In this document: positions 1 to 64,000 of the stretch, piece after piece
Layout: each line of letters starts with the position of its first letter
Position numbering within the stretch: position 1 is the stretch's first letter
Assembly (NCBI RefSeq): GCF_988242995.1
Contig: NZ_OZ547043.1
Direction: 5' to 3' (one strand)
DNA length: 64,000 nucleotides
Notes under the pieces: model-generated
What the model was told of the DNA's origin: nothing
What the model saw: the letters and a program-made list of their open reading frames with translations, nothing else
Databases searched by the model: none
Made by a program: the position numbers and the translations under genes

Positions 1-14625: not shown

Positions 14626-15270
14626 TCAAAATCCAAGACTATCCAACAAATCGTCCACCTGATCCTGACTGGCTACCACACCGGCTTTGCTGGTATCGAC
14701 CTGAGGTCCATTAAGCAAACTCTGGTTTTCACGTTTTGGACGCGACTCCTGTTCCGGGATGTTTTCCAACAGCACCATCAGCAACTGGCGTTCGATCTCC
14801 TGAATGACATCCATCATCCGCTTAATGACCTGCCCGGTGAGATCCTGAAAATCCTGCGCCATCATGATTTCCAGCAGTTGCGCGTTAGTAAAGCTGGTAT
14901 GCGCGGGTACATCTGCCAGAAATTGTCGTGTATCTGTTACCAGTTCACGGGCGTCGGCAAGGTCAATCGGATCGGCAAACCAGTCATCCCAACGTTGGGT
15001 TAACGCTTTTGCTGATTTCTCCATTTGATCCTGATGCGGTTGTGACGCCTCAACACTGTTCAGCGCCCGCTCCGCAGCCTGGGCGGTCATCTGCACAACA
15101 TAGTACAAACGATCGCGCGCATCGGGGATGGCTTCCGCCGCTTCGGCAATGGCCTGATCCAGCCCCAGTTCCCGCAAACTGTCGCGCAGCATACGCGTCA
15201 GGCTGCCGATGCGCGCAATGATATCGCCAGCTGAATGCTCGTCAGCAGGTTTGATTGATGGTTGCATCAT
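14626..15270 (-). CDS. cheZ: CheY-P phosphatase CheZ (214 aa)
   Basis: ORF track 14626..15300; start set at MMQPSIKPA. Confidence 0.93.
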
Positions 15271-15280
15271 AGTCGCATCC

Positions 15281-16734
<1,454 letters not shown>

Positions 16735-16736
16735 CG

Positions 16737-17597
16737 TTAATCCTTACTTAGCGCATACACCGTCTGACCACGCAGCGTGAAGCGGCGCTCAAGGTGGCTA
16801 AAGTTTTCAGAGTGACCCGCAAACAGCAATCCGTCGGGTTTAAGGAGCGGAACAAAGCGGCGCAAAATCTCCTGCTGGGTATTTTGATCGAAGTAGATCA
16901 TGACGTTACGACAGAAGATCGCATCAAACGGCCCCGGCACGGTGTACTGTTTCGCCAGTAGATTCAGCGGGGCAAAATCAACATAGTTCGCCAGCTCCTG
17001 ACGCACGCGTACCAGCCCTTCATGCGGTCCCGTCCCTCGCATGAAATACCGTTGCAGTTGCTGCGGCGTCAGGTTTTTCAACTCTTCATGGCGATAAATA
17101 CCGCTTCTGGCTTTTTCCAGCACTTTGGTGTCGATATCACTGGCAAACACTTTCCAGCGTCCGGGCGCGGTGCCCAATGTGTCAGCCAGCGTCATCGCAA
17201 TGCTGTACGGCTCTTCGCCGGTCGAAGCCGCCGCGCTCCATACGCGATACTCGCCAGAACGGCGACGTGCGTGATCCGCGAGCAGAGGGAAATGGTGTGC
17301 CTCACGGAAAAATGCCGTCAGATTCGTGGTCAGCGAATTGATAAACGCCTGCCACTCACCGCTGTGCTGATTAGATTCCAGCAAGTTCAGATAATGACCG
17401 AAATCCGTCAGTCCCAGCGAACGCAAACGACGAACCAGTCGGTTGTAAACCATGTCGCGTTTATGGTCAGCCAGAACGATCCCGGCTCGTTGATAGATCA
17501 ATTGACTTATCCGCCGAAAATGCGCGTCGGAAAGCGCCAGGCGCTCGGTCATCTGTAACAATAAAGACGTTTGCCCACAGGGCAGAGATGAAGTCAT
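16737..17597 (-). CDS. cheR: chemoreceptor methyltransferase CheR (286 aa)
   Basis: ORF track; protein recalled as CheR. Confidence 0.96.
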
Positions 17598-17615
17598 AGC
17601 GCCTTCTCAATCACT

Positions 17616-19217
17616 TCAGGATACCACTGGCGCAATTTGTAACTGCACCGACTCATGTCGTGCTACTTCATATTCTTCAAGGGTAAATACCGCCACACGC
17701 GACGAAAGATGGTCGGCCTGATTCGCCAGTTGTTCCGTTGCCACCGCCGCTTCTTCTACCAGCGAGGCGTTCTGCTGAGTCACCTGATCCATCTGGCTGA
17801 CAGCCTGTGCAACCTGCTCAATCCCCCGCTGTTGTTCTTCCGACGCAGAGGCAATTTCTCCCATAATGTCGTTCACGCGGGTCACCGAACTGACAATATC
17901 GATCATGGTCGCGGCGGCGTTATTCACCAGTTTCGAACCCTGCTGGACACGATTGACTGACTCTTCGATCAGCCCTTTGATCTCTTTTGCTGCCTGCGCG
18001 CTACGGCTGGCAAGATTGCGCACTTCACCTGCCACTACCGCAAAACCACGCCCCTGCTCTCCGGCGCGAGCCGCTTCCACTGCCGCATTCAGGGCCAGAA
18101 TATTGGTCTGGAAAGCAATTCCGTCGATAACGCTGATAATGTCGCCAATTTTTTGCGAGCTGGTGGCGATCTCCTGCATGGTGTGAGTCATGGTACTGAC
18201 CTGAACACCGCCCGCCTGCGCCGTTGTCGCGGCATTTTTTGCCAGTTCCGACGCCTGTCGTGCGTTATCGGCGTTTTGCCCTACCGTGGCGGTTAATTGC
18301 TCCATACTGGCGGCCGTTTGTGCCAGCGATGCCGCCTGCTGTTCGGTACGACTTGAGAGATCGTTATTGCCTGCGACAATCTCCGCGATACCAATGTGCA
18401 TCTCCTGGCTTCCCTTACGCACATCACTTACCGTCCCACGCAAAGCCTGCTGCATGGTCTTCAGACTGGCAAAAATGGCGGTGATCTCATTACGACCATA
18501 TACCGCAATCGGACGCGCCAGATTACCCGCAGCAATGCTGTCAAAATGGCTACCGATAATGGCCAGTGGTTGAACAATCATCTTGCGCGTCCACCACAGC
18601 GCACTGCTGATGTAGATCGCCGCAACAATAATCATGCTGATAAACACCAGTGCCGAAATCTGATAGTTACGCTGGCTTTGCGCACTGGCGGCTTCCAGCA
18701 CATGGTTGATCTCCAGCTGCCAGGCCTCAAAGTTAACGTCAAACGCATTCTGTGATCCCTGCACCGGCGCAGTGAGGAAATCCGAAAGTTGATTACTTTC
18801 AAGCCAGGTCGCCTGATGTTCGAGATCGTTGTGCCAGCGGGCAAAACTTTTCTCCGTCTCTTTTTGCAATGCCCTGACGTGCTCGTTGCCCGCAGTCATC
18901 GCCATAAAACTTTTAAACAGCGTGGTGGATTGCGTCAGACTGGCGCGCGCCGTCGTCATCAACGTTTTAATGTCATCCGCCGGATAGCTAAGTGCCGTCA
19001 GAGTGCCCGCTTTGTTCAGCGCGGTACTGGCCTGTAACATTACCGCCCGAGTTTGCGCTAATGCCGCACGTTGCTGATTGCTCTGCTCGACCTGATTCAG
19101 TCGTTGCAAATCGTCGCGAAATGCCCAAAAAGACATGCCGTTACTGCCAATCTGCAAGATCCCGCAGAGAATCAAAATTAAAAACAGCGTGGTCGAAATT
19201 CGAATACGATTAAACAT
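17616..19217 (-). CDS. tap: methyl-accepting chemotaxis protein IV Tap (dipeptide/pyrimidine sensor, 533 aa)
   Basis: ORF track; MCP signalling domain highly similar to adjacent tar; start at MFNRIRIS. Confidence 0.93.
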   Translation of the reverse strand: MFNRIRISTTLFLILILCGILQIGSNGMSFWAFRDDLQRLNQVEQSNQQRAALAQTRAVMLQASTALNKAGTLTALSYPADDIKTLMTTARASLTQSTTLFKSFMAMTAGNEHVRALQKETEKSFARWHNDLEHQATWLESNQLSDFLTAPVQGSQNAFDVNFEAWQLEINHVLEAASAQSQRNYQISALVFISMIIVAAIYISSALWWTRKMIVQPLAIIGSHFDSIAAGNLARPIAVYGRNEITAIFASLKTMQQALRGTVSDVRKGSQEMHIGIAEIVAGNNDLSSRTEQQAASLAQTAASMEQLTATVGQNADNARQASELAKNAATTAQAGGVQVSTMTHTMQEIATSSQKIGDIISVIDGIAFQTNILALNAAVEAARAGEQGRGFAVVAGEVRNLASRSAQAAKEIKGLIEESVNRVQQGSKLVNNAAATMIDIVSSVTRVNDIMGEIASASEEQQRGIEQVAQAVSQMDQVTQQNASLVEEAAVATEQLANQADHLSSRVAVFTLEEYEVARHESVQLQIAPVVS

Positions 19218-19262
19218 CAACGCTCCCCATCAGGCGGCAATGACCGCGTTAGTAAATACTCG

Positions 19263-20924
19263 TCAAAATGTTTCCCAGTTTGGATCTTGTTCAGCAATTC
19301 GCAGTCGTGGCTGTGCCGGTGGTTGCTCACTGGCAGGACGGGATGGTGTTTGCGGTTTATTGGTGAGTGGGCTGGCTGCCAGACGGAACGCGGAAACCGC
19401 TTGCGTTAAACGACTCGCCTGTTCTTCCAGCGCAGCGGCGGCGGCAGCTGATTCCTGCACCAGCGATGCGTTCTGTTGCGTGACGCGATCCATTTCCGAA
19501 ACCGCCAATGCGACTTGATCGATGCCACGGCTCTGTTCATCCGATGCCGATGCAATCTCGCCCATAATGTCAGTCACGCGAGTGACAGCATTGACGATAT
19601 TGTTCATTGTTTCCCCGGCGCTTTCGACCAGCACCGAACCGGTATCAACGCGTGAGACGGAGTCTTCAATGAGGGCTTTGATCTCTTTTGCCGCCTGGGC
19701 GCTGCGACTGGCAAGATTACGCACTTCACCCGCCACCACGGCAAAACCACGGCCCTGTTCACCCGCACGCGCGGCTTCAACCGCGGCATTCAGCGCGAGG
19801 ATATTAGTCTGGAAGGCAATACCGTCGATAACGCTGATAATGTCGGCAATTTTCTTCGAACTATCGGCGATCTCATGCATCGTTTTCACTACGCCATCCA
19901 CCACTTTGCCGCCGTGCTGGGCGGTGTCGGAGGCACTTTGCGCCAGTTGCGAGGCCTGGCGGGCGTTATCGGCGTTTTGCTTCACTGTCGCGGTGAGCTG
20001 CTCCATGCTGGCGGCAGTTTCTTCCAGCGCGGATGCCTGCTGTTCAGTACGGGAGGAAAGATCGGTGTTGCCCGCCGCAATTTCACGGGTACCGGCATAG
20101 ATGGCATCTGAACCTTCGCGGACATGAGTGACGGTGTCAGTCAAAGAGCGTTGCATATGTGAAACGCTCTGCGCCAGGTCGCCCATTTCACTGCGCCCGT
20201 CAATGGTCAGGGTATTCGCCAGGTTACCACCGGCGATTTCGCGAATGTGAGCAATAATTTTTGCCAGCGGAGTAAGCAACATACGGCGAATGCCGTACCA
20301 CGCCACCAGCAGAATCAATACCACCACCAGCGCGATAACCGCCAGTTGCCACTGGGCAAATCGGTAATCATCTGCGTTGTCAGTGACGATATCGCGATAC
20401 AGTTTTTCACTGCTGAGGGCGTACTGAGCAAACGCTTCGCCCATTGCATTTTGCATTCCCTGGGTTGGCTGAGCGAAATAAGCTCCAGTATTGCCATAAT
20501 CTAGATAATCAATCAGTTCAGTTAACGCTGTGTAATAGTTTTTATATTTTTCATCAATATTACGACTGGTAGCGACCATTTCAGGTAACGGTGCCATGCT
20601 TTTGAATTTTTTATAATGCGTCGCTGCCTGCGCCAATGTTTTCCTGGCGCTATCGAGCAATTCAACTTTGGCGTTACTTTGTTGATTGGAGGAATCCATC
20701 ATCATCCGTACCGCTGAACGACTCAGGTTAATGCGCGTTTGCAGCATTAAATCCCAGGTTGACGTCAGCTCGCCCTGCTGTTCCCGTAATTGATTGGAAA
20801 CCACAAAGCTCTTCTGGCTATGGTGAAGGGAAGAAAAAAACAGACTGCCGGAAATAAGCTGTAACAGTGCGAATACCCCCAGCACCATTACCAACAGCGT
20901 GACTACGCGGATACGGTTAATCAT
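19263..20924 (-). CDS. tar: methyl-accepting chemotaxis protein II Tar (aspartate/maltose sensor, 553 aa)
   Basis: ORF track 19263..20945; start set at MINRIRVV; C-terminal NWETF pentapeptide present. Confidence 0.94.
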
Positions 20925-20955
20925 AAGGCACCTTCCTGAAAACAAGTTGATCTCG

Positions 20956-20982
20956 TTATCGGCAAGGAGGGGGGAAACTTTA
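20956..20982 (-). promoter_or_regulatory. sigma28 (FliA) class 3 promoter of the tar-tap-cheRBYZ operon
   Basis: minus strand TAAAGTTT-N11-GCCGATAA, exact consensus halves, about 25-30 nt upstream of tar start. Confidence 0.8.
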
Positions 20983-21012
20983 TTGCTGATGCCACCCGCC
21001 GCGAAATTGAAA

Positions 21013-21040
21013 TAAAAAACCCGATGCGCAGATCATCGGG
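21013..21040 (-). terminator. rho-independent terminator after cheW (end of motAB-cheAW operon)
   Basis: minus-strand stem cccgatg/catcggg followed by U-tract. Confidence 0.8.
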
Positions 21041-21068
21041 TTCATTTCAATTGAGGAAATCGGGAGAA

Positions 21069-21572
21069 TTACGCCACTTCTGACGCCGCGCTATCTAACA
21101 GCGCCATCTCTTCGCTGTTCAGCAGTTTTTCGATGTTCACCAGAATCAACATCCGGTCGCCCAGTGCGCCCAGTCCAGTGAGATATTCTGTTGAAAGCGT
21201 CACGGCAAATTCCGGTGCCGGACGAATTTGCTCCGCCGTCAATGAAAGCACGTCTGAGACGCCGTCAACCACGATGCCGACCACCCGCTGTCCGAGATTC
21301 AGGACGATAACTACCGTGTTGTCGTTATAGTCCACATCCACCTGGCTGAACTTAATTCGTAAGTCAACAATCGGCACAATAACGCCGCGCAGATTCGTGA
21401 CGCCTTTGATAAACGCTGGCGTGTTCGCAATCCGTGTTACCTGATCGTAGCCACGGATCTCCTGCACTTTCAGGATATCAATACCGTACTCTTCATCACC
21501 AAGGGTAAATACCAGAAATTCCTGGCCTGACGGCTCGCTGGCCAGCTTTGTTACATTCGTCATACCGGTCAT
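21069..21572 (-). CDS. cheW: chemotaxis coupling protein CheW (167 aa)
   Basis: ORF track; protein recalled as CheW. Confidence 0.96.
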
Positions 21573-21592
21573 ATTGTTACCTTTTTACTCAT

Positions 21593-24484
<2,892 letters not shown>

Positions 24485-24488
<4 letters not shown>

Positions 24489-25372
24489 GCTTCCTCGGTT
24501 GTCGTCTGTTGTTGCGGATTTTTCACCGCACGCACATGCTCTTCCAGTTCAATAAACGACGGACGTTCGCTGGAATAGAGCGTTTTGCGACCAAACTCAA
24601 CGGCGATAGGCGGTGCGTAACCGTTCAGATTAGAAAGCAGAGTGACTTTGACGCACTGCATCATTTTGCTGGTTTCGGCGCTTTTCTGACGTAAAACAGT
24701 CGCTAATGGGGAAATAAATCCGTAAGCCAATAAAATGCCGAGGAAAGTCCCCACCATCGCATGTGCGATAAGCGCACCCAGCTCGGCGGCAGGACGATCG
24801 GCTGAACCTAACGCGTGAACGACCCCCATTACAGCCGCAACAATACCAAACGCCGGAAGTGAGTCCCCGACCAGCGCCAGACTGTTCGCCGGGACTTCTG
24901 CCTCGCTTTCGTGCGTCTCAATCTCTTCATCCATCAGGGCTTCGATTTCGAAGGTGTTCATGTGACCGCTGATAATCAGGCGCAGATAATCGACGATAAA
25001 ATCAAGCATGACGCTATCCGCGAGGATGCGTGGGTAGCTGGCGAAGATCTCGCTCTCACGGGGATTTTCAATATCACGTTCCAGCGAAAACATCCCCATC
25101 TGCCGCGATTTTGCCATCAACCGATAAAGCAGAGCCAGCAGATCCATATACATTGCTTTGGTGTATTTGGAGCGACGAAACAGCAACGGCAGCGCCTTCA
25201 GCGTGCCTTTAATCGCTTTGCCATTATTGCCGACGATAAACGACCCAATCCCTGCACCGGCAATAATCACCAGTTCAGCGGGTTGATAGAGTGCTCCAAG
25301 GCTTCCACCGGTCATCAAATAACCGCCGAAAACTGTACCGAGAACAACCAGGTAACCTAATAAGATAAGCAC
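24485..25372 (-). CDS. motA: flagellar stator protein MotA (295 aa)
   Basis: ORF track; four TM segments. Confidence 0.96.
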
Positions 25373-25440
25373 GACATCATCCTTCCACTGTTGACCATGA
25401 CAGGATGTTCAGTCGTCAGGCGTTAACGCGCGATTGGGGC

Positions 25441-25535
25441 AAAAAAAAGCAGCGGTACGTCGTTACCGCTGCTGGAATGTTGCGCCTCACCGTATCAGTT
25501 AAACAGCCTGTACTCTCTGTTCATCCAGCAGTTGT
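25441..25535 (-). ncRNA. motR: MotR-like sigma28-dependent sRNA region (motA 5' leader ending at the flhC-proximal terminator)
   Basis: sigma28-like promoter inside flhC 3' end (25543-25568) followed about 95 nt downstream by intrinsic terminator (stem gcagcggtaacgacgtaccgctgc plus U8, 25441-25472); fits published MotR description; ends approximate. Confidence 0.45.
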
Positions 25536-26077
25536 GGGATAATATCGGCAGGATTCTGGGAAAGTTTACGTCTTTTTACTGCCCTGGATGGCGGTTGACA
25601 TAAGCTGCAGGCAAAGCTGCCAACAGGCTGGTGAGCGTGGGTAATAAAATTCCCGCCGCAGCAGTTGCAGCTGGAAAGTTGCAGTAATCCACTTTCAACA
25701 AACCGCACCAATGTCCAGGCACGAGTTAATGCCAGCAGTGGTCCTTCTTCTGCTTGTGGGCACTGTTCAAGGTATAAACGGTAGGCTTTGATCACCGCAT
25801 CGACGCCATTACACAAACCGGTTTTCAGTAAAAACTGCCATGCATTACAGAACATCGAAGCATGAACGTTTTGTTCCCAGGTCATAAACCAGTCGGTTGA
25901 GAATGGCAGCATGCCTTTCGGCGGTGGGCTTCCGCGCAGTTCTTTATAAAGTTTTATCAGGCGTCCGCGACTTAACTGTGTTTCGCTTTCCAGCATCTGC
26001 AAACGAGCGCCCAGGGTGATCAATTCCATTGCCAGCTGAATATCCCGCGCTTCCTGAACAATGCTTTTTTCACTCAT
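25499..26077 (-). CDS. flhC: flagellar master regulator subunit FlhC (192 aa)
   Basis: ORF track; C-terminal Cys cluster (CNCCGG...CSLCQPP). Confidence 0.96.
25543..25568 (-). promoter_or_regulatory. sigma28-type promoter within flhC coding sequence (motA/MotR promoter)
   Basis: minus strand TAAACTTT-N11-GCCGATAT, one mismatch in each half versus TAAAGTTT-N11-GCCGATAA. Confidence 0.6.
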
Positions 26078-26079
26078 GA

Positions 26080-26430
26080 TCAGGCCCTTTTCTTGCGCAG
26101 CGCTTCTTCAGGCTGATTAACATCATTCAGCAAGCGTGTTGAGAGCATGATGCCGGTATGAATTTGCTGGAGATCGTCAACGCGGGAATCTTGCGTCAAC
26201 TGAGTAATCGTCTGGTGGCTGTCAAAACGGAAGTGACAAACCAGCTGATTGGTTTCTGCCAGCTTAACCATTTGCGGAAGAGTCAGTGCCGCTAATGTTG
26301 TCGCCATTTCTTCATTTATGCCGAGACGAAACATAGCGGACGCTTTGTCCTGAACAATCAGACGCTGTGCAAGTAGTAAATATGACAAGTTGATGTCATA
26401 AATGTGTTTCAGCAACTCGGAGGTATGCAT
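26080..26430 (-). CDS. flhD: flagellar master regulator subunit FlhD (116 aa)
   Basis: ORF track 26080..26439; start set at [11 protein letters not shown]. Confidence 0.95.
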
Positions 26431-26690
26431 TATTCCCACCCAGAATAACCAACTTTATTTTTATGCGGTTTCACCGCACCCTGTGATGTCGCCGGGAAGC
26501 CCCGGTAAAAATAATTAGCATTAGAATAGTTGCGATAAGCTGCAATAAGCAGAGCCACCTTTTTGGTTTAATAAGTCCTTACAAATAGAAGGGGGTCTTT
26601 ACACTTATCTAAGATTTTTCCTAAATCGACGCAACTGTACTCGTCACTACACGCACATACAACGGAGGGGGGCTGCGATTTTCAATAATG

Positions 26691-26706
26691 TGTGATGCAG
26701 ATCACA
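26691..26706. promoter_or_regulatory. CRP binding site of the flhDC promoter
   Basis: TGTGAtgcagaTCACA palindrome centred about 70 bp upstream of the position expected for the flhDC transcription start (about 200 nt upstream of flhD ATG). Confidence 0.75.
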
Positions 26707-27208
26707 CAAAACACTCAATTACTTAACATAAATGTATAAGTCATACTTTTGTTTTGGGTGTATTTCAATCTGTTAAAAAGTTTTTCGCTACGCTAGCAAG
26801 CAAAAATGAAACAGGAATAATCGAAATGGGATGTTGCGCACAGTTAAAATAACTCACCGTAAATAATCATCTGCTATAAATAATCACTTTCATGCAATAC
26901 CAGATAAGCTATTTTTAAACAGACACTTACCGCACAACAAACTAATTAAATACAAAGAAAGGCAACAATCAACATAATGTTAATGAAATGTTTTACATAT
27001 ATTAACCACTTGTTTAATGCGGAGAATCAGTACACTATTTTCTTATAATTACATTTGAAATTATATGATCACCGGGAGTGATTGATTAATTGTCTTTACT
27101 AATAATCAGACTAATATTTACCTGTTTGACCGAGTTGGGATTGCGTCGTTTCTCCATTAGGAGTAAAGCTTTAATGTCACCTGAAGTTCACAGAATAAGG
27201 AACAGGTT

Positions 27209-27637
27209 ATGAGCTATAGCAATATTCTTGTCGCTGTTGCGGTTACACCGGAAAGTCAGCAACTGCTGGCAAAAGCGGTATCTATCGCCAGGCCAGTAAA
27301 GGGACACATCAGTTTAATTACTCTCGCTTCCGACCCGGAAATGTACAATCAATTAGCCGCGCCGATGCTTGAAGATTTACGCAGCGTGATGCAAGAAGAA
27401 ACGCAAAGCTTTCTTGATAAGTTAATTCAGGATGCGGGGTATCCCGTTGACAAGACGTTTATTGCCTACGGTGAGTTAAGCGAACATATTCTGGAAGTAT
27501 GTCACAAACATCATTTCGATTTGGTGATTTGCGGTAATCACAATCACAGTTTCTTTTCGCGAGCATCCTGCTCGGCGAAAAGAGTGATTGCCTCAAGTGA
27601 GGTCGATGTGCTGTTAGTTCCACTTACGGGTGATTAA
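27209..27637 (+). CDS. uspC: universal stress protein UspC (YecG, 142 aa)
   Basis: ORF track; Usp-family fold signature. Confidence 0.92.
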   Translation: MSYSNILVAVAVTPESQQLLAKAVSIARPVKGHISLITLASDPEMYNQLAAPMLEDLRSVMQEETQSFLDKLIQDAGYPVDKTFIAYGELSEHILEVCHKHHFDLVICGNHNHSFFSRASCSAKRVIASSEVDVLLVPLTGD

Positions 27638-27643
27638 CCGCTC

Positions 27644-30996
<3,353 letters not shown>

Positions 30997-31010
30997 CATA
31001 CTCTCCTTAC

Positions 31011-32525
31011 TCAGGCAACAGCCTGGCTGACTTTAGGCATCGCAAGGCTCAGTGCCTGACGCTCATCTGCCTGCTCGTGTAACAATTCACCGGCGATTTC
31101 ACCTTCCCGCATCACCACAATCCGGTCGGCAACGCCGAGGACTTCAGGTAAGTCGCTGGAGGCAAACAGCACCGCCACGCCCTGCGCCGCCAGCGCATAA
31201 ATTACGTTATATATTTCGTGCTTAGCGCCAACATCAATGCCGCGCGTAGGTTCATCCAGCAAAATGACCTTCATCTCTTCCGATAACCAGCGGCCCAGAA
31301 TGGCTTTTTGCTGATTTCCGCCTGAGAGATTCATGATCAGTTGCTCCGCGCCCGGCGTTTTGATGTTGAGCGAACGAATGTGGTGATCGGCATTGTTTTC
31401 TTCCCAACCGTTGTTGATTACACAACCGCCGAGCACATGTTTACGTCTGGCACTGATGTTGATATTGTCGCGAACGGAGTGCACGGGAATAATGCCTTCC
31501 GCTTTGCGATCTTCCGGGCAGAGCATCATGCCTGCGGCAATGGCGTGGCTCGGTTTACGAATATCGATCGGCTGTTGGTCGATATAAACCTGACCGGCGG
31601 TGATTTGCGTCCCGCCAAACATGCCTTTCATTAATTCGCTACGCCCCGCCCCTACCAGACCAAACAGCCCAACAATTTCACCACTGCGAACCGCCAGACT
31701 TATTGGCGTACGCACGCCTGGTGCTTTCACAGCATCAAGACGTAGGCGCTCCTCGCCATAACTACGCGGTTGCCAGCCGTAGATATCGCCAATGTCGCGC
31801 CCGACCATCGCCTGCACCAGCGCGTCGTGGTCAACCTGCTGCATATCGGTAAAGGTTTTGACATAACGTCCATCTTTAAAGACAGTAATGGCATCGCTGA
31901 GGGCAAATATTTCTTCCATACGGTGAGAAACGTATAAGATCACCCGCCCCTCTTTTCGCAGTTCACGAATAACGCGGAAAAGATTGTCGATTTCACGGGC
32001 AGAGAGGGAGCTGGTTGGCTCATCAAAGGCGATAATTTTGGCGTTACGCGCCAGCGCTTTGGCGATTTCAACCATCTGCCACTGACCAATGGAGAGATAT
32101 TTCAGCGGCGTGTCCGGGTCAATATCCATACCAAGATGTTTAAGTTGTAAACCCGCCTCATAATTCAGCAATGAGCGATTCACAATGCCGCCTTTATGCG
32201 GCAGCTGGCCGAGATAGATGTTTTCCGCGACGGTCATTTCCGGCACGAGATGCAGTTCCTGGTAAATAATCGCCACGCCCGCGTTAAGTGCTGCGGTCGT
32301 GTCGGAAAAGGACATTTCCTGCCCATTAATCACTACAGAACCCGTGGTTGGCGCATAGTTGCCGCTGAGGATTTTTAAGAGAGTTGATTTTCCTGCGCCA
32401 TTTTCACCCATCAACGCATGAACCTGACCGGCATAGCAGTCAAAACTAATATCCGTCAGCGCCTTAACGCCGGGAAACGTTTTACCGATGCCGCGAAATG
32501 AGAGATACGGGGTAGACTGTTGCAT
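31011..32525 (-). CDS. araG: L-arabinose ABC transporter ATP-binding protein AraG (504 aa, duplicated ABC domains)
   Basis: ORF track 31011..32570; two Walker A motifs ([18 protein letters not shown]); start set at [10 protein letters not shown]. Confidence 0.94.
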
Positions 32526-32594
32526 AACGTCTCCGTGAATCACTGGTCGTTCACACCCCCTCTGCATCATGCAGAGGGGAATTTTTCCGGCAAA

Positions 32595-33584
32595 TTACTT
32601 ACCGCCTAAACCTTTTTTCTCCAGTTCTTCTTTAAAGTTGTCACGCGTGATCAGTACCACGTCGGTAACTTCGGTAAATTTTGGCGGTTCAACGTCTTTT
32701 GCTACCCAGTTGTAAAGCATTTCGCTGGATTTATAGCCATGTACGTCCGGGCTTGGCAGCAGGGAACCGTAGAAGCCGGTTGCCTGTGCTTTAGACAGTT
32801 CGCTCACCGCATCCACACCGTTAATGCCAATGCCGATGATATCGGCCGCTTTAAAGCCCTGACCTTCCGTCGCGCGTACGCCGCCCAGCACGGTGCTGTC
32901 GTTCATACCGACGATCAGCCAATGTTTAACTTCCGGATGTTGAACCAGCATTGAGTTGGCAGCGTCAAATGCCCCCGGGATGTCGTTAGATTTGGTAGGT
33001 ACCTGATAAATTTGTTTTTCCGGGAATCCGGCCGCTTTCAGCGCATCCATAGATCCCGTAGTACGGCGGCGGGCGGTATCCAGTTCGTTGGCGGTAATCG
33101 CCATCACCGCGCTTTCTTTGACATCCCAGCCACGTTTCTGCATCTCTTTATACAGTTCCTGGCCCTGACGTTCGCCAATTTTAGTCGCCGCCATCATCAC
33201 CAGCGGAACGGTATCCATTGGCTTACCTTTGGCGTTAACAAACTGGTCATCCACGGCAATGACTTTCATATCGTAGCCACGCGCTTTCGCGACGATGGCA
33301 GAGCCGAGTTTGGGGTCCGGAGTACAAATAACGAAACCTTTTGCGCCACTGGCAGCCAGGCTGTCGATCGCGTTCAATGTTTTTTCGCCATCCGGCACGG
33401 CAATCTTAATAACCTCAAACCCTAAATCCTTCCCGGCTTTATCGGCAAACTTCCATTCGGTCTGGAACCACGGCTCTTCCGGTTGCTTCACCAGAAAACC
33501 GAGCTTCAGGTTCTCCGCCATAGCGGATTGTGACATAACGGCTGCCAGACCAATGGCTGCCAGGGCTTTAGTAAATTTGTGCAT
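32595..33584 (-). CDS. araF: L-arabinose periplasmic binding protein AraF (329 aa)
   Basis: ORF track 32595..33635; start set at MHKFTKALAAIGLAAVMSQSAMA signal peptide. Confidence 0.94.
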   Translation of the reverse strand: MHKFTKALAAIGLAAVMSQSAMAENLKLGFLVKQPEEPWFQTEWKFADKAGKDLGFEVIKIAVPDGEKTLNAIDSLAASGAKGFVICTPDPKLGSAIVAKARGYDMKVIAVDDQFVNAKGKPMDTVPLVMMAATKIGERQGQELYKEMQKRGWDVKESAVMAITANELDTARRRTTGSMDALKAAGFPEKQIYQVPTKSNDIPGAFDAANSMLVQHPEVKHWLIVGMNDSTVLGGVRATEGQGFKAADIIGIGINGVDAVSELSKAQATGFYGSLLPSPDVHGYKSSEMLYNWVAKDVEPPKFTEVTDVVLITRDNFKEELEKKGLGGK

Positions 33585-34380
33585 GGTTCTCTCCAGCTTT
33601 AGTGTCGTTTTGTGTAGGGCAAAAACGAATGACATTCGTTAAATTAATCGGAAAACAAAGCATTACCTTTTAACTAAAAGATAAGTGACCGTGTTGACAT
33701 AGTTTTAGCGAGAAATTAATTCTCCATAGGAGAGCAATATCACATCGCAGAATTACAGTGAGAACGTGCATAAATTTAGCGGGAAAAGACATAAGGGAAA
33801 GCCAATTTGTCAGACAAATTGTCGAATGCACAGCAGATTAATCCATAAGATTAGCCTGGAAATCCTTGTTGTCTTTGGTACCCATGCGGGATGTCTTCTT
33901 TTTAACCAGTCAATAGGCCGCATTACCTGGCGTTGAGTTTTTGAAATGGTGTAATAACCGCAACTCAAAGATGTGGAAAATGTACGTCATTCATTTCGCC
34001 ATTAATTATCACTGTGCTCATTAATTAACAGAACACGTATAATGAGAGCCATCTCGCAAAAATGAAAAAACGTTTTATAAAATCATCACTTCATCATGAA
34101 TTCAAATTCATTGATTAATATCAACAAGATACAAAAAGCGCTATCATTAAAATTCATTGCAGTTACATTGATTTCATCAATGAAATGTAAAAATATATAA
34201 ACTTGATGATTTAAGCATTTTCTTATACCCGTTCAGACGTTATTCTTATTTCAGATCATCGTCAGAATTGACTCCACGATCACATTTCGGACCGGCAGAA
34301 AGGAATTATTCTGCAAACAGTAATTATGGTGTTTTGATTTATCTTGCACCTCTCCACTTCTGGATATAAGGATATTAGGT

Positions 34381-34884
34381 ATGGCAACCGCTGGAATGCT
34401 TCTCAAACTCAACTCTCAAATGAACCGCGAGTTTTACGCATCCAATCTCTACCTTCACCTGAGTAACTGGTGTTCTGAACAGAGTCTGAACGGCACCGCC
34501 ACTTTCCTTCGCGCCCAGGCACAGAGTAATGTGACCCAAATGATGCGCATGTTTAACTTTATGAAGAGTGTCGGCGCTACCCCCATCGTTAAAGCCATTG
34601 ATGTTCCCGGTGAAAAACTGAACTCTCTGGAAGAACTGTTCCAAAAAACGATGGAAGAATACGAGCAACGTTCTAGTACGTTGGCACAGTTAGCCGATGA
34701 AGCGAAAGAACTGAATGATGATTCAACCGTCAATTTCCTGCGCGATCTGGAAAAAGAACAGCAGCATGATGGTCTGTTGCTGCAAACCATTCTTGATGAA
34801 GTGCGCAGTGCGAAACTTGCGGGTATGTGCCCTGTGCAGACCGACCAACATGTTCTGAATGTCGTGTCACACCAGCTGCATTGA
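34381..34884 (+). CDS. ftnB: ferritin-like protein FtnB (167 aa)
   Basis: ORF track; ferritin fold, paralogue of ftnA about 1.8 kb downstream. Confidence 0.93.
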
Positions 34885-34926
34885 TCATCATCGGCGCTAA
34901 TGCATTGCGCCGATGAAGGTTTTGAG

Positions 34927-34965
34927 AAACCGCTGCCTCATCTGTTTGAAGCAGCGGTTTTTTTA
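34927..34965 (+). terminator. rho-independent terminator of ftnB
   Basis: stem aaaccgctgc/gcagcggttt followed by T-tract; preceded by a second hairpin catcggcgc/gcgccgatg at 34887-34913. Confidence 0.7.
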
Positions 34966-35214
34966 ATGGGATTCACCCTGTGGGGTAAACTTGAGTTCAA
35001 TAAGCGCGATGGCTTTTTGGATTGCCCGCATGGTGACCGGGTCTGCGGCGGCGGGATGTTTAGTAAAGTCGATATTCTTCAGCTGACTGGACATTTTTTC
35101 ACGAACTTCAACGGGCGCGATTACATCGAGAACATCCAGAATTTGTTTGATAACCAACTGGCAAGCAACCACATCAGAAACCAGTTCCTGATCGGCATTC
35201 AGCGGCTGGGACAT
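34963..35214 (-). CDS. yecJ: DUF2766 protein YecJ (83 aa)
   Basis: ORF track; position between ftnB and azuC as in K-12. Confidence 0.8.
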
Positions 35215-35300
35215 CGTAAACTCCTGATAGCATTTTGAAAGCCGTTATAGTAGCGGCTTCACATCTTCAGCGATAGTCACATCCACCGTCATCAGGACAC

Positions 35301-35327
35301 AAAAAAACCTGCCGGAGCAGGTTTTTT
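35301..35327. terminator. intrinsic terminator hairpin flanked by A- and T-tracts (bidirectional form), just downstream of azuC
   Basis: AAAAAAA-cctgccggagcagg-TTTTTT. Confidence 0.75.
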
Positions 35328-35328
35328 A

Positions 35329-35415
35329 TTATCGGAACATATTGCCTGGCGGTACGTCTTTGAACGTCTTGCAATAGTTATTGAACATACTTTTCAGGAT
35401 TTTGCGCAGTTTCAT
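35329..35415 (-). CDS. azuC: small membrane-associated protein AzuC (28 aa; mRNA also known as sRNA IsrB)
   Basis: hand translation of minus strand gives MKLRKILKSMFNNYCKTFKDVPPGNMFR-stop; not in the ORF track because it is below the length cutoff. Confidence 0.85.
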   Translation of the reverse strand: MKLRKILKSMFNNYCKTFKDVPPGNMFR

Positions 35416-35677
35416 CGCGGCACTCCGACCATTTGTTATACAGGTGTTATTGTCTTTGCGCTTATAATATGACAACCATCACAAAAATCAATCTTTATGT
35501 GATACAAATCACATAAATACTCCTTTAATGTTATAAAAATGATAATCAAAAAACAGCCCCCCTATTTCTGACACCTACAGATGGCAAGAAATAGCGCCTG
35601 CCAGGCGTCTTTTCCGGCCATTGTCGCAGCGCTGTAACGCGTAAAATAGTGCTTTCTCTTACTCTTCTGGCTGGACC

Positions 35678-36001
35678 ATGAGACTTCTGATTCTGACTCT
35701 TTCATTAATAACGCTGGCGGGGTGTACGGTTACTCGCCAGGCCCATGTGAGCGAAGTTGACGCGGCAACAGGTATTGTACGGTTGGTTTATGACCAGGCT
35801 TTTTTGCAGCATGCCCATACCGATCGTTATGTCAGTCGCGGGATCGCCGATCGCGCATGCCAGCAGGAAGGCTATACCCACGCGGTCCCCTTTGGTCAGC
35901 CAGTAGGCAACTGTAGCCTTTTTGCGGGTTCCTTATGTTTGAATACGGAATTCACTTTGTCATATCAGTGCCATCATTCCGCCTTCCCTGTCTTTCTCTA
36001 A
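35678..36001 (+). CDS. yecR: lipoprotein YecR (107 aa), flagellar-regulon member
   Basis: ORF track; lipobox LAGC at N-terminus. Confidence 0.85.
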   Translation: MRLLILTLSLITLAGCTVTRQAHVSEVDAATGIVRLVYDQAFLQHAHTDRYVSRGIADRACQQEGYTHAVPFGQPVGNCSLFAGSLCLNTEFTLSYQCHHSAFPVFL

Positions 36002-36171
36002 ATATTTTAATCAGCGAGGGGATCTTCGCTGATTAAAGAAATAGCGGTAATGCGTTTTATTCCCATTCGTATTTTTAATAATTGAAGTTTATATTTTACC
36101 TTTTGCAAATAATAAAATAACAAATTATAGTGACGCCACAGCAACAAATATAACCTTTGTGGAGCACTATC

Positions 36172-36669
36172 ATGCTGAAACCAGAAATGATTGAAAAACT
36201 TAATGAGCAGATGAACCTGGAACTGTACTCTTCACTGCTTTATCAGCAAATGAGCGCCTGGTGCAGCTATCATACCTTCGAAGGTGCTGCCGCGTTCCTG
36301 CGCCGTCACGCCCAGGAAGAGATGACGCATATGCAGCGTCTGTTTGATTACCTGACTGATACCGGCAATTTACCGCGTATTAATACCGTTGAATCTCCGT
36401 TTGCTGAATATTCCTCACTTGATGAATTATTCCAGGAAACCTATAAACACGAACAATTAATCACCCAGAAAATTAACGAACTGGCTCATGCTGCAATGAC
36501 CAATCAGGACTACCCAACATTTAATTTCCTGCAATGGTATGTTTCTGAGCAGCATGAAGAAGAGAAACTGTTCAAATCGATTATTGATAAATTAAGCCTG
36601 GCAGGCAAAAGCGGCGAAGGTCTGTATTTTATCGACAAAGAACTCTCTACCCTCGACACACAAAACTAA
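36172..36669 (+). CDS. ftnA: ferritin FtnA (165 aa)
   Basis: ORF track 36157..36669; start set at [10 protein letters not shown]. Confidence 0.95.
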
Positions 36670-36676
36670 TGCTCTC

Positions 36677-36703
36677 CGGCGGCAGGTTTACTGCCGCCGT
36701 TTC
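36677..36703. terminator. terminator hairpin between convergent ftnA and yecH
   Basis: cggcggcag-gttta-ctgccgccg followed by TTT. Confidence 0.7.
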
Positions 36704-36706
36704 AAA

Positions 36707-36946
36707 TCAGTGACGGCAAATCTTACTCTGATCGGTCGAAAAACCGTCTTTCGAAGGTATAAATTTGCCTTTTGCTGCCAGAAACGCTACCAGCTCTCCC
36801 GCTGTCATCCCTTCTGCCGAGCAGGTGTGAAAACGTGCCTGTTCACCAAAACGCGCTTTAATCGCAGCTTCCAGACTGGCATGCGTATATTGCTCGCCTG
36901 ATTCAATCATCATATTTAACACTTCATGACCGTGAATAGAGTCCAT
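36707..36946 (-). CDS. yecH: DUF2492 protein YecH (79 aa)
   Basis: ORF track; position as in K-12. Confidence 0.8.
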   Translation of the reverse strand: MDSIHGHEVLNMMIESGEQYTHASLEAAIKARFGEQARFHTCSAEGMTAGELVAFLAAKGKFIPSKDGFSTDQSKICRH

Positions 36947-37136
36947 CGTCCCTCCTCAAAAAAAGCCTAGCGTAGCGATTGCCGCTTATGAAGACTTTGC
37001 GCCAGCGCAGGACTGAATGCTTTTTATTGTACATTTATATTTACACCATATGTAACGTCGGTTTGACGAAGCAGCCGTTATGCCTTAACCTGCGCCGCAG
37101 ATATCACTCATAAAGATCGTCAGGACAGAAGAAAGC

Positions 37137-38348
37137 GTGAAAAACAGAACCCTGGGAAGTGTTTTTATCGTGGCGGGAACCACAATTGGCGCAGGCATGC
37201 TGGCAATGCCGCTGGCTGCGGCCGGTGTTGGTTTTAGCGTTACGTTAATCTTGTTGATTGGGCTTTGGGCGTTGATGTGCTACACGGCGCTATTACTGCT
37301 GGAGGTGTACCAGCATGTTCCGGCAGATACCGGTCTAGGCACGCTGGCAAAACGCTATCTGGGACGCTACGGTCAATGGCTGACGGGCTTCAGTATGATG
37401 TTCTTAATGTATGCTCTGACTGCGGCATACATCAGCGGTGCCGGTGAATTGTTGGCCTCCAGCATCAGCGACTGGACAGGTATTTCAATGTCGGCAACCG
37501 CTGGCGTGCTGTTGTTCACTTTTGTTGCCGGTGGCGTGGTTTGTGTTGGAACATCGCTGGTCGATTTATTTAACCGTTTTCTGTTCAGCGCCAAAATTAT
37601 TTTTCTGGTGGTGATGCTGGTATTGCTACTACCGCATATTCACAAAGTGAATCTTTTAACCCTGCCGTTGCAACAGGGGCTGGCTCTGTCAGCAATCCCG
37701 GTGATTTTTACCTCATTTGGTTTTCACGGTAGCGTGCCGAGTATTGTCAGCTATATGGATGGCAACGTTCGTAAGCTACGCTGGGTGTTTATAACCGGTA
37801 GTGCGATCCCCCTGGTGGCATATATTTTCTGGCAGGTGGCAACGCTTGGCAGCATTGATTCAACAACCTTTATGGGATTGCTGGCTAATCATGCTGGATT
37901 AAACGGGCTGTTACAGGCGTTACGCGAAATGGTGGCCTCTCCGCATGTTGAGCTGGCAGTGCATTTATTTGCTGATTTAGCCCTCGCCACGTCATTTCTC
38001 GGCGTTGCGTTAGGCTTATTTGATTATCTGGCTGATTTATTTCAGCGTTCAAATACCGTTGGTGGACGGTTGCAAACTGGTGCAATTACCTTTCTGCCGC
38101 CGTTGGCGTTTGCACTGTTTTATCCACGAGGATTTGTGATGGCGCTGGGTTACGCCGGTGTGGCGCTGGCGGTACTGGCATTGATTATCCCTTCGCTGTT
38201 GACCTGGCAAAGCAGAAAGCACAATCCTCAGGCGGGTTACCGGGTGAAAGGTGGTCGTCCGGCGCTGGTGGTGGTGTTTCTCTGTGGTATTGCTGTGATT
38301 GGCGTGCAATTTTTGATTGCGGCAGGGTTGTTACCAGAAGTGGGGTGA
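37137..38348 (+). CDS. tyrP: tyrosine-specific transporter TyrP (403 aa)
   Basis: ORF track; polytopic membrane protein, HAAAP family. Confidence 0.94.
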
Positions 38349-38409
38349 TCAGATAGCCTCAAATTCCTTATTGGGTGCCAGAATTAACGCTGACACCCAA
38401 TTTGACCTC

Positions 38410-39075
38410 TTAATGCAGGCAGCACTGCTTAAATTTCTTACCACTACCGCACGGGCAAGGATCGTTACGCCCCGGTTTCTCTTCTGCTTTGATCGGTTGC
38501 TGAACAGCTTTTTCCTGCGGATGCGCCATCCAGTACGCATGTAGATCAAGCGCCGCCAGTCGAATGGCATCTACGCTCTCTTCAAACGCTTCTGGCGACA
38601 TTTTCTCTACCCGCTCGAAGTTTTCCTCAGTACCGTGCAGCGCAATCGCCTCCAGCGCTGGTTTTAACGAATCGGGCAACGTTGACCAGTCAGAAAGTGC
38701 CACGCCCCGCATATAGCCAAAGCACCACTCCTCAACAATCGTCAGCTCGCTGCCATCAACTTCTCGCAAGCCGAATAACGGCTCAAACTGCTCCGGGAAT
38801 TCGTTCAGACGCTCTGCGGTATCGGCCATATGTTGAAAAGCCAGATTCATAAAGCGCGTCATCTCTTTCTCTGACGCCCAGCGCGGCACATAGTCAGCCC
38901 CACCCCACACGGCAACCAGCCACTGTGCCGGTTCAATCTCTTGCGGAGAACTCAACACCGCCGTCAATAAACCGTCCAGCTCCGCCACATCAAGGATGGC
39001 GTGGTCAGTGTTGTATTTGGTCAGAATATCGTCCAGCCATTCCAACTCACTTTCGTTTAACGGTCCCGTTTTCAT
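38410..39075 (-). CDS. yecA: UPF0149 protein YecA with C-terminal SEC-C metal-binding motif (221 aa)
   Basis: ORF track; C-terminal [13 protein letters not shown]. Confidence 0.9.
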
Positions 39076-39270
39076 ACGCTTTTCCTTGTGGATCTCAACT
39101 CGCCAGCACCTATCTTACATGCCGGTCCGTATCAGAGATACTTTTTGAGTGGCTTTGCTGGTGATTAAAAATTAAGGAGGGTGTAACGACAAGTTGCAGG
39201 CACAAAAAAACCACCCGAAGGTGGTTTCACGACACTGCTTATTGCTTTGATTTTATTCTTATCTTTCCCA

Positions 39271-39357
39271 TGGTACCCGGAGCGGGACTTGAACCCGCAC
39301 AGCGCGAACGCCGAGGGATTTTAAATCCCTTGTGTCTACCGATTCCACCATCCGGGC
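39271..39357 (-). tRNA. leuZ: tRNA-Leu (anticodon UAA), 87 nt
   Basis: minus-strand sequence GCCCGGATGGTGGAATCGGTAGACACAAGGGATTTAAAATCCC...GGGTACCA; long variable arm; CCA encoded. Confidence 0.95.
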
Positions 39358-39369
39358 TCGGGAAGAAAG

Positions 39370-39443
39370 TGGAGGCGCGTTCCGGAGTCGAACCGGACTA
39401 GACGGATTTGCAATCCGCTACATAACCGCTTTGTTAACGCGCC
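39370..39443 (-). tRNA. cysT: tRNA-Cys (anticodon GCA), 74 nt
   Basis: minus-strand GGCGCGTTAACAAAGCGGTTATGTAGCGGATTGCAAATCCG...GCGCCTCCA. Confidence 0.95.
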
Positions 39444-39497
39444 AAATTCTTCAGGCCTTTCAGCCAGACATCCGCTTGAGGCCGATGTCTTTTAAAC

Positions 39498-39573
<76 letters not shown>

Positions 39574-39724
39574 ATTCATCAAGCAATCAGTTAATCACTT
39601 GATTTTATTATCGTCTGGCAATCAGTGCCGCCGTTCGATGCGTTGCATTCTACTTACCTGGCGCGATGAGTCAACGATATTTTTCACCACTTTTGATCGT
39701 TTGCTGAAAATTACGCCGAAACGA

Positions 39725-40273
39725 TCACTGATCAAGCAAATCTGCACGCGCAGCGCTCAAATATTGCAACATTGACCACAGAGTCAGTACCGCAGCCACA
39801 AAGAAAAGTGCAATACCGGCGTACTCAACCCAAATGTTCGGACGCCACAGCAGCCAGGCCAACGCCACCATCTGGGCAGTGGTTTTCACTTTCCCAATCC
39901 AGGAGACAGCCACGCTACTGCGTTTACCCAACTCCGCCATCCATTCGCGTAGCGCAGAAATAATAATTTCACGGGCGATCATCGTTGCCGCCGGTAGGGT
40001 CACCCACCAGCTGTGATAATGCTCGGTTACCAGCACCATGGCGATAGCCACGAGAACTTTATCTGCTACAGGGTCAAGGAAAGCACCAAACCGGGTACTC
40101 TGGTTCCAGCGGCGTGCCAGAAAACCATCGAACCAGTCAGTCACCGCCGCGACGCAGAAAATGAGCGCGGCGGCAAACGGCGACCAGGTGACAGGCAGAT
40201 AAAAGACCAATACAAAGAATGGGATAAGGATGACACGGAACAGTGTAAGCAACGTAGGGATATTAAATTGCAT
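39725..40273 (-). CDS. pgsA: CDP-diacylglycerol--glycerol-3-phosphate 3-phosphatidyltransferase PgsA (182 aa)
   Basis: ORF track; CDP-alcohol phosphatidyltransferase motif (DGFLAR...G...DPVADK). Confidence 0.94.
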
Positions 40274-40329
40274 AATGACGGGTAACTATCTGTTGTCAGT
40301 AAGATTACCCCTATGTTGCTACAGAGACA

Positions 40330-42162
40330 TCAATGTTTCAACGACCAGAAGATCTTTTCTGCCAGACCTTGCGAAATACCCGGCACTTTTGCAATTTCCT
40401 CGACGCTGGCGTTACGTAAACCTTGCAAACCGCCCATATATTTCAACAACATTTGCCGACGTTTTGGCCCGACGCCTTCAATGGTTTCCAGGGAGCTGGT
40501 ATTTTTGACCTTCGCCCGTTTTTTACGGTGCCCGCCAATCGCGTGATCGTGTGATTCATCGCGAATATGCTGGATAACATGCAGCGCGGGAGAATCTGGC
40601 GGCAAACTGAATCCCTCACCTTCCGGCTCAAAGAACAGTGTTTCCAGCCCAGCCTTACGATCTGCTCCTTTGGCAACGCCAAGTAGCAGTGGATGATTTT
40701 TATCCCATGAGACATCCAGTTCGGCGAAGACATTTTTCGCCTGCGCAAGCTGGCCTTTGCCGCCGTCGATAAGGATCACATCCGGGATCTTACTGTCGTC
40801 AATGGCTTTACCATAACGCCGACGCAGCACCTGATTCATCGCCGCATAATCATCGCCCGGCGTGATGCCTGTAATGTTATAGCGCCGATACTCCGCACGC
40901 AGCGGGCCGTTAGCATCAAACACCACACAGGAAGCGACGGTTTGTTCGCCCATGGTATGGCTGATGTCAAAGCACTCCATCCGCTTCACTTCCGGCAATT
41001 TCAACACGCTGGCAAGCGCGGTCAGTCGCTGGTGAACGGTAGATTGCTGCGAAAGTTTGCTGGTTAAGGCCGTCGCCGCATTGGTGCGCGCGAGTTTCAG
41101 ATAACGCGCCCTATCGCCGCGAGGTTTGGTTTGAACATTAATCTTGCGTCCCGCCAGTTCTGAAAGGGAATCGGCGAGCAGCGTTTTATCGCTAAGATTA
41201 AAATCGAGCAGGATCTCACCCGGTAAGGTGCGCATCTGGCTGCCTTGTAAATAGAACTGGCCTACGAAGGTTTCTACCACCTCGCTCAGTTCCGTACCGC
41301 CAGGCACTTTCGGGAAATAGCTGCGGCTGCCGAGCACTTTGCCCTGACGAATGAACAATACGTGGACACAAGCCATGCCCGCATCGAACGCCACACCAAT
41401 AACGTCGAGGTCGTCGCCGGTATTGGAAACAAACTGTTTTTCGGTGACGCGTCGCACCGCCTGAATTTGGTCGCGAATACGTGCCGCTTCTTCAAACTCC
41501 AGATTCTGGCTGGCAGTTTCCATACGGCTAATCAGTTGCGTAAGCACCTGATCATCTTTGCCAGACAAAAACAGGCGCACATACTCGACCTGCTGAGCGT
41601 ATTCTTCTTCACTCACCAGTCCTTCAACGCACGGTCCCAGACAGCGCCCTATCTGATATTGCAGACACGGACGCGAGCGATTACGATAAACACTATTTTC
41701 GCACTGGCGAATGGGGAATATCTTTTGCAGTAGCGCCAGTGTTTCACGTACGGCATAGCCATTCGGGAACGGGCCGAAATATTCACCTTTGGCATGCTTC
41801 GCACCACGATGCATCGCCAGACGCGGGTGGGTATCGCCACTCAGGAAGATAAAAGGATAAGATTTATCATCGCGTAGCAAAACGTTGTAACGCGGCTGAT
41901 AGAGTTTGATGTAGTTGTGTTCCAGCAACAGCGCTTCGGTTTCTGTGTGAGTAACCGTTACATCAATTTGCTGGATCTGGGCGACCAGCGCTTCGGTTTT
42001 GCGCGAAGCGAGGTTGCTACGGAAATAGCTGGAAAGCCGTTTTTTCAGGTCTTTCGCTTTGCCGACATAGATAACCGTACCACCAGCATCGTACATGCGA
42101 TAAACGCCTGGCTGGCTGGTTACGGTTTTTAAAAACGCTTTTGCGTCAAACTGATCACTCAC
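40330..42162 (-). CDS. uvrC: excinuclease ABC subunit C UvrC (610 aa)
   Basis: ORF track; N-terminal GIY-YIG motif (GVYRMYD...YVGKA) and C-terminal HhH region. Confidence 0.96.
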
Positions 42163-42815
42163 TGACTTGATAATGTCTCCGCATTACACAGACCATGGCG
42201 AATTGCCAGGTGAGTCAGCTCAACATCGCCATGAATGTTTAGTTTACTGAACATACGATAGCGGTAGCTGTTCACCGTTTTCGGACTGAGATTGAGCTGT
42301 TCTGAGATCTCATTGACCTTCTGGCCCTTGGTGATCATCAGCATAATCTGCAATTCACGTTCAGACAAACTGGCAAATGGGCTTTCTGTTTTTTCTGGTT
42401 CGATCTGGCTTAACGCCATTTGTTGAGCGATATCAGAAGCAATGTAACGCTGCCCAGAATAGACAGAACGAATCGCACTCACGACTTCCTGCGGAGCCGC
42501 GCCTTTGCTGAGGTAGCCAGCAGCACCTGCCTGCATGACTTTCGCTGGTAAAGGGTTTTCTGTATGGACCGTAAGCATGATGATTTTAACATCAGCTGTG
42601 GAACGCGCGATTTTACGCGTCGCCTCAAGACCGCCAATGCCCGGCATACTCATGTCCATTAGCACCACGTCAACGGCGTTTGTCCGGCACCACTTAACGG
42701 CGTCTTCACCGCACGATGCCTCTCCGACGACTTTTATACCCTTTATATCTTCCAGAATGCGTCGTATCCCTGCGCGCACCAGTTCGTGGTCATCAACAAG
42801 TAGAACGTTGATCAA
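42159..42815 (-). CDS. uvrY: response regulator UvrY (218 aa; partner of BarA)
   Basis: ORF track; receiver domain plus LuxR-type HTH; ATGA overlap with uvrC. Confidence 0.95.
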
Positions 42816-43273
42816 AGGAATATCTCCAGAAATAGGGATAACGCTACTGATAGTTAGTCATTCGTATATTAGCGGTTTTTATTGCAACTTTGAAACGTTA
42901 AAAATGGTGGGTATTCGATTTTTCTCTCGTTTTTGTCAATTCGATTGTCCACAGTTATGGTCACGCCCGTCACCAACGGTTTACCGGATCGTTTCACAGT
43001 AAGCCCTACGATGAAATGTGACAAAAATTGACTTTATTCAGCAAAAATGAAAATCAGCCCGCTGAATATGTAACATTAATTAACCCGAACAATACGGGCA
43101 AAAAACATTCATGATAAAAATATTTATTGGTCATTATATTAACGTATTTTATAGCACTGCCGATATCACGCTCAAAAAACAACCACTGCTATTTTTAGCA
43201 AAGCTTATGGTATACTCCGCCGCCTTAACATTTTTCACCGCAAATTTTCATTGCAACATGACGAGGAAAATAA

Positions 43274-43498
43274 ATGAGTACGCCTGATTTTTCTACTGCC
43301 GAGAATAATCAAGAACTGGCAAATGAAGTCTCCTGCCTGAAAGCGATGCTGACGCTGATGCTGCAGGCGATGGGACAAGCTGACGCGGGCCGCGTGATGT
43401 TAAAGATGGAAAAACAGCTTGCGCTGATCGAAGACGAAACCCAGGCTGCAGTATTTTCCAAAACGGTTAAGCAAATTAAACAAGCCTACCGTCAGTAA
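43274..43498 (+). CDS. yecF: DUF2594 protein YecF (74 aa)
   Basis: ORF track; position between uvrY and sdiA as in K-12. Confidence 0.85.
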
Positions 43499-43502
43499 TA
43501 TA

Positions 43503-43538
43503 AAACCGGCTGAGAGCGTGCCTTTCAGCCGGTTTTTG
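43503..43538. terminator. terminator hairpin between convergent yecF and sdiA
   Basis: aaccggctga...tcagccggtt followed by TTTTT. Confidence 0.7.
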
Positions 43539-43564
43539 CATCTGGCACGCAGAAAGAAAAGCGA

Positions 43565-44287
43565 TCAAATTAAGCCAGTAGCGGCCGCGTAACAGGCCAC
43601 CTGGGTCTTATTTGGTGCATTGATTTTTTTCTGCATGTTTTTCTGATGGAAATTGACCGTATTCTCAGAGATTGACAAAATCATCGCTATCTCTGCTGAT
43701 GTCTTCCCTTCCGCCGTCCATTTCAGAATTTCTTTTTCGCGCTTGCTGAAATTCATCTCTGGCGTCATCACTATTTCATCATTTAAACGCATCAGAGCCA
43801 TCAGACTTTCGCGCACCAGTAACTGCATTTTTAATTGCAGTTCATCACTAAGAATGGGTATTTCGCGCGTGCTGCAACGGGAAAAGGACAAAAAGCCCAG
43901 CGCCCGATTTGGCAGCATTAAATACTGAGTGACACCGCGGCGTAAACCATGTGCGTGCGCGGCTTCCCATAATGGCTGTGCTTCGCTGAATAAGTCATCA
44001 TTCCACATTAAATGGCCCTGACTAAAGTTTTCAGGGTTCAGCACAGGATCAATTGCGAGAAAATTTTTTGCCTGATAATAACTAACCCACGACTCAGGGT
44101 AATTGGTGTAGAAAGCCACTTTAGGTCGCGTGAATGGTACCGGGTGGCGAACACATAACGAATAGTAATCGTACTCCAGCTGCTGAGCCTGAAGCTCTAT
44201 TTCATGGTAGACCTCTTCTGCGGCCTCCATCCTCTGAAAACGCAACAGCATCGTGCGACGCCAGCTGAAAAAATCCGTATCCTGCAT
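43565..44287 (-). CDS. sdiA: LuxR-family acyl-homoserine-lactone receptor SdiA (240 aa)
   Basis: ORF track 43565..44299; start set at MQDTDFFSWRR; C-terminal LuxR HTH. Confidence 0.94.
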   Translation of the reverse strand: MQDTDFFSWRRTMLLRFQRMEAAEEVYHEIELQAQQLEYDYYSLCVRHPVPFTRPKVAFYTNYPESWVSYYQAKNFLAIDPVLNPENFSQGHLMWNDDLFSEAQPLWEAAHAHGLRRGVTQYLMLPNRALGFLSFSRCSTREIPILSDELQLKMQLLVRESLMALMRLNDEIVMTPEMNFSKREKEILKWTAEGKTSAEIAMILSISENTVNFHQKNMQKKINAPNKTQVACYAAATGLI

Positions 44288-44516
44288 AGTAAACCGCAAC
44301 GCCCCTGAGAGTGAGTATCATTTATAATGATAATTCAAACTATCACATAAATAAGATTTATATATAATTTATATTATTCAGGCAATGAATTACTTTTGCA
44401 AGCCATCGCATTCTCTTATGTTATTAATGAGTTATGCTGATTTGTTAAGCAGTTTTATCACGCTTGAAATGGCGTCCCGCCCCGACAGGTGAATCGTCGG
44501 GGCTGATTTTTTCTTA

Positions 44517-45269
44517 TTATTGCAGCAGAAACTTCTCGAGGAACTGTCGGGTACGAGGCTGCTGGGGCTCGGCAAATAACGCTTTTGCTGCCCCCTGCTC
44601 GACTATCCGCCCCTGGTCCATAAAAATCGCCCGGTCCGCAACATCCCGGGCAAAGCTCATTTCGTGCGTCACAATCACCATCGTGCGCTTTTCCTGCGCC
44701 AGCTGGCGGATTGTGTTCAGGACTTCGCCCACCAGCTCTGGATCCAGCGCTGACGTTGGCTCGTCAAACAAAATCACCTCAGGACGCATTGCCAGCGCAC
44801 GCGCAATCGCAACACGCTGCTGTTGACCGCCAGACAAACGACGTGGATAGCTGGTTTCTTTACCGGCCAGCCCAACTTTCGCCAGCAGCTCGCGAGCGCG
44901 CGCCGTGGCCTCTTCTTTCGGTTCGCCTTTGACGATCACCGGCCCTTCAATAATGTTTTCCAGCACCGTACGATGCGGAAACAAATTAAAGTTCTGGAAG
45001 ACAAACCCGACGTGCTGACGCAACTGGCGAATCAGCGATTTTTGCTGACTTAATGAACGTGCAGTATCAATAGTGATATCGCCAACGGTGATCGTTCCCG
45101 CTTCCGGTTGTTCCAGCAGATTTATGCTGCGTAGCAACGTGGTTTTGCCGGAACCACTCGGACCGATAATTGCCACCACTTCGCCAGGCTTTACCTCGAG
45201 GTCGATACCGTGCAGCACCGTCTGACCGTGAAATTTTTTCACCAAGTTCTTAACTTCAATGGCACTCAT
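44517..45269 (-). CDS. tcyN: L-cystine ABC transporter ATP-binding protein TcyN (YecC, 250 aa)
   Basis: ORF track; Walker A GPSGSGKTT, ABC signature LSGGQQQR. Confidence 0.93.
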   Translation of the reverse strand: MSAIEVKNLVKKFHGQTVLHGIDLEVKPGEVVAIIGPSGSGKTTLLRSINLLEQPEAGTITVGDITIDTARSLSQQKSLIRQLRQHVGFVFQNFNLFPHRTVLENIIEGPVIVKGEPKEEATARARELLAKVGLAGKETSYPRRLSGGQQQRVAIARALAMRPEVILFDEPTSALDPELVGEVLNTIRQLAQEKRTMVIVTHEMSFARDVADRAIFMDQGRIVEQGAAKALFAEPQQPRTRQFLEKFLLQ

Positions 45270-45934
45270 TTTGGTTCTCTCTCCTGGCGATTAAGTTGAT
45301 TCTCAAAATGGTTCTGCAACGTCGATAATACTGTCGCCATGATCCAGTAGATGAGCGAAGCCGCCAGGTACATGGTGAACACCTCCAGCGTGCGCGAGGT
45401 AATCAACTGCGCCTGACGGAACAGCTCCGGCACCTGGATTGTCGCGGCCAGCGACGTATCCTTTACCAGGCTGATAAAGCTGTTCGACAGCGGCGGCAAC
45501 GCCACCCGCGCCGCCTGTGGCAAAATCGCGCGACGCATAGTCTGCCATGGCGTCATACCAATACTGGCAGCTGCTTCCCACTGACCTTTATCAATAGAAG
45601 AAATGGCGGCGCGCAGTGTTTCGGCGGCATAGGCGGCAGTGTTCAGCGACAGACCAATCATTGCTGACGGAATGGGATCTAATTCGATACCAAACTGCGG
45701 CAGGCCGTAATAGATCATAAACAGTTGTGCGATGAGCGGTGTACCACGAAAAATAGAGATATATAAACGCGCCAGCCAGCGCACGGGCCAGATTGGCGAC
45801 AGGCGCATCAGCGCGAGAATAAACCCGAGCAGTAAGCCAAAAAACATGCCGCCGATACTGAGTTGCAGCGTATACCCAGCCCCTTTCAGCAGGAACGGCA
45901 AGGAATCAATAACCAGTTGTATACTTTCTTGCAT
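45266..45934 (-). CDS. tcyL: L-cystine ABC transporter permease TcyL (YecS, 222 aa)
   Basis: ORF track; amino-acid ABC permease; ATGA overlap with tcyN. Confidence 0.92.
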   Translation of the reverse strand: MQESIQLVIDSLPFLLKGAGYTLQLSIGGMFFGLLLGFILALMRLSPIWPVRWLARLYISIFRGTPLIAQLFMIYYGLPQFGIELDPIPSAMIGLSLNTAAYAAETLRAAISSIDKGQWEAAASIGMTPWQTMRRAILPQAARVALPPLSNSFISLVKDTSLAATIQVPELFRQAQLITSRTLEVFTMYLAASLIYWIMATVLSTLQNHFENQLNRQEREPK

Positions 45935-45948
45935 GAGCGTTCCCGGAG

Positions 45949-47840
<1,892 letters not shown>

Positions 47841-47927
47841 ATTTACCCCGAATGTTGTTATGTCTGTTTGCAGTGTAGAGCCATTGTTTGTAAACACAAA
47901 AACAACTCCGCTACATCTTATTCTTAT

Positions 47928-48479
47928 TTAATATATATCAGAAGCAGGCAGGCTGGAGGATTTCTGCACAAGTCCGGTACACGTTTGACGCTGATAGTGT
48001 TGATACTTCCGTAATGCGATGCGGTAATTGTTGGTGCTGGTGGTGGGCAGCCACGGGGCGAGGATTTCATCAAGGAAACCGTCCTGCAGCGGATCGAGGG
48101 AAATATTTTGCTCGTGTAGATGATTCCCCAAACGGCGCAAACGAACGACATATTCACGCACCGTACCTGGGCTCATTTCAGTTTGCTCAAAAAGAAATTG
48201 CTTAAAGCCGATAATATCGAAAAAATCACTCTGCGTTTTGCAATGTAAATCACCGCAAAATCGGCACAATGCCGCCCATGATTTTTGTTCCGTTTGCCAG
48301 CCATTTTCATCAAGCAGCGCGTCCAGGCGGGAAATCTCGATTTTATTCACTATTTTGCCGTCGCGAACGAGGGTAATGCGATCGAGTAATTTACGGCAAT
48401 GCGCGCAATGAGTCTGGCTGTGTTTAAAGTCTTTAAGATAGCGGCTTAATGGCCGTCTTTTCAGGTGCTGCACCATCAT
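47928..48479 (-). CDS. fliZ: regulator FliZ (183 aa)
   Basis: ORF track 47928..48515; start set at MMVQHLKRRPL; directly downstream of fliA. Confidence 0.92.
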   Translation of the reverse strand: MMVQHLKRRPLSRYLKDFKHSQTHCAHCRKLLDRITLVRDGKIVNKIEISRLDALLDENGWQTEQKSWAALCRFCGDLHCKTQSDFFDIIGFKQFLFEQTEMSPGTVREYVVRLRRLGNHLHEQNISLDPLQDGFLDEILAPWLPTTSTNNYRIALRKYQHYQRQTCTGLVQKSSSLPASDIY

Positions 48480-48524
48480 TAAGAACTCCTGGTAGTCAAA
48501 GTTAAAGTGCGGCATTTACTGACG

Positions 48525-49244
48525 TTATAACTTACCCAGTTTAGTGCGTAACCGTTTAATAGCCTGGCTGTGTAACTGACTGACCCGCGATTCCCCGACC
48601 TCCAGCACCGCGCCAATCTCTTTGAGATTCAGCTCTTCCTGGTAATAGAGGGTTAATACCAGTTTTTCGCGCTCCGGCAACGTTTCGATGGCTTCCATCA
48701 CCCGCTGACGCAGATTACTGTCCAGCAGTTGTTGTAGCGGGTTTTCTCGCTGATGATCATCAGTAACCAGTTCGATGCTATCGCCGTGCTCTTCGCGCCA
48801 CTCATCGTAGGAGAAGAGCTGGCTGTTATTGGTGTCGAGCAACATTTGGCGATAATCGGCAATATCGATCCCTAAACGTTCCGCTACCTCAGTTTCCGTG
48901 GCGTTGCGGCCAAGTTCCTGCTCCAGTTGCCCTATTGCCTGTGCCACTTCACGCGCGTTGCGTCGCACGCTGCGCGGCACCCAGTCACGGCTGCGAAGTT
49001 CATCCAGCATAGCGCCACGGATACGCTGCACTGCGTAAGTTGTAAATGCCGTTCCTTGTAGGGCGTCATAGCGTTCGACGGCATTAAGTAACCCAATGCC
49101 GCCCGCCTGTAGCAGATCGTCAAGTTCCACGCTCGCGGGCAGTCGAACCTGCAGGCGCAATGCTTCGTGACGCACCAGCGGGACATAACGCTGCCATAGC
49201 GAGTGTTTATCCATTACACCTTCAGCGGTATAGAGTGAATTCAC
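48525..49244 (-). CDS. fliA: flagellar sigma factor FliA (sigma28, 239 aa)
   Basis: ORF track; sigma70-family regions 2 and 4 recognisable. Confidence 0.96.
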   Translation of the reverse strand: MNSLYTAEGVMDKHSLWQRYVPLVRHEALRLQVRLPASVELDDLLQAGGIGLLNAVERYDALQGTAFTTYAVQRIRGAMLDELRSRDWVPRSVRRNAREVAQAIGQLEQELGRNATETEVAERLGIDIADYRQMLLDTNNSQLFSYDEWREEHGDSIELVTDDHQRENPLQQLLDSNLRQRVMEAIETLPEREKLVLTLYYQEELNLKEIGAVLEVGESRVSQLHSQAIKRLRTKLGKL

Positions 49245-49371
49245 GATAAACAGCCCTGCGTTATATGAGTTATCGGCATGATTATCCGTTTCTGCAGGGT
49301 TTTTAATCGGACGATTAGTGGGTGAAATGAGGGGTTATTTGGGGGTTACCGGTAAATTGCGGGCAGAATAA

Positions 49372-50077
49372 ATATCCTCCGGCATAGCCGGAGGTTTTTC
49401 AAATGCGCCTGTAAGGCTCTGTTACCAGCCGCGCCCTAACAGGCGCATACGATCTGACATTTGCATTCAACTTCGTTACTTACGGCCCGTAAACGGGCTG
49501 CCCGGATATGGAATCGATAACTGCTCCCCCATTTTATCCTCTTCAAGCTGGTGCTTTATGTAGTCACGTATCTTCGCCGTGTTCTTACCCACCGTATCGA
49601 CATAGTACCCTCGGCACCAGAACTCCCTGTTTCTGTATTTGAATTTCAAATCCCCAAACTGCTCGTAAAGCATCAGACTGCTTTTCCCTTTCAGATATCC
49701 CATAAAGCCGGATACGCTCATTTTGGGTGGGATTTCCACAAGCATATGGATATGATCTGCGCAGCACTCTGCTTCCAGAATCCGTACGCTTTTCCACTCA
49801 CACAGCTTTCTCAAAATACTGCCTATCGCCCTACGCTTCTCTCCGTAAAACGCCAGTCTTCGGTATTTCGGCGCAAAAACTATGTGATATTTACAGTTCC
49901 AGCGGGTGTGCGCTAAGCTCTTTTCGTCCCCCATTGGGACCCCCTTTTGATTTCTTGTTTGACACTTGCAGTTGCCAGACCGCAAGGTGTTTTAACAAAT
50001 CAAAAGGGGTTTTAATAACTGGCTCAAAGCTGAAAGCTTTCCGGAACCCCCAGCCTAGCTGGGGGTTTTCTGTGCAC
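49372..50077 (-). mobile_element. IS200-family insertion sequence (IS200/IS605 group) in the fliA-fliC intergenic region
   Basis: intact 152-aa tnpA matching IS200 TnpA as recalled; terminal hairpin aacccccagcctagctgggggtt at 50045-50067; ends estimated from the canonical ~707-bp element, about +/-30 bp uncertain. Confidence 0.8.
49476..49934 (-). CDS. tnpA: IS200 transposase TnpA (HUH/Y1 ssDNA transposase, 152 aa)
   Basis: ORF track 49476..49985; start at MGDEKSLAHTRWNCKYHIVFAPKYRR; HxH motif (DHIHMLVEIPP) and C-terminal catalytic Tyr region. Confidence 0.92.
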   Translation of the reverse strand: MGDEKSLAHTRWNCKYHIVFAPKYRRLAFYGEKRRAIGSILRKLCEWKSVRILEAECCADHIHMLVEIPPKMSVSGFMGYLKGKSSLMLYEQFGDLKFKYRNREFWCRGYYVDTVGKNTAKIRDYIKHQLEEDKMGEQLSIPYPGSPFTGRK

Positions 50078-50108
50078 AAAAAACCCCGCCGGTGGCGGGG
50101 GTTGAGCG
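50078..50108 (-). terminator. rho-independent terminator of fliC
   Basis: minus strand ccccgccaccggcgggg followed by TTTTTT, 12 nt after fliC stop. Confidence 0.85.
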
Positions 50109-50119
50109 ATAAGTGTAAA

Positions 50120-51583
50120 TTAACGCAGCAGAGACAGTACGTTCTGCGTGGTCTGGTTAGCCTGCGCCAGAACAGAGGTACCCGCTTGTTGCAGGATCTG
50201 CGCACGAGACATGTTAGACACTTCGGTCGCGTAGTCAGCATCTTCGATACGGCTACGGGCAGAAGACAGGTTGTTTACGGTGTTGCCAAGGTTGGTGATA
50301 GCAGAGTCGAAACGGTTTTGTACTGCACCGAGGTCAGAACGCAGATTGTCAACTTTAGCCAATGCTTTGTCGATAGTTTCGAGCGGGTTGGTGGTAGATT
50401 GCAACGATTTTGCTGCATCTTCGTTTACCAGAATCGGGCTACCACCTTCTGATTTGCTCAGATACATGACTTTATTGTTACCAGAAGCAGTCTCCGTTAT
50501 CGTTTTACCATCTGCACTAACATCGTAAGTTGCACCGTTAACAACTAACGTGCTTCCTGTTTTCTTAGCTGCATTGAGATCAAGATCGGAAAGTGTGGCA
50601 GCCTTGTTATCAACTTTGGTTGTCGTATAAAGGCCAGCGCTATTTTTGTAAACTGTCTCACTCGTAATCAAAGAAGCTTTTTTGTCAGCATCTTTCACAG
50701 TAAATGTCACTGACTTACCATCAATTTCTGCAGAATATACACCATTCCCATTGCCATCCGCTGCAGTTGTTGTTGTGAATTCAACTCCATTAAACGTGAA
50801 TTTATCATTCTGTGCTTTATTCTTAGCCGCTGCTGCGAGTGCTGTAGCATCAATCCCTGTACCAGCTATGTTTGTGTCAGATTTAGTTGTCAGTGAACCA
50901 TCTGCTGCACTAACAAAAATATCATTCCCTGTAGTATCTTTAACAGCTCCGCTATCTACGTTAACAGTATAAGCATCACCGCCAACATCATAGTTATCAG
51001 TACCTGTCGCTTTAAATTTAGAAATCAGGTCACTGCCAGTTGCTTTCTGCGCGCCATCGATATTAAAACCGTCCAGGCCGAGAGTTTTCGCATCAATTTT
51101 TGCCAGATTGATAGTGATGGTTTCACCATCATTAGCACCAACCTGAATTTTCATTTCATTATTTTCAGCAAGGACTTTCACGCCGTTAAACTGAGTTTGC
51201 TCAGATACACGGTCAATTTCTTCCAGACGTTGAGTAATTTCAGCCTGGATAGAAGAAAGATCGCTGTCAGAGTTAGTACCGTTAGTTGCCTGAACAGTCA
51301 GTTCACGTACACGCTGCAGGTTGTTGTTAATTTCATTCAGCGCACCTTCAGTGGTCTGCGCAACAGAAATACCATCATTCGCGTTACGGGAAGCCTGAGT
51401 CAGACCTTTAATATTTGCTGTAAAACGGTTAGCAATCGCCTGACCTGCTGCGTCATCTTTAGCACTGTTAATACGCAGGCCAGAAGAGAGACGTTCAATG
51501 GCGGAGCTCAGAGAAGACTGAGATTTGTTCAGGTTATTCTGGGTCAACAGCGACAGGCTGTTTGTATTAATGACTTGTGCCAT
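50120..51583 (-). CDS. fliC: flagellin FliC (487 aa); conserved D0/D1 termini with variable central domain
   Basis: ORF track; N-terminus MAQVINTNSLSLLTQNNL and C-terminus ...QNVLSLLR typical of enterobacterial flagellin. Confidence 0.96.
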   Translation of the reverse strand: MAQVINTNSLSLLTQNNLNKSQSSLSSAIERLSSGLRINSAKDDAAGQAIANRFTANIKGLTQASRNANDGISVAQTTEGALNEINNNLQRVRELTVQATNGTNSDSDLSSIQAEITQRLEEIDRVSEQTQFNGVKVLAENNEMKIQVGANDGETITINLAKIDAKTLGLDGFNIDGAQKATGSDLISKFKATGTDNYDVGGDAYTVNVDSGAVKDTTGNDIFVSAADGSLTTKSDTNIAGTGIDATALAAAAKNKAQNDKFTFNGVEFTTTTAADGNGNGVYSAEIDGKSVTFTVKDADKKASLITSETVYKNSAGLYTTTKVDNKAATLSDLDLNAAKKTGSTLVVNGATYDVSADGKTITETASGNNKVMYLSKSEGGSPILVNEDAAKSLQSTTNPLETIDKALAKVDNLRSDLGAVQNRFDSAITNLGNTVNNLSSARSRIEDADYATEVSNMSRAQILQQAGTSVLAQANQTTQNVLSLLR

Positions 51584-51652
51584 GATCTTTTCCTTATCAA
51601 TTACAACTTGATGTTATTGGGCTGTTGCCCACGGTTTCTCACCGTACCCCTT

Positions 51653-51679
51653 GTATCGGCACCTGAATTTCGAACTTTA
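51653..51679 (-). promoter_or_regulatory. sigma28 class 3 promoter of fliC
   Basis: minus strand TAAAGTTC-N11-GCCGATAC about 70 nt upstream of fliC ATG. Confidence 0.75.
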
Positions 51680-51772
51680 GAAAATTTTAGTTTCTCTCCT
51701 GTTTTTTCTTAACGGCTGAAATATCCGTAATATACAACTCTACTCTGCGCATCATCTTCGTGAATCAACTAT

Positions 51773-51799
51773 TAAACTTTGCGCACAAATTGCCGATAA
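51773..51799 (+). promoter_or_regulatory. sigma28 promoter of fliDST
   Basis: TAAACTTT-N11-GCCGATAA about 40 nt upstream of fliD ATG. Confidence 0.75.
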
Positions 51800-51837
51800 C
51801 CCGCTTATCTACTGTTTGCAATCAAAAGGAATTAGGT

Positions 51838-53250
51838 ATGGCTTCATTTACATCTCTTGGCGTTGGTTCGAATCTGCCGCTGGATACATTGCTAAACAAC
51901 CTGACCATCGCTGAAAAAAAACGCTTAAACCCAATTACTCAGCAACAGAGTGACAATACCGCACGTCTGACAGCCTATGGCACATTAAAAAGTGCATTAG
52001 AAAAATTCCAGACTGCAAATACTGCGTTAAATAAAGCCGATCTGTTCAAAAGCACTACCGTTACCAGTAGCAATGAAGACCTTAAAGTTTCCACCGAAGC
52101 AGGTGCTGCCCCCGGTATCTATACCATCAGCGTAACCCAACTGGCGCAGGCGCAATCTTTACGAACTGATTCCCCGACAATCATTGCATCAACAAAAGAT
52201 GCACTGGGTGATGAGTCATCAGATACACGCACAATAAAAATTACCCAAGACGGTCGTAAAGAGCCGCTGGAAATCAAGCTCAATAAAGATCAGACGTCAT
52301 TGGATGAGATCAGCAAAGCCATTAACGATGCCGATAGTGGAATTTCCGCTAGTATCGTTAAAGTCAAAGATGGTAACTATCAATTGGTATTGACCGCCAG
52401 TGAAGGTCTGGCCAATAAAATGACCATATCTGTTGAGGGTGACAGTAAATTAAATGATCTGCTGGCTTATGACAGCAAGACCAACACCGGGAATATGAAG
52501 GAACTGGTTAACGCGCAAAATGCACAGCTAAACGTTAACGGTATCGATATTGAACGTTCAAGTAACAAAATTACCGATGCTCCTCAGGGAGTGACTCTCG
52601 ATTTGACCAAAAAAGTCACTGACGTCCGGGTCACGGTGACAAAAAGCAACGATAAAGCAACCGAAGCAATTAAAGGCTGGGTGGATTCATATAACTCCCT
52701 CATTGACACCTTTAACACCCTGACAAAATATAAAGAAGTAGACCCAGGTGCTGAAGCACAAGATAAAAATAATGGTGCACTTCTCGGAGACAGCGTTGTA
52801 CGTACAATTCAAAGCGGCATCCGCGCACAATTTGCAAACGGTGCCAGCGACAGTGCCTTCAAAACATTAAACGAGATCGGGATTAAGCAGGACGGCACGA
52901 CGGGTAAGCTGAAAATTGATGATGATAAACTCAAAAAAGTCCTGAATGAAAATACAGCATCCGTACGTGAATTGCTGGTAGGCGATGGTAAAGAAACAGG
53001 AATTACCACCAAAATTGCCACCGAGGTAAAAGGTTACCTTGCCGATGATGGCATTATTGATAGCGCACAGGACAGTATTAACGCCACACTGAAAAAACTG
53101 ACCAAACAGTATCTATCCGTCAGTGCCAGCATTGATGACACCGTGGCGCGTTACACTGCACAGTTTACGCAATTAGATACCATGATGAGCAAACTGAATA
53201 ACACCAGTACCTATCTCAGCCAACAATTTACTGCAATGAGTAATTCCTGA
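51838..53250 (+). CDS. fliD: flagellar filament cap protein FliD (about 470 aa)
   Basis: ORF track 51760..53250; start set at ATG 51838 (MASFTSLGVGSN) with AAAGGA RBS. Confidence 0.93.
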   Translation: MASFTSLGVGSNLPLDTLLNNLTIAEKKRLNPITQQQSDNTARLTAYGTLKSALEKFQTANTALNKADLFKSTTVTSSNEDLKVSTEAGAAPGIYTISVTQLAQAQSLRTDSPTIIASTKDALGDESSDTRTIKITQDGRKEPLEIKLNKDQTSLDEISKAINDADSGISASIVKVKDGNYQLVLTASEGLANKMTISVEGDSKLNDLLAYDSKTNTGNMKELVNAQNAQLNVNGIDIERSSNKITDAPQGVTLDLTKKVTDVRVTVTKSNDKATEAIKGWVDSYNSLIDTFNTLTKYKEVDPGAEAQDKNNGALLGDSVVRTIQSGIRAQFANGASDSAFKTLNEIGIKQDGTTGKLKIDDDKLKKVLNENTASVRELLVGDGKETGITTKIATEVKGYLADDGIIDSAQDSINATLKKLTKQYLSVSASIDDTVARYTAQFTQLDTMMSKLNNTSTYLSQQFTAMSNS

Positions 53251-53264
53251 TCACGGAGGTCAGC

Positions 53265-53675
53265 ATGTATACCGCGAGCGGCTCAAAAGCCTATGCACAA
53301 ATTGGCGTCGAAAGCGCCGTAATGAGCGCCAGCCAGCAGCAGCTGGTCACCATGCTATTTGATGGAGTGCTGAGCGCACTGGTTAGAGCACGCCTGTTTA
53401 TGCAGGACAACAATCAGCAAGGCAAAGGCGTCTCTTTGTCAAAAGCGATCAACATCATTGAGAACGGACTGCGGGTGAGTCTTGATGAAGAGAGCAAAGA
53501 CGAATTAACCCAAAACTTGATTGCTCTTTATAGCTATATGGTCAGGCGCTTGCTGCAAGCCAATTTACGCAACGATGTCTCCGCAGTCGAAGAAGTGGAA
53601 GCATTAATGCGCAATATTGCCGATGCCTGGAAAGAGTCGTTACTCTCCCCTTCTTTGATTCAGGACCCAGTCTGA
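53265..53675 (+). CDS. fliS: flagellin-specific chaperone FliS (136 aa)
   Basis: ORF track. Confidence 0.95.
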
Positions 53676-54040
53676 TGAACCACGCACCGCATTTGTATTT
53701 CGCCTGGCAACAACTCGTCGAAAAAAGCCAGCTCATGTTACGCCTGGCAACAGAAGAACAATGGGACGAACTCATCGCCAGCGAGATGGCGTATGTGAAT
53801 GCGGTGCAGGAGATTGCACATCTGACTGAAGAGATTGACCCGTCCACCACGATGCAGGAGCAGCTCCGCCCGATGCTGCGCCTGGTTCTCGACAACGAAA
53901 GCAAGGTAAAGCAGTTATTACAGATTCGGATGGATGAACTGGCGAAACTGGTCGGTCAGTCATCGGTGCAAAAATCGGTGTTAAGTGCCTATGGTGATCA
54001 GGGCGGCTTTGTGCTGGCTCCGCAGGATAACCTCTTTTGA
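53675..54040 (+). CDS. fliT: FliD chaperone / anti-FlhDC factor FliT (121 aa)
   Basis: ORF track; start overlaps fliS stop. Confidence 0.93.
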
Positions 54041-54117
54041 ATCTGAACGAGTCGATGGCTCGCGAATAATCCGATTACGGCTACGCTTCTAATGTTCCCC
54101 TTGAATGGAGTCGAAGA

Positions 54118-55605
54118 ATGCGTAATCCCACGCTGTTACAATGTTTTCACTGGTATTACCCGGAAGGCGGTAAGCTCTGGCCTGAACTGGCCGAGCGCGC
54201 CGACGGTTTTAATGATATTGGTATCAATATGGTCTGGTTGCCGCCCGCCTATAAAGGCGCATCGGGCGGGTATTCGGTCGGCTACGACTCCTATGATTTA
54301 TTTGATTTAGGCGAGTTTGATCAGAAAGGCAGCATCCCTACTAAATATGGCGATAAAGCACAACTGCTGGCCGCCATTGACGCCCTGAAACGTAATGACA
54401 TTGCGGTGCTGTTGGACGTGGTAGTCAACCACAAAATGGGCGCGGATGAAAAAGAAGCTATTCGCGTGCAGCGTGTAAATGCTGATGACCGTACGCAAAT
54501 TGACGAAGAAATCATTGAGTGTGAAGGCTGGACGCGTTACACCTTCCCCGCCCGTGCCGGGCAATACTCGCAGTTTATCTGGGATTTCAAATGTTTTAGC
54601 GGTATCGACCATATCGAAAACCCTGATGAAGATGGCATATTTAAAATTGTTAACGACTACACCGGCGAAGGCTGGAACGATCAGGTTGATGATGAATTAG
54701 GTAATTTCGATTATCTGATGGGCGAGAATATCGATTTTCGCAATCATGCCGTGACGGAAGAGATTAAATACTGGGCGCGCTGGGTGATGGAACAAACGCA
54801 ATGCGACGGTTTTCGTCTTGATGCGGTCAAACATATTCCGGCGTGGTTTTATAAAGAGTGGATCGAACACGTACAGGAAGTTGCGCCAAAGCCGCTGTTT
54901 ATTGTGGCAGAGTACTGGTCGCATGAAGTCGATAAACTGCAAACGTATATTGATCAGGTGGAAGGCAAAACCATGCTGTTCGATGCGCCGCTGCAGATGA
55001 AATTCCATGAAGCATCGCGCATGGGGCGCGACTACGACATGACGCAGATTTTCACGGGTACATTAGTGGAAGCCGATCCTTTCCACGCCGTGACGCTCGT
55101 TGCCAATCACGACACCCAACCATTGCAAGCCCTCGAAGCACCGGTCGAACCGTGGTTTAAACCGCTGGCGTATGCTCTAATTTTGTTGCGGGAAAATGGC
55201 GTTCCTTCGGTGTTCTATCCGGACCTCTACGGTGCGCATTACGAAGATGTCGGTGGTGACGGGCAAACCTATCCGATAGATATGCCAATAATCGAACAGC
55301 TTGATGAGTTAATTCTCGCCCGTCAGCGTTTCGCCCACGGTGTACAGACGTTATTTTTCGACCATCCGAACTGCATTGCCTTTAGCCGCAGTGGCACTGA
55401 CGAATATCCCGGCTGCGTGGTGGTCATGTCGAACGGGGATGATGGCGAAAAAACCATTCATCTGGGAGAGAATTACGGCAATAAAACCTGGCGTGATTTT
55501 CTGGGGAATCGGCAAGAGAGCGTAGTGACCGACGAAAACGGCGAAGCGACCTTCTTTTGCAACGGCGGCAGCGTCAGCGTGTGGGTTATCGAAGAGGTGA
55601 TTTAA
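54118..55605 (+). CDS. amyA: cytoplasmic alpha-amylase AmyA (495 aa)
   Basis: ORF track; GH13 motifs ([14 protein letters not shown]). Confidence 0.94.
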
Positions 55606-55632
55606 ATTCATCCCCGGCGGCAAGCCGGGGAG
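55606..55632. terminator. terminator hairpin between convergent amyA and yedD
   Basis: tccccggc-ggcaa-gccgggga. Confidence 0.7.
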
Positions 55633-55638
55633 ATTTCA

Positions 55639-56055
55639 TTACGGCAGTGGCGTCGGTAACGGCGCTTTATCCAGCGCGGCGGCACACTCTGCCGTCGGGC
55701 GATCCACACGCTCCATCGTCATACCATCGTACTCAATGGTGTTACCGTCACGCTCAACCTCGTACAGCTCACGTTTTACGGTAACGTTAGTGAGATCATC
55801 AGACATCAATGTCAACTTGCCCGGCACGGCAATCACCCGCTGCCACTGACGGCAATCCAGGGTATCGCCCTCTTTAGTGACAATCAGGCTGCCTATCGCT
55901 TCCGGACTGACCAGCGCACGTTGCGGCCCTTTGGTCTGCCAGTAGCCCGCCAGCCAGTCCGGCGCGGGGGTTTTCACGACATTGTTATAGTTTTCGACTT
56001 CGGCACAGCCCGCCAGCAACATGAGCGCGCTTGCAATTGCGAGTTTTTTCATCAT
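55639..56055 (-). CDS. yedD: lipoprotein YedD (about 137 aa)
   Basis: ORF track; lipobox LLAGC. Confidence 0.85.
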   Translation of the reverse strand: MMKKLAIASALMLLAGCAEVENYNNVVKTPAPDWLAGYWQTKGPQRALVSPEAIGSLIVTKEGDTLDCRQWQRVIAVPGKLTLMSDDLTNVTVKRELYEVERDGNTIEYDGMTMERVDRPTAECAAALDKAPLPTPLP

Positions 56056-56238
56056 TCGTCCTGCATGAGAAGAAAAGAGGATTGTGGCATTAAAGCCCTG
56101 ATGTCGCCAGCCTTTCCAGGTTCAGAGAGAAATTTGATCTAACTATTATTTTTGTGAATTATTACCCCGAAAATAAATTTGCATGATGTATGATTCGCGA
56201 TTCTTGTTTCAAACCTTCTGAGTTCAGAGGCTACATTC

Positions 56239-57444
56239 ATGTCATGGCAGCAATTCAAACACGCCTGGTTGATTAAATTCTGGGCACCCATCCCTGCGGT
56301 CATCGCGGCGGGTATTCTCTCCACTTACTATTTTGGCATTACTGGCACCTTTTGGGCTGTCACGGGTGAATTTACCCGTTGGGGCGGCCAGCTCCTGCAG
56401 CTGTTTGGCGTCCATGCTGAAGAGTGGGGTTATTTTAAAATTATCCATCTGGAAGGATCGCCATTAACCCGCATCGACGGGATGATGATCCTCGGCATGT
56501 TTGGCGGCTGCTTTGCCGCAGCGCTGTGGGCCAACAATGTCAAACTGCGCATGCCACGCAGCCGTATCCGCATTATGCAGGCCATTATTGGCGGTATTAT
56601 CGCTGGTTTTGGCGCGCGTCTGGCAATGGGCTGTAACCTGGCGGCGTTCTTTACCGGTATTCCTCAGTTCTCGCTGCATGCCTGGTTCTTTGCCATCGCC
56701 ACTGCCATTGGTTCATGGTTTGGCGCACGCTTTACCCTGCTGCCCATCTTCCGTATTCCCGTGAAAATGCAGAAAGTTTCTGCCGCCTCACCGCTGACGC
56801 AAAAACCGGATCAGGCGCGGCGTCGTTTTCGTCTCGGGATGCTGGTCTTTTTCGGTATGCTGGGCTGGGCGCTGCTCACGGCGATGAACCAACCAAAACT
56901 GGGGCTGGCAATGCTGTTTGGCGTCGGCTTTGGTTTACTGATTGAACGTGCGCAAATCTGCTTTACTTCGGCGTTCCGCGATATGTGGATCACCGGACGT
57001 ACCCATATGGCGAAAGCAATCATTATCGGTATGGCGGTGAGTGCCATCGGGATCTTCAGTTACGTACAGTTAGGCGTTGAACCCAAAATCATGTGGGCGG
57101 GACCAAACGCGGTAATTGGTGGTTTACTGTTTGGTTTTGGCATCGTGCTGGCAGGCGGCTGCGAAACCGGCTGGATGTACCGCGCGGTAGAAGGCCAGGT
57201 GCACTACTGGTGGGTCGGTCTGGGCAATGTGATCGGCTCGACGATTCTGGCGTATTACTGGGATGATTTCGCTCCGGCGCTGGCCACCGACTGGGACAAA
57301 ATCAACCTGCTGAAAACCTTTGGCCCGATGGGTGGCCTGCTGGTGACATATTTGCTGTTGTTTACTGCGCTGATGTTGATTATCGGCTGGGAAAAACGCT
57401 TCTTCCGCCGTGCGGCACCGCAGACTGCTAAGGAGATCGCATGA
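56239..57444 (+). CDS. yedE: YedE/YeeE-family inner membrane transporter (selenium/thiosulfate-related), 401 aa
   Basis: ORF track; polytopic membrane protein; translationally coupled to yedF. Confidence 0.9.
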   Translation: MSWQQFKHAWLIKFWAPIPAVIAAGILSTYYFGITGTFWAVTGEFTRWGGQLLQLFGVHAEEWGYFKIIHLEGSPLTRIDGMMILGMFGGCFAAALWANNVKLRMPRSRIRIMQAIIGGIIAGFGARLAMGCNLAAFFTGIPQFSLHAWFFAIATAIGSWFGARFTLLPIFRIPVKMQKVSAASPLTQKPDQARRRFRLGMLVFFGMLGWALLTAMNQPKLGLAMLFGVGFGLLIERAQICFTSAFRDMWITGRTHMAKAIIIGMAVSAIGIFSYVQLGVEPKIMWAGPNAVIGGLLFGFGIVLAGGCETGWMYRAVEGQVHYWWVGLGNVIGSTILAYYWDDFAPALATDWDKINLLKTFGPMGGLLVTYLLLFTALMLIIGWEKRFFRRAAPQTAKEIA

Positions 57445-57674
57445 AAAATATCGTTCCTGATTACCGCCTTGATATGGTGGGTGAACCCTGCCCTTATCCG
57501 GCAGTCGCAACTCTTGAGGCGATGCCGCAGTTAAAAAAAGGGGAAATCCTGGAAGTGGTGAGCGACTGTCCACAGTCGATCAATAATATTCCACTGGATG
57601 CGCGTAATCACGGCTATACGGTGCTGGATATTCAGCAAGACGGGCCGACCATTCGTTATTTAATTCAGAAGTAA
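57441..57674 (+). CDS. yedF: TusA-like sulfurtransferase-fold protein YedF (77 aa)
   Basis: ORF track; conserved CPxP motif (EPCPYP). Confidence 0.9.
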   Translation: MKNIVPDYRLDMVGEPCPYPAVATLEAMPQLKKGEILEVVSDCPQSINNIPLDARNHGYTVLDIQQDGPTIRYLIQK

Positions 57675-57780
57675 TCCCTCATTCCCGCTGTGGCCCACAG
57701 CGGGAACATCGTTGCCTCTGACACATAGATTTTACCCGCCCCCTCTCCTATTCTTTTCAGTATGATCTCAGGAGGTTTCT

Positions 57781-58449
57781 ATGTGTGGACGCTTTGCCCA
57801 ATCCCAAACGCGTGAAGATTACCTTGCGCTTCTCGCGGAAGATATTGAACGCGATATTCCCTACGATCCCGAACCCATTGGCAGATACAACGTCGCGCCG
57901 GGAACCAAAGTTCTTCTGCTCAGTGAACGTGATGAACACCTTCATCTGGATCCGGTTTTCTGGGGATATGCTCCCGGATGGTGGGATAAACCGCCGCTGA
58001 TTAACGCCCGCGTAGAAACTGCGGCCACCAGTCGTATGTTTAAACCGCTCTGGCAACATGGTCGGGCAATCTGTTTTGCCGATGGCTGGTTTGAGTGGAA
58101 AAAAGAAGGCGACAAAAAACAGCCTTATTTTATCTATCGCGCTGATGGACAACCTGTTTTTATGGCCGCGATAGGTAGCACACCGTTTGAGCGCGGTGAC
58201 GAAGCCGAAGGATTTTTAATTGTCACTGCAGCAGCAGACCAGGGTCTGGTAGATATTCATGACCGCCGCCCGCTGGTTCTGTCGCCAGAAGCTGCACAGG
58301 AATGGATGCGGCAAGAGATTGGCGGTAAAGAAGCATCAGAAATTGCTACCAACGGCTGTGTGCCAGCAAACCAGTTCACCTGGCACCCGGTATCGCGCGC
58401 GGTGGGTAATATCAAAAACCAGGGAGCGGAGTTAATTCAACCGGTTTGA
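57781..58449 (+). CDS. yedK: SOS-response-associated peptidase (SRAP) YedK, abasic-site DNA-protein crosslinking enzyme (222 aa)
   Basis: ORF track; N-terminal MCGRF with catalytic Cys2. Confidence 0.92.
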   Translation: MCGRFAQSQTREDYLALLAEDIERDIPYDPEPIGRYNVAPGTKVLLLSERDEHLHLDPVFWGYAPGWWDKPPLINARVETAATSRMFKPLWQHGRAICFADGWFEWKKEGDKKQPYFIYRADGQPVFMAAIGSTPFERGDEAEGFLIVTAAADQGLVDIHDRRPLVLSPEAAQEWMRQEIGGKEASEIATNGCVPANQFTWHPVSRAVGNIKNQGAELIQPV

Positions 58450-58843
58450 TAAGCCAGGAGACTATTGATCAATAATACTGCGTCATAAGAAATCTCTATT
58501 AGACAATAGTAGACGCTCCTTCCACATGCGCCACAAGAAACCTCTATTCCAGTGACACAATTACGCCTGATTATTTCCCTAGCCCGGAATATGAATAAAA
58601 ACATCAACAAAGATTAAATTATTCAAACGTTACTGTTGCGTCTGCGGTCGTAGCAACATCCGACGTGGTGATGAGTGTTAAAAGAGACACTCTGATGTTC
58701 AGAGGGGTTATCGCGTTTACGGATCGTGGATGGCAGAAAACTTTCAGGATCAGGTATCCATTTTAAACCAGAAATTGAGTGAGTTTGCCCCATCCATGCC
58801 CCAAGCGGTGAGATTGGAAGTAATTAACAACAGGTTACAAAAC

Positions 58844-59158
58844 CTACACCTGCATGGACATCACTTCCTGATACGCCGCCACCAGCTTATTACGCACCTG
58901 AATCCCCATTTGCATAGAAACTGAGGCTTTTTGCATATCGGTCATCACATCGTTTAACGCCACGCCGGGTTCACCGAGGGTGAATTTTTCTGCCTGCGTG
59001 CGGGCAGCTGTTTGTGTATCGCTAATGCGATCGAGCGCGGCGTGCAGCTGCCCGGCAAAACTAATGGTCGGTTGCGGCAGTGAATCCTGCGCACGCGCAC
59101 TCATCGCCGTAGCCTGTAACTGGCTGATAACCCCTTCAATCCCCTGTATCGCTGACAT
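58844..59158 (-). CDS. fliE: flagellar hook-basal body protein FliE (104 aa)
   Basis: ORF track 58844..59188; start set at [10 protein letters not shown]. Confidence 0.93.
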
Positions 59159-59372
59159 TTTCGTCTCCTGGATAATTTCTGGTAACAAAGCCTACCAGTA
59201 AGTCAATAAGATAAAGGCGCTAAATAACAACAAAAAAACGGGTTTATTGGCGGATAGAAAAAAACGAAAGCACAAATAATGGCAGCGTCAATTTTTCGAG
59301 TTTGCTGACCCGGGAGTGAGTCTTGTTCCACTTTGCCAATAACGCCGTCCATAATCAGCCACGAGGTGCGCG

Positions 59373-62697
<3,325 letters not shown>

Positions 62698-62698
<1 letters not shown>

Positions 62699-64000
62699 TG
62701 ACCACGCGCCTGACTCGCTGGCTAACCACGCTGGATAACTTTGAAGCCAAAATGGCGCAGTTGCCTGCGGTACGTCGCTACGGGCGATTAACTCGCGCTA
62801 CCGGGCTGGTGCTGGAAGCCACCGGATTACAATTGCCGCTCGGCGCAACCTGTGTCATTGAGCGCCAGAACGGCAGCGAAACGCACGAAGTAGAAAGCGA
62901 AGTCGTTGGCTTTAACGGTCAACGGCTGTTTTTAATGCCGCTGGAGGAAGTCGAAGGTGTCCTGCCCGGCGCGCGTGTTTATGCCAAAAACATTTCGGCA
63001 GAAGGGCTGCAAAGCGGCAAGCAGTTGCCGCTCGGTCCGGCGTTATTAGGTCGTGTTCTGGACGGCAGCGGTAAACCGCTCGATGGCCTCCCCTCCCCCG
63101 ATACGACGGAAACCGGTGCGCTGATTACCCCACCATTTAACCCGTTGCAACGTACACCGATTGAACATGTGCTGGACACCGGCGTGCGCCCAATCAATGC
63201 CCTGCTTACCGTTGGGCGTGGGCAGCGTATGGGGCTGTTTGCCGGGTCCGGCGTTGGTAAAAGTGTGCTGCTGGGGATGATGGCACGTTACACCCGCGCC
63301 GATGTCATTGTCGTGGGTTTGATTGGTGAACGCGGACGCGAAGTAAAAGATTTTATTGAGAATATCCTCGGTGCCGAAGGGCGTGCACGCTCCGTGGTGA
63401 TTGCCGCTCCGGCGGATGTCTCTCCGCTTCTGCGAATGCAAGGTGCCGCCTATGCCACGCGAATTGCCGAAGATTTTCGCGATCGTGGTCAGCATGTGTT
63501 GCTGATTATGGACTCCCTCACCCGCTACGCGATGGCCCAGCGTGAAATTGCGCTGGCGATTGGCGAACCACCTGCCACTAAAGGTTATCCACCGTCGGTG
63601 TTTGCCAAATTACCGGCACTGGTCGAGCGTGCCGGAAATGGAATTAGCGGCGGCGGCTCGATTACCGCGTTTTATACCGTGCTCACCGAAGGCGATGACC
63701 AGCAGGACCCCATTGCCGACTCTGCGCGGGCAATCCTCGACGGTCACATTGTGCTGTCTCGCCGACTGGCGGAAGCCGGGCACTATCCGGCTATCGATAT
63801 TGAAGCGTCGATCAGCCGCGCAATGACGGCGTTGATCAGTGAGCAACATTACGCGCGAGTGCGCACCTTCAAACAGCTGTTGTCGAGTTTTCAGCGTAAC
63901 CGCGATCTGGTTAGCGTCGGCGCGTATGCCAAAGGCAGCGATCCGATGCTCGACAAAGCCATCGCCCTGTGGCCGCAGCTGGAGGGCTATTTGCAACAAG
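62698..64000 (+). CDS. fliI: flagellar export ATPase FliI, N-terminal about 434 codons (3' end beyond window)
   Basis: ATG at 62698 overlapping fliH stop; hand translation [11 protein letters not shown]...; Walker A GSGVGKS near 63245; open to window end. Confidence 0.93.

Follow-up and report, generated by a model that had tools for sequence, protein, structure and literature searches.

Slocum, Halden and Parkinson (J Bacteriol 169:2938; PMC212330) reportedly described in 1987 spontaneous deletions between homologous regions of the E. coli K-12 tar and tap genes that gave rise to Tar-Tap hybrids, which means that the feature considered here was already known. Those hybrids are said to share with ours the genes, the orientation, the class of mechanism (deletion between C-terminal coding regions) and the product, a Tar N-terminus followed by a Tap C-terminus, but they were laboratory isolates, whereas the fusions reported below come from wild isolates. 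Weerasuriya, Schneider and Manson (J Bacteriol 180:914) reportedly engineered Tar-Tap and Tap-Tar chimeras in 1998 and found that the cytoplasmic domain sets high- versus low-abundance behavior; these involve the same receptors but were built in vitro at chosen joints. Loss of Tap together with truncation of Trg in phylogroup B2 and uropathogenic E. coli is credited to Lane et al. 2006 and Borziak et al. 2013 in PMC12623472 and PMC3559539. It affects the same locus as the fusions but by a different mechanism, a 1374-nt deletion internal to tap. A literature search, beyond which most subscription-journal papers lie, returned no relevant report of natural Tar-Tap fusion alleles or of an E. fergusonii Tar without NWETF, which is weak evidence of novelty. 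We regard the tar/tap repeat and its tendency to form hybrids as known since the 1980s, and the natural alleles as a modest addition.

We analyzed a window of 64,000 nucleotides (NCBI RefSeq assembly GCF_988242995.1, contig NZ_OZ547043.1), which carries both receptor genes and their promoter:

19263..20924, minus strand: tar, coding for the aspartate/maltose chemoreceptor MCP-II, 553 aa (open reading frame, ATG start, Pfam, RefSeq)
17616..19217, minus strand: tap, coding for the dipeptide chemoreceptor MCP-IV, 533 aa (open reading frame, translation, Pfam, RefSeq)
19218..19262, minus strand: tar-tap intergenic spacer of 45 nt, absent from every fusion allele
20955..20982, minus strand: FliA (sigma-28) class 3 promoter of the tar-tap-cheRBYZ operon (exact match to the published site, PMC4183435)

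Both gene identities given in the initial annotation proved right. A Pfam search placed a TarH domain at the N-terminus, followed by HAMP and MCPsignal, in Tar (2.9e-41, 1.6e-11 and 8.3e-63) as well as in Tap (2.2e-42, 1.7e-09 and 5.7e-56), all above the Pfam cut-offs, the architecture of Tar/Tsr-type methyl-accepting chemotaxis proteins. RefSeq uses the same names at a 100%-identical locus, where the genes lie between cheW and cheR. Open reading frames and RefSeq agree on the order cheW, tar, tap, cheR, cheB, cheY on a single strand. With the same high confidence that we place in the explanation as a whole, tar and tap open the meche operon of E. coli (tar-tap-cheRBYZ). The pentapeptide NWETF serves as a tether for CheR and CheB and marks high-abundance receptors. 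The translations end in ...DPNWETF for Tar and in ...IAPVVS for Tap, which has no NWETF, so that Tar is of the high- and Tap of the low-abundance type. An exact copy of the published FliA site of the meche operon (PMC4183435) precedes tar. Both genes are intact and the window holds no Tar-Tap hybrid; as a canonical E. coli tar-tap pair it has little significance by itself.

Comparison of the two genes revealed a same-orientation repeat on one in-register diagonal at offset +1701. This diagonal holds 33 shared 11-mers, while no diagonal in the shuffled sequences exceeded five (n=50 shuffles), and the pair thus qualifies as a tandem direct repeat, a case of segmental paralogy. Its parts are as follows:

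19447..20156, minus strand: homeologous direct repeat, tar copy, which encodes the cytoplasmic part for adaptation and signalling, roughly residues 257-493 (diagonal +1701)
17746..18455, minus strand: homeologous direct repeat, corresponding tap copy (diagonal +1701)
17975..18152, minus strand: best-conserved core, tap copy, 86% nucleotide identity over 178 nt (tar partner 19676-19853)
18121..18144: longest exact run, 24 nt, paired with 19822-19845 in tar; the crossovers of ET474 and PEC389 fall here
18262..18279: next-longest exact run, 18 nt, paired with 19963-19980 in tar; the crossovers of ETEC4088 and of proteins P0001 and P0019-22/24 fall here

The two 60-mers quoted in the initial annotation were found exactly, at 18087 in tap and 19788 in tar, and the repeat it described is real. 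Its description as near-identical over several hundred bp was overstated: the copies at 17746-18455 and 19447-20156 share 71% identity over 710 nt, a stretch of 518 nt reaches 75%, and the best 178 nt reach 86%, short of near-identity if this is taken as several hundred bp at 95% or more, or as many runs well above about 25 nt. Extent and spacing also need adjusting. The repeat does lie within both genes, which were claimed in full (17616-20924), but covers only about 0.7 kb of each, the N-terminal halves being unrepeated at the DNA level (21–50% identity), and the copies lie 1701 nt apart instead of about 1.65 kb. "GC-rich" holds mildly, at 56–57% in the repeat against 50% across the whole window. 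The self-comparison proposed as a check, with identity under about 70% or exclusively short matching runs counting against the claim, came out divided, since 70% is just cleared but the matching runs are all short, the longest exact ones measuring 24, 18 and 16 nt. The minimal efficient processing segment for RecA exchange is about 23–27 nt; only one of the exact runs reaches this length, and the copies are a poor substrate for exchange by RecA.

The repeat had been predicted to yield Tar-Tap hybrids and to delete tap, and natural alleles bear this out. Using an artificial tar-tap hybrid as query and requiring a match in a single piece, we found a fusion in three of 5,426 complete E. coli genomes (0.06%), namely ET474 (GCF_041320105.1), PEC389 (GCF_056989455.1) and ETEC4088 (GCF_030013145.1). 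Each carries one in-frame CDS of 1608 nt between cheW and cheR, which replaces tar and tap by an exact deletion of 1701 nt. Parent-informative sites show one clean switch, located in the 24-nt run in ET474 and PEC389 and in the 18-nt run in ETEC4088. The first two were counted as one event because their 4.7-kb loci are identical, although they may be two. The proteins end in ...IAPVVS and lack NWETF. The carriers are wild isolates of frog, pig and human origin. In public data the two exact fusion proteins turn up on 71 and 28 contigs, and the alleles persist in lineages. In-frame hybrids with one parental switch and a lost spacer were found in several draft contigs as well as in the three complete genomes. 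Draft assemblies (loci L013-L015) added further in-register crossovers, given here in tap coordinates:

18334-18344: identical run of 11 nt
18307-18314: identical run of 8 nt
18316-18319: identical run of 4 nt

Other junction variants exist, one of them from Shigella flexneri, as do out-of-register tar-tap fusions of 771, 688 and 680 aa with microhomologies of 2, 9 and 0 nt. An independent fusion occurs in Enterobacter, and from E. fergusonii we recovered tar sequences (a 74-member cluster and a 519-aa variant) in which the Tar body is followed by the last five Tap codons, without NWETF. All in all, at least five different in-register junctions were seen in E. coli and Shigella. The reciprocal product, a triplication of tar, a tap-tar hybrid and tap, gave no single-piece match to an artificial junction query in the 5,426 genomes.

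We consider it very likely that tar and tap are an old paralogous pair whose repeat is a structural liability, occasionally giving rise to an in-frame Tar-Tap gene by an exact deletion of 1701 nt. The repeat itself would then have no function. On rare occasions a short identical run (24, 18, 11, 8 or 4 nt) would allow strand exchange or slipped mispairing, which would remove exactly 1701 nt and join the Tar periplasmic sensor, transmembrane segments and HAMP domain to the signalling tip and C-terminus of Tap. Upstream, the hybrid gene would still have the native FliA promoter, and downstream the junction of tap with cheR would be unchanged.

The route of the deletion is the point at which another explanation comes closest. 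Fusions may have arisen by RecA-independent short-homology events (replication slippage, template switching or single-strand annealing) and not by homologous recombination, in which case the paralogy would count only as a source of in-frame microhomologies; we rate this somewhat below an even chance. Identity at the tar-tap junctions spans just 4–24 nt, the out-of-register fusions made use of 2, 9 and 0 nt, and other deletions in the two genes, the B2 deletion in tap, a 222-nt deletion in tar and an 81-nt deletion in tap, occurred at repeats of 8, 19 and 6 nt, respectively. However, the two alleles seen in complete genomes are also the ones found most widely, and their crossovers fall exactly in the two longest identical runs; if crossovers were placed uniformly, both events would land in the 24-nt and 18-nt runs with P ~0.004, and such a dependence on run length fits homology-driven exchange. 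Slippage also favors longer repeats, and the run lengths therefore discriminate weakly. Given the junctions of 4–11 nt and the out-of-register fusions, the events may be short-homology or illegitimate deletions, and the surrounding homeology may merely help their alignment.

A hybrid would lose dipeptide sensing as well as NWETF, by which the C-terminus of Tar tethers CheR and CheB. For this reason it is expected to act as a "low-abundance" type aspartate/maltose sensor that depends on Tsr for adaptation. One may ask if Tar-Tap fusions recur in nature as a polymorphism and are retained by some lineages because they are useful, which we think improbable. Speaking for recurrence are the five or more in-register junctions, the two alleles on 71 and 28 contigs, the Enterobacter fusion and the Tap-tailed tar sequences of E. 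fergusonii. If this were true, a 1.7-kb deletion would create an NWETF-less, Tap-tailed aspartate/maltose receptor, thereby retuning adaptation kinetics and the share in the receptor array while dropping dipeptide taxis.

Continuing gene conversion (concerted evolution) could maintain the likeness of the two genes and provide a recently homogenized, efficient recombination substrate, an idea that we hold very improbable, even though tar and tap adjoin and are co-oriented and though their same-codon fraction at identical residues, 0.52, lies above the 0.38 expected from codon usage alone. The excess is common to all paralogue pairs (0.53 for tar-tsr, 0.49 for tar-trg) and is therefore not specific to the tandem pair. 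In the cytoplasmic region tar shares 70% nucleotide identity with tap, 77% with tsr and 69% with trg. The unlinked tsr is nearer to tar in identity and codon choice than the neighboring tap is, and the longest exact tar/tap run has only 24 nt, which largely refutes conversion. In K-12, tsr lies about 2.6 Mb from tar. The core at 17975..18152 encodes the hairpin-tip block with an amino acid identity of 1.00 and a third-position identity of only 0.47. Third codon positions that have strongly diverged, together with the position of tsr, point to protein-level constraint on old MCP paralogues and away from recent duplication or gene conversion as the probable origin of the likeness. Strong purifying selection would keep the cytoplasmic adaptation and kinase-control domains of Tar and Tap alike because they need to fit CheA, CheW and mixed receptor trimers, and would leave behind two homeologous copies of about 0.7 kb in direct orientation, offset by 1701 nt and sharing 70–86% nucleotide identity. 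The signalling regions of tsr and trg represent this conserved cytoplasmic domain as well, and their identity to tar is similar to or above that of tap. Unlike tap, both are unlinked to tar, and trg is oppositely oriented to it in K-12; an exchange with tar would for this reason give large rearrangements and not a clean 1.7-kb deletion.

That the fusion genes are assembly or annotation artefacts from repeat collapse can be all but dismissed, since, despite the many occurrences in short-read draft assemblies and a related Tar-Trg hybrid on a 2.9-kb contig (GCA_044593075.1), fusions stand in three finished circular chromosomes with intact flanks, identical proteins recur on those independent contigs (71 and 28), all fusions keep the reading frame and switch parents cleanly once, and junction identity of at most 24 nt, below the usual assembler k-mers, between copies only about 75% identical makes collapse unlikely.

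Opposite both repeat copies the plus strand contains open reading frames of 192, 119, 106, 101 and 95 aa. Three of them lie as follows:

19522..20100, plus strand: antisense open reading frame of 192 aa opposite the tar copy, judged an artefact (12% of synonymous shuffles equal or longer)
17866..18186, plus strand: antisense open reading frame of 106 aa opposite the tap copy, judged an artefact
17655-17960, plus strand: antisense open reading frame of 101 aa opposite the tap copy, judged an artefact

The lengths fall within the range of synonymous-codon shuffles, 12–76% of which were as long or longer, and a Pfam search returned no match for any of the frames. We rejected them as real overlapping genes on these grounds; as the initial annotation had it, they are supported as compositional artefacts.

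Loss of tap is not confined to the fusions. About one fifth of the complete genomes compared have lost the gene, and one segment accounts for the phylogroup B2 type:

17725..19098: segment of 1374 nt internal to tap, absent in phylogroup-B2-type genomes (Nissle 1917, LF82 and others)

It is flanked by 8-nt copies of CCTGATTC at 17717-17724 and 19091-19098. The tar gene is left whole, NWETF tail included, and the tar/tap repeat plays no part. Recombination between tar and tap was ruled out as its cause, given the 1374-nt length, the position inside tap, the 8-nt microhomology and the untouched tar. This tap-internal deletion is the dominant natural route to tap loss, and fusions are rare (0.06%).

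For the study of deletion formation the locus offers a clean natural example in which junctions between repeats of about 75% identity cluster in the longest perfect runs. Annotation pipelines call the natural 535-aa hybrids "methyl-accepting chemotaxis protein II", so that receptor inventories of E. coli strains can overlook that tap is gone and that Tar lacks its NWETF tail. With the tap-internal deletion of B2, tar-tap fusion and IS1-mediated truncation, tap has been lost by at least three different routes, a sign that many niches may not require Tap.

The E. coli chemotaxis cluster occupies the minus strand of the window, where the ORF list gives the following genes:

21593-23611, minus strand, cheA
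21069-21572, minus strand, cheW
19263-20924, minus strand, tar (ATG start; 553 aa, ending in NWETF, the tether for CheR and CheB)
17616-19217, minus strand, tap (ATG start; 533 aa, ending in IAPVVS)
16737-17597, minus strand, cheR
minus strand, cheB and cheY

A spacer of 45 nt separates tar and tap, and both proteins contain TarH, HAMP and MCPsignal domains (Pfam). From cheR to cheW the sequence matches E. coli strain H9Ecoli at 100% identity and K-12 at 99.8%; in H9Ecoli, RefSeq calls the first gene tar (methyl-accepting chemotaxis protein II) and the second tap (MCP IV). At 20955-20982 lies the FliA promoter published for the tar-tap-cheRBYZ operon (PMC4183435), with zero mismatches. Upstream of this promoter, just past cheW, a GC-rich hairpin with a T-run behind it (20983-21068, minus strand; cccgatgatctgcgcatcgggttttttatt) looks like a candidate terminator of the mocha operon.

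The cytoplasmic signalling regions of tar and tap had been described in the initial annotation as near-identical over several hundred bp at a spacing of about 1.65 kb. The 60-mers quoted there match exactly at 18087 and 19788, and the same-orientation repeat does exist and greatly exceeds chance expectation: every significant word match falls on a single diagonal, with 33 shared 11-mers compared to at most 5 on any diagonal of shuffled sequence. The actual offset is 1701 nt, which is also the spacing of the gapless families of 300 nt and 185 nt (73–74% identity) returned by a repeat search. The observation is only partly confirmed, since the repeat is weaker than claimed. Identity between 17746-18455 in tap and 19447-20156 in tar is 71% over 710 nt; it is 75% across 518 nt and 86% in the best 178 nt (17975-18152 in tap). 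The N-terminal sensor halves show no likeness at the DNA level. Only three exact runs reach at least 16 nt:

18121-18144, tap copy, 24-nt run
18262-18279, tap copy, 18-nt run
17975-17990, tap copy, 16-nt run

In a codon-level alignment the hairpin-tip block is 100% identical in amino acids and at codon positions 1 and 2, and just 47% identical at third positions, so that the similarity of tar and tap is kept at the protein level. Using tsr and trg from K-12 as unlinked comparison genes, we determined nucleotide identities over the cytoplasmic region of 77% for tar-tsr, 70% for tar-tap and 69% for tar-trg. The same codon is used at identical residues in fractions of 0.53, 0.52 and 0.49, respectively, compared to 0.38 expected from codon usage alone. 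The tandem pair thus does not exceed the unlinked pairs in similarity, and we see no sign of gene conversion between tar and tap or of a recent duplication. The repeat is what an ancient MCP signalling domain under strong constraint ordinarily leaves in the DNA.

Plus-strand ORFs of 192, 119, 106, 101 and 95 aa lie opposite tar and tap. We permuted synonymous codons within each gene, holding protein and codon counts fixed; antisense ORFs of at least the observed length arose in 12% of tar shuffles (192 aa) and in 36–76% of tap shuffles, and those of tsr and trg behaved likewise. None of the ORFs has a Pfam match. We reject them as real genes, in agreement with their earlier dismissal as artefacts.

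The repeat had been predicted to recombine into Tar-Tap hybrids or to delete tap, and a screen for such alleles had been suggested. We ran it on 5,426 complete E. coli genomes with an artificial junction query (17300-18132 joined to 19834-20700). A single uninterrupted match was obtained in three of them: ET474 (frog, China), PEC389 (pig, Korea) and ETEC4088 (pig, Belgium). Each carries one 1608-nt CDS between cheW and cheR, annotated plain 'tar', and a deletion of exactly 1701 nt. The tar/tap repeat is thus a substrate for precise in-frame deletion, as predicted. Mapping parental type at all sites that differ between the window's tar and tap showed each allele to change parentage cleanly and only once, from tar-type to tap-type sites, between 18120 and 18145 in ET474 and PEC389, inside the 24-nt run, and between 18261 and 18280 in ETEC4088, inside the 18-nt run. 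These junctions, the best documented, fall on the longest runs of perfect identity. Because ET474 and PEC389 do not differ across 4.7 kb, they were taken as one event; for two events both to fall in the two longest runs, P is about 0.004 under uniform crossover placement along the 710-nt repeat. The reciprocal duplication product was not found in the 5,426 genomes.

In a collection of 15 billion proteins, fully identical copies of these two fusion proteins were recovered from 71 and 28 contigs under the name 'methyl-accepting chemotaxis protein II'. A homology search added further 535-aa in-register fusions, one attributed to Shigella flexneri, whose DNA junctions fall in smaller runs of identity, of 11 nt (18334-18344), 8 nt (18307-18314) and 4 nt (18316-18319), all in the proper cheW-[fusion]-cheR context. 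The 18-nt junction occurs on differing tar and tap haplotype backgrounds, which suggests either repeated origin or subsequent recombination. All five in-register junctions lie within 18121-18344, the half of the repeat coding for the N-terminal helix as far as the hairpin tip, and none in the C-terminal-helix half (17746-18120) despite its 16-nt run and several 11-nt runs; this one-sided placement may reflect selection or chance, the independent events being too few to separate the two. Draft E. coli genomes also hold out-of-register tar-tap fusions, whose receptors carry HAMP and signalling segments in duplicate or two regions resembling a sensor:

P0017 (L016), 771 aa, deletion 993 nt, microhomology 2 nt
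P0018 (L017), 688 aa, deletion 1242 nt, microhomology 9 nt
P0028 (L018), 680 aa, deletion 1266 nt, microhomology 0 nt

An Enterobacter fusion (P0084, 535 aa, 14 member sequences; gene at L012 130-1737, Logan SRR11450272) is 96–98% identical to Enterobacter Tar over residues 1-400 and Tap-like thereafter, with the crossover somewhere within the invariant hairpin block; a partial ORF at the contig end downstream is a putative cheR by position and spacing. In an E. fergusonii-type contig (L011 3001-4580; 519–521 aa, 74-member cluster) tar encodes Tar through ...SAFRL, followed by the last five Tap codons (APVVS), the tap-cheR spacer and directly cheR, lacking tap and NWETF. Fimbrial usher and SCPU genes replace cheW upstream.

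Other rearrangements were also encountered. In P0051 (L019 417-2027, a 2.9-kb contig of GCA_044593075.1) the QNADNA block is the joint between a Tar N-terminus and a Trg C-terminus; the cheW end flanks the gene on one side, and on the other is a minus-strand gene in the position of ydcI. This would require a tar-trg inversion of about 480 kb, or else the contig is chimeric. P0033 (739 aa, 7 contigs, the longest 4.69 Mb) combines a Tar-like protein with an FHIPEP (FlhA) Pfam domain, suggesting a larger deletion that joined tar to flhA and removed tap-cheRBYZ-flhB. In strain 2023CK-01509 (L008 1789-3691) IS1A adjoins a tap truncated at its 3' end, argS lying on the opposite side, and cheR and downstream genes having been lost through an IS-associated deletion. 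In strain 673 (L006 3464-4903), PI24 and 472, 222 nt are deleted in frame from the cytoplasmic domain of tar (19544-19746 gone) between 19-nt overlapping repeats (19525-19543 and 19747-19765); the annotation reads 'Tar ligand binding domain-containing protein'. In LD39-1 and four further genomes (L007 1817-3337) the adaptation region of tap has lost 81 nt (27 codons) in frame, around 18258-18332, with a junction overlap of about 6 nt.

Searching the same complete genomes with the 4.8-kb cheR-cheW interval, we found it in full in 4,319 of 5,426. About one fifth, such as the B2-type strains Nissle 1917, LF82 and S13, matched only 72% of it. Here 1374 nt are missing wholly within tap (17725-19098), between two CCTGATTC octamers; the deletion has an in-frame length and leaves a 130-nt tap remnant, which PGAP labels a 'Tar ligand binding domain-containing protein' pseudogene in a Nissle 1917 derivative (L001). 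With the loss confined to tap and tar untouched, an exchange between tar and tap is ruled out as its origin. The deletion agrees with the Tap loss already recorded for phylogroup B2 and uropathogenic strains, as summarised in PMC12623472 and PMC3559539.

As to how the fusions form, we consider it a serious possibility, somewhat short of probable, that they arose through RecA-independent slippage or annealing. A run of 24 nt is at the lower limit of homology needed for RecBCD/RecA exchange, and mismatch repair should suppress recombination where two copies agree at only about 75% of positions. The in-register junctions of 4–11 nt, the fusions out of register and further deletions at short repeats in this locus (the B2 tap deletion, the 222-nt tar deletion with its 19-nt overlap and the 81-nt tap deletion) point equally to such a process.

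The hybrid receptor produced by deletion across the repeat would retain the ligand specificity of Tar. Since NWETF is missing, it should depend on Tsr for efficient adaptation, an expectation for which the work of Slocum et al. in 1987 and Weerasuriya et al. in 1998 reportedly provides the basis. The homology of tar and tap has been recognised since these genes were sequenced in the 1980s. Slocum, Halden and Parkinson are said to have described in 1987 spontaneous Tar-Tap fusions by exchange between homologous regions, and fusion by this route is therefore already known. We found no description of natural Tar-Tap fusions in a literature search that covered a minority of the relevant journals. 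Our survey adds that wild isolates of several species carry Tar-Tap fusions which persist there, that the junctions follow the longest stretches of identity and that annotation lists the fusions as plain Tar.

Follow-up and report, generated by a model that had tools for sequence, protein, structure and literature searches.

The Escherichia coli motR locus: transcription from a sigma-28 promoter within flhC into the terminator that precedes motA

Introduction

Near the end of flhC, a sequence that resembles a sigma-28 promoter faces a strong hairpin standing between it and motA, which raises the question of what is made from this promoter: the motA transcript, a short RNA, or both. We analyzed this arrangement in a window of 64,000 nt, by which we mean the whole stretch of contig NZ_OZ547043.1 (NCBI RefSeq assembly GCF_988242995.1) under study, and all positions below are those of the window. 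The region is from E. coli, and of 5426 complete E. coli genomes, 5376 carry the unit and are matched by a 401-bp query.

We are highly confident that the feature is the E. coli motR locus, where sigma-28 transcription runs from a promoter internal to flhC into the terminator that precedes motA. Put as a mechanism, sigma-28 (FliA) RNA polymerase would initiate at A25535, its promoter lying within the final 70 bp of flhC, and a fraction of the transcripts would stop at the intrinsic terminator at 25473-25441, giving the 95-nt Hfq-binding sRNA MotR. The remaining transcripts would read through to become the motAB-cheAW mRNA. In published experiments MotR pairs, via a seed at about nt 46-48, within the coding regions of fliC and rpsJ, with S10 going up and flagellar synthesis being promoted. 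We also infer that the MotR hairpin would be the terminator of the class 1 flhDC operon, which would place three functions in about 130 bp.

The locus is already described and annotated: the promoter was reported by Fitzgerald et al. in 2014 and 2018, and the sRNA, its Hfq binding, its targets and its phenotypes by Melamed et al. in 2023. For the sigma-28 dependence, transcription start site, ~95-nt size, Hfq binding, read-through, targets and phenotypes we draw on this literature, and our own analysis covers the sequence features, the identity to the annotated motR, and conservation and covariation.

Results and discussion

Promoter and start site

All of the genes and elements of the locus are on the minus strand. 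flhD (26439-26080) is followed by flhC (26077-25499, with its TAA stop codon at 25501-25499), and flhC hosts both the sigma-28 promoter and the start of MotR (nt 1-34). motA (25372-24485) begins with a GTG at 25372, where the initial annotation had put its start. Read directly from the sequence, TAAACTTT-N11-GCCGATAT lies inside the final 70 bp of flhC: the sigma-28 (FliA) -35 element TAAACTTT is at 25568-25561, overlapping flhC codons R170(T)-K171-L172-S173(T), the 11-nt spacer is at 25560-25550, and the -10 element GCCGATAT is at 25549-25542, overlapping codons A177-D178-I179. Against the consensus TAAAGTTT-N11-GCCGATAA it has one mismatch per half, two in total. The initial annotation had described just such a motif, and placed it at 25543-25568; the start at 25568 stands, and the other end fell one base short, as the octamer reaches 25542. 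The -10 octamer and A25535 are separated by 6 nt, and the sigma-28 start that had been expected near 25535 equals the annotated and published +1 exactly.

A scan of the window with the sigma-28 consensus gave six matches at three or fewer mismatches against 0.70 expected, and six or more were reached in none of 100 shuffles. Four of the six are at recognizable class 3 flagellar promoters, namely those of tar, fliC and fliD and the site inside flhC. Because the other good matches precede tar, fliC and fliD, the scan evidently detects genuine class 3 promoters. The match upstream of tar (20956-20982) is perfect, and those at 51653-51679 and 51773-51799 are the divergent fliC and fliD promoters. 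Matches with three mismatches are found at 28773-28799 on the plus strand, antisense within otsA, and at 43140-43166, also on the plus strand. No sigma-70-like promoter was predicted between the MotR hairpin and motA.

Identity with MotR

The stretch from 25535 to 25441 on the minus strand (95 nt, with the A at 25535 as +1) is identical at 95 of 95 nt to the ncRNA motR, b4828, of MG1655 (NC_000913.3, 1977208-1977302, complement). The initial annotation had called the arrangement MotR-like and suggested a comparison with the published coordinates; that comparison shows the unit to be MotR itself, with the promoter and the read-through as published. The published reagents and mutations also map exactly. 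The 5'-phosphorylated cloning primer SM001 (5'P-ACAACTGCTGGATGAACAGAGAGTAC) begins at 25535, and the MotR* mutation, described as a change of "TGC at positions 6-8" to GAG, fits the window sequence without adjustment. The seed core GUG (25490-25488, minus strand, MotR nt 46-48) is the triplet that becomes CAC in MotR-M1, a mutation that we took from primers SM467/468 in supplementary file 3 of PMC10578931. The 229 bp that run from the flhC 3' end up to the start of motA contain one difference from MG1655, in a synonymous Arg codon at 25585.

MotR overlaps its neighbors on both sides. The flhC coding sequence supplies MotR nt 1-34 and the flhC stop codon is nt 35-37, and in the RefSeq annotation of MG1655 motR overlaps the 3' end of flhC as well. 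The 95 nt double as the start of the motAB-cheAW leader, and the remainder of the motA 5' leader (25440-25373, minus strand), which is in read-through transcripts only, contains the motA Shine-Dalgarno. Within that remainder, a predicted pairing joins the Shine-Dalgarno AGGAUG (25383-25378) to CAUCCU (25407-25402), which suggests a structured motA translation-initiation region.

The 95-mer folds modestly better than shuffled sequences (z = -1.82). A search of Rfam 15 over window positions 24000-28000 at E <= 1 gave zero matches, a result that is uninformative on the identity of the unit because MotR appears to be absent from the Rfam 15 families. A 9-codon out-of-frame AUG open reading frame at MotR nt 12-41 has no Shine-Dalgarno and was set aside.

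The fliA dependence and Hfq binding of MotR were shown for the identical sequence in MG1655. Melamed et al. (2023, PMC10578931) report that the motR promoter within the flhC coding sequence also serves motAB-cheAW, and that MotR derives from the motA 5' UTR. They see a ~95-nt band, Hfq co-immunoprecipitation, and lower expression on northern blots in a fliA mutant, hence sigma-28 dependence, and they attribute longer bands to read-through of the MotR terminator. In the same study MotR was found in RIL-seq chimeras with fliC and rpsJ, paired inside the coding sequences of both, and raised S10; the proposed route by which it raises flagellar gene expression is antitermination by S10-NusB. A chromosomal 3-nt seed mutation, motR-M1, gave fewer flagella and less motility. 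As for the promoter, Fitzgerald et al. (2018, bioRxiv 10.1101/188474) demonstrate its activity and the selection on it, describe it as the most conserved FliA promoter, and state that it constrains FlhC residues Ala177-Asp178, hence the term 'duon'.

Compared with MotR of E. coli K-12 (b4828; eLife 12:RP87151), the window has the same sequence, promoter, start, terminator, seed triplet and position between flhC and motA, so the unit itself is without differences. MotR shares with UhpU, FliX and FlgO its membership in the sigma-28 regulon, Hfq binding and an origin in mRNA UTRs (PMC10578931). Those three, however, are 3' UTR sRNAs, FliX and FlgO being made by processing and UhpU from its own promoter inside uhpT, whereas MotR is a 5'-leader product made by termination (PMC10578931).

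Strain variation and neighboring loci

The window strain differs from MG1655 around the unit: it has no IS1 upstream of flhD, another fliC allele and a much shorter fliC 3' UTR. Between flhD and uspC (26440-27208) MG1655 has IS1H. AsflhD, an antisense RNA in the MG1655 annotation, would span the 5' end of flhD. In the stretch 49476-50120, the fliC 3' UTR is only ~45 nt, with the terminator CCCCGCCACCGGCGGGGTTTTTT common to K-12 kept, and an IS200/IS605-type transposase open reading frame (49476-49985, minus strand) follows directly. Most of the 195-nt K-12 sRNA FliX (b4827), a published MotR antagonist, has no counterpart in the window.

Two MotR alleles that differ beside the seed, at window positions 25482 and 25487, are common in E. 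coli. The allele of the window and of K-12, GGUGAGGCGCA (A49/C54), is represented by ~3557 genomes at least 99% identical to the window unit, and the other, GGUGUGGCGAA (nt 49 A>U, nt 54 C>A), by ~1600 genomes at least 99% identical to the GGUGUGGCGAA form. The U49 form is common to Citrobacter, Salmonella and others. In a catheter isolate, E. coli 20Y000092 (NZ_CP138217.1), there is an 11-bp deletion aligned to window 25441-25451, which removes TGCTTTTTTTT, that is, the last 3 nt of the terminator 3' arm and the whole U tract. Judging from the sequence, this deletion should abolish both MotR formation and flhDC termination, although as a single genome it may be an assembly error.

Conservation across Enterobacterales

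We compared 80 flhC loci from across the Enterobacterales, one per species, 78 of which were usable. In all 78, TAAACTT[T/A]-N11-GCCGATA[N] is found at a fixed position, -67 from the flhC stop, while its 11-nt spacer varies freely. Synonymous-codon entropy in 71 distinct species is ~1.3 bits along flhC and 0.3-0.5 in the last 24 codons. It is zero in codons 170-172, which carry the -35 element, and in codons 177-178 of the -10 element, where GCC GAT is invariant. The promoter is the one described by Fitzgerald et al., and our synonymous-site analysis reproduces the selection on A177-D178 and on the -35 codons.

Two further stretches are frozen at synonymous sites in the same 71 species, and neither is discussed in the available part of that text (10.1101/188474). 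Codons 182-187 (CAA CTG CTG GAT GAA CAG) correspond to MotR +2 to +19, and have zero entropy at 182-185 and 187 and 0.11 bit at 186. Codons 167-168 (GTA AAA) also have zero synonymous entropy and codon 169 (AGA/AGG) is nearly invariant; this A-rich stretch, at 25571-25579 and directly before the -35 element, may belong to the promoter.

The terminator has a narrower distribution. GCAGCG...CGCTGC followed by U6-U9 occurs in 69 loci, which belong to Enterobacteriaceae and Erwiniaceae, and this form is absent from Serratia, Pectobacterium and Brenneria, where different hairpins follow the flhC stop. Among 65 distinct aligned homologues, 98.1% of the cells in the terminator stem are paired, and the three distal stem pairs hold 23 compensatory cells, a number reached in none of 500 shuffles. 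Between the flhC stop and the terminator, MotR nt 38-59 are highly variable between genera in these 65 sequences, and a GUGG-type motif at the published seed is kept in most of them.

In the three Serratia loci the sigma-28 promoter is kept and an unrelated GC-rich stem directly follows the stop codon. The six Pectobacterium and Brenneria loci also keep the promoter, followed by an unrelated ~12-bp stem and then UUUCUUCC. These genera may make non-homologous leader RNAs. Because they keep the promoter and differ downstream of it, the promoter is the oldest and most constrained part of the unit, and the MotR-type sRNA body is characteristic of Enterobacteriaceae together with Erwiniaceae. This fits the statement in PMC10578931 that the sRNAs are conserved among some Enterobacteriaceae.

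Given the layout, one might ask if the short RNA is simply a by-product of attenuation, arising since the motA promoter lies upstream of the flhDC terminator, and has no function in trans. Some short product is indeed unavoidable, as every sigma-28 transcript has to cross the terminator, and the variability of nt 38-59 among genera, together with the Serratia, Pectobacterium and Brenneria loci, where the promoter is kept and both the hairpin and the segment between differ, speak for this reading. Against it stand the GUGG-type core of the seed, kept in most of the 65 species, and the published Hfq co-immunoprecipitation and RIL-seq chimeras with fliC and rpsJ. The motR-M1 phenotypes, obtained with the neighboring genes untouched (PMC10578931), largely refute the by-product reading, and we consider it improbable.

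A purely accidental origin of the sigma-28 match and the hairpin, with no role in transcription, is hardly credible and we regard it as refuted: loose consensus scans do find terminator-like sites near background (3 against 2.4 expected), but the six sigma-28 matches against 0.70 expected, the fixed motif position, the frozen synonymous sites (71-78 species) and the compensatory stem changes all contradict it, as do the published ChIP-seq, transcription start site, reporter and northern data (PMC10578931 and 10.1101/188474).

The terminator and the end of flhDC

Hfq-binding sRNAs typically end in a Rho-independent terminator whose hairpin precedes a long U tract at the 3' end. MotR has such a 3' end: the stem has 10 pairs, 6 of them G-C (25473-25464 with 25457-25448, minus strand; MotR nt 63-72 with 79-88), closed by a 6-nt loop (25463-25458, nt 73-78) and followed by a U8 tract (25448-25441) that forms the MotR 3' end. 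The strong hairpin with U8 that had been noted ahead of motA is thus present at 25473-25441, and it ends 68 nt before the motA GTG. A loose terminator consensus finds 3 sites in the MotR region where 2.4 are expected, which is about the background rate. From the flhC stop to motA there is no strong terminator-like site other than the MotR hairpin.

Since the flhC stop is followed by this hairpin 25 nt further on, with no alternative before motA, it is reasonable, judging from position, that it also terminates flhDC transcripts. In every lineage that we examined some hairpin is found right after flhC, even where the MotR-type hairpin is missing, which fits with flhDC termination at this point. 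Our literature search for published 3'-end or terminator data on flhDC and the motA leader found nothing usable, and the accessible text and supplements of Adams et al. (2021) mention neither motA, flhC nor MotR.

A candidate antiterminator helix

MotR nt 5-12 and nt 60-67 are exactly complementary, giving a perfect 8-bp helix whose 3' strand covers the first five positions of the terminator 5' arm. The 5' strand of this candidate antiterminator, CUGCUGGA, is at 25531-25524 on the minus strand, within flhC codons L183-L184-D185, and the 3' strand, UCCAGCAG, is at 25476-25469 on the same strand and overlaps the terminator stem at nt 63-67. As an addition to the main explanation, we tentatively suggest that the nt 5-12/60-67 helix is an intrinsic antiterminator that sets the split between MotR and motAB-cheAW, a proposal that we think is more likely to be wrong than right. 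The helix would form before the terminator 3' arm is transcribed.

Folding of nascent RNAs is consistent with this order of events. In folds of nt 1-67 through nt 1-82 the helix has a probability of ~1.0 (-19.9 kcal/mol), and not until nt 88 has been made is the terminator the structure of lowest energy (-26.9 kcal/mol, against -23.1 kcal/mol with the helix forced). The MotR* change at nt 6-8 abolishes the predicted helix (-9.8 kcal/mol); MotR* is a derivative that was found by chance and is reported to be 'more abundant', with the reason not given (PMC10578931). The helix dominates the predicted folds of the nascent RNA for 63 of the 65 species, and across the 65 C61 and C62 are invariant and U60 nearly so, even though they lie outside both the terminator stem and flhC. 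When nt 1-62 were shuffled, 4.6% of 1000 leaders sequestered nt 63-67 of the arm as fully as the natural one, which is suggestive and not decisive. As a rough guide, a 7-mer complement within 95 nt has a chance expectation of about 0.1-0.3.

Several observations weigh against the helix. It is paired in 99.4% of cells but without covariation, since 6 of the 8 pairs never vary and there are zero compensatory changes, so constraints from flhC coding, from the initially transcribed region and from the terminator could account for its conservation. The 5' strand shows the same invariance in Pectobacterium, Brenneria and two of the three Serratia loci, all of which have no partner strand; in the third Serratia locus (L081) the 5' strand has diverged. 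In E. albertii the predicted helix is lost, the inner helices of the nascent fold are either weak or unconserved, that fold has a z-score of only -1.24, and the abundance of MotR* could equally reflect greater stability.

Two extensions of the idea were rejected. In the full alternative structure P1+P2+P3, P2 is weak and has one pair broken in 30 of 65 sequences, P3 is 47% paired and not conserved, and only P1 is conserved and was retained as a hypothesis. We also considered that flhC translation covering nt 5-12 could make the terminator efficient for flhDC and leaky for the sigma-28 transcript. The geometry does not support this, and the idea was dropped because nt 5-12 would lie beyond the reach of a ribosome at the stop codon (nt 35-37).

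Attenuators with alternative terminator and antiterminator helices are known, for example in the trp and pyrBI leaders. The MotR leader is similar in having a terminator before the structural genes and, upstream, a candidate that competes for its 5' arm; in prediction, the helix that overlaps this arm and the terminator are mutually exclusive. Unlike those attenuators, the MotR leader has no identified leader peptide, ligand or protein sensor, its terminated product is itself a trans-acting sRNA, and its competing helix is a candidate without covariation. Were the helix to act as an antiterminator, which is a rather doubtful possibility, it would explain the abundance of MotR* and would add a third layer of selection, that on RNA structure, to the C-terminal codons of FlhC.

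Conclusions

The locus as such changes nothing, given that both the promoter and the sRNA have been published and the reference genome already lists motR, and what the initial annotation recovered, to the exact base and from sequence alone, is a real, densely overlapping regulatory unit. Our additions are modest. The MotR-type terminator is limited to Enterobacteriaceae and Erwiniaceae while the promoter has a wider distribution; synonymous sites over MotR +2 to +19 are frozen as well; and a conserved alternative helix could explain both how motAB-cheAW transcription passes a strong terminator and why MotR* accumulates. The antiterminator is a hypothesis from modeled folds, and it may be a lead that is not in the published literature. 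If it is true, it would be a simple structural mechanism that partitions the output of one promoter between a regulatory RNA and an operon.

Follow-up and report, generated by a model that had tools for sequence, protein, structure and literature searches.

The DNA between flhD and uspC in this strain is, we believe with a high degree of confidence, the native and uninterrupted divergent flhDC-uspC control region of a commensal-type Escherichia coli. Within the window, by which we mean the whole stretch of 64,000 nucleotides that was analysed, the E. coli flhD-uspC spacer corresponds exactly to positions 26431-27208. The original prediction described an AT-rich region of roughly 780 bp between the two genes, and this proved to be a precise intergenic spacer of 778 bp with a G+C content of 35.2%, against 50.4% for the whole window; distal to the CRP site the G+C content is 31.4% (about 31% over 26700-27208). 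The genes flhC, flhD and uspC (Table 1) are arranged as is usual in E. coli, in agreement with the annotations of ATCC 8739 and MG1655, with motA and flhC lying beyond flhD and otsA beyond uspC. The FlhC and FlhD proteins are identical to their MG1655 counterparts, UspC differs from that of MG1655 by a single amino acid (Q62 against H), and flhD, flhC and fliA are all intact in the window. The anatomy of the locus, its orthology, the absence of insertion sequence (IS) elements and the allele frequencies given below were all read directly from the DNA. The spacer thus shows a textbook locus in its ordinary state, which has been characterised before, and its biology is known. None of the observations spoke against this account. 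As the master flagellar operon has its species-typical wiring, flhDC control in this strain needs no special explanation. The value of the region is as a baseline, since it shows where K-12 has departed from the species norm, through IS1 and IS5 insertions and a one-base CRP defect, and points to the one unusual flagellar feature of the strain, an IS200 element upstream of fliA.

Table 1. Positions of the features discussed in the text (window coordinates; positions relative to the flhD start at 26627).
Feature	Position	Strand	Details
flhC CDS	25499-26077	-	192 aa; open reading frame; annotated flhC in collinear genomes
flhD CDS	26080-26430	-	116 aa; ATG at 26430-26428
AsflhD-homologous region (antisense RNA of K-12)	26409-26627	+	By homology; MG1655 asflhD at 1,978,176-1,978,395
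flhD 5' untranslated leader	26431-26627	-	197 nt; start by homology with MG1655
RcsAB-box match TAGGAAAAATCTTA	26610-26623	-	+5 to +18; invariant between E. coli and Salmonella
flhDC core sigma-70 promoter	26634-26662	-	-35 TTGTAT at 26657-26662, 17-bp spacer, -10 TACAGT at 26634-26639
cAMP-CRP site (predicted) TGTGATGCAGATCACA; TGTGATCTGCATCACA in flhD orientation	26691-26706		Consensus match, centred at -71.5
AT-rich distal spacer	26707-27208		By composition; putative upstream silencing/regulatory region of flhDC and uspC promoter
IS5 target of W3110, TTAA	26723-26726		-96 to -99; intact, single copy in window
IS1H target of MG1655, CATAAATG	26727-26734		-100 to -107; intact, single copy in window
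IS1 target of NCTC11121, GGGATGTTG	26828-26836		-201 to -209; single copy in window
uspC CDS	27209-27637	+	142 aa; ATG at 27209
IS200 open reading frame	49476-49934	-	Pfam Y1_Tnp PF01797, E=7e-37

No trace of a mobile element was found in the spacer. In the list of open reading frames for 26431-27208 the longest is 42 aa, and none of the five spacer frames of 30-42 aa matched a transposase in Pfam at E<=1; a sub-threshold match of one of these frames to HPIH (E=0.058) was dismissed as noise. Terminal inverted repeats are absent from the spacer, in which the repeat search returned one 13-nt inverted pair and one 13-nt direct pair, each of 85% identity and each at chance level. The claim that the region holds neither a transposase frame nor IS terminal repeats therefore withstood the frame, Pfam and repeat searches, and the kind of database search by which the original prediction proposed that it might be overturned, carried out here with Pfam and plasmid blastn, brought up no IS repeats or transposase fragments. 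In the latter case, a sensitive blastn search of an IS-rich set of 72,556 plasmid records matched no IS family to the spacer and returned 13 records, of which 12 are from E. coli or Salmonella and, where inspected, carry the flhD-uspC spacer itself, the thirteenth being oddly labelled as Bacillus. In complete E. coli genomes the 778-bp spacer was matched in 5,421 of 5,426, at a median of one place per genome and a maximum of two. As a positive control, the end of the window's own IS200 matched up to 35 places per genome. Neither of the marks of an IS-activated flhDC allele, namely an IS with terminal repeats and a transposase, and a duplicated target, is present in the window.

An IS element might nevertheless have inserted here in the past and been excised, leaving a scar in the form of a target duplication or a short remnant, such that the spacer would not be truly unmodified. 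We regard this as extremely improbable. The targets used in K-12 and in NCTC11121 are each single-copy in the window, and the IS-rich plasmid records gave no IS match. At least 58 independent complete genomes, that of ATCC 8739 (NC_010468.1) among them, hold the same 778 bp at 100% identity and without interruption, and the spacer is 778-780 bp long in all of the lineages aligned. Moreover, the window matches the inferred ancestral phylogroup A/B1 sequence base for base. On the other side of the argument, the search for a scar in the spacer yielded no support, the only repeats being the two chance-level 13-nt pairs.

Alignment with MG1655 and W3110, which the original prediction put forward as a check, gave a simple result: the MG1655 region is the window spacer plus a 768-bp IS1H with an 8-bp target duplication, and the W3110 region, as read from its junctions, is the window spacer plus a 1,195-bp IS5 with a duplication of TTAA. 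K-12 MG1655 and W3110 otherwise have the same promoter, leader, CRP position, RcsAB box and AsflhD region as the window, at a DNA identity of 98.5-99.1% after removal of the IS. These stocks have, in addition, an inserted element, IS1H at -100 to -107 or IS5 at -96 to -99, neither of which is in the window. Insertions of IS1, IS3 and IS5 upstream of flhDC are a classic route to hypermotility in K-12 (PMC1174868, PMC5493358, PMC8652233, PMC9478672), and on this point the original prediction, which named IS1 and IS5, is backed by the open literature (PMC1174868, PMC5493358, PMC8652233). Some K-12 stocks, such as BW25113 and the MG1655 isolate 'B', are IS-free and weakly motile (PMC5493358, PMC1174868), and IS-less K-12 stocks gain motility through IS insertion in the upstream region of flhDC (PMC1174868; PMC5493358; PMC8652233). 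Hence the contrast that the original prediction draws with K-12 at flhDC holds with respect to particular motile stocks and not with respect to K-12 as such, many stocks of which are IS-free.

Insertion at this locus extends beyond the familiar laboratory stocks. NCTC11121 has a spacer that is otherwise 100% identical to the window, plus an IS1, and therefore IS capture at the locus has also occurred outside the MG1655 and W3110 stocks. Similarly, NCTC9966 gave a two-piece 100% match with an annotated IS1 transposase. For the frequency of such events in the 5,426 complete E. coli genomes, each half of the spacer was searched on its own, which kept any match from bridging a 768-bp insert. The proximal half was found as a single piece in 5,262 genomes and split into two places in 147, the corresponding figures for the distal half being 5,370 and 44, and overall the spacer is split or truncated in about 190 of the 5,426 genomes (about 3.5%). 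With about 96% of complete E. coli genomes free of an interruption here, the IS-free state is the species norm. The interrupted minority probably takes in many laboratory K-12 derivatives. The 'unmodified configuration' of the original prediction therefore stands in so far as every base of the spacer lines up with IS-free genomes, and falls as a distinguishing trait, since about 96% of E. coli share it.

E. coli X14-3 (NZ_CP084055.1) is among the closest genomes to the window: over 37 kb the two are 99.96-99.97% identical, and their spacers do not differ. Its annotation gives flhD (L003 1-230) as a pseudogene interrupted by an internal stop, and it seems that this near relative has lost the master regulator naturally.

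The flhDC transcription start of the window was placed by homology. In MG1655 the flhD CDS ends at 1,978,197 and the 5' untranslated region and AsflhD end at 1,978,395, which corresponds to window position 26627; owing to a 1-bp deletion in the window, the leader that runs from this predicted start would be 197 nt long against 198 nt in K-12. As a cross-check, the TTAA target of the W3110 IS5 lands at -96 to -99 in this numbering, as published for motile K-12 (PMC1174868). Relative to a start at 26627 the -10 element lies at -12 to -7 and the -35 element at -35 to -30. Together these elements agree with the consensus at 7 of 12 positions, which is why a generic sigma-70 scan missed the flhDC promoter and which fits an activator-dependent promoter. 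The same scan proposed a single candidate at 26821-26850 on the plus strand, which is unremarkable given the 3.8 expected by chance and was disregarded.

Upstream of the promoter lies an exact match to the CRP core consensus TGTGA-N6-TCACA, as the original prediction had claimed when it placed a perfect-arm site about 70 bp upstream of the start. Its centre, 26698.5, is at -71.5 with respect to the homology-mapped start at 26627, and this is one of the spacings of class I activation (-61.5, -71.5, -82.5 or -92.5), which place the site on one and the same helix face. We take -71.5 to be the position of the characterised class I CRP site at K-12 flhDC, which is reportedly centred there. Short palindromes do arise by chance, CRP binding at this place is predicted from sequence, and the motif might be a fortuitous palindrome in AT-rich DNA with no regulatory role. 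We consider this very unlikely, if somewhat less so than an excision scar. TGTGA-N6-TCACA occurs twice in the 64 kb, counting both strands, against an expectation of 0.11. In addition, 15 of the 16 positions are shared with the orthologous site of MG1655, in which the -35 element, the spacer and the -10 element are identical to those of the window, and both arms are kept in Salmonella despite an overall identity of about 70%. The perfect site is also present in at least 82% of E. coli genomes, and its spacing from the start is that of a class I site. On this comparison of sequences, we regard the palindrome as orthologous to the K-12 site.

The single position at which the two sites differ is informative, as it is K-12 that departs from the consensus. 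At the position equivalent to 26691, MG1655 (NC_000913.3, L001 position 1960) has a C in place of the T of the window, such that the arm reads CGTGA, or TCACG in flhD orientation. The description of the site as having perfect arms accordingly fits the window and not the sequence of K-12. A 60-mer around the CRP site was found exactly in 2,962 of the 5,426 genomes in the window version and in 399 in the K-12 version, and an exact 30-mer holding the whole perfect 16-mer was found in 4,467 (82%), a figure that is a lower bound for perfect arms. When ten lineages were aligned, only MG1655 and one other strain lacked intact arms, and the Salmonella site, TGTGATCTACATCACA, also has perfect arms. Since the majority of E. 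coli, and Salmonella, carry T at 26691, the window allele is ancestral and that of K-12 a derived minority. Furthermore, strain WCHEC035148 shares the leader substitutions of K-12 and yet keeps the T, which suggests that the T-to-C change in K-12 is recent.

That the non-consensus CRP arm belongs to the K-12 reference, and not to the strain of the window, is a mildly interesting by-product of this work. We put forward, tentatively and as something short of an even chance, that the lineage-restricted change from TCACA to TCACG in K-12 is a notable allele that may weaken activation by CRP and so help to explain motility in that lineage. If this is the case, it would help to explain the poor motility of IS-less K-12 and also the strong selection in laboratory K-12 for IS elements just upstream of the CRP site, and conclusions drawn from K-12 about a 'cryptic' flhDC would not be transferable to strains such as this one. 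A search of the open literature found no report of a polymorphism in the flhDC CRP site; as subscription papers were outside its scope, the polymorphism may already be known.

The remaining differences between the window and K-12 lie mostly in the leader. Seven leader positions differ (six substitutions and the 1-bp deletion), all of them downstream of the start, and they include T/C at 26482, the deletion of an A at 26506, G/A at 26554, A/T at 26574 and GG/AT at 26591-26592; these differences from K-12 are common to many wild strains. K-12 also differs at three distal positions, and one difference lies at -218. The leader carries a sequence at +5 to +18 that we take to be the RcsAB box of flhDC, a site that has reportedly been described. 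It also has GGA motifs at +7 and +50, the latter adjoined by the A/T difference at 26574, and these are presumably consistent with CsrA sites, which the flhDC leader is said to contain. The region homologous to the antisense RNA AsflhD, which has been described in K-12 (PMC9600491), overlaps the leader, and the window is identical to K-12 over 26362-26481, which covers the AsflhD promoter and its start at about 26409 on the plus strand. A search of 24000-29000 against Rfam with permissive E-value thresholds returned nothing, the database having no family for AsflhD or for the flhD leader.

Comparison with other genomes shows how this architecture is conserved. ATCC 8739 (NC_010468.1) has all 778 bp of the spacer in common with the window; its flanking genes are the same and point the same way, and nothing is annotated between them. 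In Salmonella enterica the flhDC P1 promoter retains the perfect CRP arms, the -35 element, the first 20 or so nucleotides of the leader, comprising the RcsAB-box and CsrA region, and the 3' part of the leader, and its -10 element is one base apart from that of the window (TAGAGT against TACAGT). Across window positions 26433-26709, identity to Salmonella reaches only about 71% overall, and upstream of about 26709, just past the CRP site, no similarity was detectable by alignment and blastn. Salmonella uses several additional flhDC promoters. Among E. coli lineages the distal AT-rich spacer is likewise the most variable part, with identities of 92.8-100%.

Drawing on the K-12 and Salmonella literature for the transcription start, the binding of CRP and the roles of the repressors, we propose the following model for the locus. 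Transcription of flhDC would proceed leftward from a weak sigma-70 promoter with a start at about 26627. cAMP-CRP, bound at 26691-26706, would act as a class I activator by contacting the C-terminal domain of the alpha subunit of RNA polymerase. The AT-rich upstream DNA and the leader may carry repressive inputs that keep the operon low, such as those of H-NS, LrhA, OmpR, RcsAB (at +5 to +18) and others; indeed, H-NS, LrhA, OmpR, Fur, IHF, MatA, YjjQ and RcsAB have all been reported to bind the flhDC upstream region (PMC5493358). Once transcribed, the 197-nt leader would be the target of post-transcriptional control by CsrA, small RNAs and the antisense AsflhD. In K-12, flhDC expression rises when an IS has inserted upstream, at about -96 to -107 or farther away (PMC1174868; PMC8652233), and our own reading is that an IS just upstream of the CRP site would separate the promoter from the upstream repressive region. 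In the strain of the window the IS target sites are intact, and this route to activation has not been taken.

A native control region could still be a nearly silent one. By this account, expression of flhDC would be low and motility weak, as in IS-less K-12, for as long as no activating mutation had arisen, or else the strain's flagellar phenotype would be set by the IS200 upstream of fliA. We think this unlikely, although it has more in its favour than the alternatives discussed above. IS-less K-12 is weakly motile and gains motility by IS insertion (PMC1174868; PMC5493358; PMC8652233), the window has an IS200 125 bp upstream of the fliA start, and the flhD pseudogene of the very close relative X14-3 suggests that motility is dispensable in the lineage. 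However, the window keeps the consensus in the CRP arm where K-12 does not, and it has eight further differences from K-12 upstream of flhD (seven in the leader and the one at -218); therefore the K-12 phenotype is not simply transferable to this strain. Furthermore, flhD, flhC and fliA are intact, and many natural isolates with IS-free spacers are motile.

Distinct from the flhDC spacer, and more unusual than it, is the IS200 near fliA. Its presence, which the original prediction had mentioned in passing, is upheld: compared with the nearest genomes, the fliC-fliA spacer has an extra 709 bp at about 49369-50077, and the open reading frame of this insert matches a Y1 transposase in Pfam (Table 1). 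It conforms to the IS200/IS605 family, whose members are about 700 bp long, encode a Y1 (HUH) transposase and have no long terminal inverted repeats. The element adjoins the terminator hairpin of fliC and lies 125 bp upstream of the GTG start codon of fliA at 49244. The junction of this IS200 between fliC and fliA did not occur in any of the 5,426 complete E. coli genomes; the nearest genomes have no IS200 at this position and, unlike the strain of the window, neither has ATCC 8739. Given its location, the element could affect FlhDC-dependent transcription of fliA or read-through from fliC.

Two further observations were made in passing. The PLSDB record HM037272.1, labelled as a plasmid of Bacillus thuringiensis CT-43, contains at 68388-68877 a stretch of 490 bp that is 99.2% identical to window positions 26719-27208; this piece of the E. 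coli uspC upstream region is probably the result of contamination or of a chimeric assembly. Finally, the only perfect TGTGA-N6-TCACA in the window besides the flhDC site is TGTGATACAAATCACA at 35498-35513, in the interval between yecR and azuC (about 35329-35415, minus strand); its location, some 83 bp upstream of where azuC starts, would presumably fit the known control of azuC by CRP.

What the first reader, a model, noticed from the sequence alone, without database searches (positions are those of the whole stretch)
35329..36001. 28-codon azuC gene below ORF-caller threshold, adjacent to flagellar-regulon lipoprotein yecR
Hand translation of the minus strand at 35329-35415 gives MKLRKILKSMFNNYCKTFKDVPPGNMFR, the known AzuC small protein (its mRNA was first described as the sRNA IsrB). 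It is absent from the supplied ORF track because of its size and is followed by a clean bidirectional terminator (35301-35327). It illustrates that the ORF track undercalls small proteins; other intergenic regions here (for example 33585-34380, 42816-43273) could hide more.
Basis: partly seen in the sequence, partly recalled or inferred. Interest (0 to 1): 0.25.

Follow-up and report, generated by a model that had tools for sequence, protein, structure and literature searches.

The report
Known E. coli azuC small-protein gene
This is the already well-studied E. coli azuC gene: a 164-nt RNA that both encodes a 28-amino-acid membrane peptide and acts as a regulatory RNA, so the reading is correct but ordinary.

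Summary
Window 35329-35415 (minus strand) translates to MKLRKILKSMFNNYCKTFKDVPPGNMFR*. This matches NCBIfam's AzuC equivalog model (75.9 bits against a cut-off of 30). The DNA is identical to E. coli K-12 azuC (b4663), and the gene sits in the canonical yecJ–azuC–yecR position. The window is a non-K-12 E. coli chromosome, 99.3% identical to MG1655 over 11 kb.

The gene is present full-length in 5418 of 5426 complete E. coli genomes. Across E. coli alleles and three divergent Escherichia lineages, the ORF changes are almost all synonymous, with one conservative K8R replacement. The terminator hairpin is invariant.

The AzuC peptide activates GlpD at the membrane. The same RNA, as AzuR (K-12 ncRNA b4434), base-pairs with cadA and galE. 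FnrS represses AzuC translation, and CRP, FNR, NarP and PhoP repress the promoter. All published sequence elements can be placed in the window.

The neighbour yecR is a flagellar-regulon lipoprotein, as claimed. "Bidirectional" terminator is only a structural inference. The hunch about hidden small genes holds for one of the two gaps: yecU lies at 43111-43287.

Verdict: already known, low interest.

The parts
35294..35457 (-). AzuCR (IsrB/IS092) transcript, 164 nt. The 5' end is at 35457, equal to K-12 1988001. The K-12 annotation of azuR (b4434) ends at 35299, giving 159 nt.
   Evidence: The coordinates were transferred with the colinear offset, window = K-12 minus 1952544. The TSS and length come from PMC8915982. 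The only difference from K-12 inside the transcript is at 35328. It is present full-length in 5418 of 5426 complete E. coli genomes.
35329..35415 (-). azuC coding sequence: 28 codons plus a TAA stop
   Evidence: Translation. NF033642 at 75.9 bits against a cut-off of 30. RefSeq annotates azuC, WP_010723106.1. The substitutions are synonymous, apart from one K8R.
35423..35426 (-). Shine-Dalgarno GGAG, 7 nt upstream of the ATG
   Evidence: Read directly from the sequence. Invariant in all nine aligned Escherichia sequences.
35440..35446 (-). FnrS pairing site CACCUGU, 25-31 nt upstream of the ORF, complementary to the FnrS 5' end GCAGGUG
   Evidence: The position is given in PMC8915982. The AzuCR and K-12 FnrS sequences were printed. 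CACCTG is conserved in divergent Escherichia. The last base is C in those lineages, giving a G-C pair instead of a G-U pair.
35344..35377 (-). Predicted AzuR base-pairing region for cadA (AzuCR nt ~81-114), inside the coding sequence. The boundaries are approximate.
   Evidence: A local duplex search pairs this stretch with cadA -16..+19, at -22 to -25 kcal/mol. This agrees with the paper's statements that pairing lies near the cadA ribosome-binding site and within the azuC coding sequence. The exact published coordinates appear only in figures that I could not read.
35301..35327 (-). Intrinsic terminator of AzuCR: an 11-bp stem, a 4-nt loop and U7, with a mirror A6 tract on the 5' side
   Evidence: Fold at -19.4 kcal/mol, z = -6.6. 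Identical at 27 of 27 positions in three divergent Escherichia lineages.
35464..35491 (-). Sigma-70 promoter: -35 TTGATT (35491-35486), a 16-nt spacer, and -10 TATTAT (35469-35464). The TSS lies 7 nt downstream.
   Evidence: Promoter scan. Consistent with the published TSS. Both hexamers are invariant in all aligned sequences.
35498..35513 (.). CRP site 1, a perfect consensus TGTGA-N6-TCACA, centred about 48.5 bp upstream of the TSS
   Evidence: Pattern search. CRP repression and two predicted CRP sites are reported in PMC8915982. The half-sites are conserved and only the spacer varies.
35468..35483 (.). CRP site 2, one mismatch from consensus, overlapping the -10 hexamer
   Evidence: Pattern search. 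The overlap with the -10 suggests repression by occlusion, which is my inference.
35495..35532 (.). Published FNR (35495-35514), PhoP (35502-35519) and NarP (35516-35532) repressor sites of the isrB promoter
   Evidence: K-12 coordinates 1988039-1988076 from PMC12266141, converted with the offset. I did not test these motifs independently.
35678..36001 (+). yecR, the divergently transcribed neighbour: a flagellar L-ring-associated lipoprotein with signal peptide and lipobox MRLLILTLSLITLAGC. It is not part of AzuCR.
   Evidence: PF13992, E = 2.7e-30. K-12 b1904. FlhDC dependence. L-ring association.

Best explanation
The locus is the E. coli azuCR gene (formerly isrB/IS092). A sigma-70 promoter drives a 164-nt RNA (35457 to about 35294, minus strand) that ends at an intrinsic terminator. 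CRP represses the promoter at two sites, and FNR, NarP and PhoP repress it just upstream.

The RNA has two competing activities. As an mRNA, it is translated from the ATG at 35415 into the 28-aa peptide AzuC. [quoted passage not shown] As the sRNA AzuR, a stretch inside the coding sequence base-pairs with cadA (at its ribosome-binding site) and galE (within its coding sequence) and represses both. Because the pairing region lies inside the ORF, translation and riboregulation interfere with each other. Under anaerobiosis, the 5' end of the sRNA FnrS pairs 25-31 nt upstream of the ORF and blocks AzuC synthesis.

Shown here: the ORF, its family match, its identity to K-12, its conservation pattern, the promoter, CRP, SD and FnrS-site sequences, the terminator, the cadA complementarity and the amphipathicity. 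Taken from the literature and not testable here: transcription, translation, GlpD binding, target repression and the regulators.
For: The ORF is intact. It scores 75.9 bits against the AzuC equivalog HMM, cut-off 30. K-12 annotates azuC b4663 and azuR b4434 at the corresponding coordinates. The window is colinear with K-12, and the only difference inside the transcript is at 35328, after the stop codon.

The gene is annotated as azuC across RefSeq E. coli and is present in 5418 of 5426 genomes at 95% identity or more.

The substitution pattern shows selection on the peptide. Six E. coli alleles carry 4 synonymous sites plus a TAA-to-TAG change, with no replacements. Three divergent Escherichia lineages differ at 6-8 of 87 ORF positions. 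Together those make nine synonymous sites and one conservative K8R.

The -35/-10 hexamers lie 7 nt upstream of the published TSS. There is a perfect and a near-perfect CRP site. The terminator folds with z = -6.6 and is invariant.

The FnrS 5' end GCAGGUG is complementary to CACCUGU at exactly the published position. AzuCR nt ~81-114 pair with cadA -16..+19. The N-terminal 20 residues have a hydrophobic moment of 0.53-0.60, reached by 1% or fewer of shuffles, and the peptide has a net charge of +6.

The experimental basis is PMC8915982, the review PMC12612679 and PMC12266141.
Against: Nothing here contradicts this explanation. Five limits remain.

1. My best local duplex with galE uses AzuCR nt 27-54, covering the SD and start codon, paired with galE +290..+320. 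The paper describes a region fully inside the ORF, so I could not reproduce the published galE pairing site.

2. No shuffle control was completed for the duplex energies, because timed out.

3. Rfam has no family for this RNA. There were no hits at gathering score, and only weak hits driven by the terminator hairpin.

4. Outside the terminator, the RNA is not unusually structured (z = -1.5).

5. All functional data come from K-12, not from this strain.
Confidence: 0.95

Rival explanations
1. The transcript is only an mRNA for the small protein AzuC. This is the first reader's implicit reading: the earlier 'sRNA IsrB' label was simply a mis-annotation and the RNA has no riboregulatory role.
For: The peptide is clearly under selection. 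The RNA body is not unusually structured (z = -1.5). Rfam has no family for it. Repression of cadA and galE did not require Hfq.
Against: Raina et al. 2022 show repression of cadA-gfp and galE-gfp by a stop-codon mutant RNA. Point mutations abolish that repression, and compensatory mutations in the targets restore it. K-12 annotates the ncRNA azuR. I recover extended complementarity to the cadA translation-initiation region.
Confidence: 0.04
2. It is a purely non-coding sRNA (IsrB), and the 28-codon ORF is a chance open frame.
For: It was originally found in a screen for sRNA genes. Open frames of this length are common by chance: 55 ORFs of 20 aa or more overlap the surrounding 3.5 kb.
Against: Nine synonymous sites against one conservative replacement across Escherichia, and an identical protein accession in an allele that differs at 8 of 164 nt. 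A conserved SD at the correct spacing. A match to a curated equivalog HMM. Published detection of the SPA-tagged peptide and of ribosome occupancy.
Confidence: 0.01
3. The real product is the longer 48-aa ORF starting at the TTG at 35475, as the mechanical ORF list reports.
For: the ORF listing reports 35329-35475 as a single 48-aa ORF.
Against: The TTG lies 18 nt upstream of the published TSS at 35457 and inside the promoter spacer. It has no SD. A 1-nt indel between the TTG and the ATG shifts the frame in E. whittamii, Escherichia sp. E1V33 and a third divergent Escherichia lineage (L013, labelled E. coli). The NCBIfam model covers only the 28-aa form.
Confidence: 0.005

Closest known systems
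AzuC / AzuCR (IsrB, IS092) of E. coli K-12: azuC b4663 and azuR b4434 (Hemm et al. 2008 and 2010; Raina et al. 2022)
   Same: The coding DNA is identical. The whole transcript is identical except for one base after the stop codon. The synteny (yecJ–azuC–yecR), promoter, CRP sites, SD, FnrS site and terminator are all the same.
   Different: Nothing of substance. The window comes from a non-K-12 strain, 99.3% identical over 11 kb. C-to-T at 35328 turns TAAC into a tandem stop, TAATAA.
SgrS/SgrT of E. coli (dual-function sRNA)
   Same: A small RNA that both base-pairs with mRNAs and encodes a small protein acting on carbon metabolism.
   Different: In SgrS the coding and pairing regions are separate, and both activities target the same pathway (PtsG). 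In AzuCR the two regions overlap and compete, and they act on partly different pathways. There is no sequence relationship.
VcdRP of Vibrio cholerae, and Spot 42/SpfP of E. coli
   Same: These are CRP-repressed dual-function RNAs. [quoted passage not shown]
   Different: The sequences, targets (PTS transporters and citrate synthase) and chaperone dependence all differ. The relationship is analogy, not homology.

Membership tests
AzuC (NCBIfam NF033642, stress response protein AzuC, equivalog) | The protein scores above the curated HMM cut-off | tested here: met
   75.9 bits against a cut-off of 30, E = 1.3e-21, covering residues 2-27 of 28. Pfam has no model for it.
AzuC (NCBIfam NF033642, stress response protein AzuC, equivalog) | Same sequence and chromosomal position as K-12 azuC b4663, between yecJ and yecR | tested here: met
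   No differences from K-12 at 35329-35415. The gene order ftnB–yecJ–azuC–yecR–ftnA is the same.
AzuC (NCBIfam NF033642, stress response protein AzuC, equivalog) | The ORF is translated into a stable peptide | not testable with these tools
   Published for K-12 by SPA tagging and ribosome profiling. Supported indirectly here by the SD at 7-nt spacing and by nine synonymous sites against one replacement.
AzuC (NCBIfam NF033642, stress response protein AzuC, equivalog) | An amphipathic, membrane-associating helix | tested here: met
   The hydrophobic moment of residues 1-20 or 2-19 is 0.53-0.60, reached by 1% or fewer of shuffles. Net charge is +6. Membrane localisation itself comes from the literature.
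AzuCR dual-function RNA (AzuR sRNA activity) | A ~164-nt transcript bounded by the published TSS and an intrinsic terminator | tested here: met
   The -10 hexamer ends 7 nt upstream of the position equivalent to K-12 1988001. The terminator hairpin and U7 lie at 35301-35327. This is sequence-level evidence only; transcription was not observed here.
AzuCR dual-function RNA (AzuR sRNA activity) | A region inside the ORF complementary to the cadA translation-initiation region | tested here: met
   AzuCR nt ~81-114 pair with cadA -16..+19, at -22 to -25 kcal/mol. The cadA sequence was taken from K-12, not from this strain. No shuffle control was completed.
AzuCR dual-function RNA (AzuR sRNA activity) | Complementarity to the galE coding sequence | tested here: inconclusive
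   The best local duplex uses AzuCR nt 27-54 with galE +290..+320. I could not confirm that this is the published site, because the figure is not held as text.
AzuCR dual-function RNA (AzuR sRNA activity) | An FnrS target site 25-31 nt upstream of the ORF | tested here: met
   CACCUGU at 35446-35440 is complementary to the FnrS 5' end GCAGGUG (6 Watson-Crick pairs and 1 G-U). It is conserved in divergent Escherichia.
AzuCR dual-function RNA (AzuR sRNA activity) | CRP-repressed promoter with two CRP sites | tested here: met
   A perfect site at 35498-35513 and a one-mismatch site at 35468-35483. Repression itself comes from the literature.
Rfam sRNA family | A match to a curated covariance model at gathering score | tested here: not met
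   No hit at gathering score. Only sub-threshold hits driven by the terminator: STnc370 at 34.6 against 54 bits, and rsmX at 23.9 against 56. Rfam appears to have no AzuCR family.
Bidirectional intrinsic terminator | A G+C-rich hairpin flanked by an A tract and a U tract, so that both strands read hairpin plus U-run | tested here: met
   Both strands fold into the same 11-bp hairpin followed by U6-U7, at -19.4 and -13.5 kcal/mol.
Bidirectional intrinsic terminator | It sits between convergent transcription units and terminates both | tested here: not met
   azuC and the downstream gene yecJ are on the same strand. The nearest plus-strand gene, ftnB, ends 417 nt away and has its own hairpins with a U-run at 34885-34962. 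Actual termination cannot be tested here.
YecR-like lipoprotein (PF13992) | A Pfam domain match and an N-terminal lipobox | tested here: met
   104.9 bits against a cut-off of 27. LAGC lipobox with Cys16. FlhDC regulon membership and L-ring binding come from the literature.

The most novel reading that the evidence does not exclude
The azuC terminator hairpin may do more than terminate. It is 27/27 identical in Escherichia lineages whose flanking spacers differ by 15-40%, and it has symmetric A and U tracts. It could act as the ProQ/Hfq-binding module that decides between the mRNA and sRNA fates of AzuCR. It could also act as a true two-way insulator against antisense transcription from the yecJ side. 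Separately, the 796-bp araF–ftnB gap could still hold an unannotated small gene.
Probability: 0.1. Interest if true: 0.25.

Novelty: already known. Interest (0 to 1): 0.06.

Why it matters
It matters little as a discovery. azuC/azuCR is annotated in RefSeq and EcoCyc-derived records and has been characterised experimentally from 2002 to 2025. Its value is as a positive control for the scan. A reader without tools correctly hand-translated a 28-codon gene that length-thresholded ORF callers drop, and correctly guessed that another gap nearby (uvrY–yecF) hides a small gene, yecU. It is also a reminder that 'small ORF' and 'sRNA' annotations are not mutually exclusive: this locus is a textbook case of an RNA whose coding and base-pairing functions overlap and compete.

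Tried and rejected
1. The search for homologous proteins refuses queries under 40 aa. The search of protein representatives and structure prediction need at least 30 aa, so no protein-database survey or structure model of AzuC was possible.

2. The supplement of Raina et al. is not held as text. I therefore could not read the published cross-species alignment or the exact pairing coordinates.

3. Unrestricted RNA.duplexfold of AzuCR against its targets zips the full-length RNAs together, at -54 to -78 kcal/mol, and tells nothing. I replaced it with a sliding local search. A first attempt that included shuffle controls timed out, so the duplex energies have no null distribution.

4. The single genome-contig scan used an exact codon-degenerate MFNNYCK pattern. 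It returned 33 loci, of which 30 are chance matches in unrelated genomes. It would miss any homologue with a substitution in that motif. The result 'only three Escherichia lineages' is therefore a lower bound on the distribution.

5. scan_promoters_terminators does not report the azuC terminator. My guess is that A-U pairs extend the stem into the U tract. Direct folding was used instead.

6. Rejected: the 48-aa TTG-extended ORF, the chance-ORF reading, and a functional 'bidirectional' terminator. The reasons are given under the rival explanations and the membership tests.

Full report
**Observation.** The minus strand of window 35329-35415 reads ATG AAA CTG ... CGA TAA. A GGAG Shine-Dalgarno lies at 35426-35423, 7 nt upstream of the ATG.

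Just downstream, 35301-35327 is AAAAAACCTGCTCCGGCAGGTTTTTTT. It folds into an 11-bp stem with a 4-nt loop and a U7 tail. The energy is -19.4 kcal/mol, z = -6.6 against 200 dinucleotide shuffles, none of which folds as well. The consensus terminator scanner does not list this hairpin. My guess is that its A-U pairs extend the stem into the U tract, leaving too few U's in the tail for the scanner's rule.

The mechanical ORF list shows the frame only at a 20-aa threshold. It then appears as a 48-aa ORF starting at a TTG at 35475. That extension is an artefact, as explained below.

**Identity.** The 28-aa product scores 75.9 bits against NCBIfam NF033642, 'stress response protein AzuC', an equivalog model with a cut-off of 30. 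Pfam has no model for it.

A 901-bp query spanning the locus matches 5419 of 5426 complete E. coli genomes. The features under the match are annotated yecR, azuC and yecJ. The K-12 MG1655 record annotates azuC (b4663, 1987873-1987959) and an overlapping ncRNA, azuR (b4434, 1987843-1988001).

The window is colinear with K-12, with window coordinate = K-12 coordinate minus 1952544. It is 99.28% identical over 11 kb, so it comes from another E. coli strain. Inside the transcript the only difference is at 35328, the base after the stop codon (K-12 TAAC, window TAAT).

The gene order is araF–ftnB–yecJ–azuC–yecR–ftnA–yecH–tyrP, the standard E. coli arrangement.

**Is the ORF more than chance?** The 164-nt RNA is present full-length in 5418 of 5426 genomes at 95% identity or more.

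I fetched divergent alleles. The most divergent differs at 8 of 164 nt yet carries the same protein accession, WP_010723106.1. In the six-allele alignment, the ORF has four variable sites. All four are synonymous third positions: K5 AAA/AAG, I6 ATC/ATA, K16 AAG/AAA and P22 CCG/CCA. There is also one TAA-to-TAG stop swap.

I then scanned the species-representative genome collection with a codon-degenerate pattern for MFNNYCK. It returned 33 loci. Thirty are chance matches in unrelated genomes with no AzuC-like context. Three encode full AzuC: Escherichia whittamii, Escherichia sp. E1V33, and a divergent lineage labelled E. coli SCPM-O-B-8794.

In those three, the ORF differs from the window at 6-8 of 87 positions. 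Together the changes make nine synonymous sites, including CGA-to-AGA, and one conservative replacement, K8R.

In the same alignment:
- The terminator is 27/27 identical.
- The -35 and -10 hexamers, the CRP half-sites, the SD and the CACCTG FnrS site are kept.
- The 5' UTR differs at 6-8 of 42 positions.
- The yecR-side spacer differs at about 40% of positions.
- A 1-nt indel between the TTG at 35475 and the ATG at 35415 breaks the 48-aa extended frame in all three lineages.

This pattern fits a translated 28-codon gene embedded in a conserved small RNA.

**Mechanism, mostly from the literature and mapped here.** Raina et al. 2022 (PMC8915982) describe the 164-nt RNA, first called IS092/IsrB, as the dual-function RNA AzuCR.

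AzuC is an amphipathic peptide of the inner membrane. It co-purifies with GlpD and raises dehydrogenase activity, probably by recruiting GlpD to the membrane.

The same RNA, as AzuR, represses cadA and galE by direct base pairing, shown with compensatory mutations. The pairing region lies inside the ORF, so translation and pairing compete.

FnrS pairs 25-31 nt upstream of the ORF and represses AzuC synthesis. CRP represses transcription. Ekdahl et al. 2025 (PMC12266141) add FNR, PhoP and NarP repressor sites at K-12 1988039-1988076.

In window coordinates these features are:
- TSS at 35457. The 3' end is at about 35294 for 164 nt, or 35299 in the K-12 annotation.
- -35 TTGATT at 35491-35486 and -10 TATTAT at 35469-35464.
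- A perfect CRP consensus at 35498-35513, and a one-mismatch site at 35468-35483 that overlaps the -10.
- FNR, PhoP and NarP sites at 35495-35532.
- The FnrS site CACCUGU at 35446-35440, complementary to the FnrS 5' end GCAGGUG (sequences).
- A predicted cadA-pairing stretch at AzuCR nt ~81-114, window 35377-35344, pairing with cadA -16..+19.

My best galE duplex uses nt 27-54 with galE +290..+320. I cannot confirm that it is the published site.

The peptide's N-terminal 20 residues have a helical hydrophobic moment of 0.53-0.60, reached by 1% or fewer of shuffles. The net charge is +6. This supports the amphipathic-helix model.

Apart from the terminator, the RNA is not unusually structured (z = -1.5). 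Rfam has no family for it.

**The neighbour.** yecR (35678-36001, +) matches PF13992 at E = 2.7e-30 and starts with a signal peptide and lipobox, MRLLILTLSLITLAGC. Fitzgerald et al. 2014 (PMC4183435) report an FlhDC ChIP-seq site upstream of yecR, with expression falling from 653 to 1-2 in flhD and flhC deletion strains. Johnson et al. (bioRxiv 10.1101/2020.12.05.413195) found YecR bound to each FlgH of the flagellar L-ring.

1. It treats the sRNA label as history. The RNA is in fact a proven riboregulator as well as an mRNA.

2. 'Bidirectional terminator' is only structurally true. Both strands fold into a hairpin followed by a U-run. However, azuC and yecJ are co-oriented. The nearest plus-strand gene, ftnB, ends at 34884 and has two strong hairpins of its own at 34885-34962. 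These fold at -44.6 kcal/mol (z = -8.3), and the second is followed by U7. That gap is the true convergent terminator region of this neighbourhood.

3. The suggestion that other gaps hide small genes is right for 42816-43273. That gap contains yecU (b4752, 58 aa) at 43111-43287, identical to K-12. K-12 and strain cq9 annotate nothing in 33585-34380.

**Verdict.** The feature is already known in detail, and nothing in this strain departs from the K-12 paradigm. Interest is low, at 0.06. The main value is as a control showing that length-thresholded ORF tracks miss real small-protein genes.

Noticed in passing
window 43111-43287 (+): yecU (K-12 b4752), a 58-aa small protein whose end overlaps the yecF start by 14 nt. 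It is identical to K-12.
   Followed up: yes
window 34885-34962: The convergent ftnB/yecJ gap carries two very stable hairpins (-44.6 kcal/mol on the plus strand, z = -8.3). The second is flanked by A7 and U7. It looks like the genuine bidirectional-type terminator of this neighbourhood.
   Followed up: partly
window ~39204-39270 (-): K-12 annotates the sRNA sponge 3'ETS-leuZ (b4759) immediately 3' of tRNA-Leu in the glyW-cysT-leuZ operon. Rfam reported only the three tRNAs here.
   Followed up: no
window 26691-26706: A perfect CRP consensus, TGTGATGCAGATCACA, in the flhD–uspC intergenic region. It is presumably the CRP activator site of the flhDC promoter.
   Followed up: no
window 35215-35260 (-): The ~45 nt just upstream of the yecJ start codon are almost invariant across divergent Escherichia, far more conserved than the rest of the azuC–yecJ spacer. 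This suggests a yecJ promoter or 5' UTR element. No sigma-70 consensus was found on that strand.
   Followed up: no
window ~42957-43028 (+): RefSeq for strain cq9 annotates a 72-nt pseudogene fragment ('transcriptional regulator, missing C-terminus') in the uvrY–yecU gap. K-12 has no such feature.
   Followed up: no
window 33585-34380: The 796-bp araF–ftnB gap has no annotated feature in K-12 or cq9. It contains only short ORFs of 53 aa or fewer and differs from K-12 at only 0.5% of positions.
   Followed up: partly
L013 (NZ_JAATUR010000018.1): A genome labelled Escherichia coli strain SCPM-O-B-8794 groups with E. whittamii and Escherichia sp. E1V33 at this locus. It differs from the window by about 40% in the azuC-upstream spacer and has a different divergent start, so it is probably a cryptic-clade Escherichia rather than E. 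coli proper. It carries the only AzuC replacement seen, K8R.
   Followed up: partly

What the first reader, a model, noticed from the sequence alone, without database searches (positions are those of the whole stretch)
49372..50077. IS200-family element inserted between fliA and fliC, abutting the fliC terminator
An intact 152-aa IS200-type TnpA (49476..49934, minus) with the characteristic terminal hairpin (aacccccagcctagctgggggtt, 50045-50067) sits in the fliA-fliC intergenic region. Its tnpA-proximal end lies immediately next to the fliC intrinsic terminator (50078-50108), and only about 125 bp of native sequence remain upstream of fliA. IS200/IS605 elements transpose as single-stranded DNA and are guided by hairpins, so insertion beside a terminator is mechanistically plausible. 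The element separates fliC (and any fliC 3'-UTR-derived sRNA such as FliX) from the fliA class 2 promoter region and could alter read-through or FlhDC-dependent fliA control. K-12 carries no IS at this site to my knowledge; an IS200 near fliA is classically a Salmonella feature, yet this locus is otherwise E. coli (tap present, no fliB).
Basis: partly seen in the sequence, partly recalled or inferred. Interest (0 to 1): 0.6.

Follow-up and report, generated by a model that had tools for sequence, protein, structure and literature searches.

The report
IS200 insertion behind the fliC terminator
An intact copy of the well-known IS200 insertion sequence sits just after the transcription terminator of the flagellin gene fliC and upstream of fliA in an E. 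coli strain; this is the kind of site IS200 normally uses, the neighbouring signals are intact, and only the location is new.

Summary
Window 49367-50077 (minus strand) is a complete IS200-group insertion sequence. It has a 152-aa Y1/HUH transposase (H61, H63, Y125, Q129), the left-end hairpin, the structured tnpA 5'UTR (Rfam STnc490, 146 bits) and a right-end hairpin. It is 99.4-99.7% identical to three IS200 copies checked at other E. coli loci.

An E. coli genome with the same fliC allele and an empty site shows a clean +711 bp insertion at the end of the fliC terminator's T-tract. The hairpin and all six T are kept. All 122 bp on the fliA side are kept.

None of 5,426 complete E. coli genomes has IS200 at this site. 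Neither do 24 contigs with the identical FliC, nor 24 with the identical TnpA.

The position is typical of the element. In 113 distinct left-end flanks from many bacteria, about 76% pass a strict terminator test, against 5.5% of controls. A Salmonella contig has IS200 in the same orientation right after the fliB terminator, 148 bp before fliA.

Verdict: a real, probably recent and probably neutral insertion of a known element. A regulatory effect on fliA or fliC is untested and not suggested by the sequence. Low interest.

The parts
49367..50077 (-). Complete IS200-group insertion sequence. It is 711 bp in the IS608-style convention (5' GTGCACAG...ATATTTATT 3' on the minus strand). The 709-bp core is 49369-50077, with a 2-nt TT placement ambiguity.
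   Evidence: Empty site in L001: GCAG-AAAAAA-CCCC. Filled site: GCAG-AA-[709 bp]-AAAAAA-CCCC. The span difference is 3059-2348 = 711 bp. Identity to copies at other loci is 709/709 nt at 99.4-99.7%.
49476..49934 (-). tnpA, a 152-aa Y1 (HUH) single-strand DNA transposase. Catalytic residues are H61-I62-H63, Y125 and Q129.
   Evidence: Pfam PF01797, E 8e-37. NCBIfam NF033573, 144 bits against a cut-off of 55. Alignment to IS608 TnpA 2a6m places H61/H63 on H64/H66 and Y125/Q129 on Y127/Q131.
50045..50067 (-). Left-end perfect hairpin (10-bp stem, 3-nt loop), at element nt 11-33. It corresponds to the nt 12-34 inverted repeat described as a bidirectional terminator in Salmonella IS200.
   Evidence: Fold. 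Single match in the window, with 0 expected. Anatomy from PMC4513863.
49944..50067 (-). Structured tnpA leader: the left-end hairpin plus a long stem-loop that covers the ribosome-binding site. The region also encodes the antisense RNA art200.
   Evidence: Rfam RF01405 STnc490, 146.4 bits (gathering score 56), full model 1-124. Role from PMC4513863 and PMC5435999.
49376..49394 (-). Right-end hairpin CCTCCGGCTATGCCGGAGG followed by ATATTTATT. It is terminator-like on both strands.
   Evidence: It is conserved in all full copies. In tandem Y. pestis copies it serves as the target for the next copy.
50078..50100 (-). fliC intrinsic terminator and insertion target: stem 50084-50100 and T-tract 50078-83 (CCCCGCCACCGGCGGGG TTTTTT). 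It is intact, and the element starts right after the sixth T.
   Evidence: The hairpin and the six T are identical to those in the empty site of L001.
49245..49366 (-). Unchanged fliA upstream region (122 bp). It holds the sigma-28 -10 box GCCGATAA (49270-49277). It also holds a sequence resembling the distal FlhD4C2 half-site, AACCCCCAAATAACC (49333-49347), 19 bp from the element.
   Evidence: Identical to the empty-site sequence of L001. The box assignments are my reading against consensus sequences recalled from the literature, so they are inferred.

Best explanation
This is an intact and probably recently transposed copy of the enterobacterial IS200 insertion sequence (IS200/IS605 family, IS200 group).

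Shown: the element's complete anatomy, and a clean 711-bp insertion with no loss of host sequence. The insertion point lies directly after the last T of the fliC intrinsic terminator, with tnpA pointing the same way as fliC and fliA.

Inferred mechanism: the Y1/HUH transposase excises one strand as a single-stranded circle. It pastes that circle 3' of a short T-rich target on single-stranded DNA. For this group of elements the preferred target is the T-tract that follows a terminator hairpin, on the strand that carries hairpin plus T-tract. Here that strand is the lagging-strand template.

Inferred consequence: the insertion is close to neutral. The fliC terminator, the 3' end of fliC that gives the FliX small RNA, and the 122-bp fliA promoter region are all unchanged. 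The element also carries hairpins at both ends that insulate it transcriptionally. The site was hit because it is a terminator, not because it is flagellar.
For: Identity.

Ends and empty site.

Near-identical copies at the ydcH, flhC-motA and sseA terminators, with 2-4 nt differences.

Uniqueness, which suggests a recent event: 0 of 5,426 complete E. coli genomes cover at least 80% of the fliA-IS-fliC query, and the best hits are empty sites at 77% coverage. All 24 contigs read that carry the identical FliC have fliA directly after fliC. None of the 24 contigs read that carry the identical TnpA is at fliC-fliA.

Terminator targeting: 86 of 113 distinct left-end flanks pass a strict hairpin-plus-T-tail test, against 5.5% of 2,000 control 45-mers ending in TT. 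Mean folding energy is -18.5 against -7.5 kcal/mol. 90 of 113 flanks end in TT. The flanks come from E. coli, Y. pestis, Vibrio, Edwardsiella, Tatumella, Mailhella, Bacillota and Enterococcus. [quoted passage not shown]

Strand: GC skew of the + strand is negative from the start of the window through the element, about -0.04 to -0.09. It flattens and turns slightly positive beyond about 48-52 kb.

Neutrality: the terminator and the fliA upstream region are unchanged. No sigma-70-like promoter was found in 49150-50200 on either strand. The right-end hairpin is terminator-like on both strands. S. Typhimurium carries IS200 in the equivalent fliB-fliA gap as a serovar marker (PMC6415898). Contig L132 shows it in the same orientation, right after the fliB terminator hairpin and 148 bp before the fliA start.
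Against: No transcript or motility data exist for this strain, so neutrality is an inference.

The element is 26 bp closer to fliA than in Salmonella. It lies about 19 bp from the putative distal FlhD4C2 half-site, so an effect on activator binding or DNA bending is not excluded.

This copy's TnpA has R123 where three other E. coli copies have Q123, two residues before the catalytic Tyr. The effect on activity is unknown, although the same variant occurs at several other loci.

Part of the terminator bias could reflect survival of harmless insertions rather than target choice.

GC skew over 64 kb is confounded by gene orientation.
Confidence: 0.88

Rival explanations
1. The insertion is regulatory and possibly selected. 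Placing IS200 19 bp upstream of the FlhD4C2 box changes class 2 activation of fliA. Alternatively, its hairpins block residual fliC-to-fliA read-through, or weak tnpA transcription reads into fliA. Any of these would alter flagellar timing or motility.
For: The element lies close to the fliA promoter region. Independent IS200 insertions occupy the equivalent position in Salmonella. IS200 is also found next to other flagellar terminators, at flhC-motA in L003 and at tcyJ in L128.
Against: No promoter element or terminator is altered. No outward promoter-like site was found. The right-end hairpin is terminator-like in the tnpA direction. Published work describes IS200 as transcriptionally insulated, with a weak promoter (PMC4513863). 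The insertion is absent from all 5,426 complete genomes searched, so there is no sign of spread by selection. The flagellar examples are what a general preference for terminators would produce.
Confidence: 0.08
2. It is an inactive relic, or the region was imported from Salmonella by recombination, rather than arising by local transposition in E. coli.
For: IS200 is described as largely dormant (PMC4513863). An IS200 next to fliA is best known from S. Typhimurium. The R123 variant lies next to the catalytic Tyr.
Against: The open reading frame, both ends and the leader are complete. The copy differs by only 2-4 nt from the three E. coli copies compared, while the flanks are 99.9% E. coli. The insertion point is after the fliC terminator here and after the fliB terminator in Salmonella, so the events are independent. 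Uniqueness of the site argues for a recent event.
Confidence: 0.03
3. It is an assembly artefact, with a repeat copy wrongly placed at this locus.
For: IS200 is multicopy in many E. coli genomes, with up to 36 places per genome. Short-read assemblies often break at it, and many loci end at the element.
Against: Both junctions are exact and have the canonical form: terminator T-tract | GTGCAC ... ATATTTATT | flank. They restore the empty site precisely. A misjoin would not be expected to do this.
Confidence: 0.01

Closest known systems
IS200 of Salmonella enterica, and the E. coli IS200 copies annotated 'IS200/IS605 family transposase'
   Same: About 707-711 bp with a single tnpA gene and no terminal inverted repeats. 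It has the left-end hairpin at about nt 11-34, a leader stem-loop over the ribosome-binding site (STnc490/art200 region) and a right-end hairpin. It is 99.4-99.7% identical to the three copies compared from other E. coli genomes. 1,863 of 5,426 genomes hold a near-complete copy.
   Different: Only the location. This site is unoccupied in every complete E. coli genome searched. TnpA has R123 instead of Q123.
The S. Typhimurium serovar-specific IS200 in the fliB-fliA intergenic region
   Same: It sits immediately after the terminator of the last gene of the flagellin unit and upstream of fliA. tnpA points the same way as fliA. The right end ...CCGGAGGATATTTATT faces fliA (PMC6415898).
   Different: It is a different host and a different terminator (fliB, a gene E. 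coli lacks). It lies 148 bp rather than 122 bp from the fliA start codon, so it is an independent event. Only the right junction of the Salmonella copy was seen here, because contig L132 starts inside the element.
IS1541 of Yersinia pestis
   Same: 86.5-86.6% nucleotide identity over the whole element, with the same end structures. Every copy examined abuts a hairpin plus T-tract. To my recollection, Odaert et al. 1998 proposed terminator-like stem-loops as IS1541 hot spots. That paper is not in the held library.
   Different: It has a higher copy number and occurs in tandem arrays in Y. pestis. It is a distinct sequence lineage.
IS608 (Helicobacter pylori) and ISDra2, the mechanistic paradigms of the family
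   Same: The TnpA fold family and catalytic residues are the same (E 2e-19 to 2a6m). Both have subterminal hairpins, insert 3' of a short target, make no target duplication and show a lagging-strand bias (known for IS608/ISDra2; inferred here).
   Different: IS608 also carries tnpB and recognises TTAC without needing a hairpin in the target. The IS200 group has tnpA only, and its observed targets are T-tracts behind hairpins.

Membership tests
IS200/IS605 family, IS200 group | Encodes a Y1 (HUH) transposase of about 150 aa as its only gene | tested here: met
   PF01797 over the full model, E 8e-37. NF033573 transpos_IS200 at 144 bits against a cut-off of 55. No other plausible gene lies within the 711 bp.
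IS200/IS605 family, IS200 group | Catalytic HUH motif, Tyr nucleophile and the following Gln | tested here: met
   H61-I62-H63, Y125 and Q129 align with H64/H66, Y127 and Q131 of IS608 TnpA (2a6m).
IS200/IS605 family, IS200 group | No terminal inverted repeats; subterminal hairpins at both ends | tested here: met
   The ends GTGCACAGAAAA... and ...GGAGGATATTTATT are not complementary. Hairpins lie at 50045-50067 and 49376-49394.
IS200/IS605 family, IS200 group | Inserts 3' of a short target with no target-site duplication | tested here: met
   The empty site against the filled site gives +711 bp with nothing lost. The only repeat is TT, which is invariant at the right end of all copies and is best read as the element's own last two bases. 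A true 2-bp duplication cannot be formally excluded.
IS200/IS605 family, IS200 group | Conserved structured tnpA leader (left-end hairpin plus stem-loop over the ribosome-binding site; art200/STnc490 region) | tested here: met
   RF01405 at 146.4 bits against a gathering score of 56, full length.
IS200/IS605 family, IS200 group | Present as near-identical copies at unrelated loci (mobility) | tested here: met
   15,799 places in 5,381 genomes match part of the query. The three copies compared, at other loci, differ by 2-4 nt. The identical TnpA occurs at several further loci.
IS200/IS605 family, IS200 group | Transposes as single-stranded DNA by peel-and-paste | not testable with these tools
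   Inferred from family membership. The strand orientation is consistent with it.

The most novel reading that the evidence does not exclude
The terminator just upstream of fliA may be a recurrently captured IS200 site in two genera: after fliC in this E. coli strain and after fliB in S. Typhimurium. On this reading, an IS200 there tunes fliA expression. It could do so by blocking read-through from the flagellin gene or by changing the DNA context of the FlhD4C2 site. The insertion would then be adaptive rather than a neutral by-product of terminator targeting.
Probability: 0.06. Interest if true: 0.45.

Novelty: already known. Interest (0 to 1): 0.15.

Why it matters
It matters little beyond strain typing. 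The junction is a specific marker for this lineage, in the same way the fliB-fliA IS200 is used to identify S. Typhimurium. The case is also a clean natural example of how IS200 chooses terminators, with an exact empty site for comparison. It indicates that IS200 has moved recently in this E. coli background. If the insertion did change fliA control, it would add to the known ways insertion sequences retune motility, but nothing in the sequence points that way.

Tried and rejected
1. I looked for the same insertion elsewhere. Two megablast searches of 5,426 complete E. coli genomes, a look-up of contigs with the identical FliC and a look-up of contigs with the identical TnpA found none. Only 24 contigs were read in each look-up, out of 922 and 34 index blocks, so absence is not proven. 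I did not run a junction-pattern scan of metagenome contigs, because a hit would not change the interpretation.

It still gave 120 loci, which I used for the flank statistics.

3. For the Salmonella comparison, a FliA homologue search and then a look-up of a Salmonella FliA gave mostly empty fliB-fliA sites. One contig starts inside the IS200 right end (L132), so only the right junction could be read.

4. Odaert et al. 1998 on IS1541 insertion sites is not in the held library. I cite its content from memory only.

5. I considered whether the hairpin plus T-tract next to the left end is part of the element. I rejected this because it differs at every locus and is present in the empty site.

6. 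I considered a true 2-bp target duplication. It is not excluded. The invariant TT after the right end, including one copy whose left flank ends in CT (L108), favours TT being part of the element.

7. The weak Rfam match to anti-hemB over the fliC terminator (18.6 bits, E 0.59) is a generic terminator resemblance, and I dismissed it.

8. Rfam places STnc490 on the tnpA-sense strand, whereas PMC4513863 describes art200 as antisense to the leader. The model is dominated by palindromic stems, so I draw no conclusion about the strand.

Full report
**What is there**

The region reads fliZ (47928-48515), fliA (48525-49244), a 152-aa ORF at 49476-49934, and fliC (50120-51583). All are on the minus strand. 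fliD runs divergently on the plus strand.

The 152-aa protein matches Pfam Y1_Tnp over the whole model (E 8e-37). It also matches NCBIfam 'transpos_IS200' at 144 bits against a curated cut-off of 55. Aligned to the solved IS608 transposase (2a6m), its H61-I62-H63 falls on the HUH motif, H64/H66. Its Y125 and Q129 fall on the catalytic Y127 and Q131.

Upstream of tnpA, Rfam STnc490 matches full length at 49944-50067 with 146 bits against a gathering score of 56. This is the Hfq-binding RNA region of the IS200 leader. That hairpin occurs once in the window and never in shuffles. It folds as a 10-bp stem. At the other end, a second hairpin at 49376-49394 is followed by ATATTTATT. This anatomy matches the published description of IS200: 707 bp, a terminator hairpin at nt 12-34 and a leader stem-loop at nt 69-138 (PMC4513863).

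**Exact ends and the empty site**

A search with fliA-IS-fliC (3,059 nt) against 5,426 complete E. coli genomes found no genome covering 80% or more of the query. The best hits are 99.9% identical over both flanks and span 2,348 bp, which is 711 bp shorter than the query.

In one of them (L001, NZ_CP119120), fliA and the identical-length flagellin gene are 164 bp apart. The junction reads GCGGGCAG-AAAAAA-CCCCGCCGGTGGCGGGG. In the window it reads GCAG-AA-[TAAATATCC...CTGTGCAC]-AAAAAA-CCCC.

Read on the minus strand, the insertion follows the sixth T of the fliC terminator: CCCCGCCACCGGCGGGG TTTTTT | GTGCACAG...ATATTTATT | CTGCCCGC. Nothing is deleted. The terminator stem and its six T are intact. 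All 122 bp on the fliA side are identical to the empty site.

The TT is repeated at both junctions. It is invariant after the right end in all full-length copies whose right end could be read, even where the left flank ends in CT (L108). I therefore read it as the last two bases of the element, in the IS608 style. That gives 49367-50077, or 711 bp. A true 2-bp duplication cannot be excluded. The right-end boundary (49372) is 3-5 bp short.

**Is it a live, ordinary IS200?**

Near-complete copies occur in 1,863 of 5,426 E. coli genomes, with up to 36 places per genome. Three copies fetched from other loci align over all 709 nt with only 2-4 differences. They lie after ydcH, between flhC and motA, and after sseA.

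This copy's TnpA differs from all three at one residue, R123 instead of Q123. The exact R123 protein is found at several other loci, after ytfL, ccmH, purL and recA. None of these is at fliC-fliA.

The identical FliC protein was found on 24 contigs that were read, and all have fliA directly downstream. The insertion is therefore real in form and unique in everything searched. It is most simply a recent transposition.

**Why this spot**

In every E. coli copy fetched, the left end abuts a GC-rich hairpin plus a T-run belonging to the gene upstream, and tnpA points the same way as that gene. To test generality, I scanned representative genomes for the left-end hairpin. This gave 120 loci from Y. 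pestis (IS1541, 86.6% identical), Vibrio, Edwardsiella, Tatumella, Dickeya, Mailhella/Desulfovibrio, Bacillota, Enterococcus and others.

Among 113 distinct 45-nt left flanks:
- 86 pass a strict test for a hairpin followed by a T-rich tail, against 5.5% of 2,000 control 45-mers that also end in TT.
- Mean folding energy is -18.5 kcal/mol, against -7.5 for controls.
- 90 end in TT.

Where copies are tandem in Y. pestis, the 'terminator' used is the right-end hairpin plus ATATTTATT of the preceding copy.

This agrees with a recent preprint reporting terminator-like sequences over-represented just upstream of insertion sequences, most strongly for IS200/IS605 (10.1101/2025.07.22.666184). To my recollection it also agrees with Odaert et al. 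1998 for IS1541, a paper that is not in the held library. Some of the bias may come from survival of harmless insertions. The exact abutment, 0-9 nt after the stem, points to target choice.

GC skew of the plus strand is negative from the start of the window through the element, and turns slightly positive only beyond about 48-52 kb. The minus strand therefore carries the hairpin, the T-tract and the element's top strand, and it is the lagging-strand template. This is what the family's single-strand mechanism predicts. It is an inference, and gene orientation confounds it.

**Consequences for the flagellar genes**

FliX is a processed RNA of about 200 nt from the 3' end of the fliC mRNA (PMC10578931). 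It lies wholly on the fliC side of the insertion and is unchanged.

The fliA upstream region keeps its sigma-28 -10 box, GCCGATAA, at 49270-49277. It also keeps a sequence resembling the distal FlhD4C2 half-site at 49333-49347, 19 bp from the element. These assignments rest on consensus sequences I recall from the literature, so they are inferred.

No sigma-70-like promoter was found anywhere in 49150-50200 on either strand. The right-end hairpin is terminator-like in both directions. The literature describes the left-end hairpin as a bidirectional terminator and the tnpA promoter as weak. The likeliest outcome is no effect.

**The Salmonella parallel**

S. Typhimurium is identified by an IS200 in the fliB-fliA gap, which gives a 1,000-bp amplicon instead of 250 bp (PMC6415898). 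Salmonella loci fetched through FliA show the empty gap (L129, L130).

One contig (L132) begins with ...CCTCCGGCTATGCCGGAGGATATTTATT|CTATCTGG. This places the IS200 right end directly after the fliB terminator hairpin (GGGGTGGGCTTTTGCGCATCCC GTTTATC). It has the same orientation as fliA and lies 148 bp before the fliA start codon.

The E. coli insertion is thus an independent event of the same kind, behind a different terminator and 26 bp closer to fliA. To my knowledge, standard S. Typhimurium strains carrying that element are motile, which fits with such an insertion being tolerated.

**Verdict**

The element and its targeting behaviour are already known. Only the location is unrecorded in the collections searched. 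The regulatory idea is untested and not favoured by the sequence. Interest is low.

Noticed in passing
L003 (NZ_CP187781, E. coli 097H6) 1513-2221: In another E. coli strain, an IS200 copy sits between flhC and motA, right after the hairpin GCAGCGGTAACGACGTACCGCTGC TTTTTT. According to PMC10578931, the sigma-28 transcript that starts in flhC terminates at the 5' end of motA to give the MotR small RNA, and read-through feeds motAB-cheAW. If this hairpin is that terminator, the insertion could be polar on motA expression.
   Followed up: partly
L128 (GCA_053151395.1) about 6880-7464: A strain with the identical FliC has an IS200 after the tcyJ (fliY) terminator, GGGCGCTTTCACCAGCGCC TTTTTTATT | GTGCAC, about 2.4 kb from the site studied here. 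This is a second terminator in the fli region used by the element.
   Followed up: partly
L100, L101, L103 (Yersinia pestis NCTC5923): These loci carry head-to-tail tandem IS1541 copies joined as ...GGAGGATATTTATT|GTGCCCAG. The right end of one copy mimics a terminator (hairpin plus T-rich tail) and serves as the target for the next copy.
   Followed up: partly
loci L005-L098: The 23-nt left-end hairpin AACCCCCAGC-NNN-GCTGGGGGTT is conserved exactly in elements from very distant bacteria, including Bacillota, Enterococcus, Desulfovibrionaceae, Oxalobacter, Saccharibacteria and Elusimicrobia. In many of these, blastn similarity to the element was detected only at the left end.
   Followed up: no
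window 49566-49568 (TnpA codon 123): This copy has CGT (Arg) where three other E. coli copies have CAG (Gln), a change of two adjacent bases, two residues before the catalytic Tyr125. The exact variant also occurs at other loci.
   Followed up: partly
L133 (NZ_CP090448, E. coli PT62); also hits H36-H39: Several genomes with this same fliC allele have the flagellin gene itself interrupted by IS5, ISKpn26 or IS1A. In PT62, fliZ also has an internal stop. These look like independent losses of motility by insertion sequences.
   Followed up: partly
window 50076-50149 (-): There is a sub-threshold Rfam match to Burkholderia anti-hemB (18.6 bits, E 0.59) over the fliC stop codon and terminator. It is a generic terminator resemblance and not meaningful.
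   Followed up: yes
window 6674-6981 (-), 20972-21049 (+), 2696-2738 (+), 39274-39573 (-): Other RNA genes in the window score above Rfam gathering thresholds: MicL, C0465, ES036 and a cluster of three tRNAs. All are ordinary for this part of the E. coli chromosome.
   Followed up: no

What the first reader, a model, noticed from the sequence alone, without database searches (positions are those of the whole stretch)
49376..49400. Plus-strand terminator-like hairpin with no upstream plus-strand gene, near the fliA-proximal IS200 end
cctccggcatagccggagg followed by TTTTTC reads as an intrinsic terminator on the plus strand, yet the nearest upstream genes (fliA, fliZ) are both on the minus strand. 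It lies within about 10 bp of the estimated IS200 end and may be the subterminal hairpin of the IS right end (a TnpA recognition structure) rather than a host terminator. A second 10-bp inverted repeat (atgcgcctgt ... acaggcgcat, 49402-49449) lies just inside. Which side of the IS boundary these structures belong to determines the exact insertion point relative to the fliA promoter.
Basis: seen in the sequence. Interest (0 to 1): 0.3.

Follow-up and report, generated by a model that had tools for sequence, protein, structure and literature searches.

The report
IS200 right-end hairpin, not host terminator
The terminator-looking hairpin upstream of fliA is the built-in right-end hairpin of an IS200 insertion sequence, the structure its transposase is expected to grip; it is an ordinary, already known kind of feature and not a host regulatory element.

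Summary
The hairpin is real: an 8-bp stem with a 3-nt loop at 49376-49394, followed by TTTTT at 49395-49399. It belongs to the insertion sequence, not the host. It starts 9 nt inside the right end (RE) of a 711-bp IS200 copy (about 49367-50077, tnpA on the minus strand). The same hairpin is present in IS200 copies at unrelated E. coli loci. It is absent from IS-free fliA-fliC intergenic regions (strain S30, O157:H7).

In 75 IS200-group copies from Enterobacterales, Vibrio and Clostridia, the same 8-bp/3-nt hairpin sits about 84 nt after the tnpA stop. It pairs in 99.6% of cells, and 4 of the 8 stem pairs show compensatory changes. Its stem resembles the left-end (LE) hairpin of the same element.

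The plus-strand "T-run" is the complement of a conserved A-run just 5' of the hairpin on the transposon's active strand. That A-run covaries with the RE tip in the pattern of IS608 guide/cleavage-site pairing.

The IS inserted, without target duplication, right after the T-tract of the fliC terminator and 122 nt upstream of the fliA start codon. Everything between that terminator and fliA is intact. A terminator role on either strand is plausible but secondary and untested. This is a known kind of feature and of low interest.

The parts
49367..50077 (-). IS200 element, 711 bp. The top strand (tnpA sense) is the window minus strand. The RE is at low coordinates and the LE at high coordinates. 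The boundaries could shift by +1 or +2 nt because of the A/T run.
   Evidence: Alignment with the IS-free S30 site and three IS200 copies at other loci. There is no target duplication: the empty site reads GGGGTTTTTT|CTGCCC on the minus strand. The best E. coli copy is 99.2% identical.
49376..49394 (-). RE subterminal hairpin, the feature of the finding. Top strand: CCTCCGGC-TAT-GCCGGAGG.
   Evidence: It is conserved with compensatory changes in 75 IS200-group copies.
49395..49399 (-). A-run (AAAAA) immediately 5' of the hairpin foot on the top strand, which reads as the 'T-run' on the + strand. It is the putative guide sequence; the four bases next to the foot are 49395-49398.
   Evidence: It is nearly invariant at both ends of the family. 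It covaries with the RE tip. The analogy is to IS608 guide sequences.
49367..49375 (-). RE tip, top strand ATATTTATT. It holds the putative cleavage-site bases: TTAT at 49368-49371, or the pentanucleotide TTATT at 49367-49371.
   Evidence: It is shared by all E. coli copies up to the flank junction. A3 columns 36, 37 and 39 pair with guide columns 10, 9 and 12.
49402..49449 (-). Second inverted repeat (10-bp arms), inside the IS in the tnpA 3' region. It overlaps two smaller hairpins that are conserved across the family.
   Evidence: The long-range form is seen only in the enterobacterial/Vibrio lineage. The variants seen in other copies stay paired (G-T) only on the minus strand.
49476..49934 (-). 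tnpA, a 152-aa Y1 HUH transposase.
   Evidence: ORF; Pfam Y1_Tnp, 7e-37; PDB relatives 2EC2 (1.8e-23) and IS608 TnpA (2.6e-19).
49944..50067 (-). tnpA 5'UTR / art200 region. [quoted passage not shown]
   Evidence: Rfam, 146 bits against a gathering score of 56. Described in PMC4513863.
50047..50065 (-). LE subterminal hairpin, top strand CCCCCAGC-TAG-GCTGGGGG. It is preceded by GAAAA (50066-50070) and lies 12 nt from the LE tip.
   Evidence: In Salmonella IS200 this hairpin (nt 12-34) is a bi-directional terminator (PMC4513863).
50078..50100 (-). fliC intrinsic terminator: hairpin 50084-50100 plus a six-T tract (50083-50078 on the minus strand). The T-tract is the insertion target and is preserved.
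   Evidence: It is present and contiguous with the fliA upstream sequence in IS-free S30 and O157:H7.
49245..49366 (-). The 122 nt of host fliA upstream sequence between the fliA start codon and the IS. It is uninterrupted relative to IS-free genomes.

Best explanation
The hairpin is the subterminal right-end palindrome of an IS200 insertion sequence. IS200-family elements transpose as single-stranded DNA. On the top strand (here the window minus strand), the Y1 HUH transposase TnpA binds a small hairpin near each end and cuts a few bases away. Here the RE hairpin (CCTCCGGC-TAT-GCCGGAGG) lies 9 nt from the RE tip. The LE hairpin (CCCCCAGC-TAG-GCTGGGGG) lies 12 nt from the LE tip. The A-run just 5' of each hairpin foot, which reads as the T-run on the plus strand, most likely acts as the guide that pairs with the T-rich cleavage and target sites: TTAT(T) at the RE tip and the T-tract of the fliC terminator next to the LE. 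The IS membership and the conservation are shown here. TnpA binding and the guide role are inferred from homology with IS608 and from covariation. A by-product of this design is that both end hairpins look like intrinsic terminators on the bottom strand. The RE hairpin, followed by AUAUUUAUU, may also end the tnpA transcript before it reaches the fliA promoter.
For: 1. Membership in the IS. The hairpin is present at the same distance from the end in IS200 copies at three unrelated E. coli loci. It is absent from the IS-free fliA-fliC intergenic regions of S30 and O157:H7.
2. Transposase. The adjacent gene is a Y1_Tnp transposase homologous to IS608 TnpA.
3. Conservation. Of 84 IS200-group copies, 75 have an 8-bp/3-nt hairpin about 84 nt after the tnpA stop. 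On these, 99.6% of cells pair, 4 of 8 pairs show double changes and 82 cells are compensatory. The covariation score is 0.446, against 0.10 in shuffles. Slid controls pair in 33-51% of cells.
4. The LE hairpin behaves the same way: 99.4% paired, with 6 of 8 pairs showing double changes.
5. LE and RE stems of one element are more alike than shuffled pairs: 2.35 vs 3.05 differences, with 0 of 10000 shuffles as low.
6. G-T wobbles are almost absent, about 2 of 528 cells. This fits a DNA hairpin, or one needed on both strands.
7. Guide reading. After the stem pairs, the strongest non-stem covariation is three-way. It links guide position -3, the first base 3' of the foot, and tip position +5: A/A/T in 46 sequences, G/G/C in 8, C/A/G in 2. 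This mirrors the IS608 triplets T-4.A-34*A-10 and C-3.G-35*G-9. The predicted guide-tip pairs are 89-95% paired, with 13 double changes. The variants occur in several separate TnpA clades.
8. There are no terminal inverted repeats and no target duplication.
9. GC skew places the top strand on the lagging-strand template.
Against: There is no biochemical test of IS200 TnpA binding to this hairpin, and none was found in the papers I could read. The IS200 hairpins are perfect palindromes, whereas the IS608 ones are imperfect with a bulged base. The comparative alignments were anchored on the detected hairpin, so they lean towards the structure. The sequences are related, so shuffle statistics overstate independence. 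The guide/tip register was partly chosen after seeing the covariation, and 5-7 of 66 sequences do not fit each predicted contact. The exact cleavage position (after ...TTAT or ...TTATT) cannot be fixed from sequence.
Confidence: 0.85

Rival explanations
1. The hairpin works mainly at the RNA level as a bidirectional intrinsic terminator carried by the IS. On the minus strand it ends the tnpA transcript before the fliA promoter. On the plus strand it stops transcription entering the IS from the RE flank. TnpA recognition would be secondary or absent.
For: It is terminator-like on both strands, with a strong stem of -15.5/-15.9 kcal/mol. The equivalent LE hairpin of Salmonella IS200 is an experimentally shown bi-directional terminator that stops about 85% of impinging transcripts (PMC4513863 and PMC5435999). 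In strains 64.1 and LF82 the RE hairpin and its T-run sit 8 nt after the yebQ stop codon, where the native terminator used to be.
Against: A purely RNA role does not explain three observations. First, LE and RE stems co-vary within an element. Second, the A-run covaries with the RE tip in the IS608 pattern. Third, G-U pairs are almost never used. The family mechanism requires a hairpin at each end (PMC3201880 and PMC6006769). PMC7290912 notes that the terminator idea was early speculation, later superseded by the mechanistic role. The two roles are not mutually exclusive.
Confidence: 0.1
2. It is a host intrinsic terminator for an unannotated plus-strand transcript upstream of fliA, and the IS merely landed next to it.
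For: It has canonical terminator form on the plus strand: a GC-rich 8-bp stem followed by TTTTT.
Against: It is absent from IS-free fliA upstream regions. Host similarity in thousands of E. coli genomes stops at about 49372. The hairpin travels with IS200 to unrelated loci. No plus-strand gene lies upstream.
Confidence: 0.01
3. It is a REP-type or other host repeated palindrome, or a chance palindrome.
For: It is a small GC-rich palindrome in an intergenic region. REPs resemble IS200/IS605 end hairpins (PMC3333891).
Against: The bases 5' of the hairpin are GAAAAA, not the GTAG/GTGG that defines REPs. The window holds a single copy. The position is fixed relative to tnpA across 75 elements. None of 200 shuffles fold as well.
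Confidence: 0.01

Closest known systems
IS200 (Salmonella/E. coli; annotated 'IS200/IS605-like element IS200C family' in RefSeq)
   Same: The size is 711 bp against the published 707 bp. There is a single tnpA. The LE hairpin is at nt 13-31 (published nt 12-34). The region matches the STnc490/art200 family. There is no target duplication. E. coli copies are 92-99% identical.
   Different: Nothing structural differs. Only the site is new: no fliC-fliA insertion was found in 5,426 complete E. coli genomes. The RE hairpin is not described in the IS200 papers I could read, which deal with the LE.
IS608 right-end imperfect palindrome (IPR) with guide GR and cleavage site CR (Helicobacter pylori, IS200/IS605 family)
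   Same: It is a subterminal hairpin on the top strand. It lies about 10 nt from the RE cleavage site (9 nt here). The 4 nt 5' of the foot relate to the terminal bases of the RE and to the target flanking the LE. There is a triplet-like three-way covariation. The transposase is a homologous Y1 HUH enzyme.
   Different: The IS200 hairpins are perfect 8-bp palindromes with 3-nt loops, not imperfect ones. The LE spacing is 12 nt instead of 19. The guide is AAAA and the target is a T-run, instead of AAAG and TTAC. IS200 has no tnpB. None of this has been tested biochemically for IS200.
IS200 left-end hairpin (bi-directional Rho-independent terminator, nt 12-34)
   Same: It has the same format: GAAAA, an 8-bp stem, a 3-nt loop, then the second arm of the 8-bp stem. 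The sequence is related (CCCCCAGC vs CCTCCGGC). On the bottom strand it reads as a hairpin followed by a T-run.
   Different: It sits at the other end of the element. Its 3' context differs (TTCCGG vs ATATTTATT). Termination has been measured only for the LE.
REP sequences and their RAYT/TnpA-REP proteins
   Same: They are short GC-rich hairpins with a 5' tetranucleotide, recognised by a Y1 HUH protein.
   Different: REPs carry GTAG/GTGG, occur in hundreds of solo copies and are not the ends of a mobile unit. This hairpin has an A-run and occurs only as part of IS200.

Membership tests
IS200/IS605 family: right-end subterminal hairpin | A Y1 HUH transposase (TnpA) is encoded by the element. 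| tested here: met
   Pfam Y1_Tnp at 7e-37. PDB relatives include IS608 TnpA at 2.6e-19.
IS200/IS605 family: right-end subterminal hairpin | The hairpin is part of the mobile unit: it moves with the element and is absent from empty sites. | tested here: met
   Present at three other loci and absent from the IS-free sites of S30 and O157:H7.
IS200/IS605 family: right-end subterminal hairpin | Hairpins occur at both ends on the same strand (not terminal inverted repeats), with related sequence. | tested here: met
   LE is CCCCCAGC-TAG-GCTGGGGG and RE is CCTCCGGC-TAT-GCCGGAGG, both on the minus strand. LE and RE arms co-vary within elements. Both are supported by compensatory changes.
IS200/IS605 family: right-end subterminal hairpin | No target-site duplication on insertion. 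| tested here: met
   The occupied site equals the empty site plus exactly 711 bp.
IS200/IS605 family: right-end subterminal hairpin | The hairpin lies a short fixed distance from the RE cleavage site (10 nt in IS608). | tested here: met
   9 nt from the foot to the RE junction here, and 9-10 nt across the family. The cleavage itself was not observed.
IS200/IS605 family: right-end subterminal hairpin | A tetranucleotide guide 5' of the foot pairs with the terminal bases of the RE and with the target flanking the LE. | tested here: inconclusive
   A guide of AAAA against an RE tip of TTAT(T) and an LE flank of TTTT is consistent. The predicted contacts are 89-95% paired, with 13 double changes arising in several clades. 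However, the register was partly chosen after the fact, and there are exceptions.
IS200/IS605 family: right-end subterminal hairpin | Insertion occurs 3' of a specific short target abutting the LE. | tested here: met
   58 of 61 LE flanks have at least 4 T in the last 6 nt. Here the flank is the T6 tract of the fliC terminator.
IS200/IS605 family: right-end subterminal hairpin | The active top strand lies on the lagging-strand template. | tested here: met
   Plus-strand GC skew is -0.04 to -0.06 over 0-48 kb. The minus strand therefore has the leading-strand composition, which is that of the lagging-strand template. This is an inference from composition only.
IS200/IS605 family: right-end subterminal hairpin | TnpA binds the hairpin as ssDNA and cleaves the top strand. 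| not testable with these tools
   This needs EMSA and cleavage assays with purified IS200 TnpA.
Host intrinsic (Rho-independent) terminator | A GC-rich stem-loop followed by a T/U tract. | tested here: met
   One search finds this on both strands.
Host intrinsic (Rho-independent) terminator | It lies downstream of a co-oriented host transcription unit and is part of the host locus. | tested here: not met
   No plus-strand gene lies upstream. The hairpin is absent from IS-free genomes.
REP / BIME | A GTAG or GTGG tetranucleotide 0-2 nt 5' of the hairpin, and many solo copies. | tested here: not met
   The 5' bases are GAAAAA. The window holds a single copy. The REP definition is from PMC6006769.
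Rfam Ysr202 (Yersinia sRNA 202) | A match reaching the family gathering score. | tested here: not met
   27 bits against 315, covering only the last 33 of 282 model positions. The model's stem, CGGCGGGC, lacks the bases that are invariant in IS200 hairpins.

The most novel reading that the evidence does not exclude
IS200-group elements may home to the T-tract of intrinsic terminators by pairing it with the A-run guide next to their end hairpins. Because that A-run precedes both hairpins on the top strand, both ends read as a hairpin plus T-run on the bottom strand. The element would then carry replacement terminators for the one it displaces, giving a self-insulating design. The covariation seen here would supply the guide/cleavage code for the IS200 group, which could be reprogrammed as was done for IS608.
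Probability: 0.35. Interest if true: 0.4.

Novelty: already known. Interest (0 to 1): 0.15.

Why it matters
It settles the annotation. The hairpin and the neighbouring inverted repeat belong to IS200, so they should not be scored as a host terminator or as a fliA regulatory element. It also fixes the insertion point: directly after the fliC terminator T-tract and 122 nt upstream of the fliA start codon. The whole native sequence between that terminator and fliA is intact, so the insertion is probably neutral for flagellar regulation. More generally, the comparison gives a sequence-level rule for recognising IS200-group ends: GAAAA, an 8-bp stem, a 3-nt loop and the second arm of the stem at both ends, with the LE abutting a T-run.

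Tried and rejected
1. Rfam Ysr202. The partial hit at 49367-49399 at first suggested a Yersinia sRNA ending in an IS1541 right end. I rejected this. The score is 27 bits against a gathering score of 315. The model's stem, CGGCGGGC, lacks the invariant C2 of IS200 hairpins. It is a generic terminator resemblance. A paper search for Ysr202 found nothing relevant.
2. Stem extension. I tried a simple nested extension of the stem, pairing the A-run with the tip as a continuous helix. It did not fit the variants consistently. The IS608-type contact pattern fitted better.
3. The 10-bp repeat at 49402-49449 as a family-wide structure. RNAalifold on 67 right ends instead supports two small local hairpins with covariation. 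The long-range form is limited to the enterobacterial/Vibrio lineage and shows no double changes.
4. The fliA promoter. I tried to place the sigma-28 promoter by eye. A GCCGATAA-like -10 element lies at 49270-49277, but I found no convincing -35 at the expected spacing, so I make no claim about promoter elements.
5. Literature. The He et al. 2015 review, Mahillon & Chandler 1998 and Barabas et al. 2008 are not held. I could not check whether the IS200 RE hairpin or its guide has been explicitly described there.
6. Source genome. A look-up of contigs encoding the identical TnpA returned ten places, none next to fliA or fliC.

Full report
**The observation**

The sequence is as described. CCTCCGGC-ATA-GCCGGAGG occupies 49376-49394 on the plus strand, followed by TTTTT (49395-49399) and C. 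As RNA it folds at -15.5 kcal/mol on the plus strand and -15.9 on the minus strand, with z about -4 and 0 of 200 shuffles as stable. As DNA it folds at about -10 kcal/mol. The consensus scan lists it as terminator-like on both strands. The nearest genes at lower coordinates, fliZ (47928-48515) and fliA (48525-49244), are on the minus strand. The second inverted repeat at 49402-49449 is also real.

**Which side of the IS boundary**

A 1051-bp query across the region matched E. coli genomes in two ways. IS200 copies matched from window 49367 (some from 49361) to about 50083-50106. Host fliA upstream sequence matched only up to about 49372.

I aligned the window with the IS-free fliA-fliC region of strain S30. 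I also aligned it with IS200 copies between rimL and ydcH, between yebQ and htpX, and between a prophage tail-fibre gene and lom.
- All IS copies share the sequence from AATAAATATCCTCCGG... (plus strand) through ...CTGTGCAC and diverge outside it.
- S30 reads ...GCGGGCAG-AAAAAA-CCCCGCCGGTGGCGGGGG..., with no hairpin.
- O157:H7 gives the same result.

The occupied site equals the empty site plus exactly 711 bp, with no duplication. The IS therefore spans 49367-50077. A shift of one or two bases is possible because an A/T run borders both junctions. The hairpin of the finding starts 9 nt inside the right end, and the second repeat is further inside.

**Anatomy of the element**

- tnpA (49476-49934, minus strand) encodes a 152-aa Y1_Tnp protein (Pfam 7e-37). 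It is related to solved IS200-family transposases, including IS608 TnpA.
- The tnpA 5'UTR/art200 region matches Rfam STnc490 at 146 bits.
- On the top strand (window minus strand) the element begins GTGCACAGAAAA-CCCCCAGC-TAG-GCTGGGGG-TTCCGG. This is the LE hairpin, at 50047-50065. In Salmonella IS200 the same hairpin is the nt 12-34 bi-directional terminator (PMC4513863).
- The element ends TTGAAAAA-CCTCCGGC-TAT-GCCGGAGG-ATATTTATT.
- The two hairpins have the same format and differ by two compensated positions and one loop base.

**Comparative evidence**

A scan of one genome per species with the TnpA protein returned 80 loci, from Enterobacterales, Vibrio, Desulfovibrio, Sutterella and many Clostridia.
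- Together with the window and the three E. coli IS200 loci, 75 of the 84 copies show an 8-bp/3-nt hairpin about 84 nt after the tnpA stop. Several of the rest end at a contig edge before the right end.
- These hairpins have 20 different stem sequences.
- On the 40-nt RE alignment, 99.6% of cells pair, 4 of the 8 pairs have double changes and 82 cells are compensatory. The covariation score is 0.446 against 0.10 in shuffles. Slid controls pair in only 33-51% of cells.
- The LE hairpin gives 99.4% pairing, with 6 of 8 pairs showing double changes.
- Within an element the LE and RE arms are more alike than in shuffled combinations: 2.35 vs 3.05 differences, with 0 of 10000 shuffles as low. This is expected if one protein reads both.
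- G-T pairs are almost never used. That fits a DNA hairpin better than a one-strand RNA structure.

Three caveats apply. The alignments were anchored on the detected hairpins. The sequences are related. The hairpin finder picks the best of about 90 positions per locus. By my own estimate (6/16 to the 8th power, times about 90 positions), an 8/8 stem would arise by chance in only about 3.5% of loci.

**How it most likely works**

In IS608, TnpA binds subterminal hairpins on the top strand. The cleavage sites are recognised by pairing with the four bases 5' of each hairpin foot, not by the protein. The target TTAC lies 19 nt 5' of the LE hairpin, and TCAA lies 10 nt 3' of the RE hairpin. Two base triplets involve the two bases 3' of the RE foot (PMC3201880; PMC6006769).

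The IS200 group has the same layout.
- AAAA precedes both hairpin feet and is nearly invariant.
- The LE flank is T-rich in 58 of 61 cases.
- The RE tip ends TTATT or TTTTT.
- After the stem pairs, the highest mutual information in the RE alignment is a three-way relation between guide position -3, the first base after the foot, and tip position +5. The combinations are A/A/T (46 sequences), G/G/C (8) and C/A/G (2). These are the same combinations as the IS608 triplets T.A*A and C.G*G.
- Applying the IS608 contact pattern gives three predicted contacts. They pair in 89-95% of sequences, with 13 double changes.
- The variant types occur in several separate branches of a TnpA tree.

I therefore read the plus-strand T-run as the complement of the RE guide sequence. 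This step is inference. The register was partly chosen after seeing the data, a few sequences do not fit, and nothing has been tested with IS200 TnpA. GC skew places the top strand on the lagging-strand template, the orientation expected for this family.

**The terminator reading**

It is not wrong in form. Because an A-run precedes both hairpins on the top strand, both read as a hairpin plus T-run on the bottom strand. For the LE hairpin, bi-directional termination has been reported. The RE hairpin is equally strong. It is followed by UUUUUC on the plus strand and AUAUUUAUU on the minus strand.

In strains 64.1 and LF82 an IS200 copy sits with its RE hairpin 8 nt after the yebQ stop codon, where the displaced native terminator used to follow. 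In such contexts the RE may well terminate a host gene. At the present locus there is nothing known on the plus strand to terminate. On the minus strand, the hairpin could stop the weak tnpA transcript before the fliA promoter. I regard this as a plausible secondary role, untested.

**Local consequences**

The IS sits directly after the six-T tract of the fliC terminator (hairpin 50084-50100), which is preserved. It lies 122 nt upstream of the fliA GTG. The sequence from that terminator to fliA is the same as in IS-free genomes. The insertion therefore separates the fliC terminator from the fliA upstream region without interrupting either.

**The second inverted repeat**

It is IS-internal, in the tnpA 3' region. 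Across the family, RNAalifold supports two small hairpins with compensatory changes plus the terminal hairpin. The 10-bp long-range pairing exists only in the enterobacterial/Vibrio lineage, overlaps those two hairpins and shows no double changes. The variants in other E. coli copies keep pairing (G-T) only on the minus strand. Its function is unknown.

**Comparison with what is known**

This is a standard IS200 copy with standard IS200/IS605-family end architecture. The only new element is the site. No complete E. coli genome of 5,426 carries IS200 between fliC and fliA. The open papers I could read describe the LE structures of IS200 but not the RE hairpin. The key reviews were not available. 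[quoted passage not shown] My count of 52 of 61 LE flanks with a GC hairpin agrees.

**Verdict**

This is a known kind of feature and of low interest.

Noticed in passing
window 49367-50100: This IS200 insertion between the fliC terminator and fliA is not present in any of 5,426 complete E. coli genomes; no place covers 80% or more of the 1051-bp junction-spanning query. It parallels the serovar-specific IS200 in the fliB-fliA intergenic region of Salmonella Typhimurium (PMC6415898). This suggests independent insertions upstream of fliA in two genera.
   Followed up: partly
LE flanks of L002-L084 (e.g. L007:261-300, L017:261-300) and window 50078-50100: IS200-group elements almost always sit directly after an intrinsic terminator. 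52 of 61 LE flanks have a GC hairpin of at least 5 bp within the 40 nt next to the LE tip, and 58 of 61 have at least 4 T in the last 6 nt. Places encoding the identical TnpA lie about 190 nt downstream of co-oriented genes such as recA, ccmH and purL.
   Followed up: partly
alignment A3 columns 10, 32, 36 (window 49397, 49375, 49371): There is a three-way covariation between the guide base, the first base after the hairpin foot, and a tip base: A/A/T, G/G/C, C/A/G. It resembles the IS608 base triplets. The variants recur in separate TnpA clades.
   Followed up: yes
L003:300-335 (E. coli 64.1; same site in LF82): An IS200 right end abuts the yebQ stop codon: the TAA is formed by T from the host plus AA at the IS tip. 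The RE hairpin and T-run therefore replace the native yebQ/htpX bidirectional terminator for yebQ.
   Followed up: partly
window 49402-49449; alignment A4 columns 52-67 and 85-100: The tnpA 3' region of IS200-group elements holds two small hairpins with compensatory changes across Proteobacteria and Clostridia. Their function is unknown. In enterobacterial copies they can refold into one 10-bp long-range stem.
   Followed up: partly
L006:345-375, L010:345-375 and L010:1014-1050: The Citrobacter youngae and Enterobacter sp. copies lack the 5' half of the LE hairpin, so their left ends are truncated. In L010 an extra LE-like hairpin (CCTCCCCAGTCAGGCTGGGGG followed by TTTT) lies 10 nt beyond the RE tip, possibly a remnant of an adjacent copy.
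   Followed up: no
L085:470-660 (E. coli O157:H7): In O157:H7 the terminator next to the fliA upstream region is conserved, but it is separated from fliC by about 190 bp that contain REP-like palindromes. The 'fliC terminator' therefore stays with the fliA side of the intergenic region across fliC alleles.
   Followed up: no
window 48001-64000: Plus-strand GC skew changes from about -0.05 (0-48 kb) to -0.01 and then +0.03 in the last 16 kb. This is probably a local effect of gene orientation in the flagellar region. It was not examined.
   Followed up: no

What the first reader, a model, noticed from the sequence alone, without database searches (positions are those of the whole stretch)
50384..51061. 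Flagellin central (antigenic) domain differs from the K-12 sequence as recalled
FliC here is 487 aa. The N-terminal about 175 and C-terminal about 90 residues are canonical D0/D1, but the central segment (rich in T/D/G/A/K, e.g. ...DNYDVGGDAYTVNVDSGAVKDTTGNDIFVSAADGSLTTKSDTNIAGTGIDATALAAAAKNK...) does not match K-12 flagellin, which I recall as 498 aa. This indicates a different H serotype, consistent with a non-K-12 strain background. I cannot assign the H type from memory.
Basis: inference. Interest (0 to 1): 0.3.

Follow-up and report, generated by a model that had tools for sequence, protein, structure and literature searches.

The report
Ordinary H11 flagellin gene (fliC)
The gene is an intact, very common E. 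coli flagellin allele of serotype H11 (the type carried by O26:H11 and ETEC H10407), so its difference from the K-12 laboratory strain is real but ordinary.

Summary
fliC lies at window 50120-51583 on the minus strand and encodes an intact 487-aa flagellin. K-12 FliC is 498 aa. The flagged stretch 50384-51061 is exactly residues 175-400. Against K-12, the central region is 23-26% identical in protein and has no BLASTN alignment.

The H type can be assigned as H11. The gene differs by one nucleotide (T297K) from the flagellin WP_000079823.1 of O26:H11 str. 11368, O26:H11 FWSEC0001, O103:H11 RM8385 and ETEC H10407. It is nucleotide-identical to four complete genomes. The next-nearest alleles (O111:H8, ECOR29-type) are about 75% identical in nucleotides over the central region.

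Three refinements:
- The H11-specific part is narrower than flagged, about residues 200-320 (window 50624-50986). H8 and ECOR29-type alleles match H11 almost exactly outside it.
- Divergence from K-12 covers all of fliC, all of fliD (50% aa identity) and the first 24 nt of fliS. Flanking DNA is 98.2-98.4% identical to K-12.
- The "conserved" C-terminus is 70% identical to K-12 but 88.8% identical to Salmonella FliC.

Noticed in passing: a 711-bp IS200 sits directly after the fliC terminator, 122 nt upstream of fliA. None of 5,426 complete E. coli genomes has it at this site.

Novelty: already known. Interest: low.

The parts
50120..51583 (-). fliC, an intact 487-aa flagellin of the H11 allele (protein identical to WP_032162419.1 of strain Ch1)
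   Evidence: ORF. Pfam Flagellin_N, FliC-like_3rd and Flagellin_C. 100% nt identity to four complete genomes and 99.9% to O26:H11 strains.
51059..51583 (-). Coding region for N-terminal D0/D1 (residues 1-175)
   Evidence: Pfam Flagellin_N covers 5-142. 85.1% aa identity to K-12, 84.1% to Salmonella FliC, and 98.9% to the O111:H8 and ECOR29 alleles.
50384..51061 (-).
   Evidence: Coordinates mapped. 23-26% aa identity to K-12 and no BLASTN alignment to K-12.
50624..50986 (-). H11-specific hypervariable core (about residues 200-320), inferred to be the surface-exposed D3 plus adjacent D2
   Evidence: In 20-residue windows, identity to the O111:H8 and ECOR29 alleles falls to 33-75% only between residues 201 and 320. 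Outside that stretch it is 90-100% in all but one window, residues 361-380 versus O111:H8 at 70%. GC is 40.5% against 50.4% for the window. The AF2 model is confident (pLDDT 73-93) for about residues 190-350.
50693..50695 (-). Codon 297, AAA (Lys). This is the only difference from the common H11 protein, which has Thr. Gene position 890 is A versus C, at window position 50694.
   Evidence: The K297 protein is on 414 contigs and the T297 protein on at least 1000 contigs of the protein collection.
50120..50389 (-). Coding region for C-terminal D1/D0 (residues 399-487) plus the stop codon
   Evidence: Pfam Flagellin_C covers 401-486. 70.0% aa identity to K-12, 88.8% to Salmonella FliC, and 100% to the O111:H8 and ECOR29 alleles.
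51653..51679 (-). Sigma-28 (FliA) type promoter-like element TAAA-N15-GCCGATAC upstream of fliC
   Evidence: Read directly from the sequence. This is a consensus match only; function is inferred from the known class 3 regulation of fliC.
50078..50100 (-). fliC intrinsic terminator: a 7-bp GC stem followed by T6
   Evidence: Conserved in K-12 and Ch1.
51838..53250 (+). fliD (filament cap, 470 aa), co-divergent with fliC
   Evidence: Pfam FliD_N and FliD_C. 50% aa identity to K-12 FliD. Same size and position as the 470-aa FliD (WP_000146099.1) annotated in O26:H11 and Ch1; window 50074-57583, which contains fliD, differs from Ch1 at 1 of 7510 nt.
50078..53288 (.). The whole segment that is divergent from K-12: fliC 3'UTR, fliC, the intergenic promoters, fliD, and the first 24 nt of fliS
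   Evidence: BLASTN against K-12 gives 98.2% identity up to 49372 and 98.4% from 53289 onward. In between there are only weak partial matches. FliS differs at residues 3, 5, 7, 8 and 43.
49367..50077 (-). IS200 insertion (711 bp) between the fliC terminator and the fliA promoter region. It is adjacent to the finding, not part of the flagellin.
   Evidence: Y1_Tnp ORF. Rfam STnc490 full-length match at 146 bits. Insertion boundaries from alignment to Ch1 and K-12. Absent at this site in 5,426 complete genomes.
48525..49244 (-). fliA (sigma-28), needed for fliC transcription. The protein is identical to K-12 FliA.

Best explanation
This is the chromosomal fliC gene of an ordinary non-K-12 E. coli, and it carries the H11 flagellin allele as a T297K variant. 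Residues 1-175 and 399-487 (domains D0/D1) form the helical core that polymerises into the filament; in well-studied flagellins they also hold the export, FliS-chaperone and TLR5-recognition sites. The middle of the protein folds into the outer domains on the filament surface and carries the H-antigen epitopes. Within the family of closely related alleles (H11, the O111:H8 allele, the ECOR29-type allele), only about residues 200-320 differ, so that stretch is what makes the antigen H11. The allele comes as a roughly 3.2-kb divergent cassette (fliC plus fliD) that replaces the K-12 version by homologous recombination. One edge is at the fliC terminator and the other is just inside fliS. Shown here: gene integrity, domain content, allele identity, the extent of divergence and population frequency. 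Inferred: surface exposure of residues 200-320, actual expression of the antigen, and the recombination history.
For: - The ORF is intact and contains Flagellin_N, a beta-sheet domain and Flagellin_C.
- It sits in the canonical fliZ-fliA-fliC | fliD-fliS-fliT context.
- A sigma-28 promoter-like motif lies upstream and an intrinsic terminator downstream.
- There is one nucleotide of difference in 1464 from the fliC of O26:H11 RM10386, whose flagellin WP_000079823.1 is also annotated in O26:H11 str. 11368 and ETEC H10407.
- The central region is 99.9% identical to the record named O26:H11 FWSEC0001.
- The whole gene is 99.9% identical to RM8385, which PMC6986202 calls O103:H11.
- 194 of 5,426 complete genomes carry the central region at 95% identity or more. 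The next class is at about 76% nt.
- The exact protein is on 414 contigs, and its T297 sister is on at least 1000 contigs.
- The O111:H8 and ECOR29 alleles are 98.9-100% identical outside residues 200-320 and 33-75% identical inside. This fits the reported need for cross-absorbed sera for H11/H21 (PMC4753304).
- The closest solved structures by sequence are Salmonella FliC and FljB filaments, aligned over the full length with E about 1e-121 to 1e-124.
- The divergent segment against K-12 runs from the fliC 3' end to 53288.
Against: - No H-typing reference database (EcOH or SerotypeFinder) and no serology could be used. The H11 call rests on serotype names attached to genome records and on one paper.
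- One RefSeq record with the same flagellin is labelled O176:H45.
- The structural mapping of the hypervariable core to D3/D2 is weak. The AF2 model has mean pLDDT 61 and Foldseek TM-scores are at most 0.23.
- Expression is untested, and an IS200 lies 122 nt upstream of fliA.
Confidence: 0.95

Rival explanations
1. The allele encodes a serologically related but different H type (H21, H8 or H40) rather than H11.
For: The O111:H8 and ECOR29-type alleles share 98.9-100% identity with this protein outside residues 200-320. H11/H21 are reported as cross-reactive pairs (PMC4753304).
Against: Within the central region, identity is 99.6% to the O26:H11 and H10407 protein but only 69-70% to the O111:H8 and ECOR29 alleles. 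At the nucleotide level there is a clean gap between the 99%-or-higher class and the 76%-or-lower class.
Confidence: 0.02
2. The allele is H45, as suggested by the RefSeq record 'Escherichia coli O176:H45 strain MIN9', which has the same flagellin.
For: MIN9 carries WP_000079823.1 at its fliC locus. That protein is one residue from the window protein.
Against: The same protein accession is in O26:H11 str. 11368 and ETEC H10407. The H45 reference fliC (AY250023.1) matches fliC-H1 primers and probe with 0/0/0 mismatches, whereas an O15:H11 strain is negative (PMC4753304). That places H45 in a different conserved-region group. The MIN9 label is most simply an error, or a phenotype not encoded at fliC.
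Confidence: 0.02
3. The genotype is H11, but the strain does not express it (non-motile, H-) because the IS200 inserted 122 nt upstream of fliA perturbs fliA transcription and hence class 3 expression of fliC.
For: - IS200 lies at 49367-50077, between the fliC terminator and the fliA upstream region.
- Its right end carries a terminator-like hairpin.
- This insertion site is absent from 5,426 complete genomes.
Against: - The 122 nt upstream of fliA that are conserved between K-12 and H11 strains are untouched.
- The insertion only separates them from the fliC terminator.
- FliA is identical to K-12 FliA.
- S. Typhimurium has an IS200 in the analogous fliB-fliA spacer, used as a serovar marker (PMC6415898), and the serovar is motile (my own knowledge).
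Confidence: 0.12
4. The H antigen actually displayed comes from a second, non-fliC flagellin locus elsewhere in the genome (flkA, fllA, flmA or flnA type) that represses fliC.
For: Such loci exist in some E. coli (established knowledge). Only 64 kb of the genome is visible here.
Against: TBLASTN finds no second flagellin in the window. H11 is encoded at fliC in O26:H11 and H10407.
Confidence: 0.03

Closest known systems
E. coli fliC-H11, as in O26:H11 str. 11368, O103:H11 RM8385 and ETEC H10407 (WP_000079823.1)
   Same: Same length (487 aa), same locus, same FliD partner and same 3'UTR. 1463 of 1464 nt are identical.
   Different: One substitution, T297K. This variant, WP_032162419.1, is itself present in four complete genomes and on 414 contigs. 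In the window an IS200 follows the terminator.
Sister alleles of the same E. coli flagellin group: the O111:H8 allele (WP_000079816.1, 492 aa) and the ECOR29 allele (WP_000079818.1, 491 aa; I recall ECOR29 as H21, not verified here)
   Same: Residues 1-200 and about 320-487 are 98.9-100% identical. They share the same 164-bp fliC-fliA spacer and the same 470-aa FliD family.
   Different: Residues about 200-320 are only 33-75% identical and contain indels. This is the serotype-defining difference.
E. coli K-12 FliC (H48; b1923, 498 aa; filament core structure 8CXM)
   Same: Same locus, same domain plan, and D0/D1 recognisably homologous at 85% and 70% identity.
   Different: - The central region is 23-26% identical.
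- fliD is 50% identical.
- K-12 has a 195-nt 3'UTR (FliX sRNA, containing a REP element), whereas the 3'UTR here is about 45 nt.
Salmonella enterica FliC and FljB (PDB 1UCU, 3A5X, 6JY0, 8FML)
   Same: These are the best-scoring solved relatives, ahead of the E. coli K-12, H6 and H7 filaments. C-terminal D1/D0 is 88.8% identical and N-terminal D0/D1 is 84.1% identical. The four-domain plan is inferred to be shared.
   Different: The central domains are not alignable with confidence (low posterior probabilities). It is a different genus, and there is no fljB phase-variation partner in the window.

Membership tests
Bacterial flagellin (FliC) | N-terminal helical region (Pfam PF00669) | tested here: met
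   Residues 5-142, E = 1.6e-45, covering the full length of the profile.
Bacterial flagellin (FliC) | C-terminal helical region (Pfam PF00700) | tested here: met
   Residues 401-486, E = 1.2e-31, covering the full length of the profile.
Bacterial flagellin (FliC) | Position in the fliA-fliC | fliD-fliS-fliT locus, with a sigma-28 type promoter | tested here: met
   Gene order. The TAAA-N15-GCCGATAC motif lies at 51653-51679. This is a consensus match only.
Bacterial flagellin (FliC) | Polymerises into a filament and is exported by the flagellar type III system | not testable with these tools
   Inferred from full-length homology to Salmonella and E. coli filament structures.
E. coli H11 fliC allele | Near-identity across the variable region to fliC of strains of serotype H11 | tested here: met
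   222 of 223 central residues are identical to O26:H11 11368 and H10407. 99.9% nt identity to O26:H11 FWSEC0001 and to O103:H11 RM8385.
E. coli H11 fliC allele | Clearly separated from every other H-type allele | tested here: met
   Among 5,426 genomes, the central-region hits are 190 at 99% or more, 5 at 95-99%, 1 at 90-95%, 2 at 80-90% and 413 at 60-80%, with listed alleles from about 76% downward. The O111:H8 and ECOR29 alleles are 69-70% identical in protein.
E. coli H11 fliC allele | Best hit to the curated H11 reference in EcOH, SerotypeFinder or ECTyper | not tested
   No typing database is available offline. Wang et al. 2003 could not be retrieved.
E. coli H11 fliC allele | Agglutination with H11 antiserum | not testable with these tools
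   This needs a wet-lab assay.
E. coli K-12 (H48) fliC allele | Central domain near-identical to b1923 | tested here: not met
   23-26% aa identity and no BLASTN alignment.
IS200 (IS200/IS605 family), the adjacent element | Single Y1 (HUH) transposase gene, about 0.7 kb, structured 5'UTR, no terminal inverted repeats and no target duplication | tested here: met
   PF01797, E = 1e-36. Length 711 bp. Rfam STnc490 match at 146 bits across all 124 model positions. The junctions show no duplication. 99% or more identical to annotated IS200/IS605-family tnpA copies, which occur at up to 18 places per genome in other E. coli.

The most novel reading that the evidence does not exclude
The only unusual feature is next to the finding. 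An IS200 is inserted exactly at the end of the fliC terminator, 122 nt upstream of fliA. None of 5,426 complete E. coli genomes has an insertion there, but the position is analogous to the serovar-specific IS200 in the fliB-fliA spacer of Salmonella Typhimurium. If this insertion changes fliA or fliC expression, the strain would be an H11 genotype with an altered or absent H phenotype. Possible routes are isolating fliA from upstream read-through, or producing the Hfq-binding tnpA 5'UTR RNA next to the flagellar sigma-factor gene. It would also suggest the terminator-proximal site upstream of fliA is a recurrent IS200 target.
Probability: 0.1. Interest if true: 0.25.

Novelty: already known. 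Interest (0 to 1): 0.06.

Why it matters
The practical value is strain typing. The window can be labelled as coming from an H11 E. coli, with an allele shared with O26:H11 and O103:H11 EHEC, ETEC H10407 and many commensal or animal strains. It does not come from K-12.

The result also illustrates three known points:
- E. coli H-antigen diversity is carried by a recombining fliC-fliD cassette.
- Within an allele group, only about 120 residues define the serotype.
- Some E. coli flagellin groups have Salmonella-like D0/D1 ends.

None of this is new biology.

Tried and rejected
- **Primary reference.** I tried to retrieve Wang et al. 2003 (J Bacteriol 185:2936), the main survey of E. coli fliC diversity, by DOI and by a remembered PMC id. 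It is not held.
- **The O176:H45 label.** A literature search for strain MIN9 returned only irrelevant papers. The conflict was resolved indirectly from protein accessions and PMC4753304.
- **ECOR29 serotype.** A literature search did not confirm it. The H21 assignment for that comparator remains my recollection only.
- **Structure prediction.** An AlphaFold2 run on a six-sequence alignment gave mean pLDDT 61 and pTM 0.40. Only about residues 190-350 reach pLDDT 70 or more.
- **Fold search.** Foldseek against the PDB ranked Salmonella flagellins first, but with TM-scores of 0.23 or less and rmsd of 25 Å or more. I do not use it as independent evidence for the domain mapping.
- **MS-H typing paper.** PMC3578835 lists H11 strains but gives no sequence-level data.
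- **Second flagellin or second IS200 copy in the window.** None was found.
- **Searches not run.** I chose not to spend the large shared protein or metagenome searches on this, because the answer was already unambiguous.

Full report
**1. What is at the coordinates**

- The ORF at window 50120-51583 on the minus strand encodes an uninterrupted 487-aa protein.
- Pfam finds Flagellin_N at residues 5-142 (E = 1.6e-45), Flagellin_C at 401-486 (E = 1.2e-31) and the flagellin beta-sheet domain PF22370 at 285-388.
- The gene order is fliZ (47928-48515, -), fliA (48525-49244, -), fliC (-), fliD (51838-53250, +), fliS, fliT. This matches the order around b1923 in K-12.
- The finding's coordinates 50384-51061 correspond exactly to residues 175-400. 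The quoted peptide starts at residue 196. Residues 176-398 are 57% T/D/G/A/K.
- Upstream of the gene lies a sigma-28 type motif, TAAA-N15-GCCGATAC, at 51653-51679. Downstream lies a GC-rich hairpin with a T6 run at 50078-50100.
- TBLASTN finds no second flagellin gene in the window.

**2. Comparison with K-12**

- Protein identity to K-12 is 85.1% for residues 1-175, 23-26% for the central region and 70.0% for the last 89 residues.
- At the DNA level only the two ends align, at 79.8% and 73.1% identity. The centre does not align at all.

**3. Which H type**

Evidence for H11:
- The gene is nucleotide-identical to four complete RefSeq genomes: Ch1, GENOMIC22-004, CH4796 and LR778151.
- It differs at one position (gene nt 890, A versus C, window position 50694; Lys297 versus Thr) from the fliC of O26 RM10386.
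- That T297 protein, WP_000079823.1, is the annotated flagellin of Escherichia coli O26:H11 str. 11368 and of ETEC H10407. I recall H10407 as O78:H11.
- The central region is 99.9% identical to the record named O26:H11 strain FWSEC0001.
- The gene is 99.9% identical to RM8385, which PMC6986202 calls O103:H11.

Separation from other types:
- Of 5,426 complete genomes, 194 carry the central region at 95% identity or more.
- The next class is at about 76% nucleotide identity and includes records named O111:H8.

Frequency of the variant:
- The exact window protein is on 414 contigs of the large protein collection.
- The T297 form is on at least 1000 contigs.

One conflicting label:
- A record named O176:H45 strain MIN9 has the same WP_000079823.1 at its fliC locus.
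- In PMC4753304 the H45 reference gene AY250023.1 matches fliC-H1 primers and probe with no mismatches, whereas an O15:H11 strain is negative.
- H45 therefore belongs to a different conserved-region group, and I treat the MIN9 label as an error.

I could not run EcOH or SerotypeFinder, so the H11 call rests on record names plus one paper. It is nevertheless unambiguous.

**4. Where the serotype specificity lies**

- I compared the window protein with the O111:H8 allele (492 aa) and the ECOR29 allele (491 aa), which I recall as H21 but did not verify.
- Residues 1-200 and about 320-487 are 98.9-100% identical across these alleles.
- In 20-residue windows between 201 and 320, identity drops to 33-75% and there are indels.
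- The H11-defining stretch is therefore window 50624-50986, roughly half of what was flagged. It is also the AT-richest part, at 40.5% GC against 50.4% for the window.
- This shared scaffold fits the statement in PMC4753304 that H11/H21 and H8/H40 need cross-absorbed antisera.

**5. Extent of divergence from K-12**

- BLASTN of window 40001-62000 against the K-12 locus gives 98.2% identity up to 49372 and 98.4% from 53289 onward. Between these points there are only weak partial matches.
- The divergent unit therefore includes the fliC 3'UTR, fliC, the divergent promoter region, all of fliD and the first 24 nt of fliS.
- FliD is 50% identical in protein to K-12 FliD. FliS differs at residues 3, 5, 7, 8 and 43.
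- FliA is identical to K-12 FliA.
- The same flanks are about 100% identical to many wild strains such as cq9 and U90, which confirms a non-K-12 background.
- The pattern is that of an allelic fliC-fliD cassette exchanged by homologous recombination. The recombination history itself is an inference.

**6. The 'conserved' ends are Salmonella-like**

- The best-scoring solved structures are Salmonella FliC and FljB (9IWQ, 6JY0, 8FML, 9GNZ, 1UCU; E about 1e-121 to 1e-124). They rank ahead of E. coli K-12 (8CXM) and the EPEC and EHEC filaments.
- The C-terminal 89 residues are 88.8% identical to Salmonella FliC, against 70.0% to K-12.
- The N-terminal 175 residues are about equally distant from both, at 84.1% and 85.1%.

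**7. How it works**

- From established flagellin structural biology (Salmonella FliC, 1UCU and 3A5X), D0/D1 from both termini form the filament core, and the central residues form the outer D2/D3 domains that carry the H epitopes.
- HMMER aligns residues about 200-320 to Salmonella D3 plus the start of D2, but with low confidence.
- An AlphaFold2 model from a six-sequence alignment was confident only for about residues 190-350 (overall pLDDT 61).
- Foldseek ranked Salmonella flagellins first, but with TM-scores of 0.23 or less.
- The domain mapping therefore remains an inference.

**8. Adjacent observations**

The IS200 insertion:
- The fliC-fliA spacer is 875 bp in the window, against 164 bp in other H11 strains. 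The extra DNA is a 711-bp IS200 at 49367-50077 on the minus strand.
- It encodes a Y1 transposase, and its 5'UTR matches Rfam STnc490 at 146 bits.
- It is inserted immediately after the terminator T-run, with no target duplication. The 122 nt upstream of the fliA GTG, which are conserved with K-12, are left intact.
- No complete E. coli genome has an insertion at this site, and neither do the 24 longest contigs that encode the identical FliC.
- S. Typhimurium carries a serovar-specific IS200 in the analogous fliB-fliA spacer (PMC6415898) and is motile (my own knowledge). A neutral effect here is therefore the most likely outcome, but this is untested.

The fliC 3'UTR:
- H11-type strains have a fliC 3'UTR of only about 45 nt.
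- The K-12 FliX sRNA region is 195 nt and contains a REP element (PMC10578931). In the window it is absent except for the terminator.

**9. Verdict**

The finding is real, correctly interpreted and ordinary. It is a known, common H11 fliC allele in a non-K-12 E. coli. Novelty is 'already known' and interest is low. The only mildly unusual item is the neighbouring IS200 insertion.

Noticed in passing
window 49367-50077 (minus strand): A 711-bp IS200 (Y1 transposase; Rfam STnc490 5'UTR at 49944-50067) is inserted exactly after the fliC terminator T-run, 122 nt upstream of the fliA start codon, in the same orientation as fliC and fliA, with no target duplication. None of 5,426 complete E. coli genomes and none of 24 contigs with the identical FliC has an insertion here. 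S. Typhimurium has an IS200 in the analogous fliB-fliA spacer.
   Followed up: partly
window 50078-50119 compared with L001 5913-6107 (K-12 fliX): The fliC 3'UTR is only about 45 nt in this and other H11-type strains. The 195-nt K-12 FliX sRNA region, which contains a REP element, is missing except for the shared terminator hairpin. FliX-mediated regulation as described in K-12 may therefore not apply to this allele group.
   Followed up: partly
window 51838-53288: fliD is co-divergent with fliC, at 50% aa identity to K-12 FliD. The divergence ends 24 nt into fliS, where FliS residues 3, 5, 7 and 8 differ. The exchanged unit is therefore a fliC-fliD cassette, not the flagellin central domain alone.
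   Followed up: yes
L004 (NZ_CP069682.1, 'E. coli O176:H45 strain MIN9') 2479-3942: This RefSeq record is labelled H45 but carries the same flagellin protein accession (WP_000079823.1) as O26:H11 str. 11368 and ETEC H10407. The serotype label is probably wrong.
   Followed up: partly
window 50120-50389 (FliC residues 399-487): The C-terminal D1/D0 of this E. coli flagellin is 88.8% identical to Salmonella FliC but only 70% identical to K-12 FliC. Salmonella filaments are the best-scoring solved structures.
   Followed up: partly
L010 (ETEC H10407, NC_017633.1) 3072 onward: In H10407, which shares the H11 allele, fliZ is annotated as an incomplete pseudogene just downstream of fliA. In the window, fliZ is intact.
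   Followed up: no
L008 7024-7464 (GCA_053151395.1): Another genome with the identical FliC has a Y1_Tnp (IS200-family) gene downstream of tcyJ, where dcyD normally lies. This is a different IS200-family insertion site in the same neighbourhood.
   Followed up: no
window 2696-2738, 6674-6981, 20972-21049, 39271-39573: Other RNA genes are detected in the window: ES036 (CssrF), MicL, C0465 and a tRNA-Leu(taa)/Cys(gca)/Gly(gcc) cluster. These are ordinary E. coli chromosomal features.
   Followed up: no

What the first reader, a model, noticed from the sequence alone, without database searches (positions are those of the whole stretch)
56239..58449. yedE-yedF coupled pair and SRAP gene yedK with N-terminal catalytic Cys
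yedE (YedE/YeeE transporter family) and yedF (TusA-like, CPxP motif EPCPYP) overlap by 4 bp (ATGA), consistent with a co-translated sulfur/selenium handling pair. Downstream, yedK begins MCGRF..., placing the SRAP catalytic cysteine at position 2 as required for thiazolidine crosslinking to abasic sites in single-stranded DNA. Both are intact here and sit inside the flagellar neighbourhood, but I see no sequence evidence of a functional link to motility.
Basis: partly seen in the sequence, partly recalled or inferred. Interest (0 to 1): 0.2.

Follow-up and report, generated by a model that had tools for sequence, protein, structure and literature searches.

The report
Known E. coli genes yedE, yedF, yedK
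These are three ordinary, intact and already annotated Escherichia coli genes: a membrane channel and its small partner protein, thought to handle selenium or sulfur, and a well-studied DNA-damage shielding enzyme. They lie between flagellar operons but carry no flagellar control signals.

Summary
yedE (56239-57444, 401 aa) and yedF (57441-57674, 77 aa) overlap by ATGA. YedF carries EPCPYP (Cys17). yedK (57781-58449, 222 aa) starts MCGRF and keeps Cys2, Asn75, Glu105 and His160.

NCBIfam names them YedE/FdhT, YedF and the YedK subfamily. The DNA is 100% identical to many E. coli chromosomes, and 5379 of 5426 complete genomes match it. YedF is identical to PDB 1JE3. YedK is 96% identical to the K-12 protein, whose abasic-site cross-link structures are solved.

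I found no sigma-28, FNR or LexA site at these genes, so the flagellar neighbourhood is positional only. All of this is already known, and interest is low.

Three small additions:
- The two halves of YedE are in swapped order relative to the thiosulfate channel TsuA/YeeE, but all three relay cysteines are kept.
- E. coli YedF is the one-domain form, not the two-domain "YedF" of the selenium literature.
- A strong hairpin without a U-tract separates yedF from yedK.

The cargo of YedE-YedF remains unproven.

The parts
56121..56149 (+). sigma-70-like promoter TTCAGA-17-TATTAT in the yedD/yedE divergent spacer; candidate yedEF promoter
   Evidence: Consensus scan. The same hexamer pair is listed for yedEF in the genomic-SELEX catalogue of constitutive RpoD promoters (PMC3946193). 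The scan alone is not above chance: 2 sites found against 3.8 expected.
56239..57444 (+). yedE: 401-aa inner-membrane YedE/FdhT protein (putative selenium transporter). Cys132, Cys308 and Cys241 correspond to the three relay cysteines of YeeE/TsuA.
   Evidence: ORF. PF04143 5e-51. NF033796 at 620 bits against a cut-off of 350, matched end to end. 400/401 identical to K-12 YedE. Alignments to S. thermophila YeeE 6LEO and E. coli TsuA. Cysteine positions.
57430..57444 (+). Translational-coupling junction: Shine-Dalgarno AAGGAG (57430-57435) inside yedE, then ATGA (57441-57444), where the yedF start overlaps the yedE stop
   Evidence: Read directly from the sequence. The same 4-bp overlap is annotated in K-12 and in strain 07-4299.
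57441..57674 (+). yedF: 77-aa single-domain TusA-like protein, with CPxP Cys17 (EPCPYP encoded at 57483-57500) and a second Cys43
   Evidence: PF01206 9e-21. NF008242 equivalog at 156.8 bits against 79. 100% identical to PDB 1JE3. Cys17 and Cys43 align with Cys13 and Cys39 of TsuB/YeeD, both of which are needed for YeeD function (PMC11073785).
57682..57706 (+). 11-bp stem, 3-nt loop hairpin (UUCCCGCUGUG-GCC-CACAGCGGGAA) starting 8 nt after the yedF stop, with no U-tract. Probable 3' boundary or stabiliser of the yedEF transcript.
   Evidence: RNA fold of 57660-57785: -39.9 kcal/mol, z = -5.4, 0 of 200 shuffles as stable. Conserved in K-12 with one change next to the loop. Not reported by the terminator scan because the T-run is missing. 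No Rfam match.
57770..57775 (+). Shine-Dalgarno AGGAGG of yedK, 5 nt before the ATG
   Evidence: Read directly from the sequence.
57781..58449 (+). yedK: 222-aa SRAP protein with Cys2, Asn75, Glu105 and His160 all present
   Evidence: PF02586 5e-52 over 1-210. NF007413 at 492 bits against 349. 214/222 identical to K-12 YedK, which corresponds to PDB 6KCQ, 6NUA, 6NUH and 2ICU. Residue check.

Best explanation
The region holds two independent, already known E. coli units that are neighbours by position only.

(1) yedE-yedF is a translationally coupled pair, probably transcribed from a sigma-70 promoter in the yedD/yedE spacer and ending at the hairpin after yedF. YedE is an inner-membrane channel of the YeeE/YedE (Sulf_transp) superfamily. 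By analogy with TsuA(YeeE)-TsuB(YeeD), a small chalcogen anion is passed inward along three stacked cysteines: Cys132 on the periplasmic side, Cys308 in the centre and Cys241 on the cytoplasmic side. It is then captured by Cys17 of the CPxP motif of the cytoplasmic TusA-like YedF, the 'fourth cysteine'. The cargo is most likely a selenium species that feeds selenophosphate synthesis for selenoproteins such as the formate dehydrogenases.

(2) yedK has its own strong ribosome-binding site. After removal of Met1, the free amino group and thiol of Cys2 attack the ring-opened aldehyde of an abasic site in single-stranded DNA. Glu105 and His160 catalyse ring opening and Schiff-base formation, and a thiazolidine DNA-protein cross-link forms that shields the lesion.

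Shown here: gene identity, intactness, motifs, catalytic residues, family membership, and the absence of flagellar, FNR or LexA signals. Shown by others for near-identical proteins: YedK chemistry and structures, and the YedF fold. Inferred: the cysteine relay in YedE, hand-off to YedF, selenium as cargo, translational coupling, and the transcript boundaries.
For: - **Identity.** The DNA is 100% identical to many E. coli chromosomes that RefSeq annotates as yedE/yedF/yedK, and 5379 of 5426 genomes match.
- **Families.** Pfam and NCBIfam hits are far above their cut-offs.
- **YedK.** Cys2, Asn75, Glu105 and His160 are present. The protein is 96% identical to K-12 YedK, which has solved cross-link structures and a published mechanism (PMC9436759; PMC6821365).
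- **YedF.** It is identical to 1JE3. Cys17 and Cys43 align with the two functionally required cysteines of TsuB (PMC11073785).
- **YedE.** All three YeeE relay cysteines are conserved in alignments to 6LEO and TsuA (PMC7449682).
- **Selenium link.** The NF033796 'selenium metabolism membrane protein YedE/FdhT' model matches. YedE co-occurs with SelD (PMC5322559). yedEF groups with ynjE and ynj/yjiLM in an anaerobically active E. coli iModulon (PMC7888660).
- **Selection.** Synonymous versus non-synonymous codon differences from K-12 are 19:1, 2:0 and 22:8.
- **Separate units.** The literature lists yedEF as an operon without yedK. A stable hairpin lies between yedF and yedK, and yedK has its own AGGAGG.
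Against: - No direct transport or selenium phenotype for E. coli YedE/YedF turned up in the papers I could search.
- Deleting the archaeal yedE in Methanococcus maripaludis gave no clear selenium-uptake defect (PMC11097638).
- In Salmonella, yedF was reported to be repressed 27-fold without oxygen, which conflicts with the anaerobic iModulon activity in E. coli.
- The hairpin lacks a U-tract, so read-through into yedK is possible.
- The promoter match is no better than chance in the consensus scan.
- YedE's halves are in swapped order relative to TsuA, so the relay geometry is transferred by inference, not by a collinear alignment.
Confidence: 0.9

Rival explanations
1. YedE-YedF carries a sulfur species (thiosulfate, polysulfide or another sulfane sulfur) rather than selenium, acting as a second TsuA-TsuB-like sulfur uptake system.
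For: YedE belongs to the same Pfam family as TsuA and keeps all three relay cysteines. YedF keeps both TsuB cysteines. Other family members move thiosulfate or zero-valent sulfur (PMC7449682; PMC10812762). The selenium assignment rests on co-occurrence only.
Against: YedE fails both TsuA NCBIfam models (120.9 bits against 400; 80.8 against 645), and YedF fails the TsuB model (43.1 against 147.5). An E. coli strain lacking cysPUWA and yeeE does not grow on thiosulfate although yedE is present (PMC7449682). YedE is reported almost only in SelD-containing organisms.
Confidence: 0.2
2. YedF has a regulatory role that links the locus to flagella and virulence. Its position among flagellar operons would then be functional rather than accidental.
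For: A Salmonella Typhimurium yedF deletion was aflagellate, with lower flagellar, chemotaxis and SPI gene expression and higher anaerobic respiration genes (PMC5681696). The genes lie between fliDST-amyA and fliE/fliFGH.
Against: No sigma-28 promoter lies at yedE or yedK, although the same scan finds sites at 51679-51653(-) and 51773-51799(+) and a perfect consensus at 20982(-). yedEF falls in an anaerobic/molybdenum-selenium iModulon, not a flagellar one. YedF is a 77-aa TusA fold with no DNA-binding domain. The Salmonella phenotype is pleiotropic and could be indirect, through sulfur or selenium and anaerobic metabolism, or through an effect on the nearby fliE/fliF promoters.
Confidence: 0.1
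3. yedE, yedF and yedK form one operon with a shared function, for example protecting DNA during selenium or sulfur stress.
For: All three are on the same strand. The yedF-yedK gap is only 106 bp. No recognisable promoter was found in the gap, and the hairpin lacks a U-tract.
Against: The operon is listed as yedEF in two independent E. coli data sets. A very stable hairpin (z = -5.4) follows yedF. The two units differ in divergence from K-12: yedK 4.8% against yedE 1.7% and yedF 0.9%. No known biochemical connection exists between SRAP proteins and chalcogen transport.
Confidence: 0.12

Closest known systems
E. coli K-12 YedK (b1931; PDB 2ICU, 6NUA, 6NUH, 6KBS, 6KCQ, 8D2M), the bacterial SRAP / HMCES orthologue
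   Same: Same gene at the same locus. 214/222 residues are identical. Cys2, Asn75, Glu105 and His160 are identical, and the length is the same.
   Different: There are eight substitutions, all between residues 116 and 211 (F116Y, I125V, R173Q, S181G, A191T, S192N, S200T, V211I, written K-12 residue to window residue), and none in the catalytic set.
E. coli K-12 YedE (b1929) / Campylobacter FdhT family (NCBIfam NF033796)
   Same: 400/401 identical to K-12 YedE. The match to the family model is full-length.
   Different: One substitution only (A376T, K-12 to window).
TsuA(YeeE)-TsuB(YeeD) thiosulfate uptake pair (PDB 6LEO, 8J4C, 8K1R)
   Same: Same Pfam families and the same gene order, membrane protein then TusA-like protein. 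Three relay cysteines in the membrane protein and two cysteines in the small partner are conserved.
   Different: - It is a paralogue, not an orthologue: it fails the TsuA and TsuB cut-offs, with 41% and 26% identity over the two halves.
- YedE's halves are in swapped order relative to TsuA and to the Pfam model.
- YedE is 401 aa with about 10 hydrophobic segments; TsuA is 352 aa and its family is described with 9 (PMC5322559; PMC11582611).
- yedE and yedF overlap by 4 bp, whereas tsuA and tsuB are 13 bp apart.
E. coli YedF (PDB 1JE3) and TusA (PDB 1DCJ, 3LVJ)
   Same: YedF is 100% identical to 1JE3. It has the TusA fold and the CPxP motif.
   Different: It is not TusA itself (32.2 bits against 78). 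It is also not the two-domain SirA-like plus DsrE-like 'YedF' (TIGR03527) discussed in selenium comparative genomics (22.7 bits against 110; PMC5322559).

Membership tests
SRAP (PF02586) / YedK subfamily | SRAP domain match above the curated cut-off | tested here: met
   PF02586 at 177 bits against 27.1, covering 1-210 of 222. NF007413 at 492 bits against 349.
SRAP (PF02586) / YedK subfamily | Cysteine directly after the initiator Met, so that it becomes the N-terminal residue | tested here: met
   The protein starts MCGRF, with TGT at 57784-57786.
SRAP (PF02586) / YedK subfamily | Active-site Asn75, Glu105 and His160 | tested here: met
   All three are present at those positions. Their roles are defined in PMC9436759.
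SRAP (PF02586) / YedK subfamily | Forms a thiazolidine cross-link with abasic sites in single-stranded DNA | not testable with these tools
   Shown for the 96%-identical K-12 protein (PDB 6NUA and 6KCQ).
SOS (LexA) regulon | LexA box CTGT-N8-ACAG upstream of the gene | tested here: not met
   No match with up to 1 mismatch anywhere in 55000-59000. The 'SOS' in the family name is not supported for this locus.
YedE/FdhT selenium-metabolism membrane protein (NF033796) | Full-length match above the curated cut-off | tested here: met
   620 bits against 350; residues 10-390 match profile positions 2-385 of 387.
YedE/FdhT selenium-metabolism membrane protein (NF033796) | Conserved cysteines of the YeeE-type relay | tested here: met
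   Cys241, Cys308 and Cys132 align with S. thermophila YeeE Cys22, Cys91 and Cys293, and with E. coli TsuA Cys25, Cys94 and Cys302.
YedE/FdhT selenium-metabolism membrane protein (NF033796) | Transports or handles a selenium compound | not testable with these tools
   Support is limited to co-occurrence with SelD and an anaerobic iModulon. The archaeal knockout was inconclusive.
TsuA/YeeE thiosulfate transporter | Match above the curated cut-off of the TsuA models | tested here: not met
   NF052577 at 120.9 bits against 400; NF041049 at 80.8 against 645. Both are partial matches in swapped order.
YedF, one-domain form (NF008242) | Equivalog match above cut-off, plus a CPxP cysteine | tested here: met
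   156.8 bits against 79. CPYP with Cys17. Identical to 1JE3.
YedF, two-domain form (TIGR03527, SirA-like + DsrE-like with CGXC) | Both domains present, score above cut-off | tested here: not met
   22.7 bits against 110, and only profile positions 1-59 of 194 match. The 77-aa protein has no DsrE-like domain.
TusA proper / TsuB proper | Equivalog cut-offs | tested here: not met
   TusA at 32.2 bits against 78; TsuB at 43.1 against 147.5.
Flagellar regulon (class 3, FliA-dependent) | Sigma-28 promoter TAAAGTTT-N11-GCCGATAA upstream | tested here: not met
   No hit between 54255 and 59243. The same scan finds a perfect site at 20982(-) and sites at 51679-51653(-) and 51773-51799(+).

The most novel reading that the evidence does not exclude
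The selenium-linked YedE/FdhT clade is a permuted version of the TsuA/YeeE channel: the C-terminal-type half comes first and the N-terminal-type half second. From hydropathy and the positive-inside rule, a reversed linker helix and an extra C-terminal helix appear to restore the membrane orientation of both halves. The Cys132 to Cys308 to Cys241 relay would then still run inward to YedF Cys17. If so, YedE-YedF would be the long-sought dedicated selenium importer, built by re-fusing two half-transporters in the opposite order. The swapped order is shown here at sequence level. The preserved orientation and the selenium cargo are inferred. I found no paper describing the swap, but my search covers open-access text only.
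Probability: 0.35. Interest if true: 0.4.

Novelty: already known. Interest (0 to 1): 0.07.

Why it matters
For a genome scan, this region needs no follow-up: it holds textbook-annotated, intact E. coli genes with solved structures for two of the three proteins. The only open biology is general to the family rather than special to this window. No dedicated selenium transporter has been proven in any organism (PMC11097638). YedE-YedF is the leading candidate, and the TsuA-TsuB structures now give a concrete, testable cysteine-relay model for it.

Tried and rejected
- **Rfam.** A permissive scan of 55000-60000 gave no RNA family match.
- **Terminator scan.** It did not report the yedF-yedK hairpin, because the T-run is absent, and its other hits are at chance level.
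- **FNR site search.** TTGAT-N4-ATCAA with up to 2 mismatches found nothing in the yedD/yedE spacer; the only nearby hit (57625) is inside yedF and at chance frequency.
- **LexA box search.** Nothing near yedK.
- **Sigma-28 scan.** Nothing near these genes.
- **PMC10812762 ('YedE1E2' zero-valent sulfur transporter).** Rejected as evidence for this protein. Its 'EcYedE3' is described as 39 kDa, with nine helices, and as mediating thiosulfate uptake, so I take it to be TsuA/YeeE and not the 401-aa YedE here.
- **Shaw et al. 2012 on fdhTU (PMC3416564).** Not held in the library, so I cite the Campylobacter evidence only second-hand.
- **Literature search for a described YedE permutation.** Only irrelevant hits.
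- **Searches not run.** The verdict does not depend on them, and sequential structure aligners would not resolve a permutation in a pseudo-222-symmetric fold better than the profile coordinates already do.
Full report
**Observation**

- yedE: 56239..57444, 401 aa.
- yedF: 57441..57674, 77 aa.
- yedK: 57781..58449, 222 aa.

All are on the + strand, and each has a single terminal stop. The yedF ATG (57441-57443) overlaps the yedE TGA (57442-57444) in the tetranucleotide ATGA. A Shine-Dalgarno AAGGAG sits at 57430-57435, inside yedE. YedF residues 15-20 read EPCPYP. YedK begins MCGRF and is preceded by AGGAGG at 57770-57775. A 4-bp overlap is common: at least four other adjacent ORF pairs in this window have one. 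It is compatible with translational coupling but is not remarkable.

**Identity**

Pfam returns:
- Sulf_transp PF04143 (5e-51) for YedE.
- TusA PF01206 (9e-21) for YedF.
- SRAP PF02586 (5e-52, residues 1-210) for YedK.
- YedD PF13987 for the divergent upstream gene.

NCBIfam is more specific:
- NF033796 'selenium metabolism membrane protein YedE/FdhT': 620 bits against a cut-off of 350, matched end to end.
- NF008242 YedF equivalog: 156.8 bits against 79.
- NF007413, the YedK subfamily: 492 bits against 349.

Window 55600-59400 is 100% identical to many E. coli chromosomes, and 5379 of 5426 complete genomes hold a match. RefSeq annotates the identical DNA as yedD, yedE, yedF, yedK, an integrase fragment, fliE and fliF.

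Comparison with K-12:
- YedE is 400/401 identical.
- YedF is identical to PDB 1JE3.
- YedK is 214/222 identical.
- Synonymous versus non-synonymous codon differences are 19:1 (yedE), 2:0 (yedF) and 22:8 (yedK), so all three genes are under purifying selection.

**YedK**

Cys2, Asn75, Glu105 and His160 are all present. For K-12 YedK, crystal structures of the cross-linked state exist (6NUA, 6KCQ and others). The published mechanism runs as follows (PMC9436759; PMC6821365):
- Glu105 and His160 catalyse ring opening of the abasic site.
- The Cys2 alpha-amino group forms a Schiff base.
- The Cys2 thiol closes the thiazolidine ring.

The eight substitutions in this allele lie between residues 116 and 211 and avoid the catalytic set. 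The family name says 'SOS', but there is no LexA box near yedK.

**YedE-YedF**

The closest characterised system is TsuA(YeeE)-TsuB(YeeD). In YeeE, three conserved cysteines stacked across the membrane relay thiosulfate inward (PMC7449682). YeeD is essential, docks on the cytoplasmic face and supplies a 'fourth cysteine' from its CPxP motif (PMC11073785).

The cysteines of both partners are conserved here:
- YedE Cys241, Cys308 and Cys132 align with S. thermophila YeeE Cys22, Cys91 and Cys293.
- YedF Cys17 and Cys43 align with TsuB Cys13 and Cys39, the two cysteines needed for YeeD function.

The pair therefore most likely works like TsuA-TsuB. It is not that system, however. YedE fails both TsuA models and YedF fails the TsuB and TusA models. 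An E. coli strain lacking cysPUWA and yeeE cannot use thiosulfate although it still has yedE.

The selenium assignment rests on three lines:
- Co-occurrence with SelD and neighbourhood with selenium genes (PMC5322559).
- The Campylobacter fdhTU accessory genes for selenium-dependent formate dehydrogenase, which I cite second-hand.
- An E. coli iModulon that groups yedEF with ynjE, ynjXYZABCD and yjiLM and is more active anaerobically (PMC7888660).

It remains unproven. No specific selenium transporter is established in any organism, and an archaeal yedE deletion gave no clear phenotype (PMC11097638).

**Swapped halves in YedE**

The two halves of YedE are in swapped order relative to TsuA. The evidence:
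- Split in two and scanned separately, YedE 1-200 matches Pfam PF04143 profile positions 165-310, and YedE 201-401 matches positions 1-162. The TsuA control halves match 1-156 and 162-310 in the normal order.
- The same swap appears against PDB 6LEO: YedE 224-333 aligns with YeeE 5-116, and YedE 71-164 with YeeE 233-325.
- It appears against E. coli TsuA by BLASTP: 78.6 and 34.7 bits for the swapped pairs, about 26 bits each for the collinear ones.
- A semi-global alignment scores 264-270 for the permuted order against 191 for the native order; shuffled controls average 20.

The NF033796 model is collinear with E. coli YedE over its full length, so the arrangement belongs to the whole YedE/FdhT family.

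From hydropathy peaks and the positive-inside rule I infer the following:
- The strongly basic loop 166-198 and the basic C-terminus are cytoplasmic.
- The helix at about 199-217 crosses from inside to outside.
- An extra helix at about 357-382 brings the chain back inside.

Both halves would then keep the orientation they have in TsuA, and the cysteine relay would still point inward. This is inference and was not tested. Half-size genes exist in this family (archaeal split YedE; YedE1/YedE2 and PmpA/PmpB). That makes fusion in either order plausible. I found no paper describing the swap.

**Link to motility**

The genes lie between fliDST-amyA and fliE/fliFGH. A sigma-28 scan recovers a perfect consensus at 20982(-) and sites at 51679-51653(-) and 51773-51799(+), but it finds nothing between 54255 and 59243.

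The only sigma-70-like site upstream of yedE, TTCAGA-17-TATTAT at 56121-56149, is the one listed for yedEF in a genomic-SELEX promoter catalogue (PMC3946193). No FNR-like site is present in that spacer.

One published phenotype points the other way: a Salmonella yedF deletion was aflagellate and broadly altered in virulence and anaerobic gene expression (PMC5681696). That effect is pleiotropic and may be indirect, and I rate it as a weak rival.

**Operon structure**

A very stable hairpin (57682-57706; 11-bp stem; z = -5.4) starts 8 nt after the yedF stop and is conserved in K-12. It has no U-tract, so it is not a canonical intrinsic terminator. Two E. coli data sets list the operon as yedEF without yedK. 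yedK is also more diverged from K-12 (4.8%) than yedE (1.7%) or yedF (0.9%). I conclude that yedEF and yedK are separate units, with some read-through not excluded.

**Verdict**

The genes are already known, and interest is low.

Noticed in passing
window 56239-57444 (YedE protein): The two halves of YedE are in swapped order relative to Pfam PF04143 and to TsuA/YeeE. YedE 1-200 matches profile positions 165-310 and YedE 201-401 matches 1-162, while all three relay cysteines are kept. I found no paper describing this.
   Followed up: partly
window 57682-57706: A very stable 11-bp hairpin lies just after the yedF stop and has no U-tract (z = -5.4). It is conserved in K-12 with one base change next to the loop. 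It is not a canonical terminator and matches no Rfam family.
   Followed up: partly
window 58450-58843 (yedK-fliE spacer): Relative to K-12, this strain lacks yedL and the yedN pseudogene. Only a 64-bp relic (58510-58573) and an annotated integrase fragment (about 58688-58810) remain, and GC is 42%. Only 2665 of 5379 E. coli genomes are collinear over at least 80% of 55600-59400, so this is a common indel site at an old prophage scar (intG / PR-G in K-12).
   Followed up: partly
window 57441-57674: There is a name collision. E. coli YedF is a 77-aa one-domain TusA-like protein and fails the two-domain 'YedF' model TIGR03527 (22.7 bits against 110). That two-domain form is the one analysed in selenium comparative genomics.
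   Followed up: yes
window 57781-58449: yedK differs from K-12 by 4.8% of bases and 8 amino acids, all in residues 116-211. yedE differs by 1.7% and yedF by 0.9%, with one and zero amino-acid changes. This may reflect a recombination boundary next to the variable spacer.
   Followed up: no
window 34111-34124: A perfect FNR consensus, TTGATTAATATCAA, lies in the intergenic region between ORFs 32595..33635 (-) and 34381..34884 (+). It is the only zero-mismatch site in the window.
   Followed up: no
window 20982-20956 (-), 51679-51653 (-), 51773-51799 (+): A perfect sigma-28 consensus (TAAAGTTT-N11-GCCGATAA) lies at 20982(-). A divergent pair of near-consensus sigma-28 sites lies at 51679-51653(-) and 51773-51799(+), between ORFs 50120..51583(-) and 51760..53250(+). 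I used these as positive controls.
   Followed up: no
window 55639-56055 (-): The yedD ORF begins with two Met codons (MMKKL...). RefSeq annotates the second as the start (137 aa), whereas the mechanical ORF list gives 138 aa.
   Followed up: no

Follow-up and report, generated by a model that had tools for sequence, protein, structure and literature searches.

A probable decayed prophage scar in the compact yedK-fliE spacer of Escherichia coli, beside the phage attachment core formed by the fliE 3' end

The yedK-fliE spacer

Analysis of the window, meaning the whole 64,000-nucleotide stretch of DNA examined here, revealed a spacer of 394 bp (58450-58843) bordered by two genes. To the left lies yedK (57781-58449, plus strand), encoding a 222-aa SOS-response-associated peptidase and annotated in both strain War and K-12; to the right lies fliE (58844-59158, minus strand), which encodes a 104-aa protein, is annotated in strain War, and has a 3' end that coincides with the phage attachment core (attB) described below. 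Gene identities follow strain War as annotated in RefSeq; the two sequences are 99.9% identical across the yedK-fliE stretch. The original prediction of a gap of about 390 bp devoid of plausible coding sequence was borne out, as the list of open reading frames (ORFs) contained no credible gene in the spacer, only frames of 33-64 aa, one of which is the frame of an integrase pseudogene. The 16 bp immediately following yedK (58450-58465) were common to all E. coli forms, and homology to strain APEC O1 stopped at 58465. The 3' end of yedK itself is divergent in some E. coli lineages, in which the gene encodes 223 aa and has a different stop region (L091 5001-5672; L092 and L093, both 8001-8672). 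One of these sequences (L091) showed 82% identity to window positions 58400-58500, indicating that the polymorphic zone starts inside the yedK end.

Scans of the spacer for elements other than genes gave results at chance level. An Rfam search returned no match at E ≤ 1, a promoter scan found no promoter-like site, and the single terminator-like hairpin, a weak one on the minus strand (58704-58690) some 140 nt beyond the fliE stop codon, was within chance expectation (one site in the spacer compared to 0.7 ± 1.1 in shuffled sequences). A functional RNA or regulatory element was dropped as a candidate on these grounds. The broader idea that the spacer is retained for a function of its own, for example to terminate the convergent yedK and fliE transcripts or to encode a small RNA, could draw on that one hairpin and on the finding that the compact allele is 97-100% conserved over many strains. 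However, this conservation equals that of ordinary E. coli backbone, and unrelated DNA replaces the interval in B2 and other strains; taken with the outcome of the three scans, we consider a retained function highly improbable.

The arrangement found in the window is not rare. The compact allele was present in 1,011-1,157 of 5,426 complete E. coli genomes, about a fifth, ETEC H10407 with identical flanks being one of them, and a K-12-like interval containing yedL and yedN was present in approximately 1,176 genomes. A coverage-based count of a third form, carrying a DLP12-like remnant, is distorted by the genuine DLP12 prophage at argU.

Integrase remnant, attachment core and prophages beside fliE

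The fliE-proximal part of the spacer (58680-58843, plus strand) comprises the 3' remnant of an integrase gene (intG) and a phage P arm, which together were 88% identical to the int 3' end and attP of Escherichia phage IdasGreatGrand (L088 2648-2842). The remnant, at 58688-58825, corresponds to codons 386-431 (approximately 46 codons) of a 434-aa tyrosine integrase and matched the IdasGreatGrand integrase at 38 of 46 residues (blastx, E = 2e-22), as well as PHROG 27762 (2.8e-11); PGAP places a partial 'integrase' at the corresponding position of strain War (58688-58810 in window coordinates). The remnant reads on the plus strand toward the core and ends 18 bp before it, and full-length integrase homologues occupy the same core-adjacent position in strain FLI21 and in free phages.

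The core itself, CTACACCTGCATGGACATCA (58844-58863), consists of the stop codon and the last 17 coding nucleotides of fliE on the reverse strand, and is identical at 20 of 20 positions to the attP core of IdasGreatGrand within a 184-bp alignment at 88% identity. Two free phages with a matching attP were present in the phage collection, Escherichia phage IdasGreatGrand (PP925829.1) and Enterobacter phage CobraSix (NC_071003.1). An attachment-site-like sequence had been anticipated inside the short spacer; such a sequence is indeed present, but it is formed by the 3' 20 bp of fliE rather than by the spacer. Only the copy beside fliE was found, with no second copy detected in window positions 57001-60000 when up to 4 mismatches were allowed, whereas both core copies are present in APEC O1, FLI21 and TnpB-bearing variants. 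In a full-text literature search we found no description of fliE as an attB, and searches on yedK/fliE/intG, IdasGreatGrand, CobraSix and espR3/yedN returned nothing on the yedK-fliE locus; what is new here is the definition of an attachment core at the fliE 3' end, together with a matching free phage.

Two further features of the core region varied or recurred among the sequences compared. First, the core differs by a synonymous serine switch in fliE, with TCC in the window and in B2 strains and AGC in K-12 (L002 5201-5220) and one Citrobacter, a pattern expected of a fliE end replaced by different phage-borne cores rather than of point mutation. Second, short TGCCCC(A/T)-type motifs were found in core-adjacent arms in the window (58784-58803), Gifsy-2 (L103 124-143) and PHB10 (L104 3675-4000), as well as in the IdasGreatGrand arm and the B2 remnant (L003 9706-9740). 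Repeats of the TGCCCCA type are probably arm-type Int binding sites, still putative, of a shared integrase family.

Other E. coli strains carry prophages at this same core, and these, along with the attP homology, upheld the original proposal of an integration hot spot next to fliE. In the B2 strain APEC O1, the order is yedK, 16 bp, a core copy matching at 19 of 20 positions (core'), a 4.3-kb DLP12-like remnant, an integrase fragment (int'), the core and fliE, and in B2 strains generally the 16 bp after yedK directly abut the core copy. The APEC O1 remnant includes an nmpC-like porin gene, ybcM, ybcL and emrE, which are 85-92% identical to K-12 DLP12, and has a copy of a 20-bp direct repeat, CTACACCTG[G/C]ATGGACATCA, on either side, one 16 bp past the yedK stop and the other at the fliE end. 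In FLI21, the order is yedK, the compact spacer, core, a newer prophage of approximately 12.9 kb, core and fliE, and the compact spacer is built as in the window, old integrase remnant included. The newer prophage encodes gtr, bet, exo, xis and a full-length, frameshifted tyrosine int, with int and the excisionase gene abutting fliE, and its yedK-side junction matches the P' arm of IdasGreatGrand. This IdasGreatGrand/CobraSix-type P' arm occurred in 16 of 5,426 genomes and, in both of the two inspected (FLI21 and 63-2), was located at the yedK-fliE locus. In strain 63-2 (L105 12001-15202), the core and P' arm are followed by an S24 peptidase gene, a hypothetical gene and an IS1 that connects to a truncated fliR; the segment from fliE to most of fliR is deleted beside the prophage remnant, and the strain is presumably non-flagellate. 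Based on the direct repeats in B2 strains and FLI21, the homology to the IdasGreatGrand attP and the P' arm match in FLI21, sequence comparison assigns 58844-58863 to a phage attachment core and 58680-58843 to the integrase-side arm of an old integration.

The compact spacer had originally been described as the empty form of the site. With respect to yedL and yedN this description holds, as both are gone, but the intG remnant and P arm are retained at 58680-58843. Nor did an unoccupied junction occur elsewhere in the species, as a synthetic query representing the virgin junction (yedK, 16 bp, core and fliE) had a full-length match in none of the 5,426 complete E. coli genomes. Outgroups were found through FliE protein clusters, since a YedK scan of genome contigs named only 'Escherichia sp. 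ESNIH1' within Escherichia. An integrase remnant abuts fliE in E. albertii and E. fergusonii, where it is cut at different points, and also in Franconibacter pulveris, where the order is yedF, yedK, an acyltransferase gene, int' and fliE; in Salmonella, one unrelated 117-aa ORF lies between yedF and fliE. The uninterrupted state was seen only in Citrobacter, with the yedF stop of C. amalonaticus followed by 82-92 bp and then fliE, and with no yedK and no trace of an integrase. Enterobacterial yedK sequences (70-96% aa identity) also occurred on contigs titled Lachnospiraceae MAG, Chryseobacterium, Streptococcus infantis and Streptomyces morookaense (L006, L015, L058 and L074), the first of which has the B2-type yedK-core-fliE structure; these four contigs are probably contamination in public assemblies.

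Two indels relative to K-12

In K-12 MG1655, the yedK stop (2010489) and the fliE 3' end (2012700) are separated by 2,210 bp, and K-12 therefore does not have the spacing of about 390 bp found in the window. Its annotation (NC_000913.3) places in this interval yedL, the yedN pseudogene and an intG pseudogene annotated 'cryptic prophage PR-G'. The K-12 gene order given in the original prediction was essentially correct, but yedM has no separate feature in the K-12 RefSeq table.

BLAST comparison to K-12 resolved the spacer into a mosaic in which three K-12 pieces are joined across two gaps. Window positions 57400-58506 correspond to K-12 yedK and 57 bp beyond; a 67-bp piece (58510-58576), which in K-12 lies between the yedL and yedN cassettes, is 94% identical to its K-12 counterpart (L002 3653-3719); and positions 58573-59400 match K-12 from just past yedN through intG and fliE at 96.4% (L002 4932-5757). 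The last of these includes a 103-bp piece (58577-58679) located in K-12 between yedN and the integrase homology, which had no match to the IdasGreatGrand integrase. What the window lacks relative to K-12 are approximately 605 bp containing yedL, encoding a GNAT acetyltransferase (L002 3048-3652), and approximately 1,212 bp containing yedN, an espR3-type leucine-rich-repeat gene (L002 3720-4931), whereas the intG remnant beside fliE is present as in the K-12-type islet. The notion of a single lost islet was thus not supported, as the alignment contains two separate indels split by the retained 67-bp piece. A single islet breakpoint marked by flanking direct repeats was rejected along with it; there are two indels, and the only repeat pair, R1 and R2, is kept in both copies.

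R1 (58479-58500, TGCGTCATAAGAAATCTCTATT) and R2 (58527-58548, within the 67-bp piece) were identified by repeat search as copies of a 22-nt imperfect direct repeat, and in K-12 they bracket yedL. Junction A (58507-58509) marks the position where K-12 holds about 603-605 bp including yedL, as determined by BLAST and junction comparison. Across this junction, K-12 reads TAGACAAAG, the yedL segment and TAGACGC; FLI21 reads TAGACAAAG directly followed by TAGACGC, keeping the K-12 left flank clean to the base; and the window reads TAGACAATAG followed by TAGACGC. Junction B (58573-58576), where K-12 holds approximately 1,212 bp including the yedN/espR3-type gene, has a 4-nt ambiguity arising from BLAST overlap and is identical in strain GSH8M-2, which has yedL but not yedN. 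Strain VL7S7 contains a single hybrid R1/R2 copy in which three informative bases change from R1-type to R2-type, as expected of recombination-mediated deletion between the repeats.

The direction of the two indels was inferred from this junction anatomy, with only three informative positions in the hybrid repeat. If the compact form were instead the older one, K-12-like strains would later have gained yedL (approximately 605 bp) and yedN/espR3 (approximately 1,212 bp) as separate insertions, and the term empty would then be right for these two cassettes, but not for the prophage scar. Such gains could account for the independent variation of the segments, with both present in K-12 and O157, only yedL in GSH8M-2, only yedN in VL7S7 and neither in the window. 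They would also suit espR3 as a type III effector, a class of genes usually acquired horizontally, and the flanks at junction B, which differ somewhat between haplotypes with and without yedN, suggesting an old polymorphism. However, neither segment has a target-site duplication, terminal repeats, a transposase or an integrase, and in K-12, as in many other strains, yedN is decaying as a pseudogene. In addition, the window keeps short stretches from the edges of the K-12 yedL segment that are missing in the single-repeat VL7S7, in which the repeat resembles an R1 × R2 recombinant, that is, a deletion product. Overall, we consider two later insertions unlikely. Loss appears to be the better description, with the junctions favoring a probable secondary loss of yedL, at least twice independently, and of yedN.

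Further forms inspected included yedN without yedL, yedL without yedN, and DLP12-like remnants with IS200/IS605 and TnpB. In the O157:H7 strain 7.1_Anguil (L004 9780-13818), the GNAT gene, 67-bp piece, espR gene and integrase remnant are tandemly duplicated, and the yedK-fliE interval thereby contains espR3, espR4 and the int remnant in duplicate.

Proposed origin of the spacer as a scar, possible provenance of yedK and relation to known systems

Taken together, these results lead us to propose that the 394-bp spacer is a maximally decayed prophage scar rather than a vacant site, from which yedL and yedN have most probably been deleted, a reading to which we assign a probability of roughly 0.8. 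In the order of events that we infer, a lambdoid temperate phage of the IdasGreatGrand/CobraSix type would integrate at the 20-bp core at the fliE 3' end by means of its tyrosine integrase, with the phage copy of the core restoring the C-terminus of FliE. The prophage interior would have been lost after this old integration, leaving a hybrid junction of integrase 3' end, P arm and core beside fliE (58680-58863) and approximately 230 bp of leftover islet DNA beside yedK. K-12-like strains would have kept yedL and the yedN/espR3-type effector gene inside this leftover islet, and the window allele would have lost both, most probably through deletion, at two junctions independent of each other. 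With its core intact, the allele may still be able to receive phage at present. The compact spacer is, in sum, a common and ordinary allele of a known prophage-scar locus.

Some observations count against a prophage scar. There is no yedK-side core in the window, and the element is therefore not bounded by repeats here. Furthermore, the islet type shared by the window and K-12 parts from the B2 type at the very base at which the core copy of the latter begins, yet has no core at that position, a coincidence with the core boundary that random deletion does not explain. A phage origin of the yedL/yedN islet DNA and of 58466-58679 is only assumed; neither the K-12 islet DNA nor the homologue of 58466-58679 had a match in 50,697 phage records.

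The scar could also extend further to the left than the spacer. The stretch from yedK through int' (57711-58863) may represent one collapsed prophage, with yedK at the P'-arm end and intG at the integrase end, in which case the true vacant site would be the yedF-fliE junction as found in Citrobacter. PHB10 has an int gene, a 326-bp attP-like region with repeated TTTGCCCCTA motifs and a yedK homologue in the same orientation (84% aa), and in Gifsy-2 an int gene and a yedK-like sequence (79% aa) occupy opposite ends and share a strand, a layout that is the same as that of yedK and int' here. No yedK is found between yedF and fliE in E. albertii, Citrobacter or Salmonella, and Franconibacter independently has yedF, yedK, an acyltransferase gene, int' and fliE in that order. 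Among 80 retrieved yedK loci, 42 had at least one of the phage-type markers tested, and in 39 of these 42 a PHB10-type umuC was located within 6.6 kb of yedK. However, in B2 strains the core copy is found on the right-hand side of yedK (yedK, 16 bp, core'), indicating that yedK was already chromosomal flank when the B2 phage integrated, and no core copy or arm sequence was detectable between yedF and yedK. The adjacency of yedF and yedK in Franconibacter could also mean that yedK was ancestrally present and then repeatedly lost. Weighing these points, we regard an arrival of yedK as prophage cargo as a serious possibility that falls slightly short of even odds.

Among the retrieved loci from other Enterobacteriaceae (L007-L085), those with a nearby umuC usually had it convergent to yedK, as in PHB10, cold-shock genes were present at some loci, and three loci (L025, L026 and L060) had an integrase 3' fragment just upstream of yedK. 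The gene content of such loci points to a putative mobile yedK-csp-umuDC module. A wider scheme, in which the fliE 3' end would be a hot spot for lambdoid phages across Enterobacteriaceae, yedK would be domesticated cargo and 57711-58863 would be a nested scar of serial integrations, is tentative, with a probability slightly below even. If yedK did come as phage cargo, this would bear on how the biology of yedK, a model bacterial SRAP/HMCES-type protein, is read.

Returning to the reading that we prefer, a decayed scar within the spacer, its main consequence is a correction at the level of annotation, as the yedK-fliE spacer of about a fifth of complete E. coli genomes would be a scar with a reusable core and not a never-occupied site. 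Defining a 20-bp attB at the fliE 3' end, along with a phage that has a matching attP, should aid the calling of prophage boundaries and helps explain deletions in the flagellar region, such as the IS1-mediated loss of fliE to most of fliR in 63-2.

With the K-12 yedL-yedN-intG islet, the window allele shares the locus, the flanking genes, the intG and fliE-proximal sequence (96%), the 57 bp after yedK and the 67-bp inter-cassette piece. In contrast to K-12, it lacks the yedL segment of approximately 605 bp and the yedN segment of approximately 1,212 bp, differs by a 2-bp indel inside the int remnant, and has a core in the 20/20 phage form with a TCC serine where K-12 has two substitutions and an AGC serine. 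With the DLP12-like remnant of B2 strains, it shares the attachment core and the int' fragment beside fliE, homologous from 58707 on, but the B2 strains have kept both cores and the 4.3-kb interior, whereas the window has neither the interior nor the yedK-side core.

The integrase 3' end, P arm and 20-bp core of IdasGreatGrand and CobraSix are collinear with window positions 58680-58863. Unlike these phages, the window retains only the last 46 or so of the 434 integrase codons, has lost the integrase stop region through an 11-bp deletion, and lacks the P' arm, the core being followed instead by the body of fliE. Finally, lambdoid and P4-like integrases direct prophages into the 3' ends of host genes in such a way that the coding sequence is restored, and the arrangement at fliE is of the same kind, in that the core overlaps the end of the gene and the phage copy would preserve the terminal ...MSMQV and the stop codon.
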